In this document: positions 1 to 64,000 of the stretch, one piece after another | Position numbering within the stretch: the stretch's first letter is position 1 | How the letters are laid out: each line of letters begins with the position of its first letter | Assembly: GCA_951406725.2 (NCBI GenBank) | Contig: OX597832.1 | Span: 60,202,001 to 60,266,000, forward strand | Direction: 5' to 3' | Length of the DNA: 64,000 nucleotides | Origin: Octopus vulgaris | Taxonomy: Eukaryota | The notes under the pieces: model-generated | Databases searched by the model: none | What the model saw: only the letters and a program-made list of their open reading frames with translations | Told to the model about the DNA's origin: nothing | Translations under genes and position numbers: made by a program

Positions 1-35
<35 letters not shown>

Positions 36-107
36 CATCATTATTATCATTATTATTACTATTATTATCATCATCATCACCATCATCATCACAACCATCA
101 CCATCAT
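1..107. repeat. (ATT)n grading into (ATC/ACC)n trinucleotide microsatellite
   Basis: Direct reading of sequence. Confidence 0.9.
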
Positions 108-1033
108 ATTTTCTTCCTGCTATTCTAATCTTATTATTCACCTTTATCATGTTATATACTCTGCTTACGATGTTCTCTCATGATCCAATATGATTGGATT
201 ACCGGCATTCCTGCTGTTTTTGTTGCTAGTGTATCTTCTGCTCTGCTCTTCCTTTATTGATATCCCGTTAGACTATTTTCCTATTTGTTTCAAAATACAT
301 CATCGTTTTTTTCTGTTTTTTTTTTCTACGCTCTTCGTTTTGTTCTTTACAATATCCGATCCCTTCCAATTTTATTTCACTGACAAAGCATGCATCCATC
401 GTACACTTTCTTTTTTGTTGATTTTCTATAATATATTTTCTCTCAGCTGCCTTTTTTTATTGCTGTTGTTTCGCGGTGGTCATGGGTAAGGAGTGACTTA
501 GTTTCTTATGATCAAACTCAGTTTCCCTGGATAATACCGCGGTAGAACTCTGTAAATTAGGTTATATATCGTACTGATGTTCCAGTTGGTTTTGCTGGAA
601 AAATATTATATGGAACCTGGTTATATTTGGTGATAATTTCCCCGGTTCCTTCTTTTTTTTTTCCATTTTCTTAGCTTTTGCTTCAGGAAGAAGCGCTAAT
701 GTTCGTCCATATTTATTGATTGTGTTATGGACAGTTCCACTGTTTTGCTTAGTATTTCTGCAATATTTTTTTTTCTGTAATGTGTGGTATTATCTGCAGG
801 ACGGACAGTGTTCGAACGGTTCTCTCATTTAGGTCTTATGAAGCCAGCATTCTTATATGCTGATATTCATACATTCGCTTAATCGATTTTAGTGACAGGA
901 TTGAAGCCATGCCTGCGGAGCCTTAGATTATTATATGAATTTCAGTCTTTATTTTAACTTTCGCTATTTTAAACGAGGGATTATTAGAAGCAGGTATTGG
1001 TGTCCGGAAAAGTATTTGTAAATAATGTATTTG

Positions 1034-1057
1034 TCTATCTATCTATCTATCTATCTA

Positions 1058-1147
<90 letters not shown>

Positions 1148-1161
1148 CAGACAGAAGGACA

Positions 1162-1194
<33 letters not shown>

Positions 1195-1224
1195 ACAGAC
1201 AGCCAGACAGACAGACAGACAGAC

Positions 1225-1297
<73 letters not shown>
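1034..1297. repeat. Compound microsatellite (TCTA)n-(TA)n-(GATA/GACA/GGCA)n; target array of the adjacent Tx1-like element
   Basis: Direct reading. Confidence 0.95.
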
Positions 1298-2823
1298 TGT
1301 TTCTTTATTAGCCACACAGGGCTGCACACAGATAGAACAAATTACAAGGTAGAGCTTTTCTTTTGGGGGTAAAAAAAAGGGGGGGGCGATCAAAAGGTAT
1401 CGTAAAAGGAAATTGATCAATAGGGATCGTTATCACAGAAATGTCAATATGAAGTGTAAAGGGGAGGACAGGTGAGGTTTACCCGTGGAAAGAAAAGCCT
1501 ACGGAAAAGACCACGGTAACCTCGGTCAATAAAGTCACATGTTATATTTCTTTTTTTTTTTTTTTTTTGCAAATAAGCAACTCTCTGTATTAATTTTTAC
1601 GGTTCATAGAATCATAGTCAAGGTGGCTTCGTCATTCATACGTGCCATTCTTGCTACATTCACCCATCTTTTTTTAAAACATTCACTAGACAAAACCTGC
1701 CTCTCTACTCTCACTTTCCTCTTCAAGTGATACTTGAAGAAGTTGATGAGAGATTGACCAGAGAGGAAAGTGTTTGTCTCTAATCCTTTCAGGCGCGTCC
1801 ACCAGATACATTCTTTCGCCATAGCCACAAGTATGATAAAAATAGCTCTTCCTTCCCGTTTGAAGGAAGGAGGCGTGACGATATTAACGATAGACTCGGC
1901 TGATAAACCGACACGTCCCACACGTGACAGCAGTCGTTCGAGACAAGCCCACAGGTCGGAGATTGTTGGACACTGCACGATTGCGTGCAGAACGGTTTCG
2001 TCGCTCTGCCCGCATCTCGGGCAGGTCGGCCCCGTGTTTCTCGAGCCATGCCTATAGAGCTTATCCCGAACGGGTAGCGCTTCTCGGTAGCACCGCCAGG
2101 CCAGGGATCTCTGGAAGTTGTCCATAGGTCCCGGCCCGAAAGTCGTCTCAGACAGGCGGGTCAGGTATTCCTCGTCGACGCCCAGGTTTGCCCCAAGTTC
2201 GTCGTCGTACCTCCCCTCCACTAATCCCCTATAGAATGCTTTGGTCGCGTTGAAGTCACTCAAGGTCGACCCAGGACGGCAGAGTTGCTTGAGAACAACG
2301 CGACACTCGCGGTGCCATTCGCCCTTCCTCGGCCTCTTTTTGATCCACGACTGCAGTTCGGTCAGGGAGACGAGCTGCGGGAACGCGTGCCTCACAAACG
2401 GCAACCACACCTGTTCACCGTCGTCTACATAGAGCCGGAGATGTCGCAGTCTTAGCGTGTGTCTGCGCATCATCAACCATAGCATACCCAGCCCTCCTTT
2501 TAACGGGTGTTGACAGCAAATGGATCGCCTGACCATCGGGACGCATCCTTTCCACAAGAAGCGGAAGAGAATGCGTTCTAGTTTGGTGATGGAAGGGTCA
2601 GGACAAGGTACGACGGTCAGGCGGTAGTAGATGATGGACGCGATGTACGTGTTCGCCACCTCCGCCCGACCTTTTAGGGACAGTTTCCTCTCGGCCCATT
2701 GCTGGGTGAGAGTGACCACCCTACTCGTTATCTCGTTCCAGTTCTTCTCCATTTGGAGGTCCGGACCTAACCAGACCCCGAGCAACTCAACCGGGCCGTC
2801 CGTCCAGCGTCCCACGACTGAGG

Positions 2824-2824
<1 letters not shown>
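1298..2824 (-). mobile_element. 5'-truncated Tx1-like (L1 clade) non-LTR retrotransposon inserted in (TATC)n
   Basis: ORF2 C-terminal part plus ~300-bp 3'UTR ending ...GTGGCTAATAAAGAAACA|TATCTATC; flanked on both sides by (GATA)n; homologous 3' ends at 58608 and 59238. Confidence 0.88.
1604..2824 (-). CDS. Tx1-like ORF2 C-terminal fragment (RT thumb region + zf-RVT CCHC), stop-free for ~405 codons
   Basis: Motifs LLGVWLG, W[16 protein letters not shown], [29 protein letters not shown]-x(7)-VLHAIVQC typical of L1/Tx1 ORF2. Confidence 0.85.
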
Positions 2825-2906
<82 letters not shown>

Positions 2907-2927
2907 GTTGGTAGGTAGGTAGGTAGG

Positions 2928-3012
<85 letters not shown>
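2825..3012. repeat. (GATA)n/(GGTA)n microsatellite
   Basis: Direct reading. Confidence 0.95.
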
Positions 3013-3395
3013 CTGCAACCCAAACTAAGGCACTAGTAATAAGTAGCAATTTGCCTTCGCCTTTCATTAAAATCTCAAAAATTGTATTTTTACTAAACAT
3101 TTAATTAGTGAGTATGAAATGTTAACCATTTGTTACTCTATGCCATACACAAATCTCCTTGTGTTTAGGAATGTGTAAGAAACTTTCGAAACAAAAGAAA
3201 CTAGTCTTATTGGTATCTTCATTTAAAGACAAAGAACAAAAGACCTGTGGTTAAGTCATGTTCTATAACTTTTCATAGCAGAGCTAAAAGCATGTTTATT
3301 TGCAAAGAAGCATACACATACACACATAGGGACACGCTACTATTTGTGTCTTTCTATGTGTATGTGTTTATATATATGTTATAAATTAGAACTCC

Positions 3396-3442
3396 TGGTT
3401 GGGAATCAAGCAAGCTTCTTACCACACAGCCACCGCTGCGCC
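3396..3442 (-). mobile_element. Head fragment of SINE family B (CORE-like tRNA-derived SINE)
   Basis: RC reads GGCGCAGCGGTGGCTGTGTGGTAAGAAGCTTG, matching heads at 39775, 40938, 62150. Confidence 0.7.
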
Positions 3443-3615
3443 TATAATTCGTCACTGTATTCACTGCGGTGTTCATTTGTGACAATATCGCGCTTGTGAG
3501 GTGGTTGGCGGGCAATTCAGACTGGTCTTGTACATACGTGCATATATATGTATGTATGGACGTTCGCATATGTAAGTATAACGTATGTTCTGTATATATA
3601 TATATATATATATAT

Positions 3616-3934
3616 TTGTATTTATGTGCCCATCTGGTATATTCAACTGACGAAGGCAGTGCTTATTTGAAGCAAAGTCAGAAATCCAGGATCTTGAATT
3701 ATCCAGTAAAATCTTTTTTTGCTAGTTAATTTTGTCTCTCTGTCTTATCTCATGGCGGGATATGAACATTTTAGGTGGTTTTTAGGGTTTTCACTGCTAT
3801 TTCGGCATGGTGATATCTCCCAGATACACTTATTTATAGTTTTAAATTATTATTACCTTTGTATGGTATTTATTCCCATGCTGGCAACTTGATAAGATCG
3901 ATACCTTATCGATATTATCCTTATTTATAAATAA

Positions 3935-3935
<1 letters not shown>
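3616..3935 (+). mobile_element. Short non-coding Penelope-like/retrozyme-like element in (TA)n carrying a hammerhead ribozyme
   Basis: Unique ~320 bp bounded by (TA)n on both sides; contains HHR 3634-3706. Confidence 0.6.
3634..3706 (+). ncRNA. Type I hammerhead ribozyme (predicted cleavage after AUC, C3693)
   Basis: Stem I ATTCAA(3641-46)/TTGAAT(3694-99) extended by CTGG/CCAG; CTGACGA 3647-53; stem II GGC/GTC with inner TGCTT/AAGCA; GAAA 3681-84; stem III ATCC-A-GGAT. Confidence 0.75.
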
Positions 3936-3979
<44 letters not shown>

Positions 3980-4019
3980 CATGTATGTATGCATGTATGT
4001 ATGTATGTATGTATGTATA

Positions 4020-4200
4020 CGGTCAAGTCTAACTTTAAAAATTGAACATTAAAATTAACAAATAACAAAGCAACAAAGGGACGTGCATATGGAATGTATT
4101 AGCTTCAGGCCCAGTAAAGTTGGGAAAGCGAGTGGGCTTTTAATATTCCGAGCATAGCTCTTCGTCAGAAAGAGGAGAAAGGAAAATTCAGGGGAAGTAA
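4020..4200 (-). mobile_element. Short PLE-like terminal element with degenerate minimal hammerhead
   Basis: RC 4172-4137: CTTT-CTGACGA-A-GAGC-TAT-GCTC-GGAATATTAAAAG (GAAAC mutated); sits between (TATG)n and (TA)n. Confidence 0.55.
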
Positions 4201-4230
4201 CATATATATATACACACAAACACACACACA

Positions 4231-4485
<255 letters not shown>

Positions 4486-4489
4486 AAAT

Positions 4490-4785
4490 AATAATATTAA
4501 GGAATGGCCTTAATAGGCCATTCAACTCACTAAAACGAGCAGCCAAACTCAAACCGCTAAATAGTAGTAATTCAGAAATCAAAGGAAAATTAAAAACATT
4601 TACCCTTATCATCTCTGGACTATGCATAGTTTCAACGTACATTTTGGCAAACCAGCCTAATTAAATTAAATTTAATTTAATCAAGTCAATTTACCACTGG
4701 CCCGTCTCATCGGCAAAGAAGCCAGGAGGAATATATATTCCACGAGGCAACAGCATCTATGCCTTAGGAATATATACTCTTATAT
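4490..4785 (-). mobile_element. PLE-like/retrozyme-like element related to the 27.8-28.3 kb element
   Basis: Contains HHR at 4612-4719 followed on - strand by GGTAAATGTTTTTA as at 28151; abuts (TA)n. Confidence 0.6.
4612..4719 (-). ncRNA. Type I hammerhead ribozyme with long stem II extension; core U4C variant
   Basis: RC: TCTTTG-CCGATGA-GACG-[~50-nt hairpin GGTAAA...TTTGCC]-CGTT-GAAA-CTATGCATAG-TC-CAGAGA; palindromic stem III ACTATGCATAGT. Confidence 0.65.
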
Positions 4786-4824
4786 AGTCTGTTGACTATT
4801 TTTTTCTTTCTCACTAGTACTTCT

Positions 4825-5128
4825 CACTAGTACTTATTCTGTCAGTGATTTTGCCAAACCGCTAAGTTACGGGATGTAAAGACACCAGCATCGGTTGCCA
4901 AGTGATGGTGGAGGGGACAAACACAGACACACAAAAATATACGCACACATACGTATACATATATATACACACACGTCGGGCTTCTTTCAGTGTCCGTCTA
5001 CCAAATCTACTTACAAGGCTTTGGTCAGCCCGAGGCTATAGGAGAAAACACTTGACCAAGGTACCACGCTGTGGGACCGAACCCGGAACCATGTGTTTGG
5101 TAAGCAAGCTACTTACCCCACTGCTCCG
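4825..5128 (-). mobile_element. SINE family B (CORE-like tRNA-derived SINE)
   Basis: RC head with B box GGGTTCGGTCCC, GTACCTTGGTCAAGTG core-like segment, internal (TA/TG) tract and family tail. Confidence 0.85.
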
Positions 5129-5433
5129 TTACTGGTTGGATCAACAAAAAATTATTCCCTCCAGTGAGAGATTAATATCATTTAACATACTCAAGATTTT
5201 AATTAGAGCTGCTATTTGTTTCATGCTGTGAAAACGCAATAAGCTGACCAGTTTGTATAGTATGTCTTGTATTTCCCCTCAAGATTTCAGAAACAAGTAA
5301 AAAGAAGAAATGAACGCTGGCGTTTGAAAAAAAAACCAGTGAGGCCATTAATGAAAGCAGTATGTAAAACATCTATGTAAACATTAAAATATAATTTTTA
5401 GTCGGTAGTGGTATAGTTTCTGTTGTTGCTTCG

Positions 5434-6870
5434 GTGAAGCTGATGGTAGCGATAGCAATTGTGGTAGCAGTGGTGGTAGCAGTGGGGGGGGCGACGGCAG
5501 CAGTGGTGGTGACAGCAGCAGTGCTGGCGACGGCAGCAGTGGTGGCGACGTCAGCAGTGGTGGCGACGGCAGCAGTGGTGGCGACATCAGCAGTGGTGGC
5601 GACGGCAGCAGTGGTGGCGAAGTCAGCAGTGGTGGCGACGGCAGCAGTGGTGGCGACGGCAACAGTGGTGGCGGCGGCAGCAGTGGTTGCGATGGCAGCA
5701 GTGGTGGCGACGGTAGCAGTAATGGCGGCGGCAGCAGTGGTGGCGACGGCAGCAGTGGTGTCGACGGCAGCAGTGGTGGCGACGTCAGCAGTGGTGGCGA
5801 CGGCAGCAGTGGTGGCGACGTCAGCAGTGGTGGCGACGTCAGCAGTGGTGGCGACGGCAGCAGTGGTGGCGACGGCAGCAGTGGTGGCGAAGTCAGCAGT
5901 GGTGGCAACGGCAGCAGTGGTGACGACGGCAATAGTGGTGGCGGCGGCAGCAGTGGTGGCGACGGCAGCAGTGGTGGCGACGGCAGCAGTGGTGGCGACG
6001 TCAGCAGTGGTGTCGACGGCAGCAGTGGTGGTGACGTCAGCAGTGGTGTCGACGGCAGCAGTGGTGGCGACGTCAGCAGTGGTGGCGACATCAGCAGTGG
6101 TGGCGACGGCAGCAGTGGTGGCGACGGCAGCAGTGGTGGCGAAGTCAGCAGTGGTGGCAACGGCAGCAGTGGTGGCGACGGCAATAGTGGTGGCGGCGGC
6201 AGCAGTGGTGGCGACGGCAGCAGTGGTGGCGACGGCAGCAGTAATGGCGGCGGCAGCAGTGGTGGCGACGGCAGCAGTGGTGGCGACGGCAGCAGTGGTG
6301 GCGACGTCAGCAGTGGTGGCGACGGCAGCAGTGGTGGCGACGTCAGCAGTGGTGGCGACGGCAGGAGTGGTGGCGACAGCAGTAGTAGTGGCGACAGCAG
6401 CAGTGGTGGCGACAGCAGCAGTGGTGGCGACGGCAGCAGTGGTGGCGACGGCAGCAGTGGTGGCGACAGCAGTAGTAGTGGCGACAGCAGTAGTAGTGGC
6501 GAGAGCAGTAGTAGTGGCGAGAGCAGTAGTAGTGGCGACTGCAGCAGTGGTGGCGACGGCAGCAGTGGTGGCGACGGCAGCAGTGGTGGCGACGGCAGCA
6601 GTGGTGGCGACAGCAGTAGTAGTGGCGACAGCAGTAGTAGTGGCGAGAGCAGTAGTAGTGGCGAGAGCAGTAGTAGTGGCGACAGCAGCAGTGGTGGCGA
6701 CGGCAGCAGTGGTGGCGACGGCAGCAGTGGTGGCGACGGCAGCAGTGGTGGCGACGGCAGTAGTAGTGGCGACAGCAGTAGTAGTGGCGAGAGCAGTAGT
6801 AGTGGCGAGAGCAGTAGTAGTGGCGACAGCAGCAGTGGTGGCAACATCAGCAGTGGTGGCGACAGCAGTT
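5434..6870. repeat. GC-rich 18-bp minisatellite, unit GCAGCAGTGGTGGCGACG (~75 copies with variants)
   Basis: Direct reading; translates as VVATAA, PSPPLL or GSSGGD repeats depending on frame. Confidence 0.92.
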
Positions 6871-7251
6871 TGCTACTGTTGCAGTAGTTGTTGTGGTGAT
6901 GGTTTCGATGGCAATGACGGTGGCCAGCGGTGGTAATATTTAATGGCGAGGTTTGGTTGTTCTAGCATGAACACAGGGTCGTTGCAAGTCTAACAGTGCA
7001 TCACATTAGTAATTGCACAGCTAGTTCTATGTCGGAAGTACAAAGAACGTTATTGCACCAGAGAATACCGCTGGCGGGAAAAATTTGAGCTAACAGCCAA
7101 ACAAACCGGGTTTGGCATATATCCAGAAGATATCAGCCTGATATATATCTGCTGGAATGTGGAGACCTTGATGTAAAAACGTCGTTGCAGAACAGTTCAT
7201 TTACCATACCTTTCTACCCCACACATCACTCACCCACTAGTCACCTATTCT

Positions 7252-7319
<68 letters not shown>

Positions 7320-7349
7320 GTATTTATCTATCTGTCTGTCTATTTATTA

Positions 7350-7449
<100 letters not shown>

Positions 7450-7487
7450 TATATTTACTGTGGTTAACCCCGAATCAACCCGGGACC

Positions 7488-7537
<50 letters not shown>

Positions 7538-7676
7538 CACACGCACATATATATATCTGTCTATTTGGCAGGTTGTCTCTCTCTGTATTATCTATCTGTC
7601 TGTCTATCAACCTCTCTGTTTCTCTGTATCTATATATCTGTCTATCTACCTGTCTGTCTATCTATCTATCTATCTA

Positions 7677-7710
<34 letters not shown>

Positions 7711-7751
7711 CATACGTACGTACATACATATATGCATATATATTCATATAT

Positions 7752-7797
<46 letters not shown>

Positions 7798-8181
7798 ACA
7801 CACACATACACACACACACACATACACTTATATACATTTGTTTGTTATAGTCTGAATGTCTTTTTCTCTTTTTTAAATTTGTTTCTCATCTTTTGCCAAT
7901 TATTTCCGCTTGTACACAATGACACACACCCATACACACAGTCATACACATACACACACACACTGCCACGAGCACATGTTTTGGTTCCTACTACACCCAC
8001 GCACGTGCTTGCGCACGCGCACATATCGGATTAGTCCAACCCCGTGTCAGCTCTATCAGACAGATTTACAATAATACAACATTCCATGTGACCATCCCAC
8101 CAGGGTATGTATTTTATTCAATGAATTATTTCCTTAGCTTATCACAATATGTTGCAGGTCAAGAGAATTTGATCACTGTTT

Positions 8182-8518
<337 letters not shown>

Positions 8519-8519
8519 T

Positions 8520-8526
8520 AAATAAC

Positions 8527-8591
<65 letters not shown>

Positions 8592-8601
8592 CAACAACAA
8601 C

Positions 8602-8668
<67 letters not shown>

Positions 8669-8676
8669 GTAATAAC

Positions 8677-8732
<56 letters not shown>

Positions 8733-8741
8733 TAATAATAA
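8520..8741. repeat. (AAT)n microsatellite
   Basis: Direct reading. Confidence 0.95.
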
Positions 8742-9070
8742 TCAGTGATTGTAGGATCTCTAAGAATGATAAAATAAAAGGTACTGAAACCTATCTGAAA
8801 ATGATACCAGGCTTACAATCCCTACAGGAAGTGCAAAAAATCGTGTTAACTGGAACGACTCATGTACTGAGAAGAGCATTATCGCAGTGAAAGCAACATC
8901 CATTCATGAATTTATTTATTTATTAATTTTTTAAATACATATTTTACCTGTGAATTTGCGTGTGTAAACTGGGAATTCATACAATGAGCTTCTCTGCCCT
9001 ACGGGTACGGAAAACACCCTGCGAGAAACGAAAGAAAATTTGAAGAAAGAAGAAAAAAACAATAAAAATA
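8742..9070 (+). mobile_element. 3' end of R4/Dong-like RLE non-LTR retrotransposon inserted in (TAA)n
   Basis: Encodes ...GTETYLKMIPGLQSLQEVQKIVLTGTTHVLRRALSQ*, homologous to 13380-13525; follows (AAT)n directly. Confidence 0.75.
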
Positions 9071-9109
9071 ATGATGATGATGATGAGGAGGAGGAGGAGG
9101 AGGAGGATT

Positions 9110-9256
9110 TCGAAGTTTGACACAAGGCCAAAAAGTTCGGTGGAGAGCTAAATCGATTACATCAGCCCCAGTACTCAACTGGTACTTATTTTATCGAACT
9201 CCGAAAGGCCTATAGACAAAGTCGACCTCGGCGGAATTTGAACTCACAACGTAAAG
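9110..9256 (-). mobile_element. SINE family A, 5'-truncated
   Basis: B box and Meta-like domain in reverse complement. Confidence 0.75.
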
Positions 9257-10559
9257 TGTGCTGGACGCAGTTGAGAAAGACACCGACTGCTCCACCTGCA
9301 TTACCAAGGCCAAGCTGATGGCCTAGACGAAGAAGATTTTCAAAGATTGTCCCAGAGACACAGGGACCAGAGCCATCCTGATGCTGTGGTGGAAGCTGGG
9401 AACAGCAACGCTGAATATACTGTTATCTCCCAGTCATAATCTAGGTAATTTCTTTTTTTAAAATACCTTTTTTATGGGATATTGTGGTTTCTTTTCCTTT
9501 TATGCTGTCAAATTTAAGCCGATCACCCTGTATTTAGTTCATCTTGAGCCGTTTTTATCGGATACTTTTTGTTGTCTTTGCAAATACCTGTTTTCGTTTG
9601 TTTTTCAATGGTTCTATAAACTGAAGCAGTTGGAGGAAGTGTTTATCACAAGGATTGTAGCATTAAATATGAACCCAACATTTTTGTAAAGCAAGAAAAC
9701 ATTTATAGTTACAAACAGCAAAAAATATTAAAAAATAAAAAATAACTATAAAACAGTCATAAACATTGGGATTCACATTTTGACAAATAAAAACACCAGC
9801 TTAAATTGACATCGACATAAGTACCACTCGAACCACAGTAACTCATTTTTTGCCAGTGTTGAAGAACAGAAGGAAACACTGAGCATTAGTCAATTCAAGA
9901 CAAAAGAAGAAATGTGGAAAATGTATATCACAAAAGGGAGTGCATCCTTGCCTGAAGAAAAATTATTCAGAAAAGTTAGTGTAGGTCTTTGACTTTATGT
10001 GCAGCCGAAAGGGAAGTTGGGTGTATCTCTGACCGATGTATAGAAGCATGTGTGCCCTTTCGATGGAAGCAGGATATATAGAAATGTATACTTTATTTTA
10101 AAACCGAGGACGAAGTGACGATAAGGTTTAAACAGTGCACTAAAATCTTCCGCCCAAACTAGAGCCACAGTATATGGAGAAAAACAAATATTAGATTCGT
10201 GACCAGCAATATTAGAAGTGACGTTGACAATCAATAGTTACACAATGGTAAAGCGGTACATATGTCTAAGTATGTGCTTGTGTGTGAGTATAGCTATGCA
10301 TATATCTATACACGTATTTATATATATTGTGTCTCCTCCGCTAAAAAGACTACACTCCTGTATAAGTAGGAGTGTCTGTATGCATAAATGAGTGCTGGCT
10401 ACATTTACAGCTATTGCTCAGACTGATAAAAAGATTTCGTGTATGTATTAGTGTGCAAAGGTATGTCTGTATATATGTACGTGTGTAAATATTTATAAAT
10501 ATTTATGTTTGTATGTATATATGTGTATGTATATATATATATATATATATATTATGTGT

Positions 10560-10683
10560 AGAAAAATACAGACTAGGACAAGAACGTAAAACATTTAGAA
10601 GACGATACAAAAAACACGGACGGGACATTCGAAGCCTTCAATCTTCAGTCAAGAACCGGATCATCCTAGCAATATCGGCTGAT
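10560..10683 (-). mobile_element. Terminal fragment of the ~0.6-kb (TA)n-inserted family (cf. 33400-34130, 45010-45640)
   Basis: Shared GGACAAGAACGYAAAACA...CATTCGAAGCC...TCTTCAGTCAAGAACCGGATCA. Confidence 0.7.
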
Positions 10684-10698
10684 GTATGTATGTATGTA

Positions 10699-10762
<64 letters not shown>

Positions 10763-11114
10763 TGTATGTTTATATATATACATACTGGGAGAAAGGAAAG
10801 AAAGAAACGAAACGACGCGAGGGCACTCAGTCATACAATAATGTAATAAATAAAATATATACATACATACATACATATATGTACGTACCTACATCTACAT
10901 GTATATATACATGCATATATAAATAGAGAGAGAGAGAGAGAGGAAAGGAAACCAGAAAGGGGGGAAATTAAGAAGGAGAGAGACAGACAGGAAGGAAGGA
11001 AAGGTAAAGCAAAGGGTTACAGAGTTTCGCGTCATAATTATATATAAAAACATACTGGGAGAAAGGAAAGAAACGAAACGAAACGACGCGAGGGCGCTCA
11101 GTCATACAATAATG

Positions 11115-11155
<41 letters not shown>

Positions 11156-11156
11156 A

Positions 11157-11468
11157 GAGCACACCGTCGGTTACAACAATATGGGTCCCAGCTGACACGA
11201 TCAACGGAACAGCTTGCTCGTGAAATTAACGTGCAAGTGGCTGAGAATTCCACAGACACGTGTACCCTTAACGTAGTTCTCGGGGAGATTCAGCGTGACA
11301 CGGAGTGTGACAAGGCTGGCCCCTCTGAAATACAGGTACTACTCATATTTGCCAGCTGAGTGGACTAGGGCAACGGGAAACAAAGTGTCTTGCTCAAAGA
11401 CACAGCGTGTCGCCAGGAATTGAACTCATGATCTTACGATCGTGAGCAGTATGCCCTAACCACTAAGC

Positions 11469-11470
<2 letters not shown>
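11157..11470 (-). mobile_element. SINE family C (tRNA-derived, GTGTCYTTGAGCAAGACAC core)
   Basis: RC head GGCTTAGTGGTTAGGG (A box), GAGTTCAATTCC (B box); second copy at 54405-54690. Confidence 0.85.
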
Positions 11471-11550
<80 letters not shown>

Positions 11551-12624
11551 CATATATGCGTATGGTATTCATATATACACATAATCTATGTGTAATGTAT
11601 ATACGTGTATGTTGTGTTCATTTAAAGCTAATTGTCATACCATTGTAAAGAGGTTTGTCCCTTCGGATTTGTCTTCCAATTAGAGTTCTAATGACCCAAT
11701 AATACATTAAATTATTTTCAGAACTAATCTCTCGCGTCCGGGGGTGCGGCCAGAACCACACATATTTCTACGATAAAATTTTATTATTATTTTTATTTAT
11801 TTATTTATTTCCTTGTCTCATTATTTCATTGGTCACGTGACCTCGTCGACGCCAACGAATGCCATGGCGTTGTCGCTGTGGTGTTCGTCGTTGTTTACGG
11901 TCAGTTTAGGTTCAGGGATTAAACGCCGCTGCGACGATGTTAATTTTGCTCTATTATTTATCAAACTTTTTTTGCAGGACAGTCTTGCTTATCAACTCTC
12001 CAGGGACCGAAACCCCTCTCTTCTGTGATCCCCACCCTCACTATTGCTAAGCCCCCACGGAGAACACGAATTTATAATTTACTATAAGATGTCAGATTAA
12101 TATGAAACGTAGCTTACAAACCGGTCGCTGCAATTTGACTGGGTTTTTTTCATTTTCATTTTTATTGTCTATTTTCATTTTTATTGTCTATATTGATTAT
12201 TGAACACACAAGAAAAGTGTTTGTTTTTGTTGCCTTTTAAAATATTTTGTTGTTGTTTGTTTGTCTGTTTATGAATTGATCCCATGAGAAAATACGAAAT
12301 TTAAGATTTATTTTGATCGTTTGCTGGGTTTATTTTCCCTTCTTTCTTATTCTGGAAGAAAATATCTCTTTGTCATATTGTGAAATAATTTTTCGATTAA
12401 TGTAGGAAGAATTAAAAGCAAAAGAGATAAAGTGAGAGAAAGAGAGAGAGCGAGAGAGAGTGACAGGCAGAAAAGCAGAGAGATAAACAAGGAGAGAGAG
12501 GAATTTTCAGCTGGATGAAATAAATGAGATTCATTATCGTTAGGCAAACAGGATCTAGTCAGTATACACACACACACACACACAGACACAGACACACACA
12601 CACACACACACACAGACACAGACA

Positions 12625-12678
<54 letters not shown>

Positions 12679-12679
12679 A

Positions 12680-13000
12680 TGTGACAACAAAAGAATGAAA
12701 GAGACTTCAATATTATGTAAGAGGAATTTATCTATAATATAATATGTGACAATTAGTCGGTTGCAATAGTAAAACTCAGAGTTTCGGATGTCGGGGCGGA
12801 ATTCTGCTCCGGCATCTCGTCAGTTATTAAGACAAACAAAAATGCTATGAAAATGACCGTTAAATAATGGGAAATTACTATGAAAATGACCGTTATTAAG
12901 ACAAACAAAAGAGCTATGAGAATGACCGTTAAATAGACCATCAGGTTTCCGGGTTCCTGTGCTGACACCAAACGAATAAAAAAATCGCCACGATAAGGTA
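12680..13000 (-). mobile_element. PLE-like element next to (TA)n with hammerhead-like motif and short internal duplications
   Basis: RC 12830-12764: TAA-CTGACGA-GATG...CATC-C-GAAA-CTC-T-GAG-TT-TTA; repeated GTTATTAAGACAAACAAAA / CTATGARAATGACCGTT blocks at 12823-12935. Confidence 0.55.
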
Positions 13001-13029
13001 GGACAGTATTTATATTGAAAAATATGTAA

Positions 13030-13560
13030 GCACTACAAAATTAAGACATGACAGAGTTGGCCAATATCTACACTGGCTAATAAGTCGGCATTACAATATC
13101 AAAACTGCCGACAAGTGGTATAATCACCACCCTGAAGCTGTAACTGAAGGAGAAAATGTAACGATTCTGTGGGACTTTCCAGTACATACAGACCGAACCA
13201 TCAAAGCCAATAAACTGGATATTGTTGTGAAAGACAAAAACAATAAAGTGTGCTTATTGATCGACATGAGCATCCCCTGTGATCATAATATCTCGGCGAA
13301 AGAGTTTGACAAGCTCAGAAAATATAAAGACCTGCTCATTGAAATTGAGAAAATGTGGCATCTCAAGGCGGTTACAATATCAGTGATCGTAGGAGCACTA
13401 GGAATGATCAAGAAGGGAACCGAAAACTATATGAGAATGATCCCTGGCTTACCATCCCTGCAAGAAGTGTAAAAGATTGACTTAACTGGTCCATCACACG
13501 TATTGAGAAGAGCATTATCGATGTGAGAACTATTACTACCCATGTGTTTTAATTTAACTT
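13030..13560 (+). pseudogene. R4/Dong-like non-LTR retrotransposon C-terminal restriction-like endonuclease fragment
   Basis: RHDRVGQYLHW...ILWDFPVHTDRTIKANKLDIVVKD...LLIDMSIP...KLRKYKDL...VIVGALG; premature stop at 13470. Confidence 0.85.
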
Positions 13561-13618
13561 TAGAAAAAAAGGAGAAGTATGGTGGGATGGAAAACTGAAC
13601 TGACATCATTCAAAAAGC

Positions 13619-13860
13619 TTGGGTACCCTGGGTATCAAAAGAGGAACTTCACAGAGTGATAGCCTATCCCCGTTGCTTTTTGTTCTCTGCGTCATACCCC
13701 TGCCTTTGGTACTTAAGAAAATGAACCTGGGGTACCAACTAAAGGAACAATCTCAAACAACCAGCCACTTCCTCTTCGTGGGTGATTTGAAACTGTATGG
13801 CAACGATGAGTCACAAGTGAGTTCTTTGGTGGACACGGTTCACTGTTTTAATACTGATAT
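13619..13860 (+). pseudogene. R4/Dong-like reverse transcriptase fragment (domains 4-5), degenerate
   Basis: IKRGTSQSDSLSPLLFVL (QGDxLSPLLF) and HFLFVGDLKLY (YMDD-equivalent mutated). Confidence 0.8.
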
Positions 13861-14321
13861 CTAATTCTTCATTGCCCACAAGGGGCTAAACATAGAGTGG
13901 ACAAACAAGGACAGACGAAGGTGCTAAGTCGATTACATCGACACCTGTGCGTAACTGGTACTTATTTAATCGACCTCGAAAGGATGAAAGGCGAAGTCGA
14001 CCTCGGCGGAATTTGAACTCAGAACATAACAGCAGATAAAATACCTATTTCGGAATTTTAACTCAGAACGTAGCGGCAGACGAAATTCCTATTTCTTTAT
14101 TACCCACAAGGGGCTAAACATAGAGGGAACAAACAAGAACAGACATAGGTATTAAGTCGATTACATCGACCACAGTGCGTAACTGGTACTTAATTTATCG
14201 ACCCCGAAAGGATGAAAGGCAAAGTCGACCTCGGCGGAATTTGAACTCACAACGTAACGGCAGACGAAATACGGCTATGCATTTCGCCCGGCGTGCTAAC
14301 GTTTCTGCCAGCTCGCCACCT
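13861..14321 (-). mobile_element. Tandem array of SINE family A units with Tx1-like 3' tail
   Basis: Head at 14321; tail-to-head junctions AAGAAATA|GG(T/A)ATTT at 14045/46 and 14089/90. Confidence 0.85.
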
Positions 14322-14339
14322 TCTTTAATAATAATGGGA

Positions 14340-14584
14340 GAAGAAGAAGAAGAAGAAGAAGAAGAAGAAGAAGAAGAAGAAGAAGAAGAAGAAGAAGAAG
14401 AAGAAGAAGAAGAAGAAGAAGAAGAAGAAGAAGAAGAAGAAGAAGAAGAAGAAGAAGAAGAGAAGAAGAAGAAGAAGAAGAAGAAGAAGAAGAAGAAGAA
14501 GAAGAAGAAGAAGAAGAAGAAGAAGAAGAAGAAGAAGAAGAAGAAGAAGAAGAAGAAGAAGAAGAAGAAGAAGAAGAAGAAGAA
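14340..14584. repeat. (GAA)n ~80 units with one phase slip near 14460
   Basis: Direct reading. Confidence 0.95.
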
Positions 14585-14875
14585 ATGAAATAAAAATATA
14601 TAAACTGCTGAATTAATTAAACCACCTGGGATTTCAATGTTGTTTTTTTCTTTCCTTGTATTGTTTGTTTTGTTTTTGTCGCTCTTCTTTGTTTGCTTTT
14701 CGTTTCCAGCGCTATTTTTGTCCCAAACCAAAAAAGATCAATGCTGGTAGGTTGACTACTCTCCATCGATAAATCATTCCTATGGCAATAGCTACTTGGC
14801 AAGAATGAATTCATCAAACCGCTTCTCTTAATTCCCCAATTGCCTTTGGTTCGGTTAGGACGCCACTCATATACA

Positions 14876-14909
<34 letters not shown>

Positions 14910-14977
14910 CATACATACATACGTGTATATATATATATATATACATATAAATATGCGTGTTCGTGTGTGTGTGTATG

Positions 14978-15030
<53 letters not shown>

Positions 15031-15033
15031 ACG

Positions 15034-15068
<35 letters not shown>

Positions 15069-15284
15069 ATGTGTGCGTGTGTGTGTGTATAATATGTATG
15101 TATGTACACCTTAGAATTTCATTTCTCCCTCTCTATCTATCTATCTATTTATCTATGTCAATGAAAAATGAGTTTCTTTCAAAACGTATCTAAGTTTTGG
15201 GTTTTTTTTTCTTCCTGTTACCTGCTGTTGTTTATTCTTGTTGTTCTCATTGTTGACGTAGTAAAGAGAGGAGAAAAGGAAAAA

Positions 15285-15428
15285 TGAAAGAAAGAAAGAA
15301 AGAAAGACAGACAGAAAGAAAGAAAAAAAAGAAAGAAATGAAGAAAGACAGAAAGAAAGGAAGAAAGAGAAAAAGAAAGAAAGAAAAAAGAAAGAAAGAA
15401 AGAAAGAAAGAAAGAAAAAAAGAAAGAT

Positions 15429-15467
<39 letters not shown>

Positions 15468-15495
15468 AAAAAGAAAGAAAGAAAGAAAGAAAATA
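15285..15495. repeat. Degenerate (GAAA)n tract
   Basis: Direct reading. Confidence 0.9.
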
Positions 15496-15792
15496 AGTAA
15501 GAAAATCGCTGATATTGCAAGTAGCAGGAGGGCTGAATAAAAATTCGTTACGTGTAGCATAAGCAGTATTAGTAAACCCGTGCATCATGCTTATTGCAGA
15601 CACACCACGGAAATCAATTGACTGCGGCATTGGTACTGAGATGATGTCTCTTATAGATGAACAGTGGTGAATAACTCGAAGATATATCAGTGGTAGACGA
15701 AAATTATTGTTTTCCTTTATCAGCGACCATGGATTTCGTCTTACCATGCGGTTGTCAGGGGATACATGCTACTGTATATGTTTATACATATG

Positions 15793-15849
<57 letters not shown>

Positions 15850-15884
15850 ATATATATATATATATATGTATGTATACATATATG

Positions 15885-15916
<32 letters not shown>

Positions 15917-15958
15917 CATGTATATATAAATATGTATCTATGTGTGTGTGTGTATATA

Positions 15959-16052
<94 letters not shown>

Positions 16053-16132
16053 AATATGCATGTGTGTGTATAGATAGAGAAATAGATTAGATATAGGTAT
16101 ACAAGCATAAATATAGATATATATGTGTATGC

Positions 16133-16186
<54 letters not shown>

Positions 16187-16397
16187 CATGATTGATCGCT
16201 AGCCACTAAACCGTGTTTTATTTTATGTTTGTTTCTGTTGAATTATTTCTGTTTATTTCTGTGTTTATTTCTGTTGAAGAGCGTAGGCTCGAAACGTGAA
16301 AGACTTTCTCACTTCCCGAGCGTCAAACTAATACATCTTTTGTTGTTTACACACCCGTTTTCGTCTTTTGTTCCGTTTGTTTTTTTTTGTAAATTCC

Positions 16398-16400
<3 letters not shown>
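16187..16400 (+). mobile_element. ~200-bp (TA)n-inserted PLE-like element with minimal hammerhead-like motif, CUGUNGA variant
   Basis: TTT-CTGTTGA-A-GAGC-GTAG-GCTC-GAAAC-GTG-AAAG at 16268-16302; homologues at 34545, 45711, 47068, 62805. Confidence 0.7.
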
Positions 16401-16453
<53 letters not shown>

Positions 16454-16524
16454 CATATATGCATATATACATACGTATATGTACATATTAACATCTATAC
16501 GTATGTGTATATATGCATATGTGG

Positions 16525-17150
16525 ACACAGGACGTCATGAAACGTGTACAACAAAAAAGTACGAAGCACGAGTACATAGAACATGGACTATTTTTTCGAA
16601 CAAGGAAAGACATATGGAAAACAAAACAAGCAACGAAAAGAACGACCTTCATCAGTTGTTAGCTGCTTGTCTAGTCTCGTATTTCGAGCATTTAACAACA
16701 ATATACGCTTTCGATAAAACAGTTGCTCCCACAAAGCAAATTAAATAAAATTTGGGATTTTGTAGAGGATCAAAATAGGTAACACAAACAGGTCAGTGAA
16801 AACAAACAGGAAGGGCTGCTAAGCCTAAACGAGGTTGTGGTGGCGAACGCGTAAATCAAGCTGGGACAGGAGACAAACAAGGACACGTCTTTTGTTCCAT
16901 CTACAACGGAGAGAAAGAAAGATGGCCGATAGTCACGTGGGAGCCACGTTAGCACGGAAGGAGGAGGGAGGGAGAGAGAGTGACAGAGTAATGGGATAGA
17001 ATAGCGGGAGAAGAGGAGGTAAAAGAATAAGTGAGAGAAAAACGATAGAGTAAAAAGATCGTATAAAGTGCGCATCAGAATTATTACGATAAAAATTACA
17101 TGGCAGAGGATGCATGGCGTTCAATCATATAATAATATAAATAATATAGG
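16525..17150 (-). mobile_element. Non-coding interspersed repeat in (TA)n with CTGATGAAGG motif (related end at 40605-40775)
   Basis: Shared ACAGGAC...CCTTCATCAG...TTTCGA organisation with 40609-40772. Confidence 0.55.
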
Positions 17151-17184
17151 TATATATACATACATATATATATATATATATATA

Positions 17185-17400
17185 CATATTTCGTTTGTGA
17201 ATTTGGTTTGTAAGATTCTTTATATGAGTTCATGTGTTGAAGCATATTTTTTTGTGTCTGAGGAGAGTCATTTTCTTTTCGTGCCTTATAATATAACACA
17301 CTCACCGGTAAAATTTCCACTTTTTTTCTTATTTTTATTTTCCTAAAATTTTCGTTGCGTCTTGCAGCCTTTTCAATAGGTTTGACTGAGTCAAAACTAT
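17185..17400 (+). mobile_element. Interspersed repeat ending in a fold-back palindrome (second copy 37340-37576)
   Basis: High similarity to 37345-37560; ends TTTGACTGAGTCAAA. Confidence 0.7.
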
Positions 17401-17864
17401 TACTTGATAAACGAAAAATACGTTGTAAATACACGACAGATATAAAACGTATATGTATATTGAGGGCACAATCGAACGGAAGACAGCCACAAAGGGTCCC
17501 TAATTCTTCATCAGTTATCAACCAAAATGGTAATAATCAATTTCGTATATGTATTATATATATATTCATTCTTAGGGACAGAACTGCAATCTTTAATTGT
17601 ACTGTTTTATTTTTTATTGTTTTAAAGGCCGGATGACTTTCCTGTTATCAACAATTCCCTTTTCACTGGTACTACCACTGGTTGTCTACTTTCACAACCG
17701 ATTCCATTCCTCTTTGATTCAGTAGCACGTCCAAGATGTCAGCTAGGAGAGAAAGCTGCAACAGTACTTTGCTGGTTTTCATTTTTCTTCTGAATAGACT
17801 AGAGAAACGTGAAGGAAAGTGCCTTGCTCAAGGACACATCCAGTCAACCAGTGCATATATTTTT

Positions 17865-18182
17865 TAAGGCACCCTTTGGTCACGACTGACAAATGGGATT
17901 GCACCAAGAATGTTCCCCTCCGAGGCACAAATCCGAGCAAGATTATTTTATAGAAGACCAACCGTCGCCCATGCATACCAGCCTCACCTCTCCATGCCAC
18001 TGATGTTACCTTAGGGAAACGCAAAGGTGGCGATAAAGCTTGGCAACTGTGACGTCGCAACTCATTTCTACAGTTGAGTGAACTGGAGCAACGTGAAATA
18101 AAGGGTCTTGCTTAAGAACACAACACAGCCCTGTAAGAGAATTGAACTCACAACCTCATGATTATTAGCTCGATGCTCTAAT
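17865..18182 (-). mobile_element. tRNA-derived SINE related to family C with a different tail
   Basis: RC TTAGAGCATCGAGC...GAGTTCAATTC...GTGTTCTTAAGCAAGACCCTTTATTTCACGTTGCTCCAGTTCACTCA. Confidence 0.75.
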
Positions 18183-18456
18183 CTTTCGTGTACATATGTG
18201 TGTGTGCACGCGCGGCTGTGTGTGTGTGTGCGCGCGCGCGCGTCTGTGTGTGTGAGAGAGAGAGAGAGAGGGTGCGTGTATGTATATGTATGCGTGTAAA
18301 AAGAAAAAAGGATCACCTTATAAGCGTTGTTGTTAACATGTATTTTCGGAAATATAAATTACATTGATATTTTTTTTATATCTAAATGTGTTAATACGAC
18401 AGAAACAATTGTTGGCTTTGTAAGGTGAATTTTCTCTATACATATTTTTGCTATAT

Positions 18457-18572
<116 letters not shown>

Positions 18573-19681
18573 AGAGTGTATACAGAATCAGACTAGCACT
18601 CGTACACAACCGCATGTGAGTGAAGAAGGATTGTTTATAGCCATTAATCATTCCATACGTATCATGTTCATGTCACTTATGATATTACAACATTTCGATT
18701 ATCCTCTGTAGCACCACCATCACCACCACCAACGCCGTCAGCACTACCGTCACCACCAACACTACCAGTATCACCACTACCACCGTCGCCATCACAAGCA
18801 TCGTCGCCACCATCTTTGTGTGCAATTTATCCATTATTGACATTAAAAAAAAGTGATTATAGTTCGATCTAAGGGGATCTGAACTAAATGTTTCAAGTTA
18901 ACTGAAAGCTAAGAAGAAGAAAAAAGACAGCGCCGAAAAATAATTTTTAAAAAAAAATTCAATGCTTTTTATTTTCTGTTTACATGAATTAAATAGAGGA
19001 AGGTTGGAGCAGACGACACCTTTTCGGGACAAACAGCGATTAAGCGGTGGCACAAAGGAAGGAAGGAAGGAAGGAAGGAAGGAAGGAAGGAAGGAAGGAA
19101 GGAAGGAAGGAAGGAAGGAAGGAAGGAAAGAAAGAAGGAAGGGATAGGTGAACCAACGAACGGCCAAACAAACGAATGAAATAGGAAGGAAGAAACCAAC
19201 CAACCAACGTAGGCAGGTAGGAAAGAACGAACGAACCAAGGAAAGAAGGAGGGAACGACCAAACGAACGAACGAAAGTAGGAAAGGAGGGAAGGAAGGGA
19301 GGGAGGAACGAATGTATGAAGGAACGAAGAAACGAACAAAAGAAAGAACGAATGAATTTATTCTGAGATCGGGTCTCTGGCTTAAAGGGTTACAACAGAG
19401 TAGACATGCAGCCAAGGTGTGGGGTTCAACCGGTTGATGGTTTTACTGTTCTTAACCAAGAAATAAGGAACGTGCTTATGAATGGTAATCATTTCGTGCA
19501 GAAAGAACCGCCATTGGTCTCTGCACTTCAAGTTCTGAGTTTCATTCCCGACGAGGTCCATTGTGTCTTTTATTCTTCCGGAGTCGATAAAATGAAATAC
19601 CTGAAAAATGTGGAGGTCGTTTGTTTCGACCAACCACCTCCTCTGAAAATTACTCGATTTGTCATTAAATAAGAAACTCTT

Positions 19682-20080
19682 ATGGTGGCGAGCTGGCAGA
19701 ATCGATAGCACGCCGGGCGAAATGTTCAGCGGTATTTCGTCTGTCGTTACGTTGTGAGTTCAAATTCCGCCGAGGTCGACTTTGCCTTTCATCCTTTCGG
19801 GGTCGATTAAATAATTAGCATTTACGCACTGGGGTAGATGTAATCGACATAATTCGTTTGTCTGTCCTTGTTTGTCCCCTCTGTGTTTAGCCCCTTGTGG
19901 GTAATAAAGAAATAGGTATTTCGTCTGTCTTTATGTTCTGAGTTCAAATTCCATCGAGGTTGACTTTGCCTTTCATCCTTTTGGGGTCGATAAAGTAAGT
20001 ACCAGTCAAACACTGGAGTCGAGTGTAATTGACTTAATCTCTTCCTCCAAATTTGAGGCCTTGTGCTTCCAGTAGATAGG
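19682..20080 (+). mobile_element. Composite SINE family A: Tx1-tailed unit nested in an ordinary (TTA)n-tailed copy
   Basis: A box TGGCAGAATCGATAG, B box GAGTTCAAATTCC, Meta-like domain, tail ...AATAAAGAAATA|GGTATTTCGTCTG at 19914/15, second B box and Meta domain, then (TTA)n. Confidence 0.88.
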
Positions 20081-20101
20081 ATTATTATGATTATTATTAT
20101 G

Positions 20102-20173
<72 letters not shown>

Positions 20174-20389
20174 GAGTGAGAGAGCAGTGCACGCCATCAA
20201 AATAACACTGGGGTAAAATATACGAAGCCCAGTATACCCATCATGACTGCCCGTTTGATAAGGGTACACTAGGAACATGCATCACAACCATATGTGCATG
20301 ACATGGTTATCTCATATCAAGATAAACAGTGCATGACCTTGCAGGTGGGGCCCAGTTAGAATTTTCTTCAGGTTGAGTAGCCCATCCCG

Positions 20390-20392
<3 letters not shown>
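20174..20392 (-). mobile_element. Probable non-LTR retrotransposon 3' fragment embedded in (TAA)n
   Basis: ~220 bp unique segment with (TTA)n on both sides; RC starts with short frame ERDGLLNLKKIL*. Confidence 0.45.
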
Positions 20393-20464
<72 letters not shown>

Positions 20465-20487
20465 GTTATTGTTATTATTATTATTAC

Positions 20488-20680
20488 TGCTGGCAGAATT
20501 CTTAGCGGCATCCCCGCTACCGCATTACATTCTGAGTTCAATTTCCGCCAAGGTACACTTTGCCTTTCATCCTTTCAGAGTCGATAAATCAAGTACCAGT
20601 TGAGCACTGGCATCAATGTAATCGACTTACCTCTTATCCTGAAAATTCTGGCGTTATGCCAAACTTTGCATCTAACATTA
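20488..20680 (+). mobile_element. SINE family A, diverged
   Basis: CTGGCAGAATT, GAGTTCAATTTCC, GCCTTTCATCCTTTCAGAGTCGATAAATCAAGTACCAG. Confidence 0.75.
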
Positions 20681-20957
20681 TTATTGCTGTTATGGCACCA
20701 AAATGGCTGAATCGTTTGTATGCCGTATAAAATGCCTTACAATATTTCGTCCGTCATTTTGCTCTGAGTTGAAATTGATGGCCATGTGTCAAAATTTGAC
20801 CCTAATATTATTGTTGTCGTTGTTGTTGTTATTTAGTTCTAATCGAACAGACCTTTGCTCAAAGGTGTTCCAAACGTGACCATCCAGCTTTATTTATTTA
20901 TTTATAACTAAAACTACGTTATTCAATGTGACATTTATGCCACTTTCTTCAAGACTA

Positions 20958-21224
20958 TAGGGACTTAGGAGTAAAGATTGTTTGCCAACATAACACGGGC
21001 AGTCCTGGTTTAGGACGAATGTTTGCTGTAAGTTAGTCCCAGGAGACATCGTCTCCAGCTGGCTAAACGACACGATCTGTGTCCTTGTTCGAAAATATAA
21101 GGACACAGATCGTGTAGTATAGCCAGGTAGAGACGATGTCTCCTGGAGCTAAATTACAGCAACATTCCTCCTAAACCTGGACTGCCATTTTATATTGACA
21201 AACAATCTTTACTCCAAAGTACTG
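20958..21224. mobile_element. Fold-back MITE, probably Tc1/mariner-derived, TA target duplication
   Basis: ~125-bp inverted arms (GGAGTAAAGATTGTTTG/CAAACAATCTTTACTCC; ACACGATCTGTGTCCTT/AAGGACACAGATCGTGT); TA at 20956-57 and 21225-26. Confidence 0.8.
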
Positions 21225-21676
21225 TAGCTGAATATCTCTCGTTGTGAGATTTAAAAATAGTAATTTTCTAATTTATAGGGATTTAGTATTTCTTGCATGT
21301 CAAATGGCCGTACACAGGCTCCCATATGTTTATAGATTCACGATAAATAACATGGTTTCAAGGCCTTAGATTTAGAAGTACCTTCCTCAGTACACGATTG
21401 GTATATACTTCGTTTGCTTTAGAAGTGTAAAAATACAAAGTTTTTCTCGGTGGGATTCGAAACCGAAACGTTAGAATTTGCGGCTAAATACTGCAAAGCC
21501 GTCTTGCTTGATTCTCCATCGTTTCTGTGACTTTATACGATATTGATAACCCTCCCACTTGACATTCCTTCCACGAATGGCACTTTATCCTTCGGCAGTC
21601 AGAAAAACATTTATATACCATTTTACGACTATGCGCTTTACGTGTGTGCATATATATATACTTTGTATATACAAAG

Positions 21677-21756
<80 letters not shown>

Positions 21757-21885
21757 CGCGTGTGTGTGTGTGTTGTGTATGTGTATATATATATATGTGT
21801 GTGTATGTATGCATGCATGCATGTATGTATGTATGTATGTATGTATGTATTATTTGTATGTGTATCCATCTTCCGTCTCTCATTT

Positions 21886-21945
<60 letters not shown>

Positions 21946-21954
21946 TGTATATGC

Positions 21955-22004
<50 letters not shown>

Positions 22005-22864
22005 GTATATATATATGTGTGTGTATCTATGTACGTATGCAAAAACACACACACATTTATGTATATATGTGTGTGTATGTATATATATATGCATATATAT
22101 ATACACACACACAAACATAATATATATGCGTATAAATTCTCATATATATGCAGATATATGCACATAGATACACATACATATATATATGCACACATAATGT
22201 ATAGTACATATACATACATCTATATATGTATATATATTTGTGTGTATGTGCGTGTGTATGTGTGTGTGCGTGCATGTATATTATGCATATGTAATATGCG
22301 ATTCAAGTGTATAAGAAAGTTGGAGAAAGAAGAGTCTTGCTGCCGGAACGTCAGTGTCATTTGCAGTTGTGATCTACTACAGCTTAACGATATAGTCTGC
22401 TGCTGTAAGGGTCAATTATAAAATGGACTCTATTTAAACGAGTTATGTTACAACAACGACGACAAATGCAGGTTTTTAACTTATCGACAAATCAGCGACG
22501 AAAGAAGGAAAAAGATAATGGCGGAGAACAAGGAGGAAAAGAGAGAGAAAAACATGGCCGACCCAATATAAATTGATGTACTTACACACACTCCCTTAGA
22601 AATAATGACATGTCTGTGTGTTCTTCCATGAAAGGAGAATAAGAAAAAAGGAAAAATAAATACATAGCTAAAACAAAACAAAAATATCATGGTGACATGT
22701 TTGTACCCCTTGTTTTATATCTGTGACCGCTTTACTAAGGAATTCGCCTCGGCTGAAGATTGCCACCAATCACGGCGGAATCAAGCAAATTTGAAAGCCT
22801 GCAAATAATCCAAGAGAATATACATTACTTCAAGCCAACAGCCATCTTTACTTGTGTCTTCGAA

Positions 22865-24300
22865 ACGTGTGTGTCTGTCTGTTAGCTTGTCTGTCTCTGT
22901 TTATGTGTGTGTATGTGTGTGCATGTATGTGTGTGCATGTATGTGTGTGCATGTATGTGTGTGCATGTATGTGTGTGCAAGTACGTGTATTTGCATGTAT
23001 GTCTATGTGCGTGTATGTGTGGTTGTATGTGAGTGCAAGTGTGTGTGTATATGTGTTTGCATGTATGTTTGTATGTGGGTGTATGTGTGTGCCTGTGTTT
23101 GCATATGCGTGTAAGTACATGTGTCTGCATATATGTCTATGTGTGCGTATGTGTGTTTGTATGCATGTGTGTCAATGTGTGTGTATGTATGTCTGTATGT
23201 AGGTGTATATGTATGTGTGTGTAAGTACATGTGTCTCCATGTATGTCTATGTGTGTTTGTATGTGTATGCGTGTATGTGTGTTTGCATGTATGTATATAT
23301 GTGTGTATGCGTGTTTGTATCAATGTGCGTGTGCATGTTTGCATGTGTGTCTATGTGTGTGTACGTATATGCATGTGTGTGTGTCTGTGTTTGTATGTGT
23401 GTGCAAGTACGTGTGTCTGCATGTATGTCTATGTGTGCGTATGCGTGTTTGTATGCATGTGCGTGTATGTGTATTAGCATGTGTGTCTATGTATGTGTAT
23501 GTGTGTTTGTATGTGGGTGTAGGTGTATGTGTGTGCATGTATGTGCGTGTATGTATACTTGCATTGCCTATGTGTATGTATATGTGTTCGTGTGTGTGTA
23601 TGCGTGTGTGTGTGATTGCATGTGTGTTTATGAATGTGTATGTGTGTTTGTAAGTGTGTGTGTATGAGTGTGTGCATATGTGTGTGTATTGTGCCAGTTT
23701 AGGTCCTGTATGTGTCTCTATGAATGTAGGCTTGTGTGTGTGTATATATATACACATGCGTATGTGTGTATGTATGTATGTGTGTGTATACTTGTGTATC
23801 AGTTTGCTTTGTAGTTTGTGTGTGTAGATGTACGAGTGTATATGTATGTGTATGTATGTGTTTGCCTGAGTGTGTCTGTATGGCATTGTTCACTTGTGTG
23901 TGAGTGTATATATGTGTGTATGTCTGTGTGCTTTATAGGTTTGTGCATGTATATGCGTGAGAATGTGTGTGTGTATGTATAACAGTATAGTCTTCAGTGT
24001 GTCTATGTATGTCTATATATTTGTGTCTGTATGCCTCTGTTGGCTTGTGTGTGTATATAAATAAGTATATATGCCAATGTGTATGTGTGTGTCACGCGTG
24101 TGTGTACATTTGTGTGAGTGTGTGTGTATGTAAGCTGCTGTAGGCTTATAGCTGAATATGTATGTGTGTGTGTAGGCTAATATAGGCTTGCGTGTGTGCG
24201 TTTGAATGTTTGTATGTCTCAGTAAGTGTGTATATGTATGGTGTGTATACACGCATATGTGACAACACCCCATGGTGTGTGTGTGTGTATTTGTGTGTTT
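22865..24300. repeat. Long degenerate (TG/TATG/CATG)n low-complexity tract
   Basis: Direct reading. Confidence 0.9.
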
Positions 24301-24339
24301 GGGATTATTTCACCTCAAGCAGTGGACGTTAAACTTGCA

Positions 24340-24410
24340 TTATTCTCCTCACTCATTCTCCCTTCTTCCCCCCTCTCTCTCTCACTCTCGTTTTCTCTCT
24401 CTATCTCTCG

Positions 24411-24449
<39 letters not shown>

Positions 24450-24820
24450 TCTTTCTGTCTGTCAGTTTTTTCTCTCTCTCTCTCTCTCTCTTTCATTTTC
24501 TCACACTCTTTCATATTTCTTTCTCTATCTCTCTCTTTGTCTGTCTTTGTCTCTCCTCCTCACTCTTTCCCTTTCTCTCTCTCTCTCTCTTTCTCTATTT
24601 CTCTCTTCAGTTTTCTCTCTCCCTCTCTCTCCCTCTCTCTCCCTCTCCCTTCTCACTCTCACCACTGATACTCTCATCATCTCTTTCCCTCTCTTTATTC
24701 TTCGTCTCCAATTTTCTGTTTCGATTACTCCCTCTTTCTCTCTCTTTCTTTCTCTCTCTCTCTCTCCCTTCCTCCCTCTCTCTGTCTCTCTCTTTCTCAC
24801 CCTCTGTCCTTGCCTTCCTT
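24340..24820. repeat. Degenerate (CT)n polypyrimidine tract
   Basis: Direct reading. Confidence 0.9.
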
Positions 24821-25847
24821 TCATTCGGTAAATCTGTATTAATTTAAGCCAACACTTGACTGCAAATGCGCATTAGTGTTGTGCACTCACCACCCGATAA
24901 ATATGCGTTATTCTACCGTTAGCATTACAATTTATATATACATTATCGTCCTTCCTTCATTGAAATCGAGTGGGTAAGAGACGCTGGATAGCACAAACCC
25001 CGTGGAGAAGCTTCATGAATATTCATATATAACAGAGGCGACTCTAATTATGATGAAATAGAATGCAGAGAGAGGAGAGCTCTTCGAGGAGAAAATGGCA
25101 TATACAGAGCAATGCCCAGACGGAAGTAAGCTAGAGAAAAGAGAATGGAAATAAAGGGAGAGAATTAAGAATCTTAAATGTATAAAAATGTACAAAAATA
25201 TATATTGAAGCTAACCTAAAAAAATGGGGCTTATTTAAAGAGAATAGGCGTAAAGAAAATATAAATAATAGTCGGAACGTGGAGGGGGAAAAAAAAGCGT
25301 GTATTTTCGGGTAAGTTTATTGGCACATTGGAGCTGAAGAGTGGAAATGTGGAGCTGATTTATCACGGAAAAGGGAGAAAAAAAATGGGAAATAAATAAA
25401 TGAATAAAAAAAAAATCTTAGGAGGAAAACAGAAACAACGAGAGAGAGGGAGAGAGAGAGGTGGAATGGAAAAAGTGTTAAAAATGGACCTGAGCGAAAA
25501 TTTGAAATTTGACAAGTAATCACTTTTGAAATAAGTAAATAAATAAATAAATGAATAAACAAATAGATATATAAATAAATAAATAAAGATGGCGGTAAAT
25601 GAAGGGAGATTTAGATGACTTTTACAGCAGAAGTCGACTTAATCTCGCTAGATTTAAACAACGGCTTGAATATTTCATTGCAGAAAGTAAATTATTATTT
25701 GTGACAAGGTCCTGTGTAAATTTTGTGATAAAAGAAAAACAACCAGTTATTACACACGTATCAAAAACGGTAACAAAAAAACATAACCTCCATCACACAC
25801 AGACACACACACATATATGTGTGAATGTGTATGGACAAGATGTATGC

Positions 25848-25886
<39 letters not shown>

Positions 25887-26197
25887 TATTATAAATAGAG
25901 AGAGAGAGAGATACATATATATATATATATACATACATATATATATATATATAAATATACATTATATTACATGCATATATATATATGCTTTTGTATGCAT
26001 GTACATGTGCGTATAAATTTACGCATGCATGTGTGGGTGTGCATATATATGTGTGTGTGCGTAAATATACACACACACTATACATACATACATATATATA
26101 CTTGTAATTGCATGTATATCTGCGAATATATTCATGCATGTATACATGTATATATGTATATATATATATATGCATGTATGTATGTATATACATACAT

Positions 26198-26280
<83 letters not shown>

Positions 26281-26396
26281 CTATATATGTAAGCAACCAA
26301 ACGCGTAGACAAAGAAAGTACACAAATGTACGCTTTTGAATACACACATACAGACGCTCATACACACACGCGTATCATATATATACATACATACAT

Positions 26397-27052
26397 TGTA
26401 AATACAACAGACCTGGTATAATGCTTTGGGATAGAGAAGAGAAACTGTGCACTGTTGTGGAGATTACCTGCCCAGCGGATGTTAACATAAAGCTGAAGAT
26501 GAGCGAATAGAATACCCTATGCTGAACTATTTAGAAATCTGCAGTTGCTCTATCCAGATTACACGTTCAGGTTCATACCTGTAATTATTGGGGCCCTGGG
26601 ATATGTAACACACTGTCTAAATACCAATCTTGAGAAAAGACATTTCTCAAAACCAGAACTGATTTGAAGACAACAGATCCAATCCATCACAGGAACTGTA
26701 AAGATCTGTAAAACTTTTCAGAAGTTTATCATTTAAATATAGAAGAGCATGTCTAGATATTCAACTATATGCATGAGAACACATACATCAAGCAAAACAT
26801 ACAAATCTTTACATATACATACATACATATATACATGCATGCATGCATAAATGCATACATACATACATACATACATACATACATGCATACATACATACAT
26901 ACATACATACATACATACATACATACATACATACATACATACATACATACATACATACATGCTGATGTTGAAATTCCAATGAAGAAGCCTTGGGTCTAGG
27001 TTAGAAACCGGCTTTTTATTGGCAAGAAATCTTGAAATAAAACTGAATAATG
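26397..27052 (+). mobile_element. 3' fragment of an RLE-type (R2-group) non-LTR retrotransposon associated with (CATA)n
   Basis: CKYNRPGIMLWDREEKLCTVVEITCPAD...FIPVIIGALGYV...KTFQKFII* with frameshifts; 3'UTR contains and is flanked by (CATA)n; UTR homology to 38625-38690 (-). Confidence 0.75.
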
Positions 27053-27292
27053 ACATGCGTACATACATGTATAAAAGATGTCATATATATAAATATATAT
27101 ATCTATCTGTGTGTAATGTGTGTGTGTTTGCGTGCACACGCGTACATACATACATACATACATACATCAAATACTTGATTTCATCGACCAAGAATGGATG
27201 AAATGCAAAGTTAACATTGGCCGGATTTTAACTCACAGCATATGTAGCTTGGACAAATATCGCGATGCATTTTGTCCGACACCTTGAGACGT

Positions 27293-27346
<54 letters not shown>

Positions 27347-27824
27347 CGATGATGATGAGAAGGAAGAGCGGGAGAAGGAATGATGATGATGATAATGAGG
27401 AGAAGGAATTAATTTGCCACAGGGTCATTAGATGTAGGTGACATTTCGAGGACAGTAAACAATTCGTGGGGAAGGTTTACATAAAAGTATGAGGCGAAGA
27501 ATGGGGTAGGATAGACAGGTAAATAAAACAAAAACTATCCATGCCCCATCGCCTGTCACGCGGGAAACCAAGTTTCGATTACACGCCGGGGAGGCGTTAG
27601 TATACATGAGAGCACGTACGGCAGTATGAATAGAATATTGGTTTCCAACCACACGGTTGCATGTTCAGTCCTGCTGCGTTGCAATTTGGGAAAGTGTGTT
27701 CTACTATAGACCAAAGCCTTGTGACTGGATTTGGAAGACGGAAACTGAAAGAAGCCTGTCGTGCATATATATATATATATATATATATGAATAATATATA
27801 TATATATATATATGAATAATATAT

Positions 27825-28275
27825 AGTCTATTGACTAAATTTTTTGCGCTAAGCCACTGGTAATAAAAAAATTTCTATAATTCTTATTACCCTAATATTA
27901 TTTCTTATGTTTAAATGATTTTTGATAAATTTGTTCGAGGTTTTACCGGCATCCTCTCTGTTGCCGAAAATAGACTGCGACTGTGCAGTGGATTTGAAAA
28001 GTTAGAATATACAAACAATGAGTTTGCATGCGGAATCGATTCGTTGTATGTATATTTAAAATCTAAGGCTACCCACTGATGAAGACGGCCTCAGTAAATC
28101 TGTTTTTACTGAAATAAGTCAGAAACCATGGTCTGGGAATTAAATTAGATGGTAAATGTTTTTACTTTTCATTCCCTTCGAGAATTTATCCCTAATTAGT
28201 GGCTTGAATTTATAACTGTTCTTTCTAGCGCAAGGTTTTCCTATGATGGAAGCCTCTTAATAAGTTTTAATGTAC
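27825..28275 (+). mobile_element. PLE-like/retrozyme-like element in (TA)n carrying hammerhead ribozyme
   Basis: Unique ~450 bp between (TA)n tracts; HHR at 28061-28150. Confidence 0.65.
28061..28150 (+). ncRNA. Type I hammerhead ribozyme (predicted cleavage after GUC, C28133)
   Basis: Stem I CCCA(28072-75)/TGGG(28134-37) plus ATCTAA/TTAGAT; CTGATGA 28076-82; stem II GAC/GTC with inner TCAGTAAA/TTTACTGA; GAAA 28122-25; palindromic stem III ACCATGGT. Confidence 0.8.
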
Positions 28276-28283
28276 ACGATTAT

Positions 28284-28348
<65 letters not shown>

Positions 28349-28874
28349 TTTGTGTGCATATGTATATATATATTTATGCGAGTACGTCTGTGTTCGTGTC
28401 TGTCCCCCACCAAAGCTTGACAACCTGTGTTGGCTTGTTTACGTCCCCGTCACTTAGCAATTCTGCAAAAAGAATAGAGCAATGTGCTGGAGCCGATTTG
28501 TTCGACTAAATCTTGGAAGGCGGTGCCCCAGCATGGCCGCGGCACATTGACTGAAGCGGCTAAAAGGAAAAAAAGGATTTTAAGTTAACACATGACCGAT
28601 GCAGTTCATCCTCATGAATGAAAGCTTCGAAATAGGGCCCATCAAGAAACCCCACAGATCAAGGGTCCAAACGGCACAAACCTTCGCCCAATCGTCCTCC
28701 GATATGCAGACACATGTTTAGGGTAGTTTCATTCGTTCTAACACCTTTTTTTCCACAGTCATCCACCACCTTTTTGATCAATTCACTGGGGAGGGGACAC
28801 TTTCCTTTCCATGGCCGTCACTCATCCTCTTCTGCCTTAGTTACTGGACAGACCAACACCGCTTTTAATGATAA

Positions 28875-29092
28875 TAATCCTTTCTCCTGGAAGCACAAGG
28901 CCTCAACTTTGGGGAAAGCAATAAAGTCGATTACATCAACCCCACTGCGTAACTGGTACTCTTTTAATCGACCATGAAAGGATAAAAGGCAAAGTCAACC
29001 TCGGCGGAATTTGAACTCAGAAGGTGGTGACGGGTGAAATATCGCTCAGCATTTCGTCCGGCGTGCTAACGATTCTGCCAGCTAGCCGCCTT
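28875..29092 (-). mobile_element. SINE family A
   Basis: Full head, B box, Meta-like domain and ordinary tail in reverse complement. Confidence 0.85.
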
Positions 29093-29094
29093 AC

Positions 29095-29188
<94 letters not shown>

Positions 29189-29193
29189 ATAAA

Positions 29194-29266
<73 letters not shown>

Positions 29267-29267
29267 G

Positions 29268-30210
29268 TCCTTTTTCTATTATAGGCACACAGCCTGAAAT
29301 TTGGAGAGGGGGGGGTCAGTCGATTACATCCCACCCACGACGCAATTGGTACTTAATTTATCGACCCCGAAAGGATGAAAGGCAAGCTCGACCTCGGTGG
29401 AATTTAAACTCAGAACATAAAGACATACAAAATACCTATTTCTTTACTGCCCACAAGAGGCTAAACATAGAGTGGACAAACAAGGACAGACAAACCGATT
29501 AAGTAGATTATATCGACCCCAGTGCGTAACTGGTACCTTATTTATCGACCCCGAAAGGATGAAAGGCAAAGTCAACCTCGGCGGAATTTGAACTCAGAAC
29601 GTAACGGCAGAAAAATACCGCTAAGCATTTCGCCCGACGTGCTAACGTTTCTTATTTCTTTATTGCCCACAAGGAGATAAACACAGAAGGGACAAACAAG
29701 GACAGAAAAACGGATTAAGTCGATTAAATCGACCCCAGTGCGTAACTGGTCCTTAATTTATCAACCCCGAAAGGATGAAAGGCAAAGTCGACCCCGGCGG
29801 AATTTGAACTCAGAACGTAGCCGCAGACGAAATACTGCTAAGCATTTCTACCAGCTCCCCGCCTTAACAACGGCAGTAATCTTTTCTGCTCAAGGCACAA
29901 GTCCCGAAATTTGTTGGGTGGAGGCCAGTCGATTAGATCGACCCCACTACGCAACTGGTACTTAATTTATCGACCAACGAAAGGATGAAAGGTAAAGTCG
30001 ACCTCGGCGGAATTTGAACTCAGAACATAAAGACAGACGAAATATCGCTCAGCATTTCGCACGGCGCACTAACGATTCTGCCAGCTCGACACCTTGACCG
30101 AATGTAATATTCTTTTTTATTCTTGGCACAAGGCCCGAAATGTGGAGGGTTGTTGGCCAGTCGATTAGATCGACCCTATTACGCAACGATTCTGCCAGCT
30201 CAACGCCTAA
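29268..30210 (-). mobile_element. Cluster/tandem array of about 5 SINE family A units, two with Tx1-like tails
   Basis: Repeated B boxes and Meta-like domains; junctions at 29436/37 and ~29652/53. Confidence 0.85.
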
Positions 30211-30696
30211 CAAATGAAGAAATAATAAGAACTATCAAAGTGAAGAAAGTGAAAACAAGGAATGCGAAATACAATGGTGTTGGATATGGAATAACCTACC
30301 TGGATATGAGGAATGGGTGTATGGGAAGGTAACTTATACAATTCAGTGAAAATAATAAAATATGCTTGAAAATAAAAGAAAATTATGAAACAAAACCTAA
30401 ATGTATGAAAGTATATGTACGTGTTGTGCATGTGTGTGTGTGTATGTGGTGTGTAATGTGTATGTGTGAGTACATACGTATGTAGACGCAAGCCTTACAT
30501 GCATGTATTGCATATAAATCTACATGAGAAAACGAACACATGTATACATATAATTGGTGGTATGCATATATCAATGATCATACATATATACACACAAACA
30601 TACATATATGCGTGTATATGTATATATACATATATATACGTGTATATATATATATATGCATATATATATATATATGCATACATACACACACATACT

Positions 30697-30742
<46 letters not shown>

Positions 30743-30876
30743 ATGTGTGTGCGGGTTAATACTACGTATCACACAAGGCACGGCACTCTTATATATACAC
30801 TTGAATTTAAACATGTAAATATATGTGCATGTGTTTGTGTATGTGTGAGTGATTAATTGTAAGTGAATGTATATTA

Positions 30877-30909
<33 letters not shown>

Positions 30910-31182
30910 TAATGTATGTATATATTTATAGAGAGAGAGGGGGATAAGCTGGAGATTGGGAAAGACAGAGAAAGAGAGAATTGTTGACAGAGACATGGAT
31001 TAGATTTAGATTTAGATTTGAAATGGTGGAAGGGAAGTTCGGAGAAGAAACATTATGTAAATTATGATACAAACACTTTTAAGTGGAAAAGCAATGCACC
31101 AATTACATAAGTGTATGCGGAACTACAGATGTATTACGTACGCATACATATCCATATATGTATACATATATATATACATACA

Positions 31183-31267
<85 letters not shown>

Positions 31268-31512
31268 ATATATATATATACATGGATGTGTCCGAGCATG
31301 TTTAGGTGTGTGCGTATTGGGTTGTAAAAGAAAGAAACTTGCTTCTAATTGCTAATTAGAAGCCTTTTTACAGATATGTTATTGGCTGTGACACATTCAC
31401 AGCAAGTGGAACGTGAGGCGAATCCCAGAGAGAGTTATGTTCCTCCAATGTTTGCATAAAGCTATGACTAACTTCGATAGGTTGCAGGTTTGTGTATATA
31501 TGTATATACATG

Positions 31513-31551
<39 letters not shown>

Positions 31552-31643
31552 ATGTATTCATGGTTGTAATATATTAACACATACACACACGCTCACACAC
31601 GCTCACACATATATAGTATACACATATGTGTACAAATGAATGA

Positions 31644-31758
<115 letters not shown>

Positions 31759-31932
31759 TATATGTATATATATATATATATATGTATATTTGTATATATA
31801 GACGTGTTTGCGCGTGTGTGTGTGTGCGTGTATATATATATATGTTCATATATATGTATATATACATACGTATAAACGCATACATATATAATATGGATAA
31901 TATATATTATGTATACACACAGATACACAAAC

Positions 31933-31969
<37 letters not shown>

Positions 31970-32107
31970 TATAACACATTGTTACTCATTTTCACTATTG
32001 CGTTTCATCTTTGTTTCTTTCTCCTCCTCCTCCTCTTCCTTCTCATTCACATTGTTATTATTCTTATAACCATTATTACCAGGAATACTAATTGTTGGAG
32101 TAGCTAA

Positions 32108-32482
<375 letters not shown>

Positions 32483-32959
32483 TACCGATGTCTTAGCTAT
32501 TGTTGCCATGGATATTAGGAGATCATTAATGTTCATTTTATTTATTTGTTTATTCATTTATTAATTAATTTATTTATTTATAGTTTTATCTATTTTTTTC
32601 CTGTTTTACACTTTTTCGAAAAATACGTCGAGTGTTTTTCCTAAATGTTTACTTTGCTGCTCGCTTTGTTATGCTTTTAAAACAAAAACAAAAACAAAAC
32701 AGAAACCCATCACTACGATCACTACAGCAGCGAACTCTAATATTGTAACTCCACGTTCATGTTTTACTATCGCTTCAACAACCACTAACACCACCGCCAC
32801 TGCCACTACCACTGCCAACACCGTCAAGCTCTGCTAGATATAACAACTACAACCCACTCAGATAAGAACATACAATCTTTTGAAAGATGTGATCCCGTCA
32901 ATCTTGCAATCTTAGTCTTACACACACAAACACACAAACAGACACACACATGTGCATCC

Positions 32960-33023
<64 letters not shown>

Positions 33024-33111
33024 ACATACATACATATATATATATACATATATATGTTTATTTATATATACATATATATACATATATATACAAATATATA
33101 TATGCATATAC

Positions 33112-33165
<54 letters not shown>

Positions 33166-33180
33166 TTTCTTGCTTTCTTA

Positions 33181-33398
<218 letters not shown>

Positions 33399-33399
33399 T

Positions 33400-34130
33400 A
33401 AAAATACAAAATGGGACAAGAACGCAAAACACTCAAAGAGACGACACAAAAAACGGACGGGTCATTCGAAGCCTCTAATCTTCAGTCAAGAACCGGATCA
33501 ACCTCGCAATTTCGGCTGATTAATCTTGAGATAGCTCCGATCCGACCAGCCCCAAGGAAAAAATTAGCTACGAGCCTTAGATTTCTTGGAAAAAGGATAG
33601 AATGTATACGAAACAAGAACAGAAAAACGACGATGCCACATGAATATAAATACAAAAAACAATAATAGTAATAACAGGACAAAAACAGCGGGTGTCTTAC
33701 GACTTTAGACAGTTCAACTTAGCTTAACTGGCGTATTTGGAAAATATGCCTTTACGGCAGACGAAGAAAACGATGTTGTCCTGGCGGTGGTCAGAAGCCG
33801 AAAGGCTAGCTGACCAGCGGTCACGTGAGAGGAGAAGAGAGAGAAAAAAGGGGGCAAGGGAATCAAAGAGAGAGAGAAAAAGAGGGACAAAGTCACCAAA
33901 GAGGGGGGGGGAGAAGCGAGAGAGAGAGAAAAAATTAAAGAGGGGAGAAAAAAGAGAGCGTGCCAAGGATTGGCTTGGCGACAGAATCAGTGAGGTGCAA
34001 AGTGAGAAAGACAGAGAAATGTAAGAGAGTGGGGGAAGAGGAGACCAAAGAATCAGAGGCGAGAAAAGAGAAAGAGAGAGACTAGTGAAGTATAGAGAAA
34101 GTGTGTGTAGAAGTCGTACAATAGTGGAAT
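33400..34130 (-). mobile_element. ~0.6-0.7-kb non-coding element at (TA)n, homologous to 45010-45640
   Basis: Shared TTTTTCCTTGGGGCTGG...CAGCCGAAATTGC...GACTGARGA...CTTCGAATGACCC...GTTTTGCGTTCTTGTCCCATTTTGT. Confidence 0.7.
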
Positions 34131-34162
34131 GCTTACATACATAAGAGAAAAAGGAGGTACAT

Positions 34163-34495
34163 AAATGAGGTTTAAAATTTACTACAGCTGTTTCGAGAGG
34201 TTTTTATTGATGGTTTCACAGATTACACTAGTGCATAAATCCAGTATCGTCACGAAAATTTTAAACCGGTATAAAGAGACTCGATAAAAAATAACCTGAT
34301 GATCATCTATCCAACAATCGCCATGATGAGTAAACGTTGTTTGTAGGATATGTCATCATCAAGGTTTATCCTTGCTGGTTTATAACCTGTCCAAAAAATT
34401 TACCTGACGATGGTGGATTTATGCTATGATGTAATCTATAAAGGCGTCAATAAAATTTTACCGAAACAGATGTAGTAAATGTTGAACCCCATTTT
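34163..34495. mobile_element. Imperfect ~330-bp palindromic element with hammerhead motifs in both arms (opposite strands)
   Basis: Left arm 34163-~34316 is the reverse complement of right arm ~34340-34495. Confidence 0.75.
34399..34479 (+). ncRNA. Type I hammerhead ribozyme (predicted cleavage after GUA, A34474)
   Basis: TTTAC-CTGACGA(34404-10)-T-GGT...ACC-GAAA(34463-66)-CAGATG-TA-GTAAA; mirror arm shows palindromic stem III ACAGCTGT. Confidence 0.65.
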
Positions 34496-34544
34496 TGTTC
34501 TTCTTCGTGTATGTATATATATATGTATATATGTGTATATATAT

Positions 34545-34722
34545 AGTGAGAATTTACAAAAAAAAAAAACGAAGGCGGATGTGTGAACAACAAACAGGTG
34601 TATTAGTTTAACGCTCGAGAAGTGAGAAAGTCTTTTACGTTTTGAGCCTACGCTCTTCGACAGAAATAAACAGGGAGAGAAAATAGAAAAAGGTTTAGTG
34701 GCTAGCGATCTTTCATGGCGAA
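34545..34722 (-). mobile_element. CUGUNGA-variant minimal hammerhead element
   Basis: RC TTT-CTGTCGA-A-GAGC-GTAG-GCTC-AAAACGTA-AAAG; homologous to 16187-16400. Confidence 0.7.
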
Positions 34723-35136
34723 TGTATATATGTGTGTGTGTATGTGTGTGTTTGTGTGTGTGTGCGTGTATATATGTATGTGTGTATGTATATATGTATG
34801 TGGTGTATACACTATGTTATTGATGCTGGAAAAAACTTTACAAAGTGCTACTCAGAGTTTCGCGTAACCGTTCGTCAGTCAGTTACGAGAATTCAGAGAA
34901 ATATTATAATTTGATAAGTATTTATAAGTATTTATATATGTTCGTGTAATATATCTTTTATCTTTTATTGTTTCAGTCGTTTGACTGCGGCCATGCTGTG
35001 ACACCACCTTGCAGAATTCCAGTCCGACGTATCGAGTCCAATATTTATTCTTTTGTTAAAGCCTGATAACTATTCTACACTCGTGGTACTGCATCAGGGC
35101 ATTATTGTTGTTGTTGTTGTTGTTGTTGTTGCTATT

Positions 35137-35290
35137 AAGGTGGCAAGCTGACAGAATCGTTAGCACGGCGGGTGACTTTGCCGTCTTCCTTTCAGGGTGG
35201 ATAGATTAAGTACCAGTCAAGTACTGAGTTGATGTAAACGATTATCCCCCTCCCCACAAATCGTTGCCCTTGTGACAAAATTTGAAACCC
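35137..35290 (+). mobile_element. SINE family A with internal deletion (B box lost)
   Basis: Head GGTGGCAAGCTGACAGAATCGTTAGC joined to Meta-like domain. Confidence 0.7.
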
Positions 35291-35309
35291 AGCAGTAGTG
35301 GTAGCATTG

Positions 35310-35370
<61 letters not shown>

Positions 35371-36211
35371 CAATGTGTACTCATGTATCTGTATATACGT
35401 GTGTGTGTGTGTGTGTGTGTGCATTTGTAAATTAGGTGGTTTGAATAATTGTTAATAACACGTGATTGTTTAATTAGTGTCGCTAAAATAACTTACAGTG
35501 AACTTAGAATGAACTATCCCTCTTTCCTTCTCTCTTTTGTCTCTCTTTCTCTCTCCTTCTCTCTCTCTCTCTCCTTCTCTCTCTCTTCTTCTCTGTCTGT
35601 CTCTCTCTCTCTCTCTTGGGGAGTGTTTCAATAACGGACAGTTTTATTGTATGCTGTGTCTGACTTTTGGCATTCCAGTCTATGGAATCTTTTCGTTAGG
35701 ATTGGTAAGACCAGAACTTGTCAATATTACATATTTCTGTCCTCCTCCTTTTAAATCTAAATACGTCATTTCATTGTTGGGTTTTAGATTAAATTTTAAG
35801 ATGGAATTAATTGGCTTCGTCTCCATCTCTAAGAATTTCAGAATCGTTAAGCCTTATACTTATGAGAAACGTGTCACCTACATTCCGGCAATGATAGGTG
35901 AGTTAGTTGTTGAAGTAGTTGTTGTTGTTGTCGCCGTCTTTGTGGATGTTACAGCTTAGAACCACCTCAAACCTAAGATCGATTTTCATAAGTCAAGTTT
36001 CCTAATAAGTCTGCGATCAAAAGAATCTTTTGCCAAAGATGCCTCAGCCATCTTCATCCCGTCTAAATTATCATCATCATCATTATTACTACTACTACTA
36101 CTACTACTACTACTACAAACAGGGTCGATAAATTAAATACCATTGAAACACTGAGATAAAGTAATCGACTGGTCCCCTTCCCCTAAAGTTCAGGCCTAGT
36201 AATAAAGATTA

Positions 36212-36280
<69 letters not shown>

Positions 36281-36281
<1 letters not shown>

Positions 36282-36488
36282 GTACAAGTTGGCTCCAAGT
36301 TTCACCCAGAGACCTCAAGAGACAACAGGTTGGAAGTTCGTGTTGTTGTTATGCCTAGTGTGCCATATATTTGGTTTTGTATTTAGTGTTGTACTAGTGA
36401 ATGTCTAAAAAAAAACCCTCGAAAATTATGTTTGTTTTAAAAATTGAGGTTACATAGAAAATATTTTGCGTAGGATATGAGCAGTTCC

Positions 36489-36490
<2 letters not shown>
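36281..36490 (-). mobile_element. 3' end of R4/Dong-like element inserted in (TAA)n
   Basis: RC begins GTAHILRKIFSM*, then 3'UTR ending ...CAACTTGTACA|TAATAA; (TAA)n on both sides. Confidence 0.7.
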
Positions 36491-36557
<67 letters not shown>

Positions 36558-36639
36558 TGTTGTTGTTCTTGTTGTTATTATTGTCGTCGTCGTCATCATC
36601 ATCCTCATTGCATATTTCTCTTTCTCTCTCTACTTCTGG

Positions 36640-36835
36640 TCACTTCAGCCACGTAACCACACACGTGCTTTTCTTAGACATTTTTTCCTTCTCTCCGAAT
36701 CTTTCCTCTGTCCTCTTTCTGACGAAGAGCCATGTTCGAAACGTTCTACCACCCCCATATTCTTTCAATCTAAAACTGAGCGTCAACCTAATACAGTTAC
36801 AGTGACTTTCATTTTTATTTTTATTTTCGATTATT
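36640..36835 (+). mobile_element. PLE-like short element with minimal hammerhead core
   Basis: CTGACGA(36719-25)-A-GAGC-CAT-GTTC-GAAAC-GTT; stem I partner not evident. Confidence 0.6.
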
Positions 36836-36837
36836 TC

Positions 36838-37195
36838 GTGTGGTGAGAAGCTTGCTTCCCAACCACGTGGTTCCATGTTCAGTCCCACTGCGTGGCACCA
36901 TGGGCATATGTCTTCTAACTATGGCCTCGAGCCGACCAAAGCCTTGTGAGTAGATTTGGTAGATGTAAACTGGAAGAAGCCCATGTGTGTATGTCTGTGT
37001 TAGCCTCCCGCCATCACCACTAAACAACCGGTTTTGGTGTGTTTATGTGTCCGTAACTTAGCGGCTCGCCAAAAATAACCGACAGAATAAGTACCAGGCT
37101 TAGAAAATAAGTACTGGAGTCGATTCATTTGACTAAATATTCAAGGCGCTGCCACAGTATGCACGCAGTGAAATGACTGAAACAGGTAAAAGATA
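36838..37195 (+). mobile_element. SINE family B
   Basis: GTGTGGTGAGAAGCTTG, GTTCAGTCCC, GGCACCATGGGCATATGTCTT, family tail to GACTGAAACAGGTAAAAGA. Confidence 0.85.
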
Positions 37196-37339
37196 TATAT
37201 ATATCACCGTGGCCACCGTGACCGACCAGGCTATCAGATGTTGCTACACATCGCTGGTCAAAATGCGCTTCGCATTGTTTTAGCCTTCAAATGACGCCAC
37301 CCCGCTGGGTAAGCGAGCAGGCTAATATATATATATACA

Positions 37340-37573
37340 TATTTCGTTATTTCATTTTGGAATTTAGTTTGAAAGATTCTTTATGTAAATTCTTATATTG
37401 AAGCATATTCTGTTGTGTCTGGGGACACAAGAGTCATTTTCTTTTTGTGCCTCATAATTTAAAACACTTACCGGTAAAATTTTCACTTATTCATTATTTT
37501 TATTTTTTTTAATTTTCGTTGCGTCTTGCAACCTTTTGAATAGTCTTGAGTCAAGACTAGTGAAAAGGTTGCA

Positions 37574-37576
<3 letters not shown>
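37340..37576 (+). mobile_element. Interspersed repeat ending in a ~50-bp fold-back palindrome, in (TA)n
   Basis: Homologous to 17185-17400; TCTTGCAACCTTTT...TAGTCTTGAGTCAAGACTA...AAAAGGTTGCAAGA. Confidence 0.75.
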
Positions 37577-37619
<43 letters not shown>

Positions 37620-37661
37620 TCATATATATATGTCTGGATGTTTTGCGTTCTTGTCCCATTT

Positions 37662-37757
<96 letters not shown>

Positions 37758-37944
37758 GGCGCGGGCGTGGCAATGCGGTAAGTAAGTTACTTGCTTACTA
37801 AGTAAGTTACTTAGCTTGCCAACCACATGGTTCCGGGTTCAGTCCCACTGCGTAGAACCTTGGGCAAGTATTTTGTACTTTAGCCTCGTGCCGACCAAAG
37901 CGTTGTGAGTGGATCTGGTAGACAAAAACTGAAAGAACCCCGTC

Positions 37945-37997
<53 letters not shown>

Positions 37998-38150
37998 TGT
38001 TTGTCCCCACTCCCAACATCGCTTGGCAACCGATGCTGGTGTGTTCAACTCCCCGTAACTTAGAGGTTCTGCAAAAGAGAACCGATAGAATAAGTACTAG
38101 GTTTACAAAGAATAAGTCCTGGGGGTCGATTTGTTTGACTAAAGGCGAAA
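37758..38150 (+). mobile_element. SINE family B
   Basis: GGCGCGGGCGTGGC head, GGGTTCAGTCCC B box, ACCTTGGGCAAGT core-like motif, internal (GT)n. Confidence 0.85.
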
Positions 38151-38445
38151 GAATATATATTTATATATATATATTTGTGCATGTATAAATCTGCCTTATA
38201 TATTCTTAAACGAGAGGAAGGAACTTCTCAATAAAAGGAAGAGTCTAATACTTATTTGAAGCAGAAGTTTCCTTTCGTCGTTACTCAGTGTTCGACGCCC
38301 TCTCACACTCTCACTCTCTCAACTTTCTCCTCCCCTTCCTCCTCCTTTCGTTCCTACTCCGTCTTCCTTCTACAAGAATAATGTAGTCGGAGGTAAAAAG
38401 AATGCTTCGTGAGTGAAATTCGGTCGACGGTCAATGTTCGGAAGT

Positions 38446-38508
<63 letters not shown>

Positions 38509-39384
38509 GGTGGGGGGTAATCGTATTTTATAAGCTTAAAGCTTATAAGGAATCACCCTGCAATGACTGTAGAAACTCATGTTGGGGCATGTACGCCCTC
38601 AACGAAGAAAAGTAGGTTTTTCCCGTACTCGAAACTATCCAAGGCTCCTTCATTGGAATTCCAGCATCAACAACAGGATATTTTTGCTTGTATGTATGTA
38701 TGTATGTATAAATATATGTACGGATGCATGTATGTGTGTGTATATATATGTTTATGCATGCATCTATATATATGTGTGTGTATGTATATATGTATGTATG
38801 TATAAGTATATGTACGGGAGTAAGTGTGTGTATATGTATGTATGCGTGTGTATGTATGTATGTAATTATGTATGCGTGTGTATTTATATATTTCTTTCTG
38901 TAGTATTTTACATAGTTCAACCTACACAAGTTAATGTGTGAACAAGAAAATAGGAATGTTGAAAGAAGTTTCTATAAAACCAGTTTTAAAACATAGAATG
39001 GTTATGTGGGGTCCCACTAGAATAAGATAAGAATCAAAGGTGTCAACAGATGAACAAAAAGGGTTAAAAAAAACCCTGGTCCAAAAGAAAGAGTTGTGAT
39101 CAGATGACGGAAAACAACAGCGAACAGACATTCACGTTCCAGTCTGGGAGAGAGCAATAACAATTGTCATTCTTTAGAGACTTGCTGTTCTGTGTTCCCC
39201 TCAAGAATTATTTTTATGTATCTTCTGCTAATCCGACAAAATGAATGACTTAGGTACGGGTTCCGAGATAAGAGCGCTGGAGAATTTGACGGTGTGCTTG
39301 AGTATGTCCTCAGTCGTTTACTCACCAAAATCGATCAGATACTCTCCAACTAAGCAAGTCATTTAGTCACAGGAAAAGGATTAC

Positions 39385-39776
39385 TCTTTTACTCTTTTGC
39401 TCTTTTACTCTTTTACTTGTTTCAGTCATTTGACTGCGGCCATGCTGGAGCACCGCCTTTAATCGAGACTTATTCTTTTGTTAGCCAAGTACTTATTCTA
39501 TCGGTCTCTTTTGCCGAACCGCTAAGTAACGGGAACATAAACACACCAGCATCGGTTGTCAAGCAATGCTAGGGGGACAAACACAGACACACAAACACAC
39601 ACATATATATATACATATATACGACAGGCTTCTTTCAGTTTCCGTCTACCAAATCCACTCACAAGGCATTGGTCGGCCCGGGGCTATAGCAGAAGACACT
39701 TGCCCAAGATGCCACGCAGCGGGACTGAACCCGGAACCATGTGGTTGGTTAGCAAGCTACTTACCACACAGCCACA
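39385..39776 (-). mobile_element. SINE family B, near full length with (AGTAAAAG)n tail
   Basis: All family segments present in reverse complement. Confidence 0.88.
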
Positions 39777-40102
39777 CTTCTTTATTTCTTTAAATAATCT
39801 TCCGTTGGTGTGTTTACGTCCCCGTAACTTAGCGGTTCGGCAAAAGAGCCCGATACAATAAGTACTAGGCTTTCAACGAATAAGTCCTGGGGTCGATTTG
39901 CTCGACTAAAGGCGGTGCTCCCGCATGGCCGTACATACCACGACACATTTTTTATCTTGTTTTTCTATTGCTGTTTGTTTTTTTTCGTGTTTTTCTATGT
40001 CAAAGCCATATATATATGTTTATGTATATTGTGTGCGTGTGTGGGAGAGAGAGAAAGAGACAGAGAGAGAGAGAGAGAGAGAGATGTGCATGTGAAATAT
40101 AT

Positions 40103-40938
<836 letters not shown>

Positions 40939-40964
40939 TATATATATACATATATATATATATT

Positions 40965-41006
<42 letters not shown>

Positions 41007-41116
41007 GATATAGATATAGGTATAGATATAGGTATAGATATGTATGCATATACATATATATTTATATGTATGTATATGTATGTATGCAAGCAGGTATGTA
41101 TGTATTCATCACTCTC

Positions 41117-41225
<109 letters not shown>

Positions 41226-41538
41226 TGTGTGTGTGTGTGTATGCGGTGGGGGGAGAGAGAGAGATGAGTGTGGTTCTGATATCTGGCTAAGTAAGTCCTA
41301 TTGGCTGTTCCATCAAACACACTGACCTGACAAAAGCCAACACTTGAAGATGAATAATCATTGAATGAATTGCCGCTTTTTATGTAGGTTACAGGAAATT
41401 ATACATACAAATACATAAGCACTTTCGGGGCTTGCGTACTTACGCATATCAGCCTGTGTGTGTGTGTGTGTGTATGAATGTATGTATTATATACTATATA
41501 CATATATGTAATAGTTATATACACACAGATAGGCAAAC

Positions 41539-41577
<39 letters not shown>

Positions 41578-41747
41578 CGCACATATTAAATGTGTGTGAG
41601 TGTGTGCGTGTGCGTGAGGGTGCAATTGTTTTGCAAGCTGCTATTGGTAAAGATAATGTTGACCATTACGTCTCTTTCAGCTTACCCCTGTCATCTGCTT
41701 CCCGCACCTTCCCCCCACATCTTTCTCTCTCTCTTACTCTCTCTCTT

Positions 41748-41801
<54 letters not shown>

Positions 41802-41922
41802 TTCTTTATATTATTCTTAACACATGCCCTATGGTCTTCGTTTTTATAAATACACTTCTTGCAGAAAAAGAACACCGGAAGTGAACGAGATGACTCTGAG
41901 ACCACTTTCACACACACTCTCT

Positions 41923-41969
<47 letters not shown>

Positions 41970-42045
41970 TCTCTCTCTGGTGTTAATTTCATGTTTTCTG
42001 AGCCAGAATGGTTGCCTTCAAAGTAGAACTATGTTCATCTATGAA

Positions 42046-42085
<40 letters not shown>

Positions 42086-42167
42086 ACCCATATATATATG
42101 TAGGTAGGTATGTATGTATCTGCATGTGTGTGTATGTGTGTGTGCGTGAGTGTGTGCGTGAGTGTGT

Positions 42168-42227
<60 letters not shown>

Positions 42228-42340
42228 TTAGTGATGCAAGCAAAACCCAAAACTAGATCAGTTCAACTTAATAAGTTACTCAAGGGCCGAGGGTTTCGGC
42301 CCTGAGTCACTAAGTAACTTCTACCATTTAAATAATATAC

Positions 42341-42379
<39 letters not shown>

Positions 42380-43363
42380 CACGCATATGTTTTTGCCCAA
42401 CCCCCTGACATTCTGGCCAATCCACTGCCCAGAATTGATACATTCCATCGAATTTTGGAGAAATGAGCGCAATATTTGATCTTGTTGAGATTTGAACTTA
42501 GAATTCACCGTCGAAGAAATACTGTGAAATCTTCTATTCAACGCTGTAACAATTCTGCAAATCTGCCAATGTATGTACGTATATATATATATGTGTGTGT
42601 GTGTGTGTATGTATATATATGAATATGTATGTATATATGTATGTATATATATATATGTATATGTATGTATATATATATATATATGTACACATACACACAT
42701 GTATATATCTATACATGCATACATGCTGTTCTGGGCATGTATAGCTGTGTTGTTTAATGTTGTAACTGCGTTGTATATACATGTGTACCTATGCGCTGTG
42801 TTGTTTATTCAACGTCGATGTGTACGACAGCTGTGTACCTTGTCTTGCTACGTTTATAACTCTGTAACTATTATGTATAATTGTACTGTCCTATCATGCA
42901 GTGCTGTTATTTTTTTATGTAGTTATGTATAGTTGTTTTATTGTCTCTAACTCCGATGTTGTATATATCTGCCTTCTTATTTTACTTATAGTTATATATA
43001 GGCATATTGTGATGATGTGTTATGGCGTTATGTTGTTATGGTATATAGCAGTGTTGTGTTACTTACTATGAAGCTGTCTATGGCTATGTTATTGTCATGT
43101 CGTATACAACTATGTTGTTATTTTGTATGCAGCTGTATAGACTTGTATTGTATAAAATTGTATATAGTTGTGTTGTTGTATTGTTGTAATTGTGCAGAAA
43201 TTTTGGCAACATTTCAGACCATCAAGTCTGTAAATCGTTAATTGAAATTAATTGAAAATTTTTCAATCTGGGAAAACATTGCATCATGTTAAAGTATTTA
43301 TTTACTTCAAGTTGTAATCCTTCTTCCCCACCACATTCTCTCTCCCCCTCTGTCTCTGTCTCA

Positions 43364-43403
<40 letters not shown>

Positions 43404-43473
43404 TTCACTCTCTCTCTCTCTCTCTCACTTTCTTCCTTTCTCTCTCCCTCACTTTCTCTTGCTTTCTTTTTCT

Positions 43474-43580
<107 letters not shown>

Positions 43581-43701
43581 TATATACTTATATATGAGAT
43601 ATATATGCTCTATATACATATACACAAACACATATACATATACACACATAGATGCATATTTACATCTCTGTGTGTGCTATATATGTAAATATATATGTAT
43701 G

Positions 43702-43732
<31 letters not shown>

Positions 43733-44508
43733 ATGTATGTTACGTATGCATGTGAATACATAAATGTGTACGTAATTTTGTGTGTATGCGCGCGTGTGTG
43801 TGTGTATGTGTGTGTGTGTGTCTTTTTTCAGTTAAGCAATCTGGAAACAAAAAATCAGACGAGACAAAATGATTGAGAAGGGAACATGGGGAAGAAAGTT
43901 TAAACAAAAAAACAAAACAAAAAAGAATAAAAAAGAAACAAAAATAGGCAATTTAGAGACATATAAGAATGAGAAAAATAATACAAAGATGCAAATTAAT
44001 AAATAATGCATGAGTGAAAGAAGAAGAGGAGAAAGAGGGAAAAAAATCCGAACGAAAGAAATATAAGGAAAAATAAAGAGAAAAAATAAAATAAATAAAT
44101 AAATAGATAAAGGCAATGAGAGATTTAATGAAAAATTTAATAGAAAATGAGAAACGAAAACGGAGAAGTAATTTCAAAAATCTAAAATGTAACGAAAATA
44201 GAATTGTAGAGAATTTTTGGAGAATTTAGTTTGTGTCGCGTAGGAACTTTTATAATATATTTCGTATGAGATGGAGAGCGATTTCGGTTTATTTCGTCGA
44301 AATTACGGAAAGGAGTGGAAAAAATCGAGCAAATTCGGGCGATTTCGGGTTAGTTCGGTTAGATTTCGGAAACGTTTGGTGAGATATCGGGTGACATCGT
44401 AAGAGTAAGATTCGTTGAAGGGAATTCGAGTGAATTCTGCTTCGAAGTTTCACCGTTAAAAAAATAATTTATTTCATATCTCTCGAGATTTCTAAATTCT
44501 TATTATGT

Positions 44509-44542
<34 letters not shown>

Positions 44543-44769
44543 GTTAGTGTATATATATATGTAAGTGTGTATGTATGTGTATGTGTATGTATGTGTGTGT
44601 ACGTGTGTAGACGATTTAGTGTCTATTTTTCAGCATATTGGGAAAGTAATTTTTTTTCTTTTGCCCTTATTTATAATTGGATTTATAATTTTTACCTTAA
44701 AAAGATATTTTTCATATGCTGGCCACTGATATAATTTTTAATAAAATTTTATCGTTATATTAGAAGCAA

Positions 44770-44810
<41 letters not shown>

Positions 44811-44812
<2 letters not shown>

Positions 44813-45010
44813 TAATCCAAACAAGAAAGCACAAAAAAAACACAACAACGCGAGGACGTGGAACAAATATAATATTACTGGACGCTCAGGAAGGAAGGGA
44901 AGAAGGAAGGTTTAACGTTTCGAGCGGGGGTCTTCGTCGGAAACATTGGAGAAGGAAAGATCCAGAGAAGGGAAGACAGAAAATCGCCAACGGTACACAC
45001 GCGGTCACAT
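44811..45010 (-). mobile_element. PLE-like short element in (TA)n with minimal hammerhead motif (CCGACGA variant)
   Basis: RC 44944-44910: GTTT-CCGACGA-A-GACCCCCGCTC-GAAAC-GTT-AAAC. Confidence 0.65.
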
Positions 45011-45640
45011 CCCCTCTCTCACATTTCTTTGCCTTCTGTTCTTGCTCACTTTCCCTCCACTTTTCACTTCACTGTGTCCTTATTATTTTTTCTCGCCTCT
45101 CCTTAATTCTTCTGTCCCTCTGCTTCTATCCCTCTCTCTCTCTCTTCTCTTCCAGCGTGACCGGCGTTCAGCCAAGCCTGATCTTTCTGTCTTGCTCTGA
45201 CTGTTGTCCGTGCAACATCGATATTCCTCCCTGTGCCTGTGAAATCTCGTATCCCTGCCGTAAGGCTTCATTTCCACACACGCCAGCTTAATTTAATTCG
45301 TCCTAAGTCGAAAGACGCCTGTTGTTTATGTCCTGTTATTACTTTTATTGTATTTGTGTAACATTGTCCGTTTTTTCCCGTTCGTGTTTTTGTATACATT
45401 CGCTGCTTTCTTCTAAGGAATCTAATGCTCTTAGCTTAGTTTTTCCTTGGGGCTGGCCAGATTGGAGCAATCTCCAGTATAACCAGCCGAAATTGCAAAG
45501 ATAATCGGGTACTCGACTGAGGAAATAAAACTTCGAATGACCCTTCCTTGTTTTCTTTGTATCGTCTATCTGGATGTTTTGTTGTCTCATTTTTGTATCA
45601 CATAACTGACCGGATGTTTTGCGTTCTTGTCCCATTTTGT
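45010..45640 (+). mobile_element. ~0.6-kb non-coding element, homologous to 33400-34130
   Basis: See 33400 entry; ends at (TA)n. Confidence 0.7.
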
Positions 45641-45642
45641 AT

Positions 45643-45710
<68 letters not shown>

Positions 45711-45713
<3 letters not shown>

Positions 45714-45917
45714 AGAGTTTACGAAAAAAGCAACAAAAGACGAAGACAGGTGGTGTACAAAACAAACAGATGTGTTAGTATAACGCTCAGGAATAGAAAA
45801 AGTCTTTTACGTTTCGAGCCTATGCTCTTCTACAGAAAGCGACACAGAAAACAAGGAGAGAAACTAGGAGAGAAACGAGGAGAGAAAAAAATGTGTGGCT
45901 AACGATCTATCATGGCA
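45711..45917 (-). mobile_element. CUGUNGA-variant minimal hammerhead element
   Basis: RC CTTT-CTGTAGA-A-GAGC-ATAG-GCTC-GAAAC-GTA-AAAG (45839-45802). Confidence 0.72.
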
Positions 45918-45929
45918 TTCAAATAAACG

Positions 45930-46070
45930 AATGATAAAATAGGACGTGCACAAAGAATGTATTGGCTTGACGCTCGGTTTTAAGAGAAAGTTTGACGTTT
46001 CGAGCACAGCTCTTGGTCGGAAATGAGAAAGAAGGAACAGAAATCGCCAACAGCACGTGTGTAGTTACGT
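45930..46070 (-). mobile_element. PLE-like short element with degenerate minimal hammerhead
   Basis: RC TTT-CCGACCA-A-GAGC-TGT-GCTC-GAAAC-GTC-AAA. Confidence 0.55.
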
Positions 46071-46129
46071 TGCTGATGTGTGTGATGGTTGTCTGTCGTA
46101 GTCCGAGGACGACGGTTCTGCAACCTACA

Positions 46130-46350
46130 CAAATTATTCGTTTCATAGTGATCAAATGTATGTGCTCTCCATCACATGTATGTCACTCTCTCCATCAAAC
46201 CGACCTTGCCCGTACAGATGCACGATGAACCACACGTCAGGTGTCGAAGAGACCGCAGGGCAACGTGAGATGAACGCAACCCGGTCCAGGAATTGAAACC
46301 ACAACGTCGCGATCGTGAGTGTCACGCCCTGACCCTAGGCTATGCGCCTC
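46130..46350 (-). mobile_element. tRNA-derived SINE (family C-like head)
   Basis: RC GGCGCATAGCCTAGGGTCAGGG...GGTTTCAATTCCTGG. Confidence 0.65.
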
Positions 46351-47067
46351 AACATCTGTGTATATACATACACACACACACACACACATATATATATAAT
46401 GTTTAATGTACACAATATATTGTTATGAGCTTGTAATTGTTTCATACATTGGAAATGTTACCTAAGCAGGTTTTAATAAAAAGCTTAATGTTTTCTGGTT
46501 CTGAGCATATGGCTTGTACAAGATACAAATCAATAGAACAGAACAAGAGATATCACGAGAAAAACAAAACGAGACAAGGTGGATGCAAAAGGTTGGAGGA
46601 TGAAAAAAACGGAAAAAGAAAGGAAAGAGAACTAGTGTTATGTTCCTTTTGACCGTAGAGCCATAAGCCTTGCTGGTGTAAAATCAATGAAAGGAGTTTC
46701 AAGTCTACGGTAACGATGCTCAACTTGGAGACGGAACTTGTATATGTTTGCATTTGTTGAATATTTCTCATCTGGAATTGAGCGGTGCAGAGGAATTTTT
46801 AAATTTAAAATGATACATGATCTTTCAGCTTCACATAACTTGCATTTTTTAGACCCATTAACATATAGCTTAGATTTTTCTACGATTTAACATTCAATTG
46901 TAGGTCGCATGTCAACTTAGTGGGTTTACTTTTGCTCATGTATCGAAAAGTGGTTACACCAATTAGGCTTCTGGGGACATAACTCTAATTTTCTTTCTTT
47001 TTTCCTTTGACGCCATCTGGGAATCAAAGACAGACACAAAGACTGAAGCACATAAATACATACATAT

Positions 47068-47247
47068 AGATCGTTAGCTACTACATACATTTTTTCCTCT
47101 CCTTGTCTTTTCTATGTCCCTTTTTGTAGAAGAGCGCAGGCTCGAAACGTGAAATACTTTTTCTATTCCTGAGCGTTATACTAATACATCTGTTTGTTTT
47201 GTATACCACCTGTCTTCGTCTTTTGTTTTTTTTCGTAAACTCTCCCT
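47068..47247 (+). mobile_element. CUGUNGA-variant minimal hammerhead element
   Basis: TTGTAGA-A-GAGC-GCAG-GCTC-GAAAC-GTG; close homologue of 45711-45917. Confidence 0.7.
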
Positions 47248-47255
47248 ATATATAT

Positions 47256-47319
<64 letters not shown>

Positions 47320-47334
47320 GCACACATACGAACG

Positions 47335-47475
47335 GTTTCTACATTTCAGTATACCAAATCCATTGACAAGGCATTGGTCGGCCCGACTCTATAGAAAGAG
47401 AAACTTGCTCAAGGAACTGAACCCGGTACCATGTGGCTGGGAAGCAGGCTTCTTACTACAAATCCACGACTGCAT
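47335..47475 (-). mobile_element. SINE family B head/core, diverged
   Basis: ACCAAATCC...TTGGTCGGCCCGA...ACTGAACCCGG. Confidence 0.7.
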
Positions 47476-47595
47476 CTATATCTATATCTATCAATATTAA
47501 AAAAACATACATATAAATATATATATATATACATACATACATAGATTCATATATATATATATATATACATACATATACATATATATGTGCGTTTG

Positions 47596-47626
<31 letters not shown>

Positions 47627-47658
47627 GTATACATAAATAATATATATATATGTGTGCG

Positions 47659-47707
<49 letters not shown>

Positions 47708-48439
47708 ACACACACACTTACGTATTGGAGGGAGAGAGAAAAAAAAATATGATTGTGAGGCTACAACAACATGAAACACGAATTTAATGATGTCAGTGTT
47801 GACAAATTGACATCGAAGCAACATTTCTTTCATCTGTAAAAGAAGAAAAAACACGAAAGACATCCACATTCAGACAGACAGACAAACGGCCACACATACA
47901 CACATATATATACTTATACAGTCGCTATTGAAACTGGTTTAATATATTAACGGAATTAGAATTTACTTCAGACGTTTATTTGTGGTCAATGACTTTTCTT
48001 CGAATTGCGTAATACAGTGTAATATTGGTTGATGTCTGTAGAACTGAAGAATTAAAGAGCTGAAGAACCGAGAGAAAACAGAGAGAGAGAAATGGGGGTA
48101 GAGAGAGAGAGGTGTCAGATAGAGACAGAGGGAGAGAAGTCGTAGAGACCGAGAGAAAAGATGGAGATAGATAGGAGAAAAGGTGTGGGGGAAAAGGAAA
48201 GAGTGAGTGAGAAGGGTACTAGGTAATACAGGCACAAGATCACGGGTATATATTTATTGTACATACATCTATCCAACCATCCATCCATTTTCTCCAGACA
48301 CTGTTAATGGGAGGGTCGTGGAGGAAGAGACCTCAGGTACCTCCTCCACGTTGTCCTATCAGAAGCAACCGTCATTAGATTTTCCATCTGTATACCCAAG
48401 CGCAACCTGTCTAGATTATGGATCCTATCTAACCATCCC

Positions 48440-48560
48440 GTACTTGATTCTTCAGTGCAACCGACCATACACTCGATCTACGGTAAGAGAGGTACGCTTG
48501 CTTTGTAGACCACGAAAAAGCATATGACCGCGTACTGGGGAGACGGGAGTCTTTCAGGGA
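48440..48560 (+). pseudogene. RTE-like reverse transcriptase remnant
   Basis: SATDHTLDLR*ERYACFVDHEKAYDRV resembles STTDQIF...FVDLEKAYDRV. Confidence 0.55.
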
Positions 48561-48668
48561 TTTAAGATTAATGGACAACATCTGATTACTGTGAAGCCCC
48601 TGCATGAATGCCCAGATTTTTGTGTTCCGCTAAATGGTACTAAGTCAAATATACATACTAACGATAAT

Positions 48669-48724
<56 letters not shown>

Positions 48725-48726
<2 letters not shown>

Positions 48727-48945
48727 GCTTCAAATTTTGTCACAAGGACAGCAATTTTGGGCGAGAGTATCAACCCCCAATATTTTACTGGTACTTATTT
48801 TATCGACTTCGAAAGAATAAAAGGCAAAGTCGACCACGGCAGAATTTGAACTCAGAACGTAGCGACGGCCGAAATACTGTTAAGCATTTCGTCCAATGCA
48901 CTAACGATTCTGCCGGCTCACCGCCTTAATAATAATAATAATAAT

Positions 48946-48979
<34 letters not shown>

Positions 48980-49153
48980 ATAATTCTTTCTACTATCGGC
49001 GCAAGGCCTGAAATTTGGAAGGAGGGGAACAGTCGGTTGTTTCACTGGTGCTTAATATATCAACTCTGAAAGGATGAACAGCAAAGTCGACCTCGGCGTA
49101 ATTTGAACTCAGAAAGCATTTCGCCCAGTGTCCTAACGATTCTGCCAGTTCGC
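48725..49153 (-). mobile_element. Two SINE family A copies (48725-48927, 48985-49153) separated by (AAT/AAC)n
   Basis: Heads, B boxes and Meta-like domains in reverse complement. Confidence 0.8.
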
Positions 49154-49570
49154 ATAATAAAGCTGAATTGAAGACCATATGTGTAGTGTGTGGTTCCATA
49201 GAGAACAATAATAGCGTGTAAATAATGAGTTAAGAACCCCCTTTGGACAGAAAAAGTCAAAGACTGCCAGGGAGATTCGAAACCAGATTTCTTGTAGTCA
49301 TGACAGACTTTCTACGACTGGACAAAAACAATTCTTTCTCTGACGTCAACAACATGCATGCTAGTATTGTTTCTACCTGTTGACTCTGGAGAAAGGACAA
49401 TGCCCTTCACCTTCAAAGGACCCCTACACCGGTGAGATTGAGCGCACTAATGTGCCTTAAGCAAGTCTACATCTACATGAGACCAGGTGAGCAGCAATGA
49501 TGGTGGTGGTATTCTAGAAGGTCGGCAGTCTATGAAGGACGAAAAACCTCATTCATTTACATGTGTGTGT

Positions 49571-49628
<58 letters not shown>

Positions 49629-50445
49629 GTGTGTGTGTGTGTGTGCGTTTGCGTGCGTGTGTGTGTTTGAATGAGTGGGTGTGTGTAATATGTAGTTTTT
49701 GAGTCATCAATCTCTCTGAATAAAATGTGTTAATATCTGATGTCGCTAAAGTTGTATTAAATACATTGTGGGTGTGTGTACATTGTTATCTGCCGTTCCT
49801 TAATTCTCATTCTTTTCCCAAGTATAAATTGTTTTCTTGTCTCGTTGAAGATGGTATCGTTGTCTTCACTTCAGTGTTCCCTCTAACCAAAGCATAAGCA
49901 ACCTTTTTTGGAGAAGCGGACGTATGAGACACAGCACATCATTAGGTGGGACGTACTAAAAAACAAAATCAAAAGCAATTTTATTTGGTGTGCCTTTCAG
50001 AAAGTCTCACGGCTGCTCTGAACTGTGCGGTTGTGGTGCGCACACGTTTTACAACTAGCGCTGACAGACAAAACAATATGTGCATAAACAAAGGTTTTTA
50101 AGCGAAATCGGACGTTTTAATTGAAAAAATCTGAGTGATGTTAATTCTGATGCACACAGACTTTGCAAAAGAAAAAAAATTCAACATTTGCAAACAAGCA
50201 AATTTCTTCGCGCTCGGACGGCAAAAGCTTATAAGAAAAATTGTTCCATTGCAATTTCTGCTGCTACTGCGTCATCACATGTTTTCAACTTTGTAATTTT
50301 CACTACTTTTTTTTTAAATGAACTTATTTTTGTGTGTGCAACACGCGATCATCTCATTCCTGCTTTCAAGCTTGCTTAGTAAGAGTCACTCAGACATTTA
50401 TTATTTGGTTCATCATCACTCCATGTAGTCAGGAATTGATAGTTT

Positions 50446-50496
<51 letters not shown>

Positions 50497-50620
50497 CTCT
50501 GTATGTATGTATATATATCATTCTCGTCTAACGACCCTCCATGTTTGTTTTCGTTCGGTTTCCTTGTATGTCTCCACTGTCCTGTCGTGTACCCATATAT
50601 GCATACACACACACACACAC

Positions 50621-50717
<97 letters not shown>

Positions 50718-51629
50718 TACAGTGACAGCAGATAAGATATATCAGCTGTTAAACAAAATAGTTAAAGATGACAATTACAGAACCAACCAATGAATAAGAT
50801 TTAATAAACAATCTTAAGAAAGCTGGCAACAGCTTCAGAAATCAGAATGCGATTGCACAATAAAGAAGCAGAGAGATTAGTGCTTCTGAGCTGGCCAATC
50901 AGAAACAATAAATAGTACTGAAAAAAATGACACACGGAAAGAGTGTGAAGATGATGTACAGATAAGCTACAGCAGAGCCGACATGAGGAAAATCAATTGG
51001 AGGTGACGTCTTTAACAGCATTAAAGCGATCTCAAAAATAAATTTATAATTTGCGGTTGTAAGACTGGCTGCTTTAACAAGACAGGATGTAGATGATGTA
51101 ATCCATAGGCAGACTAATAAAAACTGAACATTGCAAAGAGCATATCAGTAGAATATTTAGCGACTCCAGATACTAAATAAAGATTTATAGATATAATTAT
51201 AGAACAACTTTAGCCAAACAGGATATGAATGACGTAATTAATAAGCAAGATATACGATTACTTTTAGCCCCAACAAATAAGCTTATGAAGTTTGCGAATA
51301 GACAACAAGCAAAATAAAACAAAATGATGAATAGGTTGGCCAATGGGAGATAATAATTCTGCGCCCCCACAAAAAAAAAACTAGCAACAGGATATGAAAA
51401 ACAAGAATACTGACCAATATTAGAATGGAAGTACCAAAGATTAAACAATAAAGGTGATGAATTTGGTAACAAACTAATAATAAAAAACATTGCAAAGCAC
51501 CCAAAACAGAAGTTAATTATGCGCAACAGAATTAACTGACTCAATTTTATAAGAAAAGCTGATCCCAAATGCCAGAAAAACCAGTTTTTATCCGAAGAAT
51601 ATAGATAGCTAGCTAGCTAGCTAGCTAGC

Positions 51630-51707
<78 letters not shown>

Positions 51708-51765
51708 CATACATACATACATACATACATACATACATACATACATACATACATACATACATACA

Positions 51766-51796
<31 letters not shown>

Positions 51797-51867
51797 GTGG
51801 TGCCCCAGCAAAGTCGCGCCCTAATGACTTGACTGAAACAAGTAAAAGATAATAGATAATATATATT

Positions 51868-52210
51868 CATCCAAGGCTGGGTCCACGGGTCATACGTCCC
51901 CTGCCCATTTCAGGGTCACAATATATAGGTACACTGCAACATAATTTCTTTTCCTCAACAGGCCCTGCCCTGTTTAACATTGTTCTGAAAAAAGAAAAGG
52001 ATCCCATCACCTTTAAACGGAGTCTGGACAGATTTCTCCAAGGAATACCGGATAAGCCACCCATACATGGATACAACTCACTCAACAAGAACTCACTACT
52101 TGAATGGACCATGATACCACAAAACCTGTCTTAAAAAGTATTTAGATAATCCTATCAAGTGGGGCTATTAAGTTAGACATGGCCTGGACCAATCTTTGGT
52201 CGAAACACAT
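51868..52210 (+). mobile_element. CR1/L2-group LINE 3' end
   Basis: 51868-52134 encodes HPRLGP...NFFSSTGPALFN...FKRSLDRFLQGIPDKPPIHGY...NSLLEW*, then short 3'UTR with stem GACCAATCTTTGGTC. Confidence 0.75.
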
Positions 52211-52339
52211 CTCCGTTTTATCTAAGTTTATATATATATATATATATATATACACTCACACTCACACACGCACACTCATGCACACACACACACACACTTA
52301 CACATACAAACACACACACATAATTATATGTGTGTGTGT

Positions 52340-52793
<454 letters not shown>

Positions 52794-53145
52794 GCGAGTA
52801 TTTACATATATATATATATGTATGTATGTATGTATATACTTCAGACATACATTCAACTACACAAATATATCACATATAGATGTGTGGGAGGTATATGTAT
52901 GTGTGTGTGTTTGTGTTTGTGTTGTGTGTGTGTGTGTGTGTCTGTGTGTGTGTGTGTGCGTGTGTGTATGTGTGTGTGGAGAAAATGGGAGATGGGGAGA
53001 GGGCGAGAGACAAAACATATGGGAGTTGCACAAAATATGTTGAATCATGTCCAGCGTTGACGAATTCACATCTAAATTTAGTTTCGTTCAAGGATGAAAA
53101 CAACGATAGACTCACACAACAGGACGCGCACAAACCTACACACAC

Positions 53146-53218
<73 letters not shown>

Positions 53219-53544
53219 ACATACACACACACACACACACACATACATATGTATATATATTTTATGTATGTGCACAGATGTGCATGCGTGTGTGAGTACA
53301 TATGTATATATGTACGTATGTGTATCTATGTATATAGTAATATACTATATCTTCATATACATATATATATATATATATATTATTCTTTTTAATCTTTTAT
53401 ATGATTCAGCCCAAAAGCTGAACCCATGCTGAGCCACCGCCAGTCGATATACGAGAGACTTCACCACAAATCCTATCCAGGACCGTTGGACGTCGATGTT
53501 TCTCCAATTTTGTGGCTTATCAACATCACGTACTTGAACCGAAT

Positions 53545-53621
<77 letters not shown>

Positions 53622-53881
53622 GTGTATGTGTCTGTGTATATAAAAAGAGAGAGATAAAATTATACATACATACATACATACATACACACATACATACATA
53701 CATACATACACACATACACACACACACATACATACATACATACATACATACATACACACACACATACATACATACATACATACACACACACACATACATA
53801 CATACATACATACATAATGGCTGCTAACTCGTGTTCGAGATGGAAAGCCCGCACACGCGAAGACTACGACCAACCACATAT

Positions 53882-53962
<81 letters not shown>

Positions 53963-54107
53963 CACATATATACGCGCATATATGCATTCATATATATAAG
54001 GTTGTATATTTACTTTCGTGATGTCTGTATATTCAAATATATACATATGCGTATGTGGGTGTGTGTGTATATATACATATCTTTAACACAACACATCCAT
54101 ATATATG

Positions 54108-54364
54108 TATAAAATTTAGGGAAAAACCTCTATTAAACAATTCAATAGTGAAAGACGTTATTCATACCATATAGAAAAAGTTAGATATACTATAGAAAAC
54201 ATTAATTTAAAAATCAATAGAGTACATAAACAATAAATAGTAAACAGACTACGCGCGTTTCGTAGCTATATTTTCAAATAGATAATCATAATAAAATCAA
54301 TTCGATTAAAACAAAATCTTTCACTATTGAATTGTTTAATAGAGGATTATCTCTAAATTTTATA
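54108..54364. mobile_element. Element with ~48-bp terminal inverted repeats in (TA)-rich flanks; internal hammerhead 3' half
   Basis: TATAAAATTTAGGGAAAAACCTCTATTAAACAATTCAATAGTGAAAGA vs TCTTTCACTATTGAATTGTTTAATAGAGGATTATCTCTAAATTTTATA; RC CGAAACGCGCGTAGTC at ~54247-54262. Confidence 0.7.
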
Positions 54365-54404
54365 CATATATAGCTGGCATATATATACATGTATATAACA
54401 GACA

Positions 54405-54690
54405 TTTCGTCGGTTACGACGACGAAAATTCCAATTGGCTCGTAAATTCGTACATTAACGTGCAAGTGGCCGAGCACTCCGCAGACATGCGTACTCTTAA
54501 CGTAACGTAGTTCAGCATGTAACAGAATGTGACAAGGCTACACAGGATGTGACAAGGTACAACTCATTTCTGCTGGCTCAAACTGGAACAGCTTGATATA
54601 AACTGTCTAGCACAAGTAGACAACGCGCCACCAGGAATCGAACTCCGAAGCTCACGATCATGAGCCGAATACCCTAACCACTGAGCCACG
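54405..54690 (-). mobile_element. SINE family C, diverged
   Basis: Homologous to 11157-11470. Confidence 0.8.
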
Positions 54691-55206
54691 CAACTTTATA
54701 CATGTGTGTGTACGTGCGTGTAGACACATACATATCAGCATATATGCATATTTGTATGAATGTATTTATGTGTGTGTATGTTAGTGTGTACGTGTGTGTG
54801 CGTGTGTGTAGTACATATACTTAAAATACACACATTAGTACCACTCAGTAAAAATACCACCACCACCAACAGCAACAACAACAACAACAATTGGCCAGCA
54901 CGCCATAACCAAGCAAAAGGATATCATCCTAACAGTACCTCCTCCTCTTGCTCCTCCTCTCTCTTTCGTTCTTATCCTCCCACCTAACAGTCTGCCTCTG
55001 GCCAAAAGTTGAATTACTTATATAACTCCTACCACCACCACCAAGTCATCAATATACTTCTCACTCTTCTCTCTCTCTCTCTTTCTCTCTCTTTCCGTCA
55101 CACCCTTCTTTGTATAAATACACACTCAAATACACACACATGCATATAATAATTACATTCATGTGTACATGAATATATAAAATTATACGTACTTGATATA
55201 CATACA

Positions 55207-55342
<136 letters not shown>

Positions 55343-56026
55343 TACATATATAGATGCATACACGCACATACACACACACACACGCACACACACACACACA
55401 CAAACAGCTATGTATATGTAAAGTATACAAGTGCATACATTATAGGTGGGGTAGATATACATGTATCTACAATTGCCCGAAAACTGATGCTGCTTTCCTG
55501 TCCACTTTATGTAAACATGATAGCAAAATGCCTCAGTAAATCTATTTTCTGGACACAAAGACACAAGTTGGGACTTAATTAATTTACCTAATTTATTTAT
55601 TTATTTATAGATTTATCTATTTTTCTATTTATTTATTTATTTATTTAGTTATTTTTTATTTATAGATTGTTGTGTTGTCTTTCCTGCTGCGCCCCCCTGT
55701 GCCATCTACCTCCACCTATGTGCCTGCCCCTACTCCGCTACAACTTACAATTCTACCTCTGTACCTCCTTTGTCTCTTTGTCTCGCAATCACAAGATCGA
55801 TTCTCGGGTACTACACTGGCTTTTGTTCGCTGCACACATGAGTCTGTTGTGCCCATGTCACGATATAAACACGAACGTAAAGTCACACAAAGGCGCACGC
55901 GCGCACACACACACACGCACGCACGTACACACACACACATACACACGCAAAAGCATGTACAATTCACATGCACACACACTCACAAGCACCCAGACAAACA
56001 CAGCGGCACACTCACAAAGCTCAGAG

Positions 56027-56061
<35 letters not shown>

Positions 56062-56199
56062 AACATGTACAAAGGCATACACACACATGAACACACGAAG
56101 AGTCACACAAACGCACTTGCACACATACACACAAATGCACACACATATACACGTGTCTATACTCTCGCTCACACATACATAATACTTTTTATTGTTTTA

Positions 56200-56400
56200 T
56201 TCTCTTACTTCATTCAGTCATTTGACAGTGGCCATGCTGGAGCACCGCCTTTAGTCGAACAACTCGACACCAGGACTAATACTTTGTAATCCTAGTATTT
56301 ATTCTATCGGTCGCTCTTGCCGAACCGCTAGGTTACGGAGACGTAAACACACCAACATTGTTTGTCGAGCGATTGTGGGGTACAAACACATACAAACACA
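56200..56400 (-). mobile_element. SINE family B 3' half
   Basis: TTCAGTCATTTGACAGTGGCCATGCTGGAGCACCGCC...GCCGAACCGCTA. Confidence 0.8.
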
Positions 56401-56644
56401 CAAATACATACATATATATGTAACTTACATAACTTAGATTGGTTTCGGCCATTATCAGCCAAGGCCATGAGTAACACAATAGCACTATTTAGTGAAATTT
56501 AAGTTTATATTAGCCTCCGGTAATTTAATATCATAAATTGCTGTGGTGATATATTAATGAGTATGTAGTATTATTAACTTACGAATGGGGAAATAATGTA
56601 TTTTACTCATAAAAATATTAGTTAAATTAATTTCAATCGTACGT

Positions 56645-56760
56645 TATTTACATTATTTATATTTGACGGGTATTTGTCTTCATCTTGTTTGTTGCTAACA
56701 CAACGTTTAGGCTGATATACCCTCCAGCCTTCATCAGGTATCTTGGGGAAATTTCGAACG
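56645..56760 (-). mobile_element. Penelope-like terminal fragment with minimal hammerhead (G12 mutated)
   Basis: RC GATAC-CTGATGA-A-GGCTG-GAGGGTATAT-CAGCC-TAAAC-GTT-GTGTT. Confidence 0.65.
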
Positions 56761-56869
56761 ACAAAATGAAACAATTGATTATTTTGTCTCCATTTGCAGT
56801 CTTCTTGCGCCTACACAGTATCTCAACAGACATGATAAAGCAGCACAATATATTCACTAGGTGATTTTA

Positions 56870-57097
56870 CAAAAATAGTCCCAGTTGTTATAGGTGCCTT
56901 GGGTACCGCCAATAACAGAATTAACAGCTCCTTTATTGATATTACTGTAACTACGAGAGATGCACTGATTCAGAAATCTGCTTTATTGGAGATAGCAAGG
57001 ATTGTAAGAAAGGTCCTCGATATCTAAGGAAACTGGTTGTGATCCGATATCAAGGACATTGAATCCGGATGTAAAACTTTCGTGCACCCCATGAATA
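56870..57097 (+). mobile_element. 3' end of R4/Dong-like element followed by (TAA)n
   Basis: KIVPVVIGALGT...IQKSALLEIARIVRKVLDI*. Confidence 0.7.
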
Positions 57098-57124
57098 GTA
57101 ATAATAATAATAATGATAATGTTT

Positions 57125-57330
57125 TCGAATTTTGGCACAAGGCCAGCTATTATATGGGAGGTGTTAATGGATCACATAGACCCCACTCTTCAACTGGTTC
57201 TTATTTTATCGACTCCGGGAAGATGAAAGGCAAAGTCGACCTCGGCGGAATTTGAACTCAAAAATCGTAGGCGGATGAAATACCCCAAGCATTTTGCTAG
57301 ACGCGCATACGATTCTGCCAGCTCGCCCCC
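57125..57330 (-). mobile_element. SINE family A
   Basis: Head, B box, Meta-like domain in reverse complement. Confidence 0.8.
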
Positions 57331-57508
57331 TTTCGACGAGCCTAATCATATAAAATATTGTATTATATCATATATCATGTGTCCTATATCTATGACGTAT
57401 CATATCATATCTCATGCGTAATTATATTTCACGTTGTATATTATATCTCACATGCAATATCAGAAAAGCATCATGACTTAGTGCATTTCATGATATATTT
57501 ATCGTTCT

Positions 57509-57549
<41 letters not shown>

Positions 57550-57705
57550 TATATAATGCCTTGCCATGTGATATCACATAACGTATCAGAAAGTTGTTTA
57601 ATTATGGAAGAAGGAGAAAAAGTTACTAAATGCGAATGGAATATATTCCTGATAAATGTATTATATACATACACACACACACACCCATATATATATATAT
57701 ACACA

Positions 57706-57771
<66 letters not shown>

Positions 57772-58056
57772 CTAGATAGTAAGATAGATTTACAGATAGC
57801 TACTTTATGTGTGTTATATGTGTGTAAATATGTATGCATGCATGCGTGTATATATGCTAGTATGTATGTATATGTGTATGTATATTATTTATTTATGTAA
57901 TGGATTTGACAGACTTAGATTCCATTTAGATATCTCAACTTCGACATTTCCAAGAGATTTCTGTCTCCAGGAGATTATAACTTTTCTTCTTGGCATTATA
58001 ACTAAATGTATTCAAATGCGCACGTCTGTGTATCCATCTATCTATATATCTGTCTG

Positions 58057-58143
<87 letters not shown>

Positions 58144-58237
58144 GTCTGTCTGTCTGTCTGTCTGTCTATCCTATTTGTCAATCTATCTATCTAGCCTTCC
58201 AGCTATTTCTCCATCCATATTTATCTAACTGTCCATC

Positions 58238-58268
<31 letters not shown>

Positions 58269-58276
58269 ATACATAC

Positions 58277-58336
<60 letters not shown>

Positions 58337-58607
58337 TTCCATTTATCTGTCTATCTACCCCCTCTTTACTTGTCTATATCTCTATCCATTTCGTGTCAAT
58401 GTGTCTATCAACTTTATTTATCTCAGTCAGTCTTTTTATCTACCCGTTTATATATGTCTGCCTACCTATCTATTCATCTATCTTCTATCTGTCAATCTGC
58501 CAGTCTATTTGCCTATATATCTATTTTCATCTCTATCCTGCTATTTATCTCTATCCATCCATCCATCCATCTACCTACCTACCTACCTACCTACCTATCT
58601 ATCTATC

Positions 58608-59027
58608 TGAATGACGAAGCCACCTTGAGCATGATCCTATGAACCCAGAAATTGAAAACAGAGAGTTGCTTATTTGCAAAAAAAAAAAAAAAGAAATATA
58701 ACATGTGACTCCATTGACCGAGGTTACCGTGGTCTTTTCCGTAGGCTTTTCTTTCCACGGGTAAACCTCACCTGTCCTCCCCTTTACACTTCATATTGAC
58801 ATTTCTGTGATAACGATCCCTATTGACCAATTTTTTTTTCTTTCCTCTCCCCCTTTTTTTAACCCCCCTTTTTTTAACCCCCTTTTTTTGTCCTCTTTCT
58901 CTCCTTTTACGATCCCTTTTGATCGAAACTCCCCTTCCTTTTTTTTTTTTTTAAACCTTCAAAAGAAAAGCTCTACCTTGTAATTTGTTCTATCTGTGTG
59001 CAGCCCTGAGTGGCTAATAAAGAAACA
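58608..59027 (+). mobile_element. Tx1-like element 3' end (copy 2) inserted in (TATC)n
   Basis: Encodes NDEATLSMIL*; 3'UTR nearly identical to 1298-1603 RC; ends AATAAAGAAACA|TATCTATC. Confidence 0.9.
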
Positions 59028-59120
<93 letters not shown>

Positions 59121-59237
59121 GTCTGTCTGTCTATCTGTAATATATCTATCTATCTAACTATCTACCTGTCTATCTATCTATCTATCTATTTATCCATCTA
59201 TCTATCCGTCTATCTACCTATCTATTTGTAATCTATC

Positions 59238-59362
59238 TTTTTTTTCCCACGATCCGTTTTGATCGAAATGCTACCCACCTCTTTTTTTCCTCCCAAAAAG
59301 AAACGCTCTGCTTTGTATTTTGTTCCCTCTGTGTTCAGCCCCGTGTGGCCAATAAAGAAACA
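59238..59362 (+). mobile_element. Tx1-like element 3'UTR fragment (copy 3, diverged) inserted in (TATC)n
   Basis: ...CTGTGTTCAGCCCCGTGTGGCCAATAAAGAAACA|TATCTATC. Confidence 0.85.
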
Positions 59363-59426
<64 letters not shown>

Positions 59427-59447
59427 CATCTATCTATCTATCTATCC

Positions 59448-59483
<36 letters not shown>

Positions 59484-60131
59484 GTCTGTCTGTCTGTCAG
59501 TCTGTCTGTCTGCATGTATGTATGTCTATCTATCTATCTACCTATCCATCTATCTGTCTATCTACCCATCTATCCATCCATCCATCCATCTATCTATCTA
59601 TCTGCCTGCCTGTCTATCTATCCATCTATCTGTCTAACTATCCATCTATCTGTCTATATATCTATCTATCCGTCTATTTATCTATATCTATCTATCTATC
59701 CATTTGTTTATTTGTTTCTCAGCTAATTTCCATACGTGTGGTTGCCAAAATAATGTGCAGCCCTTTTCCTCTTTTTTTCCTTCTTTCCTGAATGTATTAT
59801 TAAAAATCTATTAGTGTTCCTGTTAACCAATACAATGTTTTAAGCCATTGATATTCACAAACAGTGTATTTGGCGAGTGTAAAAGGTTACTTAAAGAAGA
59901 CGGAGACTAAACAAAGCTTTGTATTGCGCTCGCAGCCATCTTCTTGGTGTTAATGAGTTAAAGTAAGGTTAATGCTAATTGTGTTAGTGTGTGAATAGTT
60001 GAACAACTAAATGAAGCAACGACTGGAAAATATAGTGTAACAGATTTTTATTGGTGATGCAAATTTGTCGGTGTGTGTATGTGTGTGTGCGAGCGTGCCT
60101 GAGCGTATGTATATGCATGTATAAATACAAG

Positions 60132-60215
<84 letters not shown>

Positions 60216-60344
60216 TACACACACACATAAATATATATAATCTGTATTTTGAGATATACATAGATATGACAGAAGTAAATAGACACCGTTATAATCATTA
60301 AAATTTATTTAAATCTTTAATTATACATTCATATTATTTATTAA

Positions 60345-61150
60345 TTGCTACAATGTGAATATTTGATATTTAGTGAACATGCCCTTTGCATTTTTCAATG
60401 TAAGGGCCCTATTAGGCATGTTACTGATCAGATGATGAATATTCTCTTGCGGAATTTCTTGCCAAGTTTCATGCATCTCAAAAGATCTGGTTTTGAAGAT
60501 GCTTTCTTGTTCTTTTTATGTTCCAGAGGTGTTCAATGAGGTTCATATTTGGTGACTAGCTTGGCCATGGAAGCTTTTTAATGCCATCCTCATCCAACAA
60601 ATCTTGAGTCATTTAACCCGTTTGACAAGGTGCCCAATCTTCCATAAATAAAGAGTCCTCTTTAATCCATTTCACCACTGGAGAAGATTGGAGGGAGTCC
60701 ATTCTGCAATATGGACACATATTTATCTGAGTTTATGTTTCCTTCACACTCCACCAGCTCTGACCAACCATTGCTCCAAATTGCTCCCCAGACCATCACA
60801 GAAAAGCTGCCGTGTTTCGTTGTTGGCTGCAATCTTTTCACATCAAATTTTTGATCACTGAGTCTCCAGACCCACACGCGGCCGCTGTCAGAAAATACTG
60901 CAAATCTGGACTCATCAGAGAATATGACAGTGTCCCAAAATGCTAGTGGCCTCTCCACCATCTCACTGGCCCAATCTTTCCTGCCTGGTCGAAGAAGTGG
61001 TTTCCTTCTTGCTGCTCAGTGTCCCAAAATGCTAGTGGCCTCTCCACCATCTCACTAGCCCAATCTTTTCTGCCTGGTCGAAGAAGTGGTTTCCTTCTTG
61101 CTGCTCTGCCATAGTAACCGAGTTTGTGGAGATACTGGCTCATTGTATTC
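60345..61150 (-). pseudogene. Tc1-family DDE transposase pseudogene
   Basis: [47 protein letters not shown], and degenerate WPS*SPNMNLIEHLW; stops, frameshifts and an 89-bp internal duplication. Confidence 0.88.
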
Positions 61151-61761
61151 AAACAGTGCAACATAGAAGGAACTGGAATGTCTTGTCATAGGAAGGACAG
61201 TGCCTAATGATGATCATCTATAGGTTAACTCCCATGGAAAAGACGTCAAAGATAGTCTCCATATATGACCATCTCAATTTTGGGAGATAACTCTGACTGC
61301 ATAATATATCTACTCTGTCCCTCCTTATTTCAGAAGGATGGATATGATTTCAGGGAAATTCGGCTGCTAATTATAGAATATCAAAAGACCACATAAAGAT
61401 TATTTCGCAAAAGAGAGTAAACAAATGTAAGTTTAATTAACGGATTGACGCCAGAGTTCTTGTTGTTGTTGCTGCTGATGTTGTTGCTGCTGCTCCTGTT
61501 GTTGATGTTGTTGTTGTTGTTGTTGTTGTAGTCGTCGTCGCCGTCTAAGTTGCTTCAGTCGGGCATTTTTCAAAGTGTTTACATTCTGGATTCAAAACTA
61601 ATGGTGCACATTTTCTTGGATGTAACCCTCTCTTCTGAGGCTCAAGGAGGTTCCTGTGTCTGCCTACGACTTCTTGGGTACCTAAAAAGATACTAAAGAA
61701 AAAACATATTACATAGTGACATCAGGCCATATGAAATTGAGAAATATTATACATACATAGT

Positions 61762-62150
61762 CTTTTACTTGTTTCAGTCATTTGACTATGGCTATGCTGG
61801 AGCACCGCCTTTAGTCGAGCAAATCGACCCCAGGACTTTGTAAACCTAGTACTTATTCTATCGGTCCCTTTTCCCGAACCGCTAAATTACGGGGACGTAA
61901 ACACACCAGCATCGGTTGTCAAGCGATGTTGGGGTGACAAACACAGACACACAAACATATACACATACATATGTATATACATATATATGACAGGGTTCTT
62001 TCAGTCTCCGTCTACCAAATCCACTCACAAGGCTTTGGTCGGCCCGACGCTATAGAAGAAGACACTTGCCCAAGGTGCCACGCAGTGGGACTGAACCCGG
62101 AACCATGTGGTTGGTAAGCAAGCTACTTACCACACGGCCACTTCAACGCC
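61762..62150 (-). mobile_element. SINE family B, full length
   Basis: RC head, GGGTTCAGTCCC, GGCACCTTGGGCAAGTGTCTT, internal (TA/TG), tail. Confidence 0.88.
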
Positions 62151-62191
62151 TATACATACATAAATACATACATGCATACATACATATATTT

Positions 62192-62235
<44 letters not shown>

Positions 62236-62248
62236 GAATATATATATA

Positions 62249-62635
62249 TCTCTCTATATATAAACGGCAGTTTGTCTGTGCGTGTTTCTGTGTGTCTGTT
62301 TTCTCGTACCCTCACCCTGACCACGGCTTTCAACCGATTCTGATGAAACTTGACACACGCATAGCCCAATGTCATAATTCAAAACTAACGCAGCGAAAAT
62401 TTTGAAAAGTTCCCCCAGTTCTGAAAAAAATCGATAAATTCGACATGGGGTTGAGAATAAAAAAAAACAAACCACAGACTGTCTAGGGGACGCAACTCAA
62501 CCTTTTTTTACTCTCATAAACAAATTTACCATCATTTTTTTTCCATTTTTTTGCTATTTTTTGGCTATAACTCTCTAAAGATGCTTTATAGTTATTTCCC
62601 TTACAAACCTGAGCAACGCCGGGCGATACTGCTAG
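62249..62635 (+). mobile_element. Non-autonomous Helitron inserted in (TA)n
   Basis: A|TC 5' end (TCTCTCTATATATAAA), subterminal GC hairpin CCTGAGCAACGCCGGG (62608-23), CTAG|T 3' end. Confidence 0.8.
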
Positions 62636-62641
62636 TATATA

Positions 62642-62701
<60 letters not shown>

Positions 62702-62732
62702 CATATATATATACGCACACATATATATATAT

Positions 62733-62779
<47 letters not shown>

Positions 62780-62804
62780 CATGGATATAGATATAGCTAT
62801 ATAT

Positions 62805-62995
62805 ATAGTTCAAATTTATGGAAAAACAGAAGACGAAGACAGGTGTATAGACAACAAGCAAATGTATTGGTTTGACGCTCACAAATAATGGAAAAGTCTT
62901 TTATGTTTCGAGTCTACGCTCTTTGACAGAAAAGAATAAGAGGAAATAGAGAGAGAATGAAAAAAGACGTGTAGGGTTCAGCGGTCCATCATGAC
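62805..62995 (-). mobile_element. CUGUNGA-family element, degenerate
   Basis: RC CTTTT-CTGTCAA-A-GAGCGTAGACTC-GAAAC-ATA-AAAG. Confidence 0.65.
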
Positions 62996-63385
62996 ACACA
63001 TACATATATACAAACATGGTCACACACAACACACACACACACAACACACACACACACACACAACACACACACACACAACACACACACACACACAACACAC
63101 ACACACAGACACACACACATATACATATGTACGGGTATATACGAGTATATACGGGGGTATAGAGGCATTAACATTGGTTGTGAAGTCATTAGAGGATCAA
63201 CACAAGCACAGGGACATATACGCATACACAAACGGGCGTATGTATACATACATAAACACACACTCAGGCACGCGCGCACACAACACATACACACACATAT
63301 ATATATAAACATACATACATTCATTTGTGTGTGAGAGAGAGAGTGAGTGTGTGTGTGTGTTTGCGTGTGTGTCTGTGTGTGTATG

Positions 63386-63509
<124 letters not shown>

Positions 63510-63529
63510 GTGATTCCTTGTTGCTGTGT

Positions 63530-63675
63530 ACGGAGCTCAAGTTCCGTCGAGGTCGACTTTGCCTATAATTCTTTTGGGGTCAAAAAATTAAGAACTACTC
63601 AAGACCTGGGGTCGATGTAACCGACGTTTCCTCGCACAAACTTCCAGGCGTTGTGCCTATGATAGACAGGATTAT
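63530..63675 (+). mobile_element. SINE family A 3' part, diverged
   Basis: GAGCTCAAGTTCCGTCGAGGTCGACTTTGCC...GGGGTCGATGTAA. Confidence 0.65.
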
Positions 63676-63915
63676 CATTATCCCTATTACTATTCCACTC
63701 GGAAAGGAAAGTAGGGTTGGAGAGAAAAGGCCCCTTCCCCCAGCGAATTTATAAAAATATGGTGGGTGACTGAACATGTATGGTTAAGGAGAATAGACTT
63801 ACTCTAAGCATGCGCCGAAGCTTGTGCGCTTGTTAGTCGGGATAATCCTACACCTATGGGGTTCTTTGGCCGTAGTTGGAGATTTGCCTTCATCAGGTGA
63901 ACAGCATCATCCATC

Positions 63916-64000
63916 TCTTTTACTCTTTTACTCTTTTACTTGTTTCAGTCATTTGACTGCGGCCATGCTGGAGCACCGCCTTTAGTCGAGCAAATCGACC
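63916..64000 (-). mobile_element. SINE family B tail (runs off window)
   Basis: (CTTTTACT)n-TGTTTCAGTCATTTGACTGCGGCCATGCTGGAGCACCGCC. Confidence 0.85.

What the first reader, a model, noticed from the sequence alone, without database searches (positions are those of the whole stretch)
13861..14321. SINE variant that carries the Tx1 LINE 3' tail
Seen: family A SINEs have two alternative tails. The variant tail TTTGTCCCCTCTGTGTTTAGCCCCTTGTGGGTAATAAAGAAATA (19871-19914; also RC at 13861, 14090, 29437, 29653) aligns with the Tx1 3' terminus TTTGTTCCCTCTGTGTTCAGCCCCGTGTGGCCAATAAAGAAACA (copy 3) and TTTGTTCTATCTGTGTGCAGCCCTGTGTGGCTAATAAAGAAACA (copy 1). Known: SINEs borrow 3' tails from the partner LINE that mobilises them, usually L2/CR1/RTE; Tx1 partners are rarely reported. 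Inference: a tail swap recruited a sequence-specific Tx1 machinery.
Basis: partly seen in the sequence, partly recalled or inferred. Interest (0 to 1): 0.8.

Follow-up and report, generated by a model that had tools for sequence, protein, structure and literature searches.

The report
Octopus SINE shares L1/Tx1 retrotransposon tail
A very abundant short jumping element (SINE), likely from an octopus, ends in the same 42 bases as a long L1/Tx1-type retrotransposon that sits in TATC repeats, a pairing rarely reported; the SINE itself is not found in TATC repeats, so it is likely copied by a sister retrotransposon with a different target.

Summary
Five SINE units carry 'tail B'. Its last 42 nt match the 3' termini of three LINE copies without gaps (29-37 of 42). 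Against LINE copy 3, 0 of 500 shuffles reached the score for any of the 5 units. The LINE is L1/Tx1-group (zf-RVT; relatives APE+RT+zf-RVT); Tx1 proper was not tested by phylogeny.

The 'sequence-specific machinery' inference is not supported for this LINE family. 3 of 3 LINE ends abut perfect (TATC)n and 0 of 5 tail-B ends do; 4 of 5 run straight into another same-strand SINE. Tail B still behaves as a true end: its right-hand partners and junctions differ, and one public run has 1746 contigs going on into unlike DNA.

New here: 19 SINE tails (5 B, 14 others) share a covarying 4-bp stem with a CTTGT loop. Two of the three fixed B-versus-LINE differences are those that give this hairpin.

Best reading (0.45): a tail captured from a sister L1/Tx1 family with another or relaxed target. 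The direction of transfer and the real partner are open. New variant of a known kind; interest 0.5.

The parts
14090..14325 (-). Full tail-B SINE unit B1: Pol III-type head (A-box-like 14300-14310, B-box-like 14236-14248), body, conserved core, tail B
14090..14133 (-). Tail B of B1; 37 of 42 identical to LINE copy 3 end; hairpin GCCC-CTTGT-GGGT
14046..14089 (-). 44-nt tandem duplication of the tail/body junction
   Evidence: (period 44, 2.0 copies)
13862..14045 (-). Headless tail-B unit B2 beginning at the body (GGTATT); its tail (13862-13905) abuts non-SINE DNA
13590..13861 (+). Decayed reverse-transcriptase-like fragment of another LINE flanking B2 (R4/Dong-like by recall only; no Pfam hit)
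19682..19914 (+). Full tail-B unit B3 (tail 19871-19914)
19915..20080 (+). Headless right-hand unit with an A-type tail (stem AGGC/GCTT), followed by (ATT)n 20081-20173
29653..29865 (-). Unit B4 with a head lacking 20 nt; its tail joins the next unit inside the A box; reads as a 5'-truncated insertion into a SINE head (inferred)
29437..29652 (-). Unit B5 (tail 29437-29480)
29272..29436 (-). Headless right-hand unit with a different A-type tail (stem AGGC/GCCT), followed by (ATT)n
1298..2821 (-). LINE copy 1: 5'-truncated L1/Tx1-group element; open ORF2 C-terminal 405 aa (1604-2821, zf-RVT) and 3' UTR; TATC arrays on both sides
58608..59027 (+). LINE copy 2: end of ORF2 and 3' UTR, 88% to copy 1; in TATC array
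59240..59362 (+). LINE copy 3: about 120 nt of 3' UTR, 79% to copy 1, closest to tail B; TATC array downstream. No ORF, so assigned by UTR homology only

Best explanation
A young, high-copy subfamily of a Pol III-type SINE, likely an octopus CORE-SINE, shares its last 42 nt with a (TATC)n-resident L1/Tx1-group LINE; it likely took this end from a sister L1/Tx1 family by a template switch and is likely copied by that family's ORF2 protein, not by the TATC-specific family seen here. SHOWN: the homology; that the LINE is L1-group and sits in TATC arrays; that tail-B ends are not at TATC arrays; that tail B ends at ...AATAAAGAAA(TA) and is joined to different partners; that the SINE tails share a covarying 4-bp stem with a CTTGT loop. 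INFERRED: the SINE is transcribed from its A/B boxes; the partner's reverse transcriptase binds the 3' hairpin region and primes at a nick. Its preferred sites would include other SINE copies (inside the A box, at the head/body border, at the head start), helped by short matches such as AGAAA, which would give the same-strand chains seen. The partner itself was not found: no genome was available.
For: Homology is end-to-end and significant. Tail B carries AATAAA (3 of 5 copies), a Pol II polyadenylation signal expected in a LINE 3' UTR, which fits LINE-to-SINE transfer. The tail-B majority is closer to LINE copy 3 (37 of 42) than to copy 1 (32 of 42), and LINE copies 1 and 3 match at 37 of 42, so the tail falls within the spread of LINE subfamilies. 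Tail B is a real end. The three GGTATT junctions have three different right-hand partners: two A-type units only 81% alike and one B unit. Adjacent units are no more alike than distant ones (B1-B2 0.874, B4-B5 0.885; range over all B pairs 0.84-0.91), so this is neither one master dimer nor local duplication. Run X8 has 1746 contigs going on into unlike DNA behind 19914, and joints from 19908-19914 back to three head positions (7-36 contigs each). B units are younger than the others (B-B 0.89, A-A 0.78), as expected after a successful tail swap. O. vulgaris has 80 L1-Tx1 families, 13 recently active (PMC13282606), so sister families exist in at least one octopus.
Against: No LINE ending like tail B outside a TATC array was found; only three LINE ends were at hand. 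Three columns are fixed between 5 of 5 B tails and 3 of 3 LINE ends, and two of them are exactly what turns the LINE end into the SINE-family hairpin. The LINE ends pair fully only as a 6-nt loop and have a C.C mismatch in the 5-nt-loop register, which suggests recognition by the partner of the A tails. Folding of the 60-nt ends alone gave no shared structure (z from -2.2 to +1.2). In 3 of 5 places tail B lies inside a block whose outer end is an A tail with (ATT)n. Runs X3 and X10 show no loose end at 19914 among the six rows shown for each (2052 rows not shown), and the raw-read run X24 laid only 17 reads. No clear target-site duplication was found around B1, B3 or B5.
Confidence: 0.45

Rival explanations
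1. Passenger tail: a piece of L1/Tx1 3' UTR was joined to the SINE once, then tuned to the family hairpin, and tail-B SINEs are copied by the same unknown LINE (possibly CR1/L2-type) as the A-tailed ones.
For: Tail B has the family's CTTGT loop and 4-bp stem at the same distance from the end; 70 of 76 cells pair, slid controls 23-38; covariation 0.729, 0 of 500 shuffles. Two of three fixed differences from the LINE create this hairpin. B units join the same SINE chains as A units. Bivalve CORE-SINEs have CR1 and L2 partners with compensated stem-loops (PMC4824008).
Against: It needs an unrelated LINE's end to be already nearly the family hairpin at the right place. None of the 5 B tails is followed by (ATT)n, unlike most A tails.
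Confidence: 0.22
2. Reverse transfer: the TATC-resident LINE acquired its last 42-55 nt from a tail-B SINE or from that SINE's true partner LINE.
For: The hairpin is native to the whole SINE family (19 tails) and looks decayed in the LINE.
Against: The LINE copies share sequence upstream of the 42 nt with no break (copies 1 and 3: 37 of 42, then 20 of 25). The part of tail B upstream of the hairpin is absent from A tails but shared with the LINE. AATAAA fits a Pol II 3' UTR.
Confidence: 0.13
3. Composite SINEs: tail B is mostly an internal segment of B-A dimers that move as a unit by the A tail.
For: 3 of 5 junctions are at the same nucleotide; B3 and B5 sit left of an A unit with (ATT)n. The direct junction could not be counted in the public runs.
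Against: The right-hand units are of different subfamilies and only 81% alike, below the 89% among B units. B2 ends in non-SINE DNA. Run X8 shows many free ends.
Confidence: 0.1
4. One reading: tail B recruited the TATC-specific Tx1 machinery itself.
For: Best sequence match in the window. SINEU-1 and SINEU-2 follow their Tx1 partner's target only weakly (23% and 13%, PMC4494074), so a few misses are possible.
Against: 0 of 5 at TATC against 3 of 3 for the LINE; no TATC consensus behind 1746 free ends in X8.
Confidence: 0.07
5. Chance or convergence of two pyrimidine-rich ends with AATAAA.
For: Only 42 nt, partly low in complexity; 4 of 15 pairs were reached by 1-28 of 500 shuffles.
Against: 37 of 42 without gaps, at both termini; 0 of 500 for all five pairs with copy 3; next best place in 64 kb is 25 of 42.
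Confidence: 0.03

Closest known systems
Octopus OR1/OR2 CORE-SINEs (Ohshima and Okada 1994; paper not seen, cited as CORE-SINEs in PMC4824008, PMC4758252, PMC5804259)
   Same: Likely octopus host; Pol III-type head; conserved core; very high copy number. The family here is probably one of them (inferred).
   Different: Their sequences could not be retrieved, so identity is untested. No partner LINE is named for them in the passages read.
SINEU / Tx1-Mar of crocodilians (PMC4494074)
   Same: SINEs thought to be moved by Tx1 LINEs; tandem insertion; preference for another repeat as target.
   Different: SINEU has snRNA heads and poly(A) and shares the target with its Tx1, but no shared 3' sequence was found. 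Here the 3' sequence is shared and the target is not.
ZmSINE2/3 with LINE1-1_ZM, and SINEX-3_CR with L1-1_CR (PMC3472496, PMC3747384)
   Same: The only three L1-clade shared-tail pairs among 58; about 50 nt shared, with a compensated hairpin in the maize case.
   Different: Plants and a green alga, not Tx1, no microsatellite target. Here the hairpin register differs between SINE and LINE.
Kibi, Koshi and crocodilian microsatellite-targeting Tx1 (PMC4494074)
   Same: L1/Tx1-type LINE embedded in a microsatellite on both sides.
   Different: Targets there are (TC)n, (TTC)n, (TTCC)n and (TTTC)n; here (TATC)n. No shared-tail SINE is described for them in the text read.
BivaCORE-SINE1/2 (PMC4824008)
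   Same: Mollusc CORE-SINEs with exchanged, LINE-derived, stem-loop tails.
   Different: Their partners are CR1 and L2.

Membership tests
tRNA-derived SINE | Short, interspersed, at least 100 copies | tested here: met
   Units of about 230 nt; at least 14 loci in the window; 185,681-437,645 contig records laid per run in three runs (records, not copies)
tRNA-derived SINE | Internal Pol III A and B boxes | tested here: met
   A-box-like and B-box-like motifs 50-51 nt apart in 6 units, including B1 and B3; the motifs were written by me from recall and from the window
tRNA-derived SINE | At least 60% identity to a tRNA over 60 nt | tested here: inconclusive
   ARAGORN found 0 genes; no tRNA family among 81 Rfam matches at E<=5 in 13800-20200; no direct tRNA alignment made
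CORE-SINE (OR1/OR2) | Central CORE domain and identity with the published consensus | not testable with these tools
   Reference sequences not retrievable; the resemblance of the core is recalled
L1/Tx1 group LINE | ORF2 with AP endonuclease, RT and C-terminal zinc domain, nearest to L1 ORF2p | tested here: met
   P0001 has zf-RVT (E 2e-8); full-length relatives at 38-41% carry PF03372+PF00078+PF13966; relative P0003 hits L1 ORF2p at 1e-72 and R2 at 6e-29. The window copy lacks the EN and RT parts.
Tx1 clade proper | RT groups with named Tx1 elements in a tree | not tested
   No protein named Tx1 came up; no tree was built
Tx1 clade proper | Target-sequence preference | tested here: met
   3 of 3 ends abut perfect (TATC)n; 5' flanks score 0.96, 0.88 and 0.50; such arrays are 1.4% of the window
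SINE/partner-LINE pair | Shared 3'-terminal sequence | tested here: met
SINE/partner-LINE pair | Same terminal repeat and insertion target | tested here: not met
   0 of 5 against 3 of 3 at TATC; no TATC consensus in X8 loose ends
SINE/partner-LINE pair | Shared 3' stem-loop | tested here: inconclusive
   Same place and similar letters, but a 5-nt loop in the SINE and a 6-nt loop in the LINE; whole-end folds not significant
SINE/partner-LINE pair | Concurrent age and trans-mobilisation | not testable with these tools
   No genome held; needs a census and a reporter assay

The most novel reading that the evidence does not exclude
The whole dominant octopus CORE-SINE family, A tails and tail B alike, rides on microsatellite-targeting L1/Tx1 LINEs that recognise a 3' hairpin stringently. 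Each tail type was captured from, or co-evolved with, a different Tx1 family (an ATT-targeting one for the A tails), and the tail-B partner targets SINE copies themselves. This would be the first animal L1-clade LINE with stringent 3'-end recognition and shared-tail SINEs, and would explain the same-strand SINE chains in microsatellites (4 of 11 heads have an ATT-type 5' flank against 1.2% of random places).
Probability: 0.2. Interest if true: 0.72.

Novelty: new variant of a known kind. Interest (0 to 1): 0.5.

Why it matters
SINEs make up about 11.6% of the O. vulgaris genome (PMC13282606), and no partner LINE is named for the octopus CORE-SINEs in the passages I could read. L1-clade LINEs are the known exception to the shared-tail rule (3 of 58 pairs, none animal; PMC3472496, PMC3747384). 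A young SINE subfamily with an L1/Tx1 tail gives a direct test of whether animal L1/Tx1 proteins read a 3' hairpin, and of whether a SINE inherits its partner's target. The covarying hairpin supplies ready-made mutants. The effect on host biology is modest, and Repbase or Dfam entries that I could not see may already note the likeness.

Tried and rejected
No genome is held for the window, so the genome-wide census was not possible.

Searches for related DNA found nothing usable. Tail or core patterns: viral contigs 0 and 0, metagenome contigs 0, genome contigs 1 hit with unrelated flanks, taken as chance. Related-loci searches with the LINE protein or its alignment found no confirmed relative, so no other LINE 3' UTR was seen.

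A profile of 14 A-type tails found no LINE end in the window. 100 of 181 candidate frames scanned against Pfam gave no transposon domain. tblastn with 5 relatives found only LINE copy 1.

The raw-read run X24 laid 17 reads and was not used as evidence. Rfam matches in 13800-20200 all lie below the gathering scores, mostly over simple repeats.

Rejected readings: local tandem duplication and a single master dimer; chance. A weak 25-nt match of the linker and tail start to another repeat at rc 4911-4935 (E 0.006) is much poorer than the LINE match.

Earlier scan notes: nothing found.

Literature searches that showed no report of an octopus SINE with a Tx1 tail. The library lacks most subscription papers, Repbase Reports, Albertin 2015 and the SINEBase supplement, which may bear on novelty.

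Full report
HOST AND SETTING. The window is microsatellite-rich animal DNA. The LINE protein's named relatives are from Argonauta hians (60% over the whole query) and Octopus bimaculoides (97% over 9% of it), so an octopus is likely; this is inferred. No genome is held.

THE OBSERVATION. Tail B stands at 19871-19914 and, reversed, at 13862, 14090, 29437 and 29653. Three LINE ends lie at rc 1298-1341, 58984-59027 and 59319-59362. Without gaps, the last 42 nt of the five tails match copy 3 at 34-37 positions, copy 1 at 30-34 and copy 2 at 29-33. In all 15 pairs the best local alignment of a whole unit to a LINE 3' region ends at both termini. In 11 of 15 pairs none of 500 shuffles reached the score; four pairs were reached by 1, 12, 27 and 28. 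The next best 42-nt place in the window scores 25. With a gap the likeness may run about 10 nt further upstream.

THE LINE. Copy 1 holds an open 405-aa ORF2 end with zf-RVT. Full-length relatives have AP endonuclease, RT and zf-RVT, and one of them hits human L1 ORF2p at 1e-72 against 6e-29 for R2. It is therefore L1/Tx1-group. No named Tx1 protein was retrieved and no tree was built, so 'Tx1' rests on the target habit: all three ends abut perfect (TATC)n, and two of three 5' flanks are TATC-like, in a window where such arrays are 1.4%. Copy 3, the best match, is only about 120 nt of UTR.

THE SINE. Units have A- and B-box-like motifs 50-51 nt apart, a conserved core and variable tails. ARAGORN and Rfam gave no tRNA hit. 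The family is probably OR1 or OR2, octopus CORE-SINEs named in PMC4824008, PMC4758252 and PMC5804259; their sequences could not be had. B units are 89% alike in body and core, other units 78%, so B is a younger subfamily. In contigs of three public runs with three organism labels, summed depth over tail B is of the order of that over the core (81, 40 and 4 million against 117, 73 and 17 million). This shows abundance and is not a copy number. Which label is the window's species is unknown.

WHERE TAIL B SITS. None of five tails abuts TATC. Three run into a headless SINE unit at the same base (GGTATT), one into a head inside the A box, and one into a fragment of another LINE. SINEs cover about 6% of the window, so four direct same-strand joins are not chance. 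They are not local duplications, since neighbours are no more alike than distant copies. They are not one master dimer either: the right-hand units are two A types only 81% alike and one B. B4 reads as a 5'-truncated insertion into the head of B5, with GAAA shared at the 5' joint (inferred). In run X8, 1746 contigs go on behind 19914 into unlike, AT-rich DNA (agreement 0.39). Joints lead from 19908-19914 back to head positions 19687, 19698 and 19706 (X8 7-36 contigs per joint, X3 0-5, X10 0-2). Only 15 joints and 19 loose-end rows were shown, of about 2600 and 2070. X3 and X10 list no free end at 19914 among their six rows each, the direct tail-to-body join is not counted, and the raw-read run X24 laid only 17 reads. 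So tail B is a true 3' end in many copies of at least one species; the share of solo ends is unknown.

THE HAIRPIN. All 19 SINE tails examined (5 B, 14 others; loci without a recognisable tail were left out) were anchored on a CTTGT-like loop. The 4-bp stem pairs in 70 of 76 cells, against 23-38 when slid, and 0 of 5000 arm shuffles reached that. The pair-count tool gives 91.7% paired, 18 cells changed on both sides and covariation 0.729, with 0 of 500 shuffles reaching these three values. The two measures that count pairs or pair types were not exceptional (322 and 58 of 500). The rows are related and were anchored on the loop, so this is support, not proof. Tail B matches the LINE at 20-26 of the last 30 nt but the A tails at only 9-17 of 29. 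Three columns are fixed between all B tails and all LINE ends; two of them give the CTTGT loop and a C-G pair where the LINE has C.C. Tail B is thus LINE-like in sequence and SINE-like in hairpin. Folds of the 60-nt ends alone were not significant.

MECHANISM. I commit, at 0.45, to capture of the end from a sister L1/Tx1 family that then mobilises the subfamily with another or relaxed target, often other SINEs. For the direction: AATAAA, the closer match to one LINE subfamily than to another, and the LINE UTRs running on upstream without a break. None of these is decisive without an outgroup. Rivals are a passenger tail moved by the A-tail partner (0.22), reverse transfer (0.13), composites moved by the A tail (0.10), the TATC-specific machinery itself (0.07) and chance (0.03).

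WHAT IS KNOWN. PMC3747384 (passages, section 1.4, Table 1 read) and PMC3472496 (passages) count 58 shared-tail pairs; three are L1-clade (maize twice, Chlamydomonas), none Tx1 or mollusc. PMC4494074 (parts 1-4 of 5 read) infers Tx1-Mar mobilisation of crocodilian SINEU from shared targets, and found no LINE sharing the SINEU-1 3' end. PMC4824008 (passages; 2 of 3 supplements searched) gives CR1 and L2 partners for bivalve CORE-SINEs. PMC13282606 (passages; supplement searched) lists 80 L1-Tx1 families and 11.6% SINE in O. vulgaris, with no partner statement in what I saw. PMC5786205 (passages; supplement searched) has no Tx1 or octopus mention. PMC4758252, PMC5804259, PMC8967140 and PMC3531059 were seen as passages. 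Ohshima and Okada 1994 and Gilbert and Labuda 1999 were seen only as references. Ten searches showed no report of this pairing; Repbase, Dfam and the SINEBase tables were not visible.

VERDICT. A real, well-supported shared tail between an abundant SINE subfamily and an L1/Tx1-group LINE: a rare variant of a known kind. The family-wide hairpin is the most useful new lead. Interest 0.5.

Noticed in passing
window 28874-30210 (-) and 48725-49158 (-): Same-strand chains of SINE units (seven units or remnants in the first, two in the second) linked by ATT-, GTT- or ACT-type repeats; 4 of 11 SINE heads have such a repeat as 5' flank against 1.2% of random places, which suggests a microsatellite-preferring partner for the A tails.
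   Followed up: partly
window 1063-3012, 58580-59130, 59240-59480: An L1/Tx1-group family resident in (TATC)n arrays; a search for a TATC/GATA-targeting Tx1 in print found nothing relevant.
   Followed up: partly
window 13002-13530, 13590-13861, 8745-8890, 56760-57090 (+): Decayed pieces of another LINE type (R4/Dong-like by recall; no Pfam hit for the two tested). Two adjoin (AAT)n arrays shared with SINEs on the opposite strand; no CTTGT hairpin at their ends.
   Followed up: partly
window rc 54688 and rc 11470: A second repeat family with canonical A/B boxes 32 nt apart, likely another tRNA-derived SINE.
   Followed up: no
window 4820-5110, 52350-52640, 56200-56410: A third dispersed repeat seen by eye; one copy has a weak 25-nt likeness to the linker before tail B (rc 4911-4935, E 0.006).
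   Followed up: no
window 5490-6868: GC-rich 18-bp minisatellite, 76.6 copies, open for about 500 codons in frames on both strands.
   Followed up: no
window 19909-19922 and the SINE head: The commonest junction forms a short palindrome (GAAATA-GG-TATTTC) and falls in the loop of the head's long hairpin; the three SINE-internal junction sites in consensus-like heads read RGC|RG. A template jump from a cleaved RNA or a nick-site motif are both possible.
   Followed up: partly

Follow-up and report, generated by a model that had tools for sequence, protein, structure and literature searches.

The composite SINE at 19681..20173 raises the question of how the tail of one SINE comes to abut the body of another at a fixed nucleotide within the SINE's own tRNA-like head. 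It lies on the forward strand of a 64,000-nt stretch of Octopus vulgaris DNA (contig OX597832.1, positions 60,202,001 to 60,266,000), which is referred to here as the window. A sequence-only reading of the window had proposed a self-targeting SINE that builds tandem arrays and had placed tail-to-body junctions at five positions, all of which we located where they had been claimed. The three composites in the window are made up as follows.

19681..19730, + strand: tRNA-like SINE head (5' half), with an allele typical of copies without tail A
19731..19849, + strand: unit 1, with the B-site GGTATTT, a B-box-like motif and the central domain
19850..19914, + strand: tail A, T variant (GGGTAATAAAGAAATA), homologous to the 3' ends of APE-RT-zf-RVT LINEs
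19915..20030, + strand: unit 2, the 3' half of a tail-B-family SINE, restarting at GGTATTT, with the TCTTT diagnostic
20031..20173, + strand: tail B, then (ATT)n
13862..14320, - strand: second composite, with a head, a tail-A unit (ending at 14090), a 44-nt partial unit and a final tail-A unit
29270..29884, - strand: third composite, with a shortened head, tail A leading into the A-site (29652), tail A leading into the B-site (29436) and tail B

The same tail end, AAAGAAATA, is followed by GGTATTTCG at 19914/15 (+), by GGAATTTCG at 14089/90 (-), by GGTATTTTG at 29436/37 (-) and, at the A-site, by AGAAACG at 29652/53 (-). The junction at 14045/46 is weaker, with six tail letters only (GAAATA) ahead of GGTATTTT, 44 nt past the preceding junction. 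In the first composite, the head at 19681..19730 is likely that of the target copy, given that its allele is typical of copies without tail A. It contains TGGCAGAATCG at about 19694-19704 (+), which we take to be A-box-like from the tRNA consensus, and unit 1 contains GTTCAAATT at about 19758-19766 (+), presumably a B-box-like motif. The opening 15 nt of unit 2 are the same as those of unit 1, a length of target-duplication size, and unit 2 has a single T4 run, at 19979. No flanking duplication was recognized around the 19681..20173 composite. Elsewhere in the window, at 5444-6869, a short GC-rich unit forms a 1.4-kb tandem array with long open frames in several phases.

The family to which these composites belong is short, noncoding, associated with target duplications and very abundant (at least 39,265 copies), as is typical of tRNA-derived SINEs. 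We built a 234-nt monomer consensus from 81 copies. Its longest T run is 3, with no T4 stop in the unit, and its 65-nt tail A resembles the 3' ends of APE-RT-zf-RVT LINEs in the same genome. ARAGORN found 0 tRNA genes in the head and Rfam gave no relevant match; the box-like motifs were assigned by eye. Two supplement files of PMC4824008 contain none of the three short motifs that we tested for the Meta central domain. One subfamily reads GCGTAGCCGTATTT at consensus positions 45 and 50 (e.g., 14273-14280, -) and is without the GGTATTT site; it makes up 15/60 monomers versus 6/60 seamless composite heads, as if it were a poorer target. At several loci (L133, L136, L149, L138/L139 and L030), 5' head pieces are doubled or tripled within one target duplication, which suggests template jumps as reverse transcription came to its end. 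The L108 locus shows the same insertion twice, inverted and with its flanks (G000:C1, about 3,467,150 and 3,472,620, about 5.5 kb apart), and this pair is a local inverted duplication. The family is also present in contigs of three other organisms, and pieces crossing the tail-to-body junction were listed in two of them; no piece in these contigs spans the window locus, and raw reads gave 7 matches. For one octopus species, SINEs are reported to make up 11.6% of the genome and L1-Tx1 families to have been recently active (PMC13282606).

We determined how often tail A runs into the SINE body by exact pattern counts over the 2.8-Gb genome (227 contigs). There were 39,265 exact tail ends and 0 matches to the reversed-pattern controls; in 6,753 exact matches the tail is continued by the SINE's own GGTATTT (B-site) and in 1,576 by AGAAA (A-site). 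An unbiased junction sample was drawn from the first 100 tail ends listed, 96 of which were used. When the next bases were mapped, they peaked sharply at two sense positions of the SINE only, as the sequence-only reading had anticipated: 29 at the B-site and 6 at the A-site, with 1 at antisense GGTAC and 60 outside this SINE. With arrays collapsed, the same sample gave 20, 6, 1 and 60 of 87. About one third of insertions in the sample of 96 therefore fall at two exact spots in the heads of relatives. Insertion is not SINE-specific, however, given that 60/96 tail ends are found elsewhere, at motifs of a similar kind; nearly all copies would be expected at one target in strict site-specific homing. 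The proposal of a self-targeting SINE that builds arrays stands as far as insertion into family members is concerned but fails as a claim of a dedicated site. Tail-A copies at L004, L009, L020, L024 and L124 sit in other abundant repeats, and L020 and L124 share the same GGTTTGACCAG insertion site.

The tail-A SINE inserts de novo into existing family members, given that double-headed loci resume the target with a duplication. The pattern expected of such an event, namely a target head, a spacer and a full new head, gave 64 exact matches versus 9 at a control site. Among 30 of these loci that we read, 25 (24/29 independent) resume the old copy at GGTATTT after tail A, with a duplication; the remaining 5 comprise 3 with a non-SINE 3' flank and 2 without tail A. 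Double-headed loci typically duplicate 10-19 nt, and in at least 10 of them letters private to the target lie on both sides of the new copy. The targets carry tails A, B and C and older types, some being much diverged (L135, L147 and L227), and L135 holds two units within one target duplication.

The flanks of tail-A copies indicate why relatives' heads are hit. Across 56 loci with both flanks, the target duplication has a median of 16.5 nt, the commonest bases after the cut are G32 G37 T43 A42 T35 T30 T25, and 40/56 pairs have a pyrimidine at -1. The insertion motif in these pairs is relaxed, RRY/GGTATTT-like (the slash marks the cut) with AGAA and TATA as alternatives. The RRY bias upstream does not come from RNA pairing, given that the tail has ATA there. 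From 52 non-SINE targets (4 of the 56 pairs were dropped: 2 SINE-like, 1 duplicate and 1 with a misplaced end) we derived a motif matrix and ranked all positions of the SINE on both strands. The B-site came out on top (weight 506, next 145), and therefore the endonuclease's preferred site is present in the SINE's own head. Insertion into the heads of relatives follows because the B-site is the best match to the motif preferred everywhere.

The motif does not account for all of the self-insertion. Given that the matrix treats positions as independent and underpredicts the B-site (1.2%), we used a 7-mer comparison. GGTATTT follows the tail end at 8,752 junctions, 6,753 of which go on as SINE, versus 32/101 background GGTATTT sites in 434 kb of sequence, taken from the end of one chromosome and from the window. 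The self-insertion excess over the motif has an odds ratio of 7.3 against this regional background, and it falls to about 5-fold once arrays are collapsed, using the ratio in the sample (29 to 20).

A single tail letter is coupled to the site used. T or C thirteen bases before the tail end separates the insertion sites: by eye, among the matches listed, T is present in 91/100 rows at the B-site and C in 91/100 rows at the A-site, compared to a baseline of 55 T and 41 C in the sample of 96 tail ends. The coupling extends outside SINEs, where a GGT start follows 28/50 T tails versus 7/32 C tails (p 0.003) and an AGA start follows 2/50 T tails versus 9/32 C tails (p 0.003). Duplication length is the same for both variants (p 0.48), their upstream bases are similar, and each shows 3-4% divergence. 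This coupling fits, and likely comes from, pairing of a read-through RNA with its target. A direct sign of such pairing, overwriting of the 3' duplicate toward the motif, is weak (9 versus 2, p 0.065). At non-SINE targets such pairing would be short, given that they match the SINE over at most 7 nt. In R2Ol, longer 3' target homology is reported to have lifted insertion from 12% to 96% (PMC6530143), and RNA-target pairing past the tail is described as also mattering in L1 priming (PMC3649969).

The tail also points to the kind of enzyme involved. The last 26 nt or so of tail A match LINE loci L175/L193, and about 26 nt upstream of these match L186; among 30 of 150 zf-RVT loci, we found no single LINE with the whole of tail A. 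The 1132-aa ORF of L226 scores above cut-off for PF03372, PF00078 and PF13966 (APE, RT and C-terminal zf-RVT), as expected of an L1/Tx1-type LINE. Tail A falls within a radiation of LINEs that encode these three domains. The LINE homologue searches returned no Tx1-named match. The zf-RVT LINE families with related 3' ends include L166-L195; among the matches listed, several of these, on G000:C2 near 73.05 Mb, are spaced by about 5.4 kb, which suggests a head-to-tail array. The window itself holds related LINE sequence.

1298..2822, - strand: LINE (zf-RVT), 5'-truncated, in a (TATC)n array; its 3' end resembles tail A at about 81% over 42 nt
58607..59362, + strand: two further 3' fragments of LINEs in (TATC)n, whose ends resemble tail A

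The LINE family at 1298..2822 is young and abundant, with 31,810 candidates and many open frames of about 1,149 aa among 150 scored. It ends in (TATC)n at 30/30 loci (L061-L090) and is thus microsatellite-targeting, as expected for the target preference of the Tx1 clade. We considered it as the partner of the SINE; it is related but probably not the partner, given its (TATC)n targets and tail likeness of about 80%. The fragment at 13002-13526, whose 156-aa frame has no Pfam match, resembles a 3' portion of a different non-LTR element. The sequence-only reading had suggested looking for an autonomous LINE at the SINE's B-site, and none was found in the one family tested or among the 100 listed of 1,973 tails lacking the SINE's upstream GGGG; these 100 look like SINE indel variants or truncations. 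The LINE family nearest by tail end showed no GGTAT preference, nor one for repeats or microsatellites. The sole match of an L166-type LINE end at GGTATTT is a truncated SINE piece and not a LINE insertion.

We consider it probable that a high-copy tRNA-type SINE, with a likely L1/Tx1-type partner and a duplication of about 16 nt at a relaxed RRY/GGTATTT-like motif whose best match falls between the family's own promoter box-like motifs, re-inserts at that match several-fold above what the motif predicts, likely by RNA pairing. We propose Pol III read-through given that the SINE has no T4 stop; Pol III would read past the tail into the 3' flank. Where the source copy itself sits in a SINE, the extended end of its RNA would then pair with the target once this is nicked, and such pairing would amount to a feedback that also fixes the site used by a lineage. 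Most composites would lack a second head because the newly made cDNA pairs with homologous target sequence upstream, with cDNA-target switch points lying anywhere in the head. Long uniform arrays would extend further by local duplication, and some composites may retrotranspose as units. A stronger version, to which we give somewhat less than even weight, is that target choice is inherited through RNA: terminator-less transcripts would carry the 3' flank as a guide, so that lineages keep their site and re-tail the promoter half of the host copy.

The origin of the seamless majority is one that we infer, given that 1/55 unselected composites is double-headed; the composite sets leave out loci without a head or flank. 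That single count would also fit a reading in which self-insertion is real but rare and most seamless composites are the progeny of a few transcribed, pre-formed dimers, and because the unit has no T4 stop, its promoter could transcribe through the target's 3' half. We regard this as improbable. The halves of seamless composites do not co-cluster and no pre-formed dimer families were seen; a Mantel test gave no covariation between left and right units (r 0.095, p 0.16, n 48), and the right units of 17 mixed composites differ pairwise by at least 8.7% (median 16%), so the fear that the composites spread as one dimer with diagnostics common to both halves did not materialize. Right units are also farther from the tail-A consensus (0.074 versus 0.039 for left units), a gap inflated by other-family right units scored likewise. 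The head points to the target family: an allele typical of non-A copies (11/14 of them, tails B and C being pooled as non-A) is found in 12/17 mixed-tail composites versus 16/60 monomers and 7/31 A-A composites (p about 0.002). The TCTTT prefix, found in 8/60 left units versus 1/60 monomers (p 0.03), likewise speaks for a target-derived 5' part. Divergence of the head shows no correlation with the right unit (rho 0.11, p 0.40; in mixed composites, Mantel p 0.22). With the left unit the correlation is weak (r 0.33, p about 0.05-0.064), a covariation that fits some pre-formed progeny, as do the two units within one duplication at L135. Rare alleles common to mixed pairs (6, versus a null mean of 2.9 and maximum of 10) are not clearly above the null. 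The array layout ending in an ordinary tail, which had been read from the window, holds in part: the final unit is often tail A (31 A, 17 other and 12 unclassified among 60 seamless composites).

Slippage or unequal exchange at the DNA level, involving the GGTAT of the head and the one that follows the tail, is very unlikely as the origin of the composites. SINE-derived satellites are known (PMC10702118), and A-A pairs have 16 rare alleles in common versus 0.8 under the null. Neighbors in the 7-unit array L046 differ by 1, 1, 1, 0, 0 and then 12, and those in L101 by 11, 1, 3 and 11. Given the A-A sharing and the near-identical neighbors in L046, local duplication lengthens some arrays. However, 37/48 A-A pairs share no rare allele, and exchange can yield neither double-headed loci with duplications, which exclude it as the sole cause, nor mixed-tail composites; it explains the growth of arrays and not their origin. 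Different partner LINEs or endonucleases for T and C, with the excess arising from chromatin or co-location, easier 5' joining and amplification and no RNA guidance, are a more serious contender, although we still think this unlikely. Many LINE families have related tails and different targets, the (TATC)n family being one and others showing no clear motif, and site differences among SINEU elements have been ascribed, as a proposal, to different Tx1-Mar families (PMC4494074). Against it, the T and C variants agree in duplication length, RRY bias and age, and their only differences lie on the downstream side of the cut, in the stretch with which RNA would pair. Least likely of all is strict homing by a site-specific system dedicated to the parent SINE: the two sharp sites and the 7-fold excess speak for it, but the insertions outside this SINE refute it in its strict form, and the LINE family tested has no autonomous copy at the site. 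We therefore describe a real, large phenomenon of motif-driven self-insertion with extra enrichment, and not strict homing.

The closest known system is that of SINEU with Tx1-Mar. Crocodilian SINEU-1/2/3 are likewise LINE-mobilized with partial preference (13-90%) for another repeat, and they have two hot spots used differently by subfamilies and tandem copies around the target duplication (PMC4494074). The SINEU target is an unrelated Mariner element (PMC4494074), whereas the octopus SINE targets its own promoter region and its products are headless tandem units. Zepp is similarly a non-LTR element nested in its own copies, but it is an autonomous LINE with one cluster per chromosome (PMC3446292), whereas the octopus SINE is nonautonomous and dispersed over thousands of loci. 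R2Ol, R1Bm and R2Bm are strictly rDNA-specific and autonomous, whereas the octopus target is a passenger SINE family and the endonuclease preference is relaxed. Studies of R1Bm and R2Bm, cited in PMC3649969 and PMC6895275, reportedly describe read-through and homology-assisted integration. As proposed here, target-homologous RNA flanks in these systems reportedly improve 3' priming and can complete the 5' junction (PMC6530143 for R2Ol). Squamate SINE-derived satellites resemble the octopus arrays as tandem arrays of part of a SINE; they are credited mainly to recombination (PMC10702118), whereas the octopus arrays start from retrotransposition at a constant nucleotide. The octopus OR1/OR2 CORE-SINEs and the MetaSINEs share with the present SINE a tRNA head, a central domain and exchangeable tails; in the accessible text of these sources, OR1/OR2 are called CORE-SINEs and no MetaSINE is placed in octopus (PMC4824008, PMC4758252). 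In the open literature, repeat databases being outside the scope of the search, we came across no SINE described as inserting into its own head or promoter region.

In summary, two results go beyond the sequence-only reading: self-insertion exceeds the motif about 7-fold, and the T/C tail variant predicts the site. How SINE families exchange tails, and hence partner LINEs, has been posed as an open question (PMC4824008), and here, in thousands of events, the head of a target family has been joined to a new tail at a constant nucleotide, providing a tail-swap mechanism that can be counted. Annotation would split such composites into many SINE families or label them as dimers. Should the T/C coupling be carried by RNA, then insertion specificity in a natural genome is set in part by a passenger RNA and not by the enzyme. 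If target choice is inherited through RNA, it would constitute an RNA-templated, self-reinforcing homing loop in a SINE, with the T lineage at GGTATTT and the C lineage at AGAAA, and would be a route of tail exchange between SINE families.

Follow-up and report, generated by a model that had tools for sequence, protein, structure and literature searches.

The stretch of the Octopus vulgaris genome analysed here, 64,000 nucleotides in length and referred to below as the window, contains a non-coding element that carries a type I hammerhead motif, with its core at positions 28076-28133. The element is inserted in the microsatellite of a short repeat, and its parts and surroundings are as follows.

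27586-27764 (+): left half of the short host repeat, judged SINE-like by eye.
27765-27810 (no strand): left (TA)n target; a 25-bp local duplication extends into the unit.
27811-28281 (+): one non-coding retrozyme unit of ~471 bp, which ends at the family's 3' site A and starts within the preceding unit's AT-rich site-A region.
27846-27901 (+): "tail" region, where a long-range helix has its 3' arms; it also contains a hairpin (27859-27891) and, at ~27900, site B, the second 3' end of the family.
28061-28066 (+): 5' strand of distal stem I, ATCTAA, which pairs with 28145-28150 (93.6% of cells paired, with little variation).
28072-28075 (+): 5' strand of proximal stem I, CCCA, which pairs with 28134-28137 and covaries between sub-lineages (UA41/CG13 and GC36/AU15).
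28076-28082 (+): hammerhead core CUGAUGA (C3-A9; CTGATGA in DNA), located by sequence and by a type I scan.
28083-28121 (+): stem II, with an A10.1·A11.1 mismatch, a 3-bp helix, an internal loop and an 8-bp distal hairpin (CG25/UA25 and UA31/CG20).
28122-28133 (+): GAAA (at 28122), palindromic stem III and the predicted cleavage position after C28133.
28134-28150 (+): 3' strands of stem I and internal loop (TGGG at 28134, TTAGAT at 28145).
28152-28228 (+): candidate 77-nt intron with a GT donor, CTAAT at 28192 and a YAG acceptor, its ends conserved.
28198-28231 (+): 5' arms of the long-range helix, which pair over the unit junction with 27846-27858.
28282-28377 (no strand): right (TA)n / TA-GT microsatellite target.
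28378-28575 (+): right half of the host short repeat.

The core segments CUGANGA, GAAA and NUH occur in the order of a type I hammerhead; stem I is open here, and stems II and III are both closed. Stem I has a 4-bp proximal and a 6-bp distal part, stem III is the 8-nt palindrome ACCATGGT (28125-28132), and the cleavage triplet GUC ends at C28133. The initial annotation had described an intact core, a two-part stem I and a palindromic stem III, and each of these was recovered where it had been placed. The branched stem II of that description is instead a single interrupted hairpin with no multi-way branch, in which GAC at 28084 and GTC at 28118 form the 3-bp helix. "Intact" applies to the CUGAUGA/GAAA/GUC segments but not to positions 10.1 and 11.1, where the window copy, like the rest of its lineage, has A·A in place of a Watson-Crick pair, usually G-C. 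A strict type I scan of the window gave two matches, at 28076 and 3647, while 20 shuffles of the window gave two in total, none of them with a palindromic stem III. The folding energy of the 101-nt motif is no better than that of shuffles (z -0.50) and the Rfam hammerhead models matched it neither at the gathering score nor at E<=10; hence, the evidence for a hammerhead is the covariation among its copies.

The element is non-coding and flanked by (TA)n as first annotated, although its unit measures ~471 bp and not ~450 bp. Natural head-to-tail junctions define units of 456-477 bp that contain no ORF, each a few hundred base pairs long, low in GC and with one type I hammerhead, as in retrozymes. 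Its reported position inside the internal (TA)n of a SINE holds with regard to the insertion: the host short repeat is split at its own microsatellite, with halves 612 bp apart here versus 7-115 bp in 23 of 27 left/right pairs (taken from the window and the other loci, with halves separated by simple repeats, and with the window and L001 being the same locus). The assignment of this repeat to SINEs was made by eye only, and a target-site duplication is unreadable within (TA)n. A distant sister retrozyme (L070:3760-4420, minus strand), with a ~430-bp unit, a CUCGAG palindrome and the same tail helix and hairpin, has also inserted into the (TA)n of this short repeat.

A first look with the 457 bp enclosed by the (TA)n runs gave 2736 candidates in the octopus genome itself, the best 40 of which are 84-93% identical, and exact motifs set lower bounds on copy number of at least 434 with a 16-mer (control 1) and at least 878 with an 18-mer (control 0). 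Tandem copies, which the initial annotation had proposed to look for, do exist as head-to-tail units, including two loci with two complete hammerhead cores 470 bp (L115) and 456 bp (L116) apart. No long tandem arrays occur among 147 mapped segments, the longest of which reaches 1.9 units. Neither the unit itself nor the sequence leading into units in the loci translated holds an ORF with reverse transcriptase (RT) and GIY-YIG domains.

More than a dozen copies of the motif had been proposed for the window. About 16 CUGANGA-like cores are indeed present, but they belong to several unrelated families and only three fold as complete type I hammerheads. The second complete one (3647-3700, +) lies between (TA)n runs in an unrelated stretch of ~310 bp and has A·A at 10.1-11.1 and a stem III of odd length. 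Hammerhead-like motifs with a long stem II stand back to back at 34404 (+) and 34253 (-), as in inverted insertions of the type made by Penelope-like elements (PLEs). Minimal CUGANGA-A...GAAA-CG-U cores of one family, in which stem II is short and stem I is slight or missing, are found at 16271+, 36719+, 44940-, 45835-, 46016- and 4168-, and CUGAUGA cores with GAAA upstream, not downstream, at 16655-, 40737- and 56737-. Only one other fragment in the window is homologous to the element (~4475-4783, minus strand). It is a 5'-truncated copy of a young sister family (copies 94-97% identical, 2453 candidates) that has a CCGAUGA hammerhead with a 12-nt palindromic stem III and has its downstream tract and tail in common with the family of 27811-28281. 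Other repeats in the window include a LINE remnant with zf-RVT (1604-3100, -), an 18-bp GC-rich minisatellite of 76 copies (5490-6868), a 216-bp tandem pair of a short repeat (29437-29848), and what we take, by eye and from familiar motifs, to be remnants of a restriction-like endonuclease (13002-13472, +) and of a Tc1-like transposase (60662-61015, +).

Alignment of copies demonstrates that the hammerhead fold is under selection at the RNA level. Across 57 copies (picked from 34 + 77 rows, with truncated rows and many near-duplicates excluded), 95.3% of the cells in the hammerhead region are paired, compared to 25-40% in slid controls. The copies hold 73 double changes, which represent a few lineage events that are each counted repeatedly, and none of 500 shuffles reached that number. 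The double changes are located in proximal stem I and distal stem II, and all four combinations of the two stem I pairs are found among the copies. Stem III columns are uninformative for covariation because the search pattern fixed stem III in 39 of the 57 rows. Structure is conserved among homologues, with stems I and II both covarying. The long-range helix (28198-28231 with 27846-27858) behaves similarly in the 45 of 92 extracted copies that were used, with 92.8% of cells paired and 38 double changes (0 of 500 shuffles). The entire window unit folds into a rod-like structure, and whole units fold more stably than shuffles (z -3.74 for the window unit and -2.95).

The A·A mismatch characterizes a lineage within a wider family. 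Among 158 parsed hammerheads, a sample biased by the search patterns toward the lineage of the window copy, 97 have A·A at positions 10.1-11.1, 31 have A-U and 10 have G-C, with A-U and G-C belonging to sister lineages. In 75 A·A copies the inner pairs of stem I still covary (TG/CA 36, TA/TA 19, CG/CG 8), and position 3 is U in 39 of these 75, which gives U3·G8. Both A·A at 10.1-11.1 and U3·G8 should lower activity. The stem III palindrome differs between sister families. Loci of the broader superfamily (L211-L377) have G-C, G·U, A-U, A·A or U·U at 10.1-11.1 and stem III loops of 0 to 4 nt, and one lineage has the cleavage triplet GUA.

When two copies are co-folded, they are predicted to form a swapped dimer with an 8-bp intermolecular stem III (-48.2 versus 2 x -18.2 kcal/mol); the palindrome duplex contributes -11.2 kcal/mol, and closing stem III within a monomer gains no energy. 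The hammerhead is thus predicted to cut only in pairs. The window copy is a single unit, and since it has only one hammerhead, it is probably a dead end that plays no part in the host. These results bear on the suggestion of the initial annotation that active copies, if intronic, could cut the host pre-mRNA, and hence on the reading that the host has co-opted the window copy to cut an intronic or other host transcript. Despite the fact that this copy keeps its core, stem I and stem II intact, we consider co-option extremely unlikely, given a lone hammerhead whose stem III is not stabilized as a monomer and the poor cleavage of published dimer-type motifs when alone. In addition, the unit is about 90% identical to its nearest siblings throughout, with no locus-specific conservation, and an ORF scan of the window plus 10 kb on either side, which is a weak test, found no host exon and only repeat-derived frames. 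Parts of the family turn up in contigs from sequencing runs that are guessed to be RNA, but none of these parts spans the window locus; such contigs cannot show ends, strand or circles. Pol III read-through from the upstream short repeat is unlikely, as a T run lies at 27840-27846.

To describe how copies are inserted, 147 segments were mapped in 93 loci, 30 picked by similarity and 63 by position (overlapping loci were excluded and two duplicated loci were retained). The 3' ends are fixed at two places, with 111 of the 147 falling at site A (61) or site B (50), although the site windows make up 18% of the unit. Loci sampled by position display the same pattern (73 of 102 segments). Site A lies ~93 nt upstream of site B, and these two 3' ends are separated from the cut site by ~150 and ~240 nt. 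A (TA)n run comes after 79 of the 3' ends and before 14 of the 5' ends, which are scattered, as in random 5' truncation. Segments longer than one unit are common (41 of 147, or 17 of 102 when sampled by position), with a maximum of 898 bp, and copies pass through the cut site and across the unit junction, leaving no recurrent scar. Neighbouring segments are arranged back to back, with 38 pairs 5'-to-5' versus one 3'-to-3'. One arm ends at A and the other at B in 17 of 19 scorable back-to-back pairs (P 3.6e-4; 32 pairs with L111 and L112 excluded and site windows slightly widened, scorable meaning that both ends fall at A or B). Fixed 3' ends, 5' truncation, partial tandems, inverted partners, a one-sided tail and a microsatellite target together match the PLE layout of truncation, partial tandem, inverted partner, one-end tail and microsatellite bias depicted in Fig. 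2 of Craig et al. 2021 (PMC8557442). The view of the initial annotation that the element belongs to a (TA)n-inserting, PLE-type system of ribozyme retroelements is therefore supported by the 3' ends, the (TA)n and the back-to-back arms in 93 loci.

A genomic footprint of self-cleavage was looked for in the 5' ends. Those of 6 of 83 rows in a mixed sample lie within 2 nt of the cut site (5 independent) versus 1.8 expected from the 60 positions upstream, a weak excess (Poisson P about 0.04, calculated by hand). The main lineage has no pile-up of 5' ends there, with about 3-4 starts versus about 5-6 at a position 4 nt upstream that served as control (62 matches without C at the cut and 24 distinct matches at the control, starts judged by eye; a script flagged 10, including internal deletions). 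The missing footprint speaks for a rival explanation, in which the same element and PLE machinery use a linear read-through template, with copies longer than a unit made by template jumps, no circle, and a hammerhead that is slow or vestigial. This explanation agrees with the distances of the 3' ends from the cut site and with the 10.1-11.1 mismatch, joined by U3·G8 in many copies. Furthermore, Naiad PLEs as described by Craig et al. 2021 (PMC8557442) give the same tandem and inverted layouts without canonical hammerheads. However, stem I still covaries within the A·A lineage, arguing for continued selection on the fold, the crossings of cut site and unit junction lack a recurrent scar, and an active axolotl retrozyme hammerhead described in PMC7229834 tolerates U·U at the same place. 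On balance, we regard a linear template as rather unlikely.

Directly 3' of the hammerhead, the donor-like GGTAAATG at 28151 opens a conserved 77-nt GT...CTAAT...YAG stretch, with a spacing of 73-78 nt across copies. In 237 segments unselected for such signals, conservation is 94-98% in the GT and TAG columns and falls to 32-63% just beyond. No spliced copy was found in the stored loci or, by one pattern, genome-wide, and the contigs contain no GT..AG joint. The ends of this candidate intron also lie in RNA helices, with TAG inside the covarying long-range helix.

The genome encodes enzymes of the expected kind. GIY-YIG matches number 148, of which 16 are within 781-aa frames, in a survey that scored 150 of 6136 PLE candidates. 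Intact PLEs carry RT and GIY-YIG domains, the RT scoring slightly below the Pfam cut-off. The 781-aa PLE has a CX4CxxC linker of the Neptune type, and its family, a young one with two ORFs (L061-L067; e.g., G000:C16:20834000-20843000), has a U3-A8 hammerhead in the terminal repeat. Its two 3' ends are ~40 nt apart and each precedes (TA)n. The hammerhead of this family, whose 781-aa frame holds RT and GIY-YIG, has a CAUG palindrome, and a possible donor/acceptor pair, seen by eye, would put the end of an intron inside hammerhead loop 2. In another PLE family (L068, L073), the 3' UTR holds a hammerhead with U·U at 10.1-11.1 and the core CCGAAGA or CUGAAGA.

The initial annotation called for a search for an autonomous PLE with RT and GIY-YIG that shares this segment. 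None was found among 50 PLE loci, either by BLASTN with three units or with an nhmmer profile of five lineages; the only matches were window copies and the nested sister retrozyme in L034/L070. Three follow-up searches gave further non-coding sister families and no coding partner. Loci L111 and L112, where cores are 3.7 and 2.4 kb apart, were considered as coding elements and ruled out as duplications. Since neither the 781-aa PLE nor the others in the 50 loci share detectable sequence with the unit, it is from the insertion architecture that we infer a PLE as the mobilizing partner.

The units could also be solo or truncated pLTRs left behind by an unsampled autonomous PLE, in which case they would not constitute an independent non-autonomous family. 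The hammerhead, the candidate intron, the tail and the two 3' ends are all features of pLTRs, PLE insertions are mostly 5'-truncated, and the survey sampled PLE diversity in part. Nevertheless, units join head to tail with no intervening ORF at many independent loci and in several lineages, no PLE ORF runs into a unit in the loci translated, and the PLE remnants near copies in L083, L113, L114 and L130 are separate insertions, all of which makes this origin very unlikely.

We therefore favour, as probable, the explanation that the window element is a single-unit copy of a high-copy, non-autonomous non-LTR retrozyme of ~471 bp, which was copied into (TA)n by a PLE acting in trans and whose type I hammerhead should, by prediction, cleave in dimeric form. 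Around the observed insertions, we infer a cycle of transcription, cleavage and circle formation. Rare loci with two hammerheads, such as L115 and L116, would be transcribed; the two hammerheads would pair through the stem III palindrome and excise a unit-length RNA, which would be ligated, probably to a circle. A PLE reverse transcriptase and endonuclease would then nick (TA)n in trans, prime on one strand of the target at site B and on the opposite strand at site A, and copy round the circle over a variable distance, often past one unit. The window copy would be the product of one such arm. Against this explanation count the lack of a sequence-sharing PLE in 50 loci, of arrays longer than 1.9 units and of a cut-site pile-up in the main lineage, along with A·A and U3·G8.

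A more speculative extension, to which we give a less than even chance, is that dimers of the A·A-core hammerhead are active and have driven hundreds of insertions, each consisting of two priming events, at sites A and B of the conserved 3' RNA domain, on two templates or in two passes of one circle. The stem III palindrome could then pair templates family by family. If true, two-site priming would explain the one-sided "tail" of PLE insertions.

Literature searches, which left aside supplements and the work by Lünse et al. 2017 (it treats small variants of PLE hammerheads, possibly with A·A among them), found no published description of this family and nothing on 10.1-11.1 variants. The family is new, but its class, the non-LTR retrozymes, has already been described (PMC4209133; PMC7229834; bioRxiv 10.64898/2026.07.22.740005). 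A squid genome paper counts 235 Rfam hammerheads without further study. Coral, mussel and axolotl are known to have non-LTR retrozymes (Cervera and de la Peña 2020, PMC7229834). As described there and in bioRxiv 10.64898/2026.07.22.740005, metazoan non-LTR retrozymes share with the octopus family a non-coding unit a few hundred bp long, one type I hammerhead, GC below 45%, a self-paired RNA, head-to-tail junctions and co-occurrence with PLEs. Described retrozymes often form multimers (PMC7229834; bioRxiv 10.64898/2026.07.22.740005), whereas octopus copies are dispersed (TA)n insertions of 0.1-1.9 units with back-to-back arms and no long tandem arrays. The octopus unit also lies slightly above the 150-450 bp range given for metazoan retrozymes and has no pLTR homologue among the 50 PLE loci.

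The closest counterpart of the motif in these texts is the axolotl hammerhead HHR_Amex2 of Rtz_353 (PMC7229834), which likewise has a two-pair helix III with a tetraloop cap and a mismatch at the base of helix II. As reported, it is weak as a monomer (22% in 1 h) and efficient as a dimer. Its mismatch is U·U where the octopus motif has A·A, and by analogy this active ribozyme may serve as a precedent. The octopus helix II differs in being extended by an internal loop and an 8-bp hairpin, and no classical loop 1-loop 2 nucleotides were identified. In Xenopus, according to bioRxiv 10.64898/2026.07.22.740005, cleavage was absent in 8 of the 9 predicted retrozyme dimers tested, a further point against the favoured explanation.

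PLE hammerheads with a palindromic helix III are described by Cervera and de la Peña 2014 (PMC4209133) and reviewed in PMC6765202. The octopus motif resembles those of PMC4209133 in its type I topology, short stem I, palindromic stem III, dimer logic and variation of the 3-8 pair, but it lies outside the pLTR of a coding element, and G10.1-C11.1, described there as highly conserved, is A·A. For the D. virilis PLE, the same paper reports an intron near the ribozyme; that intron ends before stem I, whereas the octopus candidate begins after it. Compared to EN+ PLEs of the Neptune/Naiad type as described in PMC8557442, the octopus family displays the same 5' truncation, partial tandems, inverted 5'-truncated partner, one-end tail and (TA)n bias. 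It differs in being non-coding and in its tail of ~93 nt versus the 30-40 bp described, with the tail of the octopus 781-aa PLE being ~40 nt.

As an element, the family is ordinary, one more animal retrozyme. Its use lies in offering many short, protein-free records of Penelope-type insertion, with two fixed priming sites in A+B pairs and a covarying 3' RNA domain, for a mechanism that Craig et al. 2021 (PMC8557442) call unresolved. Sister hammerheads that differ at 10.1-11.1, at 3-8 and in the stem III palindrome likewise form a set that could be compared in a simple cleavage assay. Lastly, Li, Clavereau and Pollet 2026 (bioRxiv 10.64898/2026.07.22.740005) propose that retrozymes derive from PLEs and are non-autonomous. 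The octopus family supports this proposal that animal retrozymes ride on PLE machinery, and does so here, in an invertebrate-type genome, through insertion architecture rather than pLTR homology.

Follow-up and report, generated by a model that had tools for sequence, protein, structure and literature searches.

Does a short palindrome that folds into a rod and carries hammerhead-like motifs on both strands represent a viroid-like RNA, a ribozyme-bearing element that spreads as a unit, or the remains of an ordinary transposon? This question is raised by a locus in a window of 64,000 nucleotides from Octopus vulgaris (contig OX597832.1, positions 60,202,001 to 60,266,000), the whole stretch of DNA that was analysed and to which all coordinates below refer. 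The initial annotation had described an inverted repeat with hammerheads of both polarities and a viroid-like rod architecture, and had offered an inverted terminus of a Penelope-like element (PLE) as its most parsimonious option. Caution is warranted here, since a pair of inverted Penelope ends mimics the signature of a rod with ribozymes of both polarities that is used to call viroid-like RNAs.

The palindrome and its arms

The locus is an imperfect palindrome of ~340 bp, which bears out the ~330-bp inverted repeat described initially. A gapped alignment of the arms, 34159–34319 against 34335–34498, is complementary at 118 of 156 columns (76% identity), and an inverted-repeat search places the arms at 34129–34262 and 34395–34528 (72% identity, ungapped). 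Self-BLAST of the window recovers the palindrome as a match over 34159–34498 (69.5% identity, E = 3.6e-31) and finds no second copy of the whole element within the window. The predicted fold of the + strand RNA has an energy of -130.8 kcal/mol (z = -11.5), a value equalled by none of 100 shuffles, and that of the - strand RNA has an energy of -125.7 kcal/mol. The palindrome is real genomic DNA rather than an assembly artefact, because a single 335-nt contig spans 34104–34438 in X2 and likewise in X4, public sequencing runs from two studies, with seven differences from the window in each. The features of the locus and its immediate flanks are as follows.

33404–34158, no strand assigned: unrelated dispersed repeat sequence adjoining the left arm, with two matched stretches, from one element or two, and a GA-rich tract between them; copies of 33400–33760 lie at 45255–45643 and 10562–10683
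34159–34319, - strand: left arm, from the same hammerhead-bearing repeat family as the right arm, with its 3' end to the left (arm alignment; family contigs begin at 34159, and their loose ends are heterogeneous, agreeing at 0.52–0.53)
34177–34259, - strand: decayed minimal hammerhead with core GTGACGA (motif anatomy)
34296–34302, + strand: CTGATGA, antisense family sequence and not a ribozyme core, with an imperfect mirror, TCATCAA, at 34356–34362
34320–34334, no strand assigned: unpaired centre of ~15 nt where the arms meet head to head (arm homology ends near 34319 and 34335; paralog depth starts only in the bin 34325–34339)
34335–34506, + strand: right arm, a copy of the hammerhead-bearing repeat family with its 3' end to the right (arm alignment; many contigs at 80–95% likeness over 34394–34505)
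34398–34480, + strand: minimal type I hammerhead (descriptor match and motif anatomy), predicted to cut after 34474
34481–34506, + strand: stretch of ~26 nt, still family sequence, that follows stem I and ends the arm (contigs extend to 34492–34505)
34510–34545, no strand assigned: microsatellite of (TA)n type bordering the palindrome on the right, a likely target site
34545–34720, - strand: a further dispersed repeat, also unrelated, whose motif resembles a minimal hammerhead (core CTGTCGA at 34663); five copies in the window

Differences between the arms were compared with the letters that prevail in the wider family. Sites were chosen where the summed depth, which is not a copy count, favours in X2 as well as in X4 a letter other than the one found here; a borderline site (34391) and a flanking site (34150) were excluded, and 34408 was handled separately. 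Of the 11 sites tested, seven have retained the family letter in the other arm, one has the same change in both arms, and three show a third state or a gap in the other arm. At 34408, position N7 of the hammerhead, both arms carry C, against A or G in ~90% of the family depth; this shared C suggests that the two arms derive from one template, and it also fits later gene conversion. The 52 mismatches between the arms show no strand preference at this one locus, with 12 able to form a G-U pair on the + strand, 10 on the - strand, and 30 pairing on neither (p = 0.83). With 12 against 10, the idea of a one-strand excess of G-U pairs, as A-to-I editing or selection would have left, is rejected. Together, the changes at separate sites and the unbiased mismatches indicate separate neutral decay of the two arms rather than a maintained rod.

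Hammerhead motifs

The + strand hammerhead proposed for the right arm is confirmed as a motif at 34398–34480. Its core, CTGACGA (34404–34410), is followed by an extra T at 34411, between positions 9 and 10.1. Stem I consists of 6 bp (ATTTAC/GTAAAT), and stem II (34412–34417/34457–34462) of another 6 bp, two of them G-U pairs, closed by G10.1-C11.1 (G34412-C34462) and extended by a long insert of ~39 nt within helix II. The GAAAC box, a 4-nt loop (AGAT) and a GTA cleavage site conforming to NUH are all present. Loop 3 differs between the arms: the right arm has AGAT, and the left arm, like the majority of the family depth, has the palindromic AGCT. The family letter C at 34470, within the loop, is carried by 26 contigs in X2 and 36 in X4. 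As the right-arm loop is not palindromic, cleavage as a dimer would likely be weakened in this copy.

A strict hammerhead descriptor, composed after the motif had been seen, matches the right-arm motif alone in the window and has no match in 100 shuffled windows. The Rfam hammerhead families gave no match at gathering score over the window, nor at E values up to 10 over 33800–34900. An open reading frame starting at an ATG within the hammerhead was considered and discarded, as it meets a stop after 21 codons.

The mirror motif of the left arm lies on the - strand where the initial annotation had placed it, and its C3 mutation is present, but the damage extends well beyond C3. The motif carries C3>G and G10.1>A, its stem I is largely lost and its stem II lacks the opening pairs, with GAAAC, the AGCT loop and GTA left intact; the X2 and X4 alleles are additionally altered at 34248, which corresponds to G8 of the core. 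A PLE hammerhead with C3G no longer cleaves (PMC11167929), and the left-arm motif is matched by none of the relaxed hammerhead scans. The inner CTGATGA at 34296 and its mirrored TCATCA at 34356–34361 are likewise positioned as first reported, but their status as a third or antisense hammerhead does not hold, as the sequence lacks a GAAA box, a G10.1-C11.1 stem and any match in the relaxed scans. With a broken left motif and an inner sequence that is no ribozyme, the description of the locus as bearing hammerheads of both polarities is not sustained. Judged from sequence and predicted structure, the palindrome plausibly holds one ribozyme rather than a working pair.

Even this ribozyme may be masked in its present context. 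Even with one arm folded alone, the computed hammerhead fold is less stable than the minimum-energy fold by ~5 kcal/mol, and forcing it in the full palindrome costs 61.6 kcal/mol. Whichever side a read-through RNA came from, its antisense arm would be made first and the ribozyme would be buried, and this order of synthesis together with the 61.6 kcal/mol cost suggests that the rod would silence it.

Family copies and the probable origin of the inverted pair

Contigs from four of 24 listed sequencing runs were aligned to 34085–34505 with a likeness cut-off of 80%, yielding 197 contigs in X2, 278 in X4, 147 in X12 and 26 in X8, counts that include the left-flank repeat. The arm sequence is repeated in many dispersed copies, with the family letter at 34440 found in 44 contigs of X2, 52 of X4 and 31 of X12. 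The 26 contigs of X8, which we guess to be an RNA run, are mostly left-flank repeat and family paralogs. The inner segment 34235–34324 is covered at 80% likeness by the locus's own contig only, as read from X2 and X4 (blanks in X8 and X12 carry no evidential weight).

Most of the informative copies appear to be single-armed. Among the loose-end classes listed, three in each run, 37 contigs in X2 (22 + 7 + 8) and 47 in X4 (27 + 10 + 10) look single-armed: medians of 218–255 unaligned letters lie upstream of their right arm, room in which a mirrored arm above the cut-off would have fitted. Joints between aligned segments point to both kinds of copy. Among the 15 joints listed of 19, nine switch strand between the arms, mostly near mirror positions, as expected of a single arm; the other six stay on one strand as they pass from the left arm to the right, a course that is possible only with two arms. 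Contigs in which a mirrored arm is joined to a direct arm number at least four in X2, at least five in X4 and at least one in X12, and these are lower bounds, given that contigs break in repeats, that the cut-off is 80% and that four joints and 292 loose-end rows fall outside the listing. The sole readable middle of another two-armed copy measures 36 nt, compared with 209 at this locus; in five of the six two-armed rows the middle is unreadable, and in four of the six two-armed joint rows the short side has fewer than 30 letters. Single-armed contigs outnumber two-armed ones by ~9:1 among the matches listed, and two-armed contigs make up roughly one tenth or more of the informative contigs. 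Two-armed loci recur, yet no second copy of this centre is seen. The finding named at the outset as one that would refute a spreading element, a palindrome unique to this locus with single-armed copies elsewhere, is largely borne out: it holds for the centre and for most informative copies but not for the two-armed arrangement, which occurs at least four to five times per deep run.

Two sets of contigs stand apart. One record of X4 (record 23, 34395–34505) matches the right arm with only six differences and has 129 upstream letters that do not align to the centre, and may be a close paralog or a structural allele. Four contigs of X12 (records 1–4, 311–374 nt) all begin aligning at 34346–34349, which may mark a family boundary or a region where the present copy is too diverged.

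The palindrome consists of two back-to-back, separately mutated copies of one dispersed hammerhead repeat, most likely the pseudo-LTR (pLTR) ends of a Penelope-like element that remained from a single ancient insertion. The locus probably represents ordinary transposon debris rather than a viroid-like element. The inverted PLE terminus favoured on grounds of parsimony at the outset is supported by a single multi-copy family, outward 3' ends and mostly single-armed copies. Since the motifs point outward, the arms meet head to head, and assignment to PLEs follows from the motif type, the geometry and the copy pattern taken together.

The arms resemble published minimal hammerheads of PLEs in several respects. 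According to PMC4209133, minimal type I hammerheads of metazoan PLEs share the extra base between positions 9 and 10.1, the G10.1-C11.1 closing pair and the long helix II; they also share the two-pair helix III with a palindromic loop seen in the present family, the predominance of solo copies, and the occurrence of dual motifs on opposite strands, which in Schistosoma lie ~100–700 bp apart. The ~39-nt insert in helix II and the right-arm loop 3 that is no longer palindromic set the present copy apart from those motifs. In the anole PLE the ORF starts at stem II (PMC11167929), unlike the frame found here, which stops after 21 codons. The geometry is that of Penelope pLTRs arranged head to head, a form described for endonuclease-bearing elements in PMC8557442 and in PMC3846280, which reports it as the most frequent one, with inverted pLTRs of 181–218 bp. 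As in those sources, the arms here, ~165–170 nt long, meet at their 5' ends with a very short centre between them, their 3' ends face outward and one end abuts a microsatellite. Unlike them, the present locus has no following ORF, no second direct pLTR and no target-site duplication (TSD) that was found, and its arms are ~24% diverged. The arrangement is already published, and this locus is one more decayed example of it.

Such a pair could arise in a single event. The RT/endonuclease of the element would place a short piece of the terminus into an AT-rich target, and the inverted second copy would be made in the same event, either by fold-back self-priming or by extension of both cut strands. 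Self-priming on an antisense template has been proposed for head-to-head pLTRs (PMC3846280), and a PLE protein cuts and extends both strands at AT-rich DNA (PMC11167929), suggesting to us that the two cDNAs made in this way could join as a head-to-head pair. Later neutral decay of the arms would complete the picture, and the rod and the two polarities would simply follow from the inverted duplication. Counting against this account, 34120–34165 and 34495–34545 share no direct repeat of at least 5 nt; PLE copies both with and without a TSD are described in PMC3846280. Also against it, no Pfam family of a PLE RT or GIY-YIG domain was found among 129 selected frames of the window. The cited papers call the step by which Penelope makes inverted ends unresolved, and the present family provides a small test set of several two-armed loci whose junctions could separate self-priming from two-strand extension.

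Among other explanations, the arms could belong to a non-autonomous fold-back unit, either a two-armed pLTR derivative or a MITE that captured a hammerhead, copied whole and once a perfect palindrome that has since decayed at each locus. The recurrence of mirrored and direct arms in the same geometry in all three of X2, X4 and X12, the shared alignment start of the four X12 contigs and the presence of another palindromic element in the window (20963–21220) are what such a unit might leave. We nevertheless regard it as unlikely, in view of the missing paralog over 34235–34324 at 80% likeness in X2 or X4, the 36-nt length of the sole readable other middle, the excess of single-armed copies among the rows listed and the lack of a TSD; the same unparalogous centre and single-armed majority leave the claim of a ribozyme-bearing element spreading as a unit unsupported. 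A variant of slightly lower probability would confine this behaviour to a sub-lineage of the family, a MITE-like two-armed Penelope derivative of ~340 nt with outward hammerheads, copied whole through self-priming by a PLE enzyme. If so, the other two-armed contigs (at least four to five per run) would be siblings, and their centres would bear on the antisense self-priming model. Beyond the cited PLE papers, no palindromic hammerhead-bearing unit was found described in the literature searched, which left out most subscription journals.

Two further readings invoke circular RNA. The arm could be the monomer of a non-LTR retrozyme, a tandem PLE derivative that forms circular RNA, with the palindrome arising as a chance inverted pair or by later local inverted duplication. 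The arm length of ~165–170 nt, the type I hammerhead and the palindromic loop fit this account, animal retrozymes are likewise short non-coding type I hammerhead units present in many copies, and solo monomers are common in such families (PMC7229834 and bioRxiv 10.64898/2026.07.22.740005, the latter for solo monomers). Retrozymes as described there form direct tandems that give rise to circular RNA, whereas the units here are inverted: the locus holds no direct tandem and none of the 15 joints listed of 19 is of tandem type. At 34159, the 3' end of the family, the contigs continue into varied, AT-rich loose ends, and the extra base between 9 and 10.1 and the long helix II are traits of PLE motifs, so that a retrozyme origin appears very unlikely. 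Least probable is an origin as the DNA copy of a viroid-like circular RNA, in which hammerheads of both polarities would work and selection would maintain the rod. Avsunviroidae and the retroviroid-like CarSV RNA, which has a DNA form, are likewise small, self-complementary and equipped with hammerhead motifs on both strands (PMC12382478), and the strong rod and hammerhead-like motifs on both strands recall them. Those agents, however, are circular RNAs with functional ribozymes of both polarities, whereas the left motif here has several core and stem lesions, with a further one at G8 in the X2 and X4 alleles, and the two motifs mirror each other as copies of one dispersed repeat that is mostly found singly. 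Each polarity also has a single motif, with no direct repeat from which a unit could be released, and more than half of the arm mismatches pair on neither strand. A viroid-like rod is accordingly not supported, given the broken left hammerhead and the lack of a bias that would preserve pairing. A pattern scan of viral contigs gave no matches. Pattern matches in metagenome contigs, at 16 loci, cover only an 18–21-nt motif without the upstream core and were taken as chance.

Flanking sequence and other repeats in the window

The two flanks of the palindrome belong to other repeats. On the left, 34085–34159 combines high contig depth with a continuation that differs from that of the arm family. 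The repeat found at 33404–33760 and 45255–45643 ends at (TA)n, and at 45.6–45.7 kb it faces the repeat type of the right flank across a single TA tract. That right-flank type (34545–34720, - strand) has further copies at 16262–16372, 45710–45867, 47121–47247 and 62822–62950; core position A6 is T in five of five copies, and at least three copies end at (TA)n tracts. The (TA)n tracts look like insertion hot spots.

Several other repeats in the window also carry hammerhead-like motifs, and such motifs are common background here. A third family at 28069–28140 (+ strand) has an intact CTGATGA, a long stem II hairpin, a palindromic CATG loop and an extra base before GAAA. A minimal-hammerhead-like motif with core CCGACGA lies at 44910–44945 (- strand), and another, spotted by eye only, at ~45965–46010 (- strand).

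The remaining repeats are of other kinds. The palindromic element at 20963–21220 is 258 bp long and near-perfect (84%), with TA-like ends; it looks like a DNA-transposon MITE and contains no hammerhead in the scans. A zf-RVT match (E = 2e-08) at 1607–2830 (- strand) marks a retrotransposon remnant. The frame at 13002–13472 (+ strand), which has no Pfam match, presumably resembles the endonuclease end of a LINE. A weak match to a Tc3 transposase HTH, below the cut-off, lies at 60946–61185 (- strand) and represents a DNA-transposon remnant. Finally, at 39437–40264 a SINE-like repeat occurs three times, with copies facing opposite ways that create a 125-bp inverted repeat of 94% identity.
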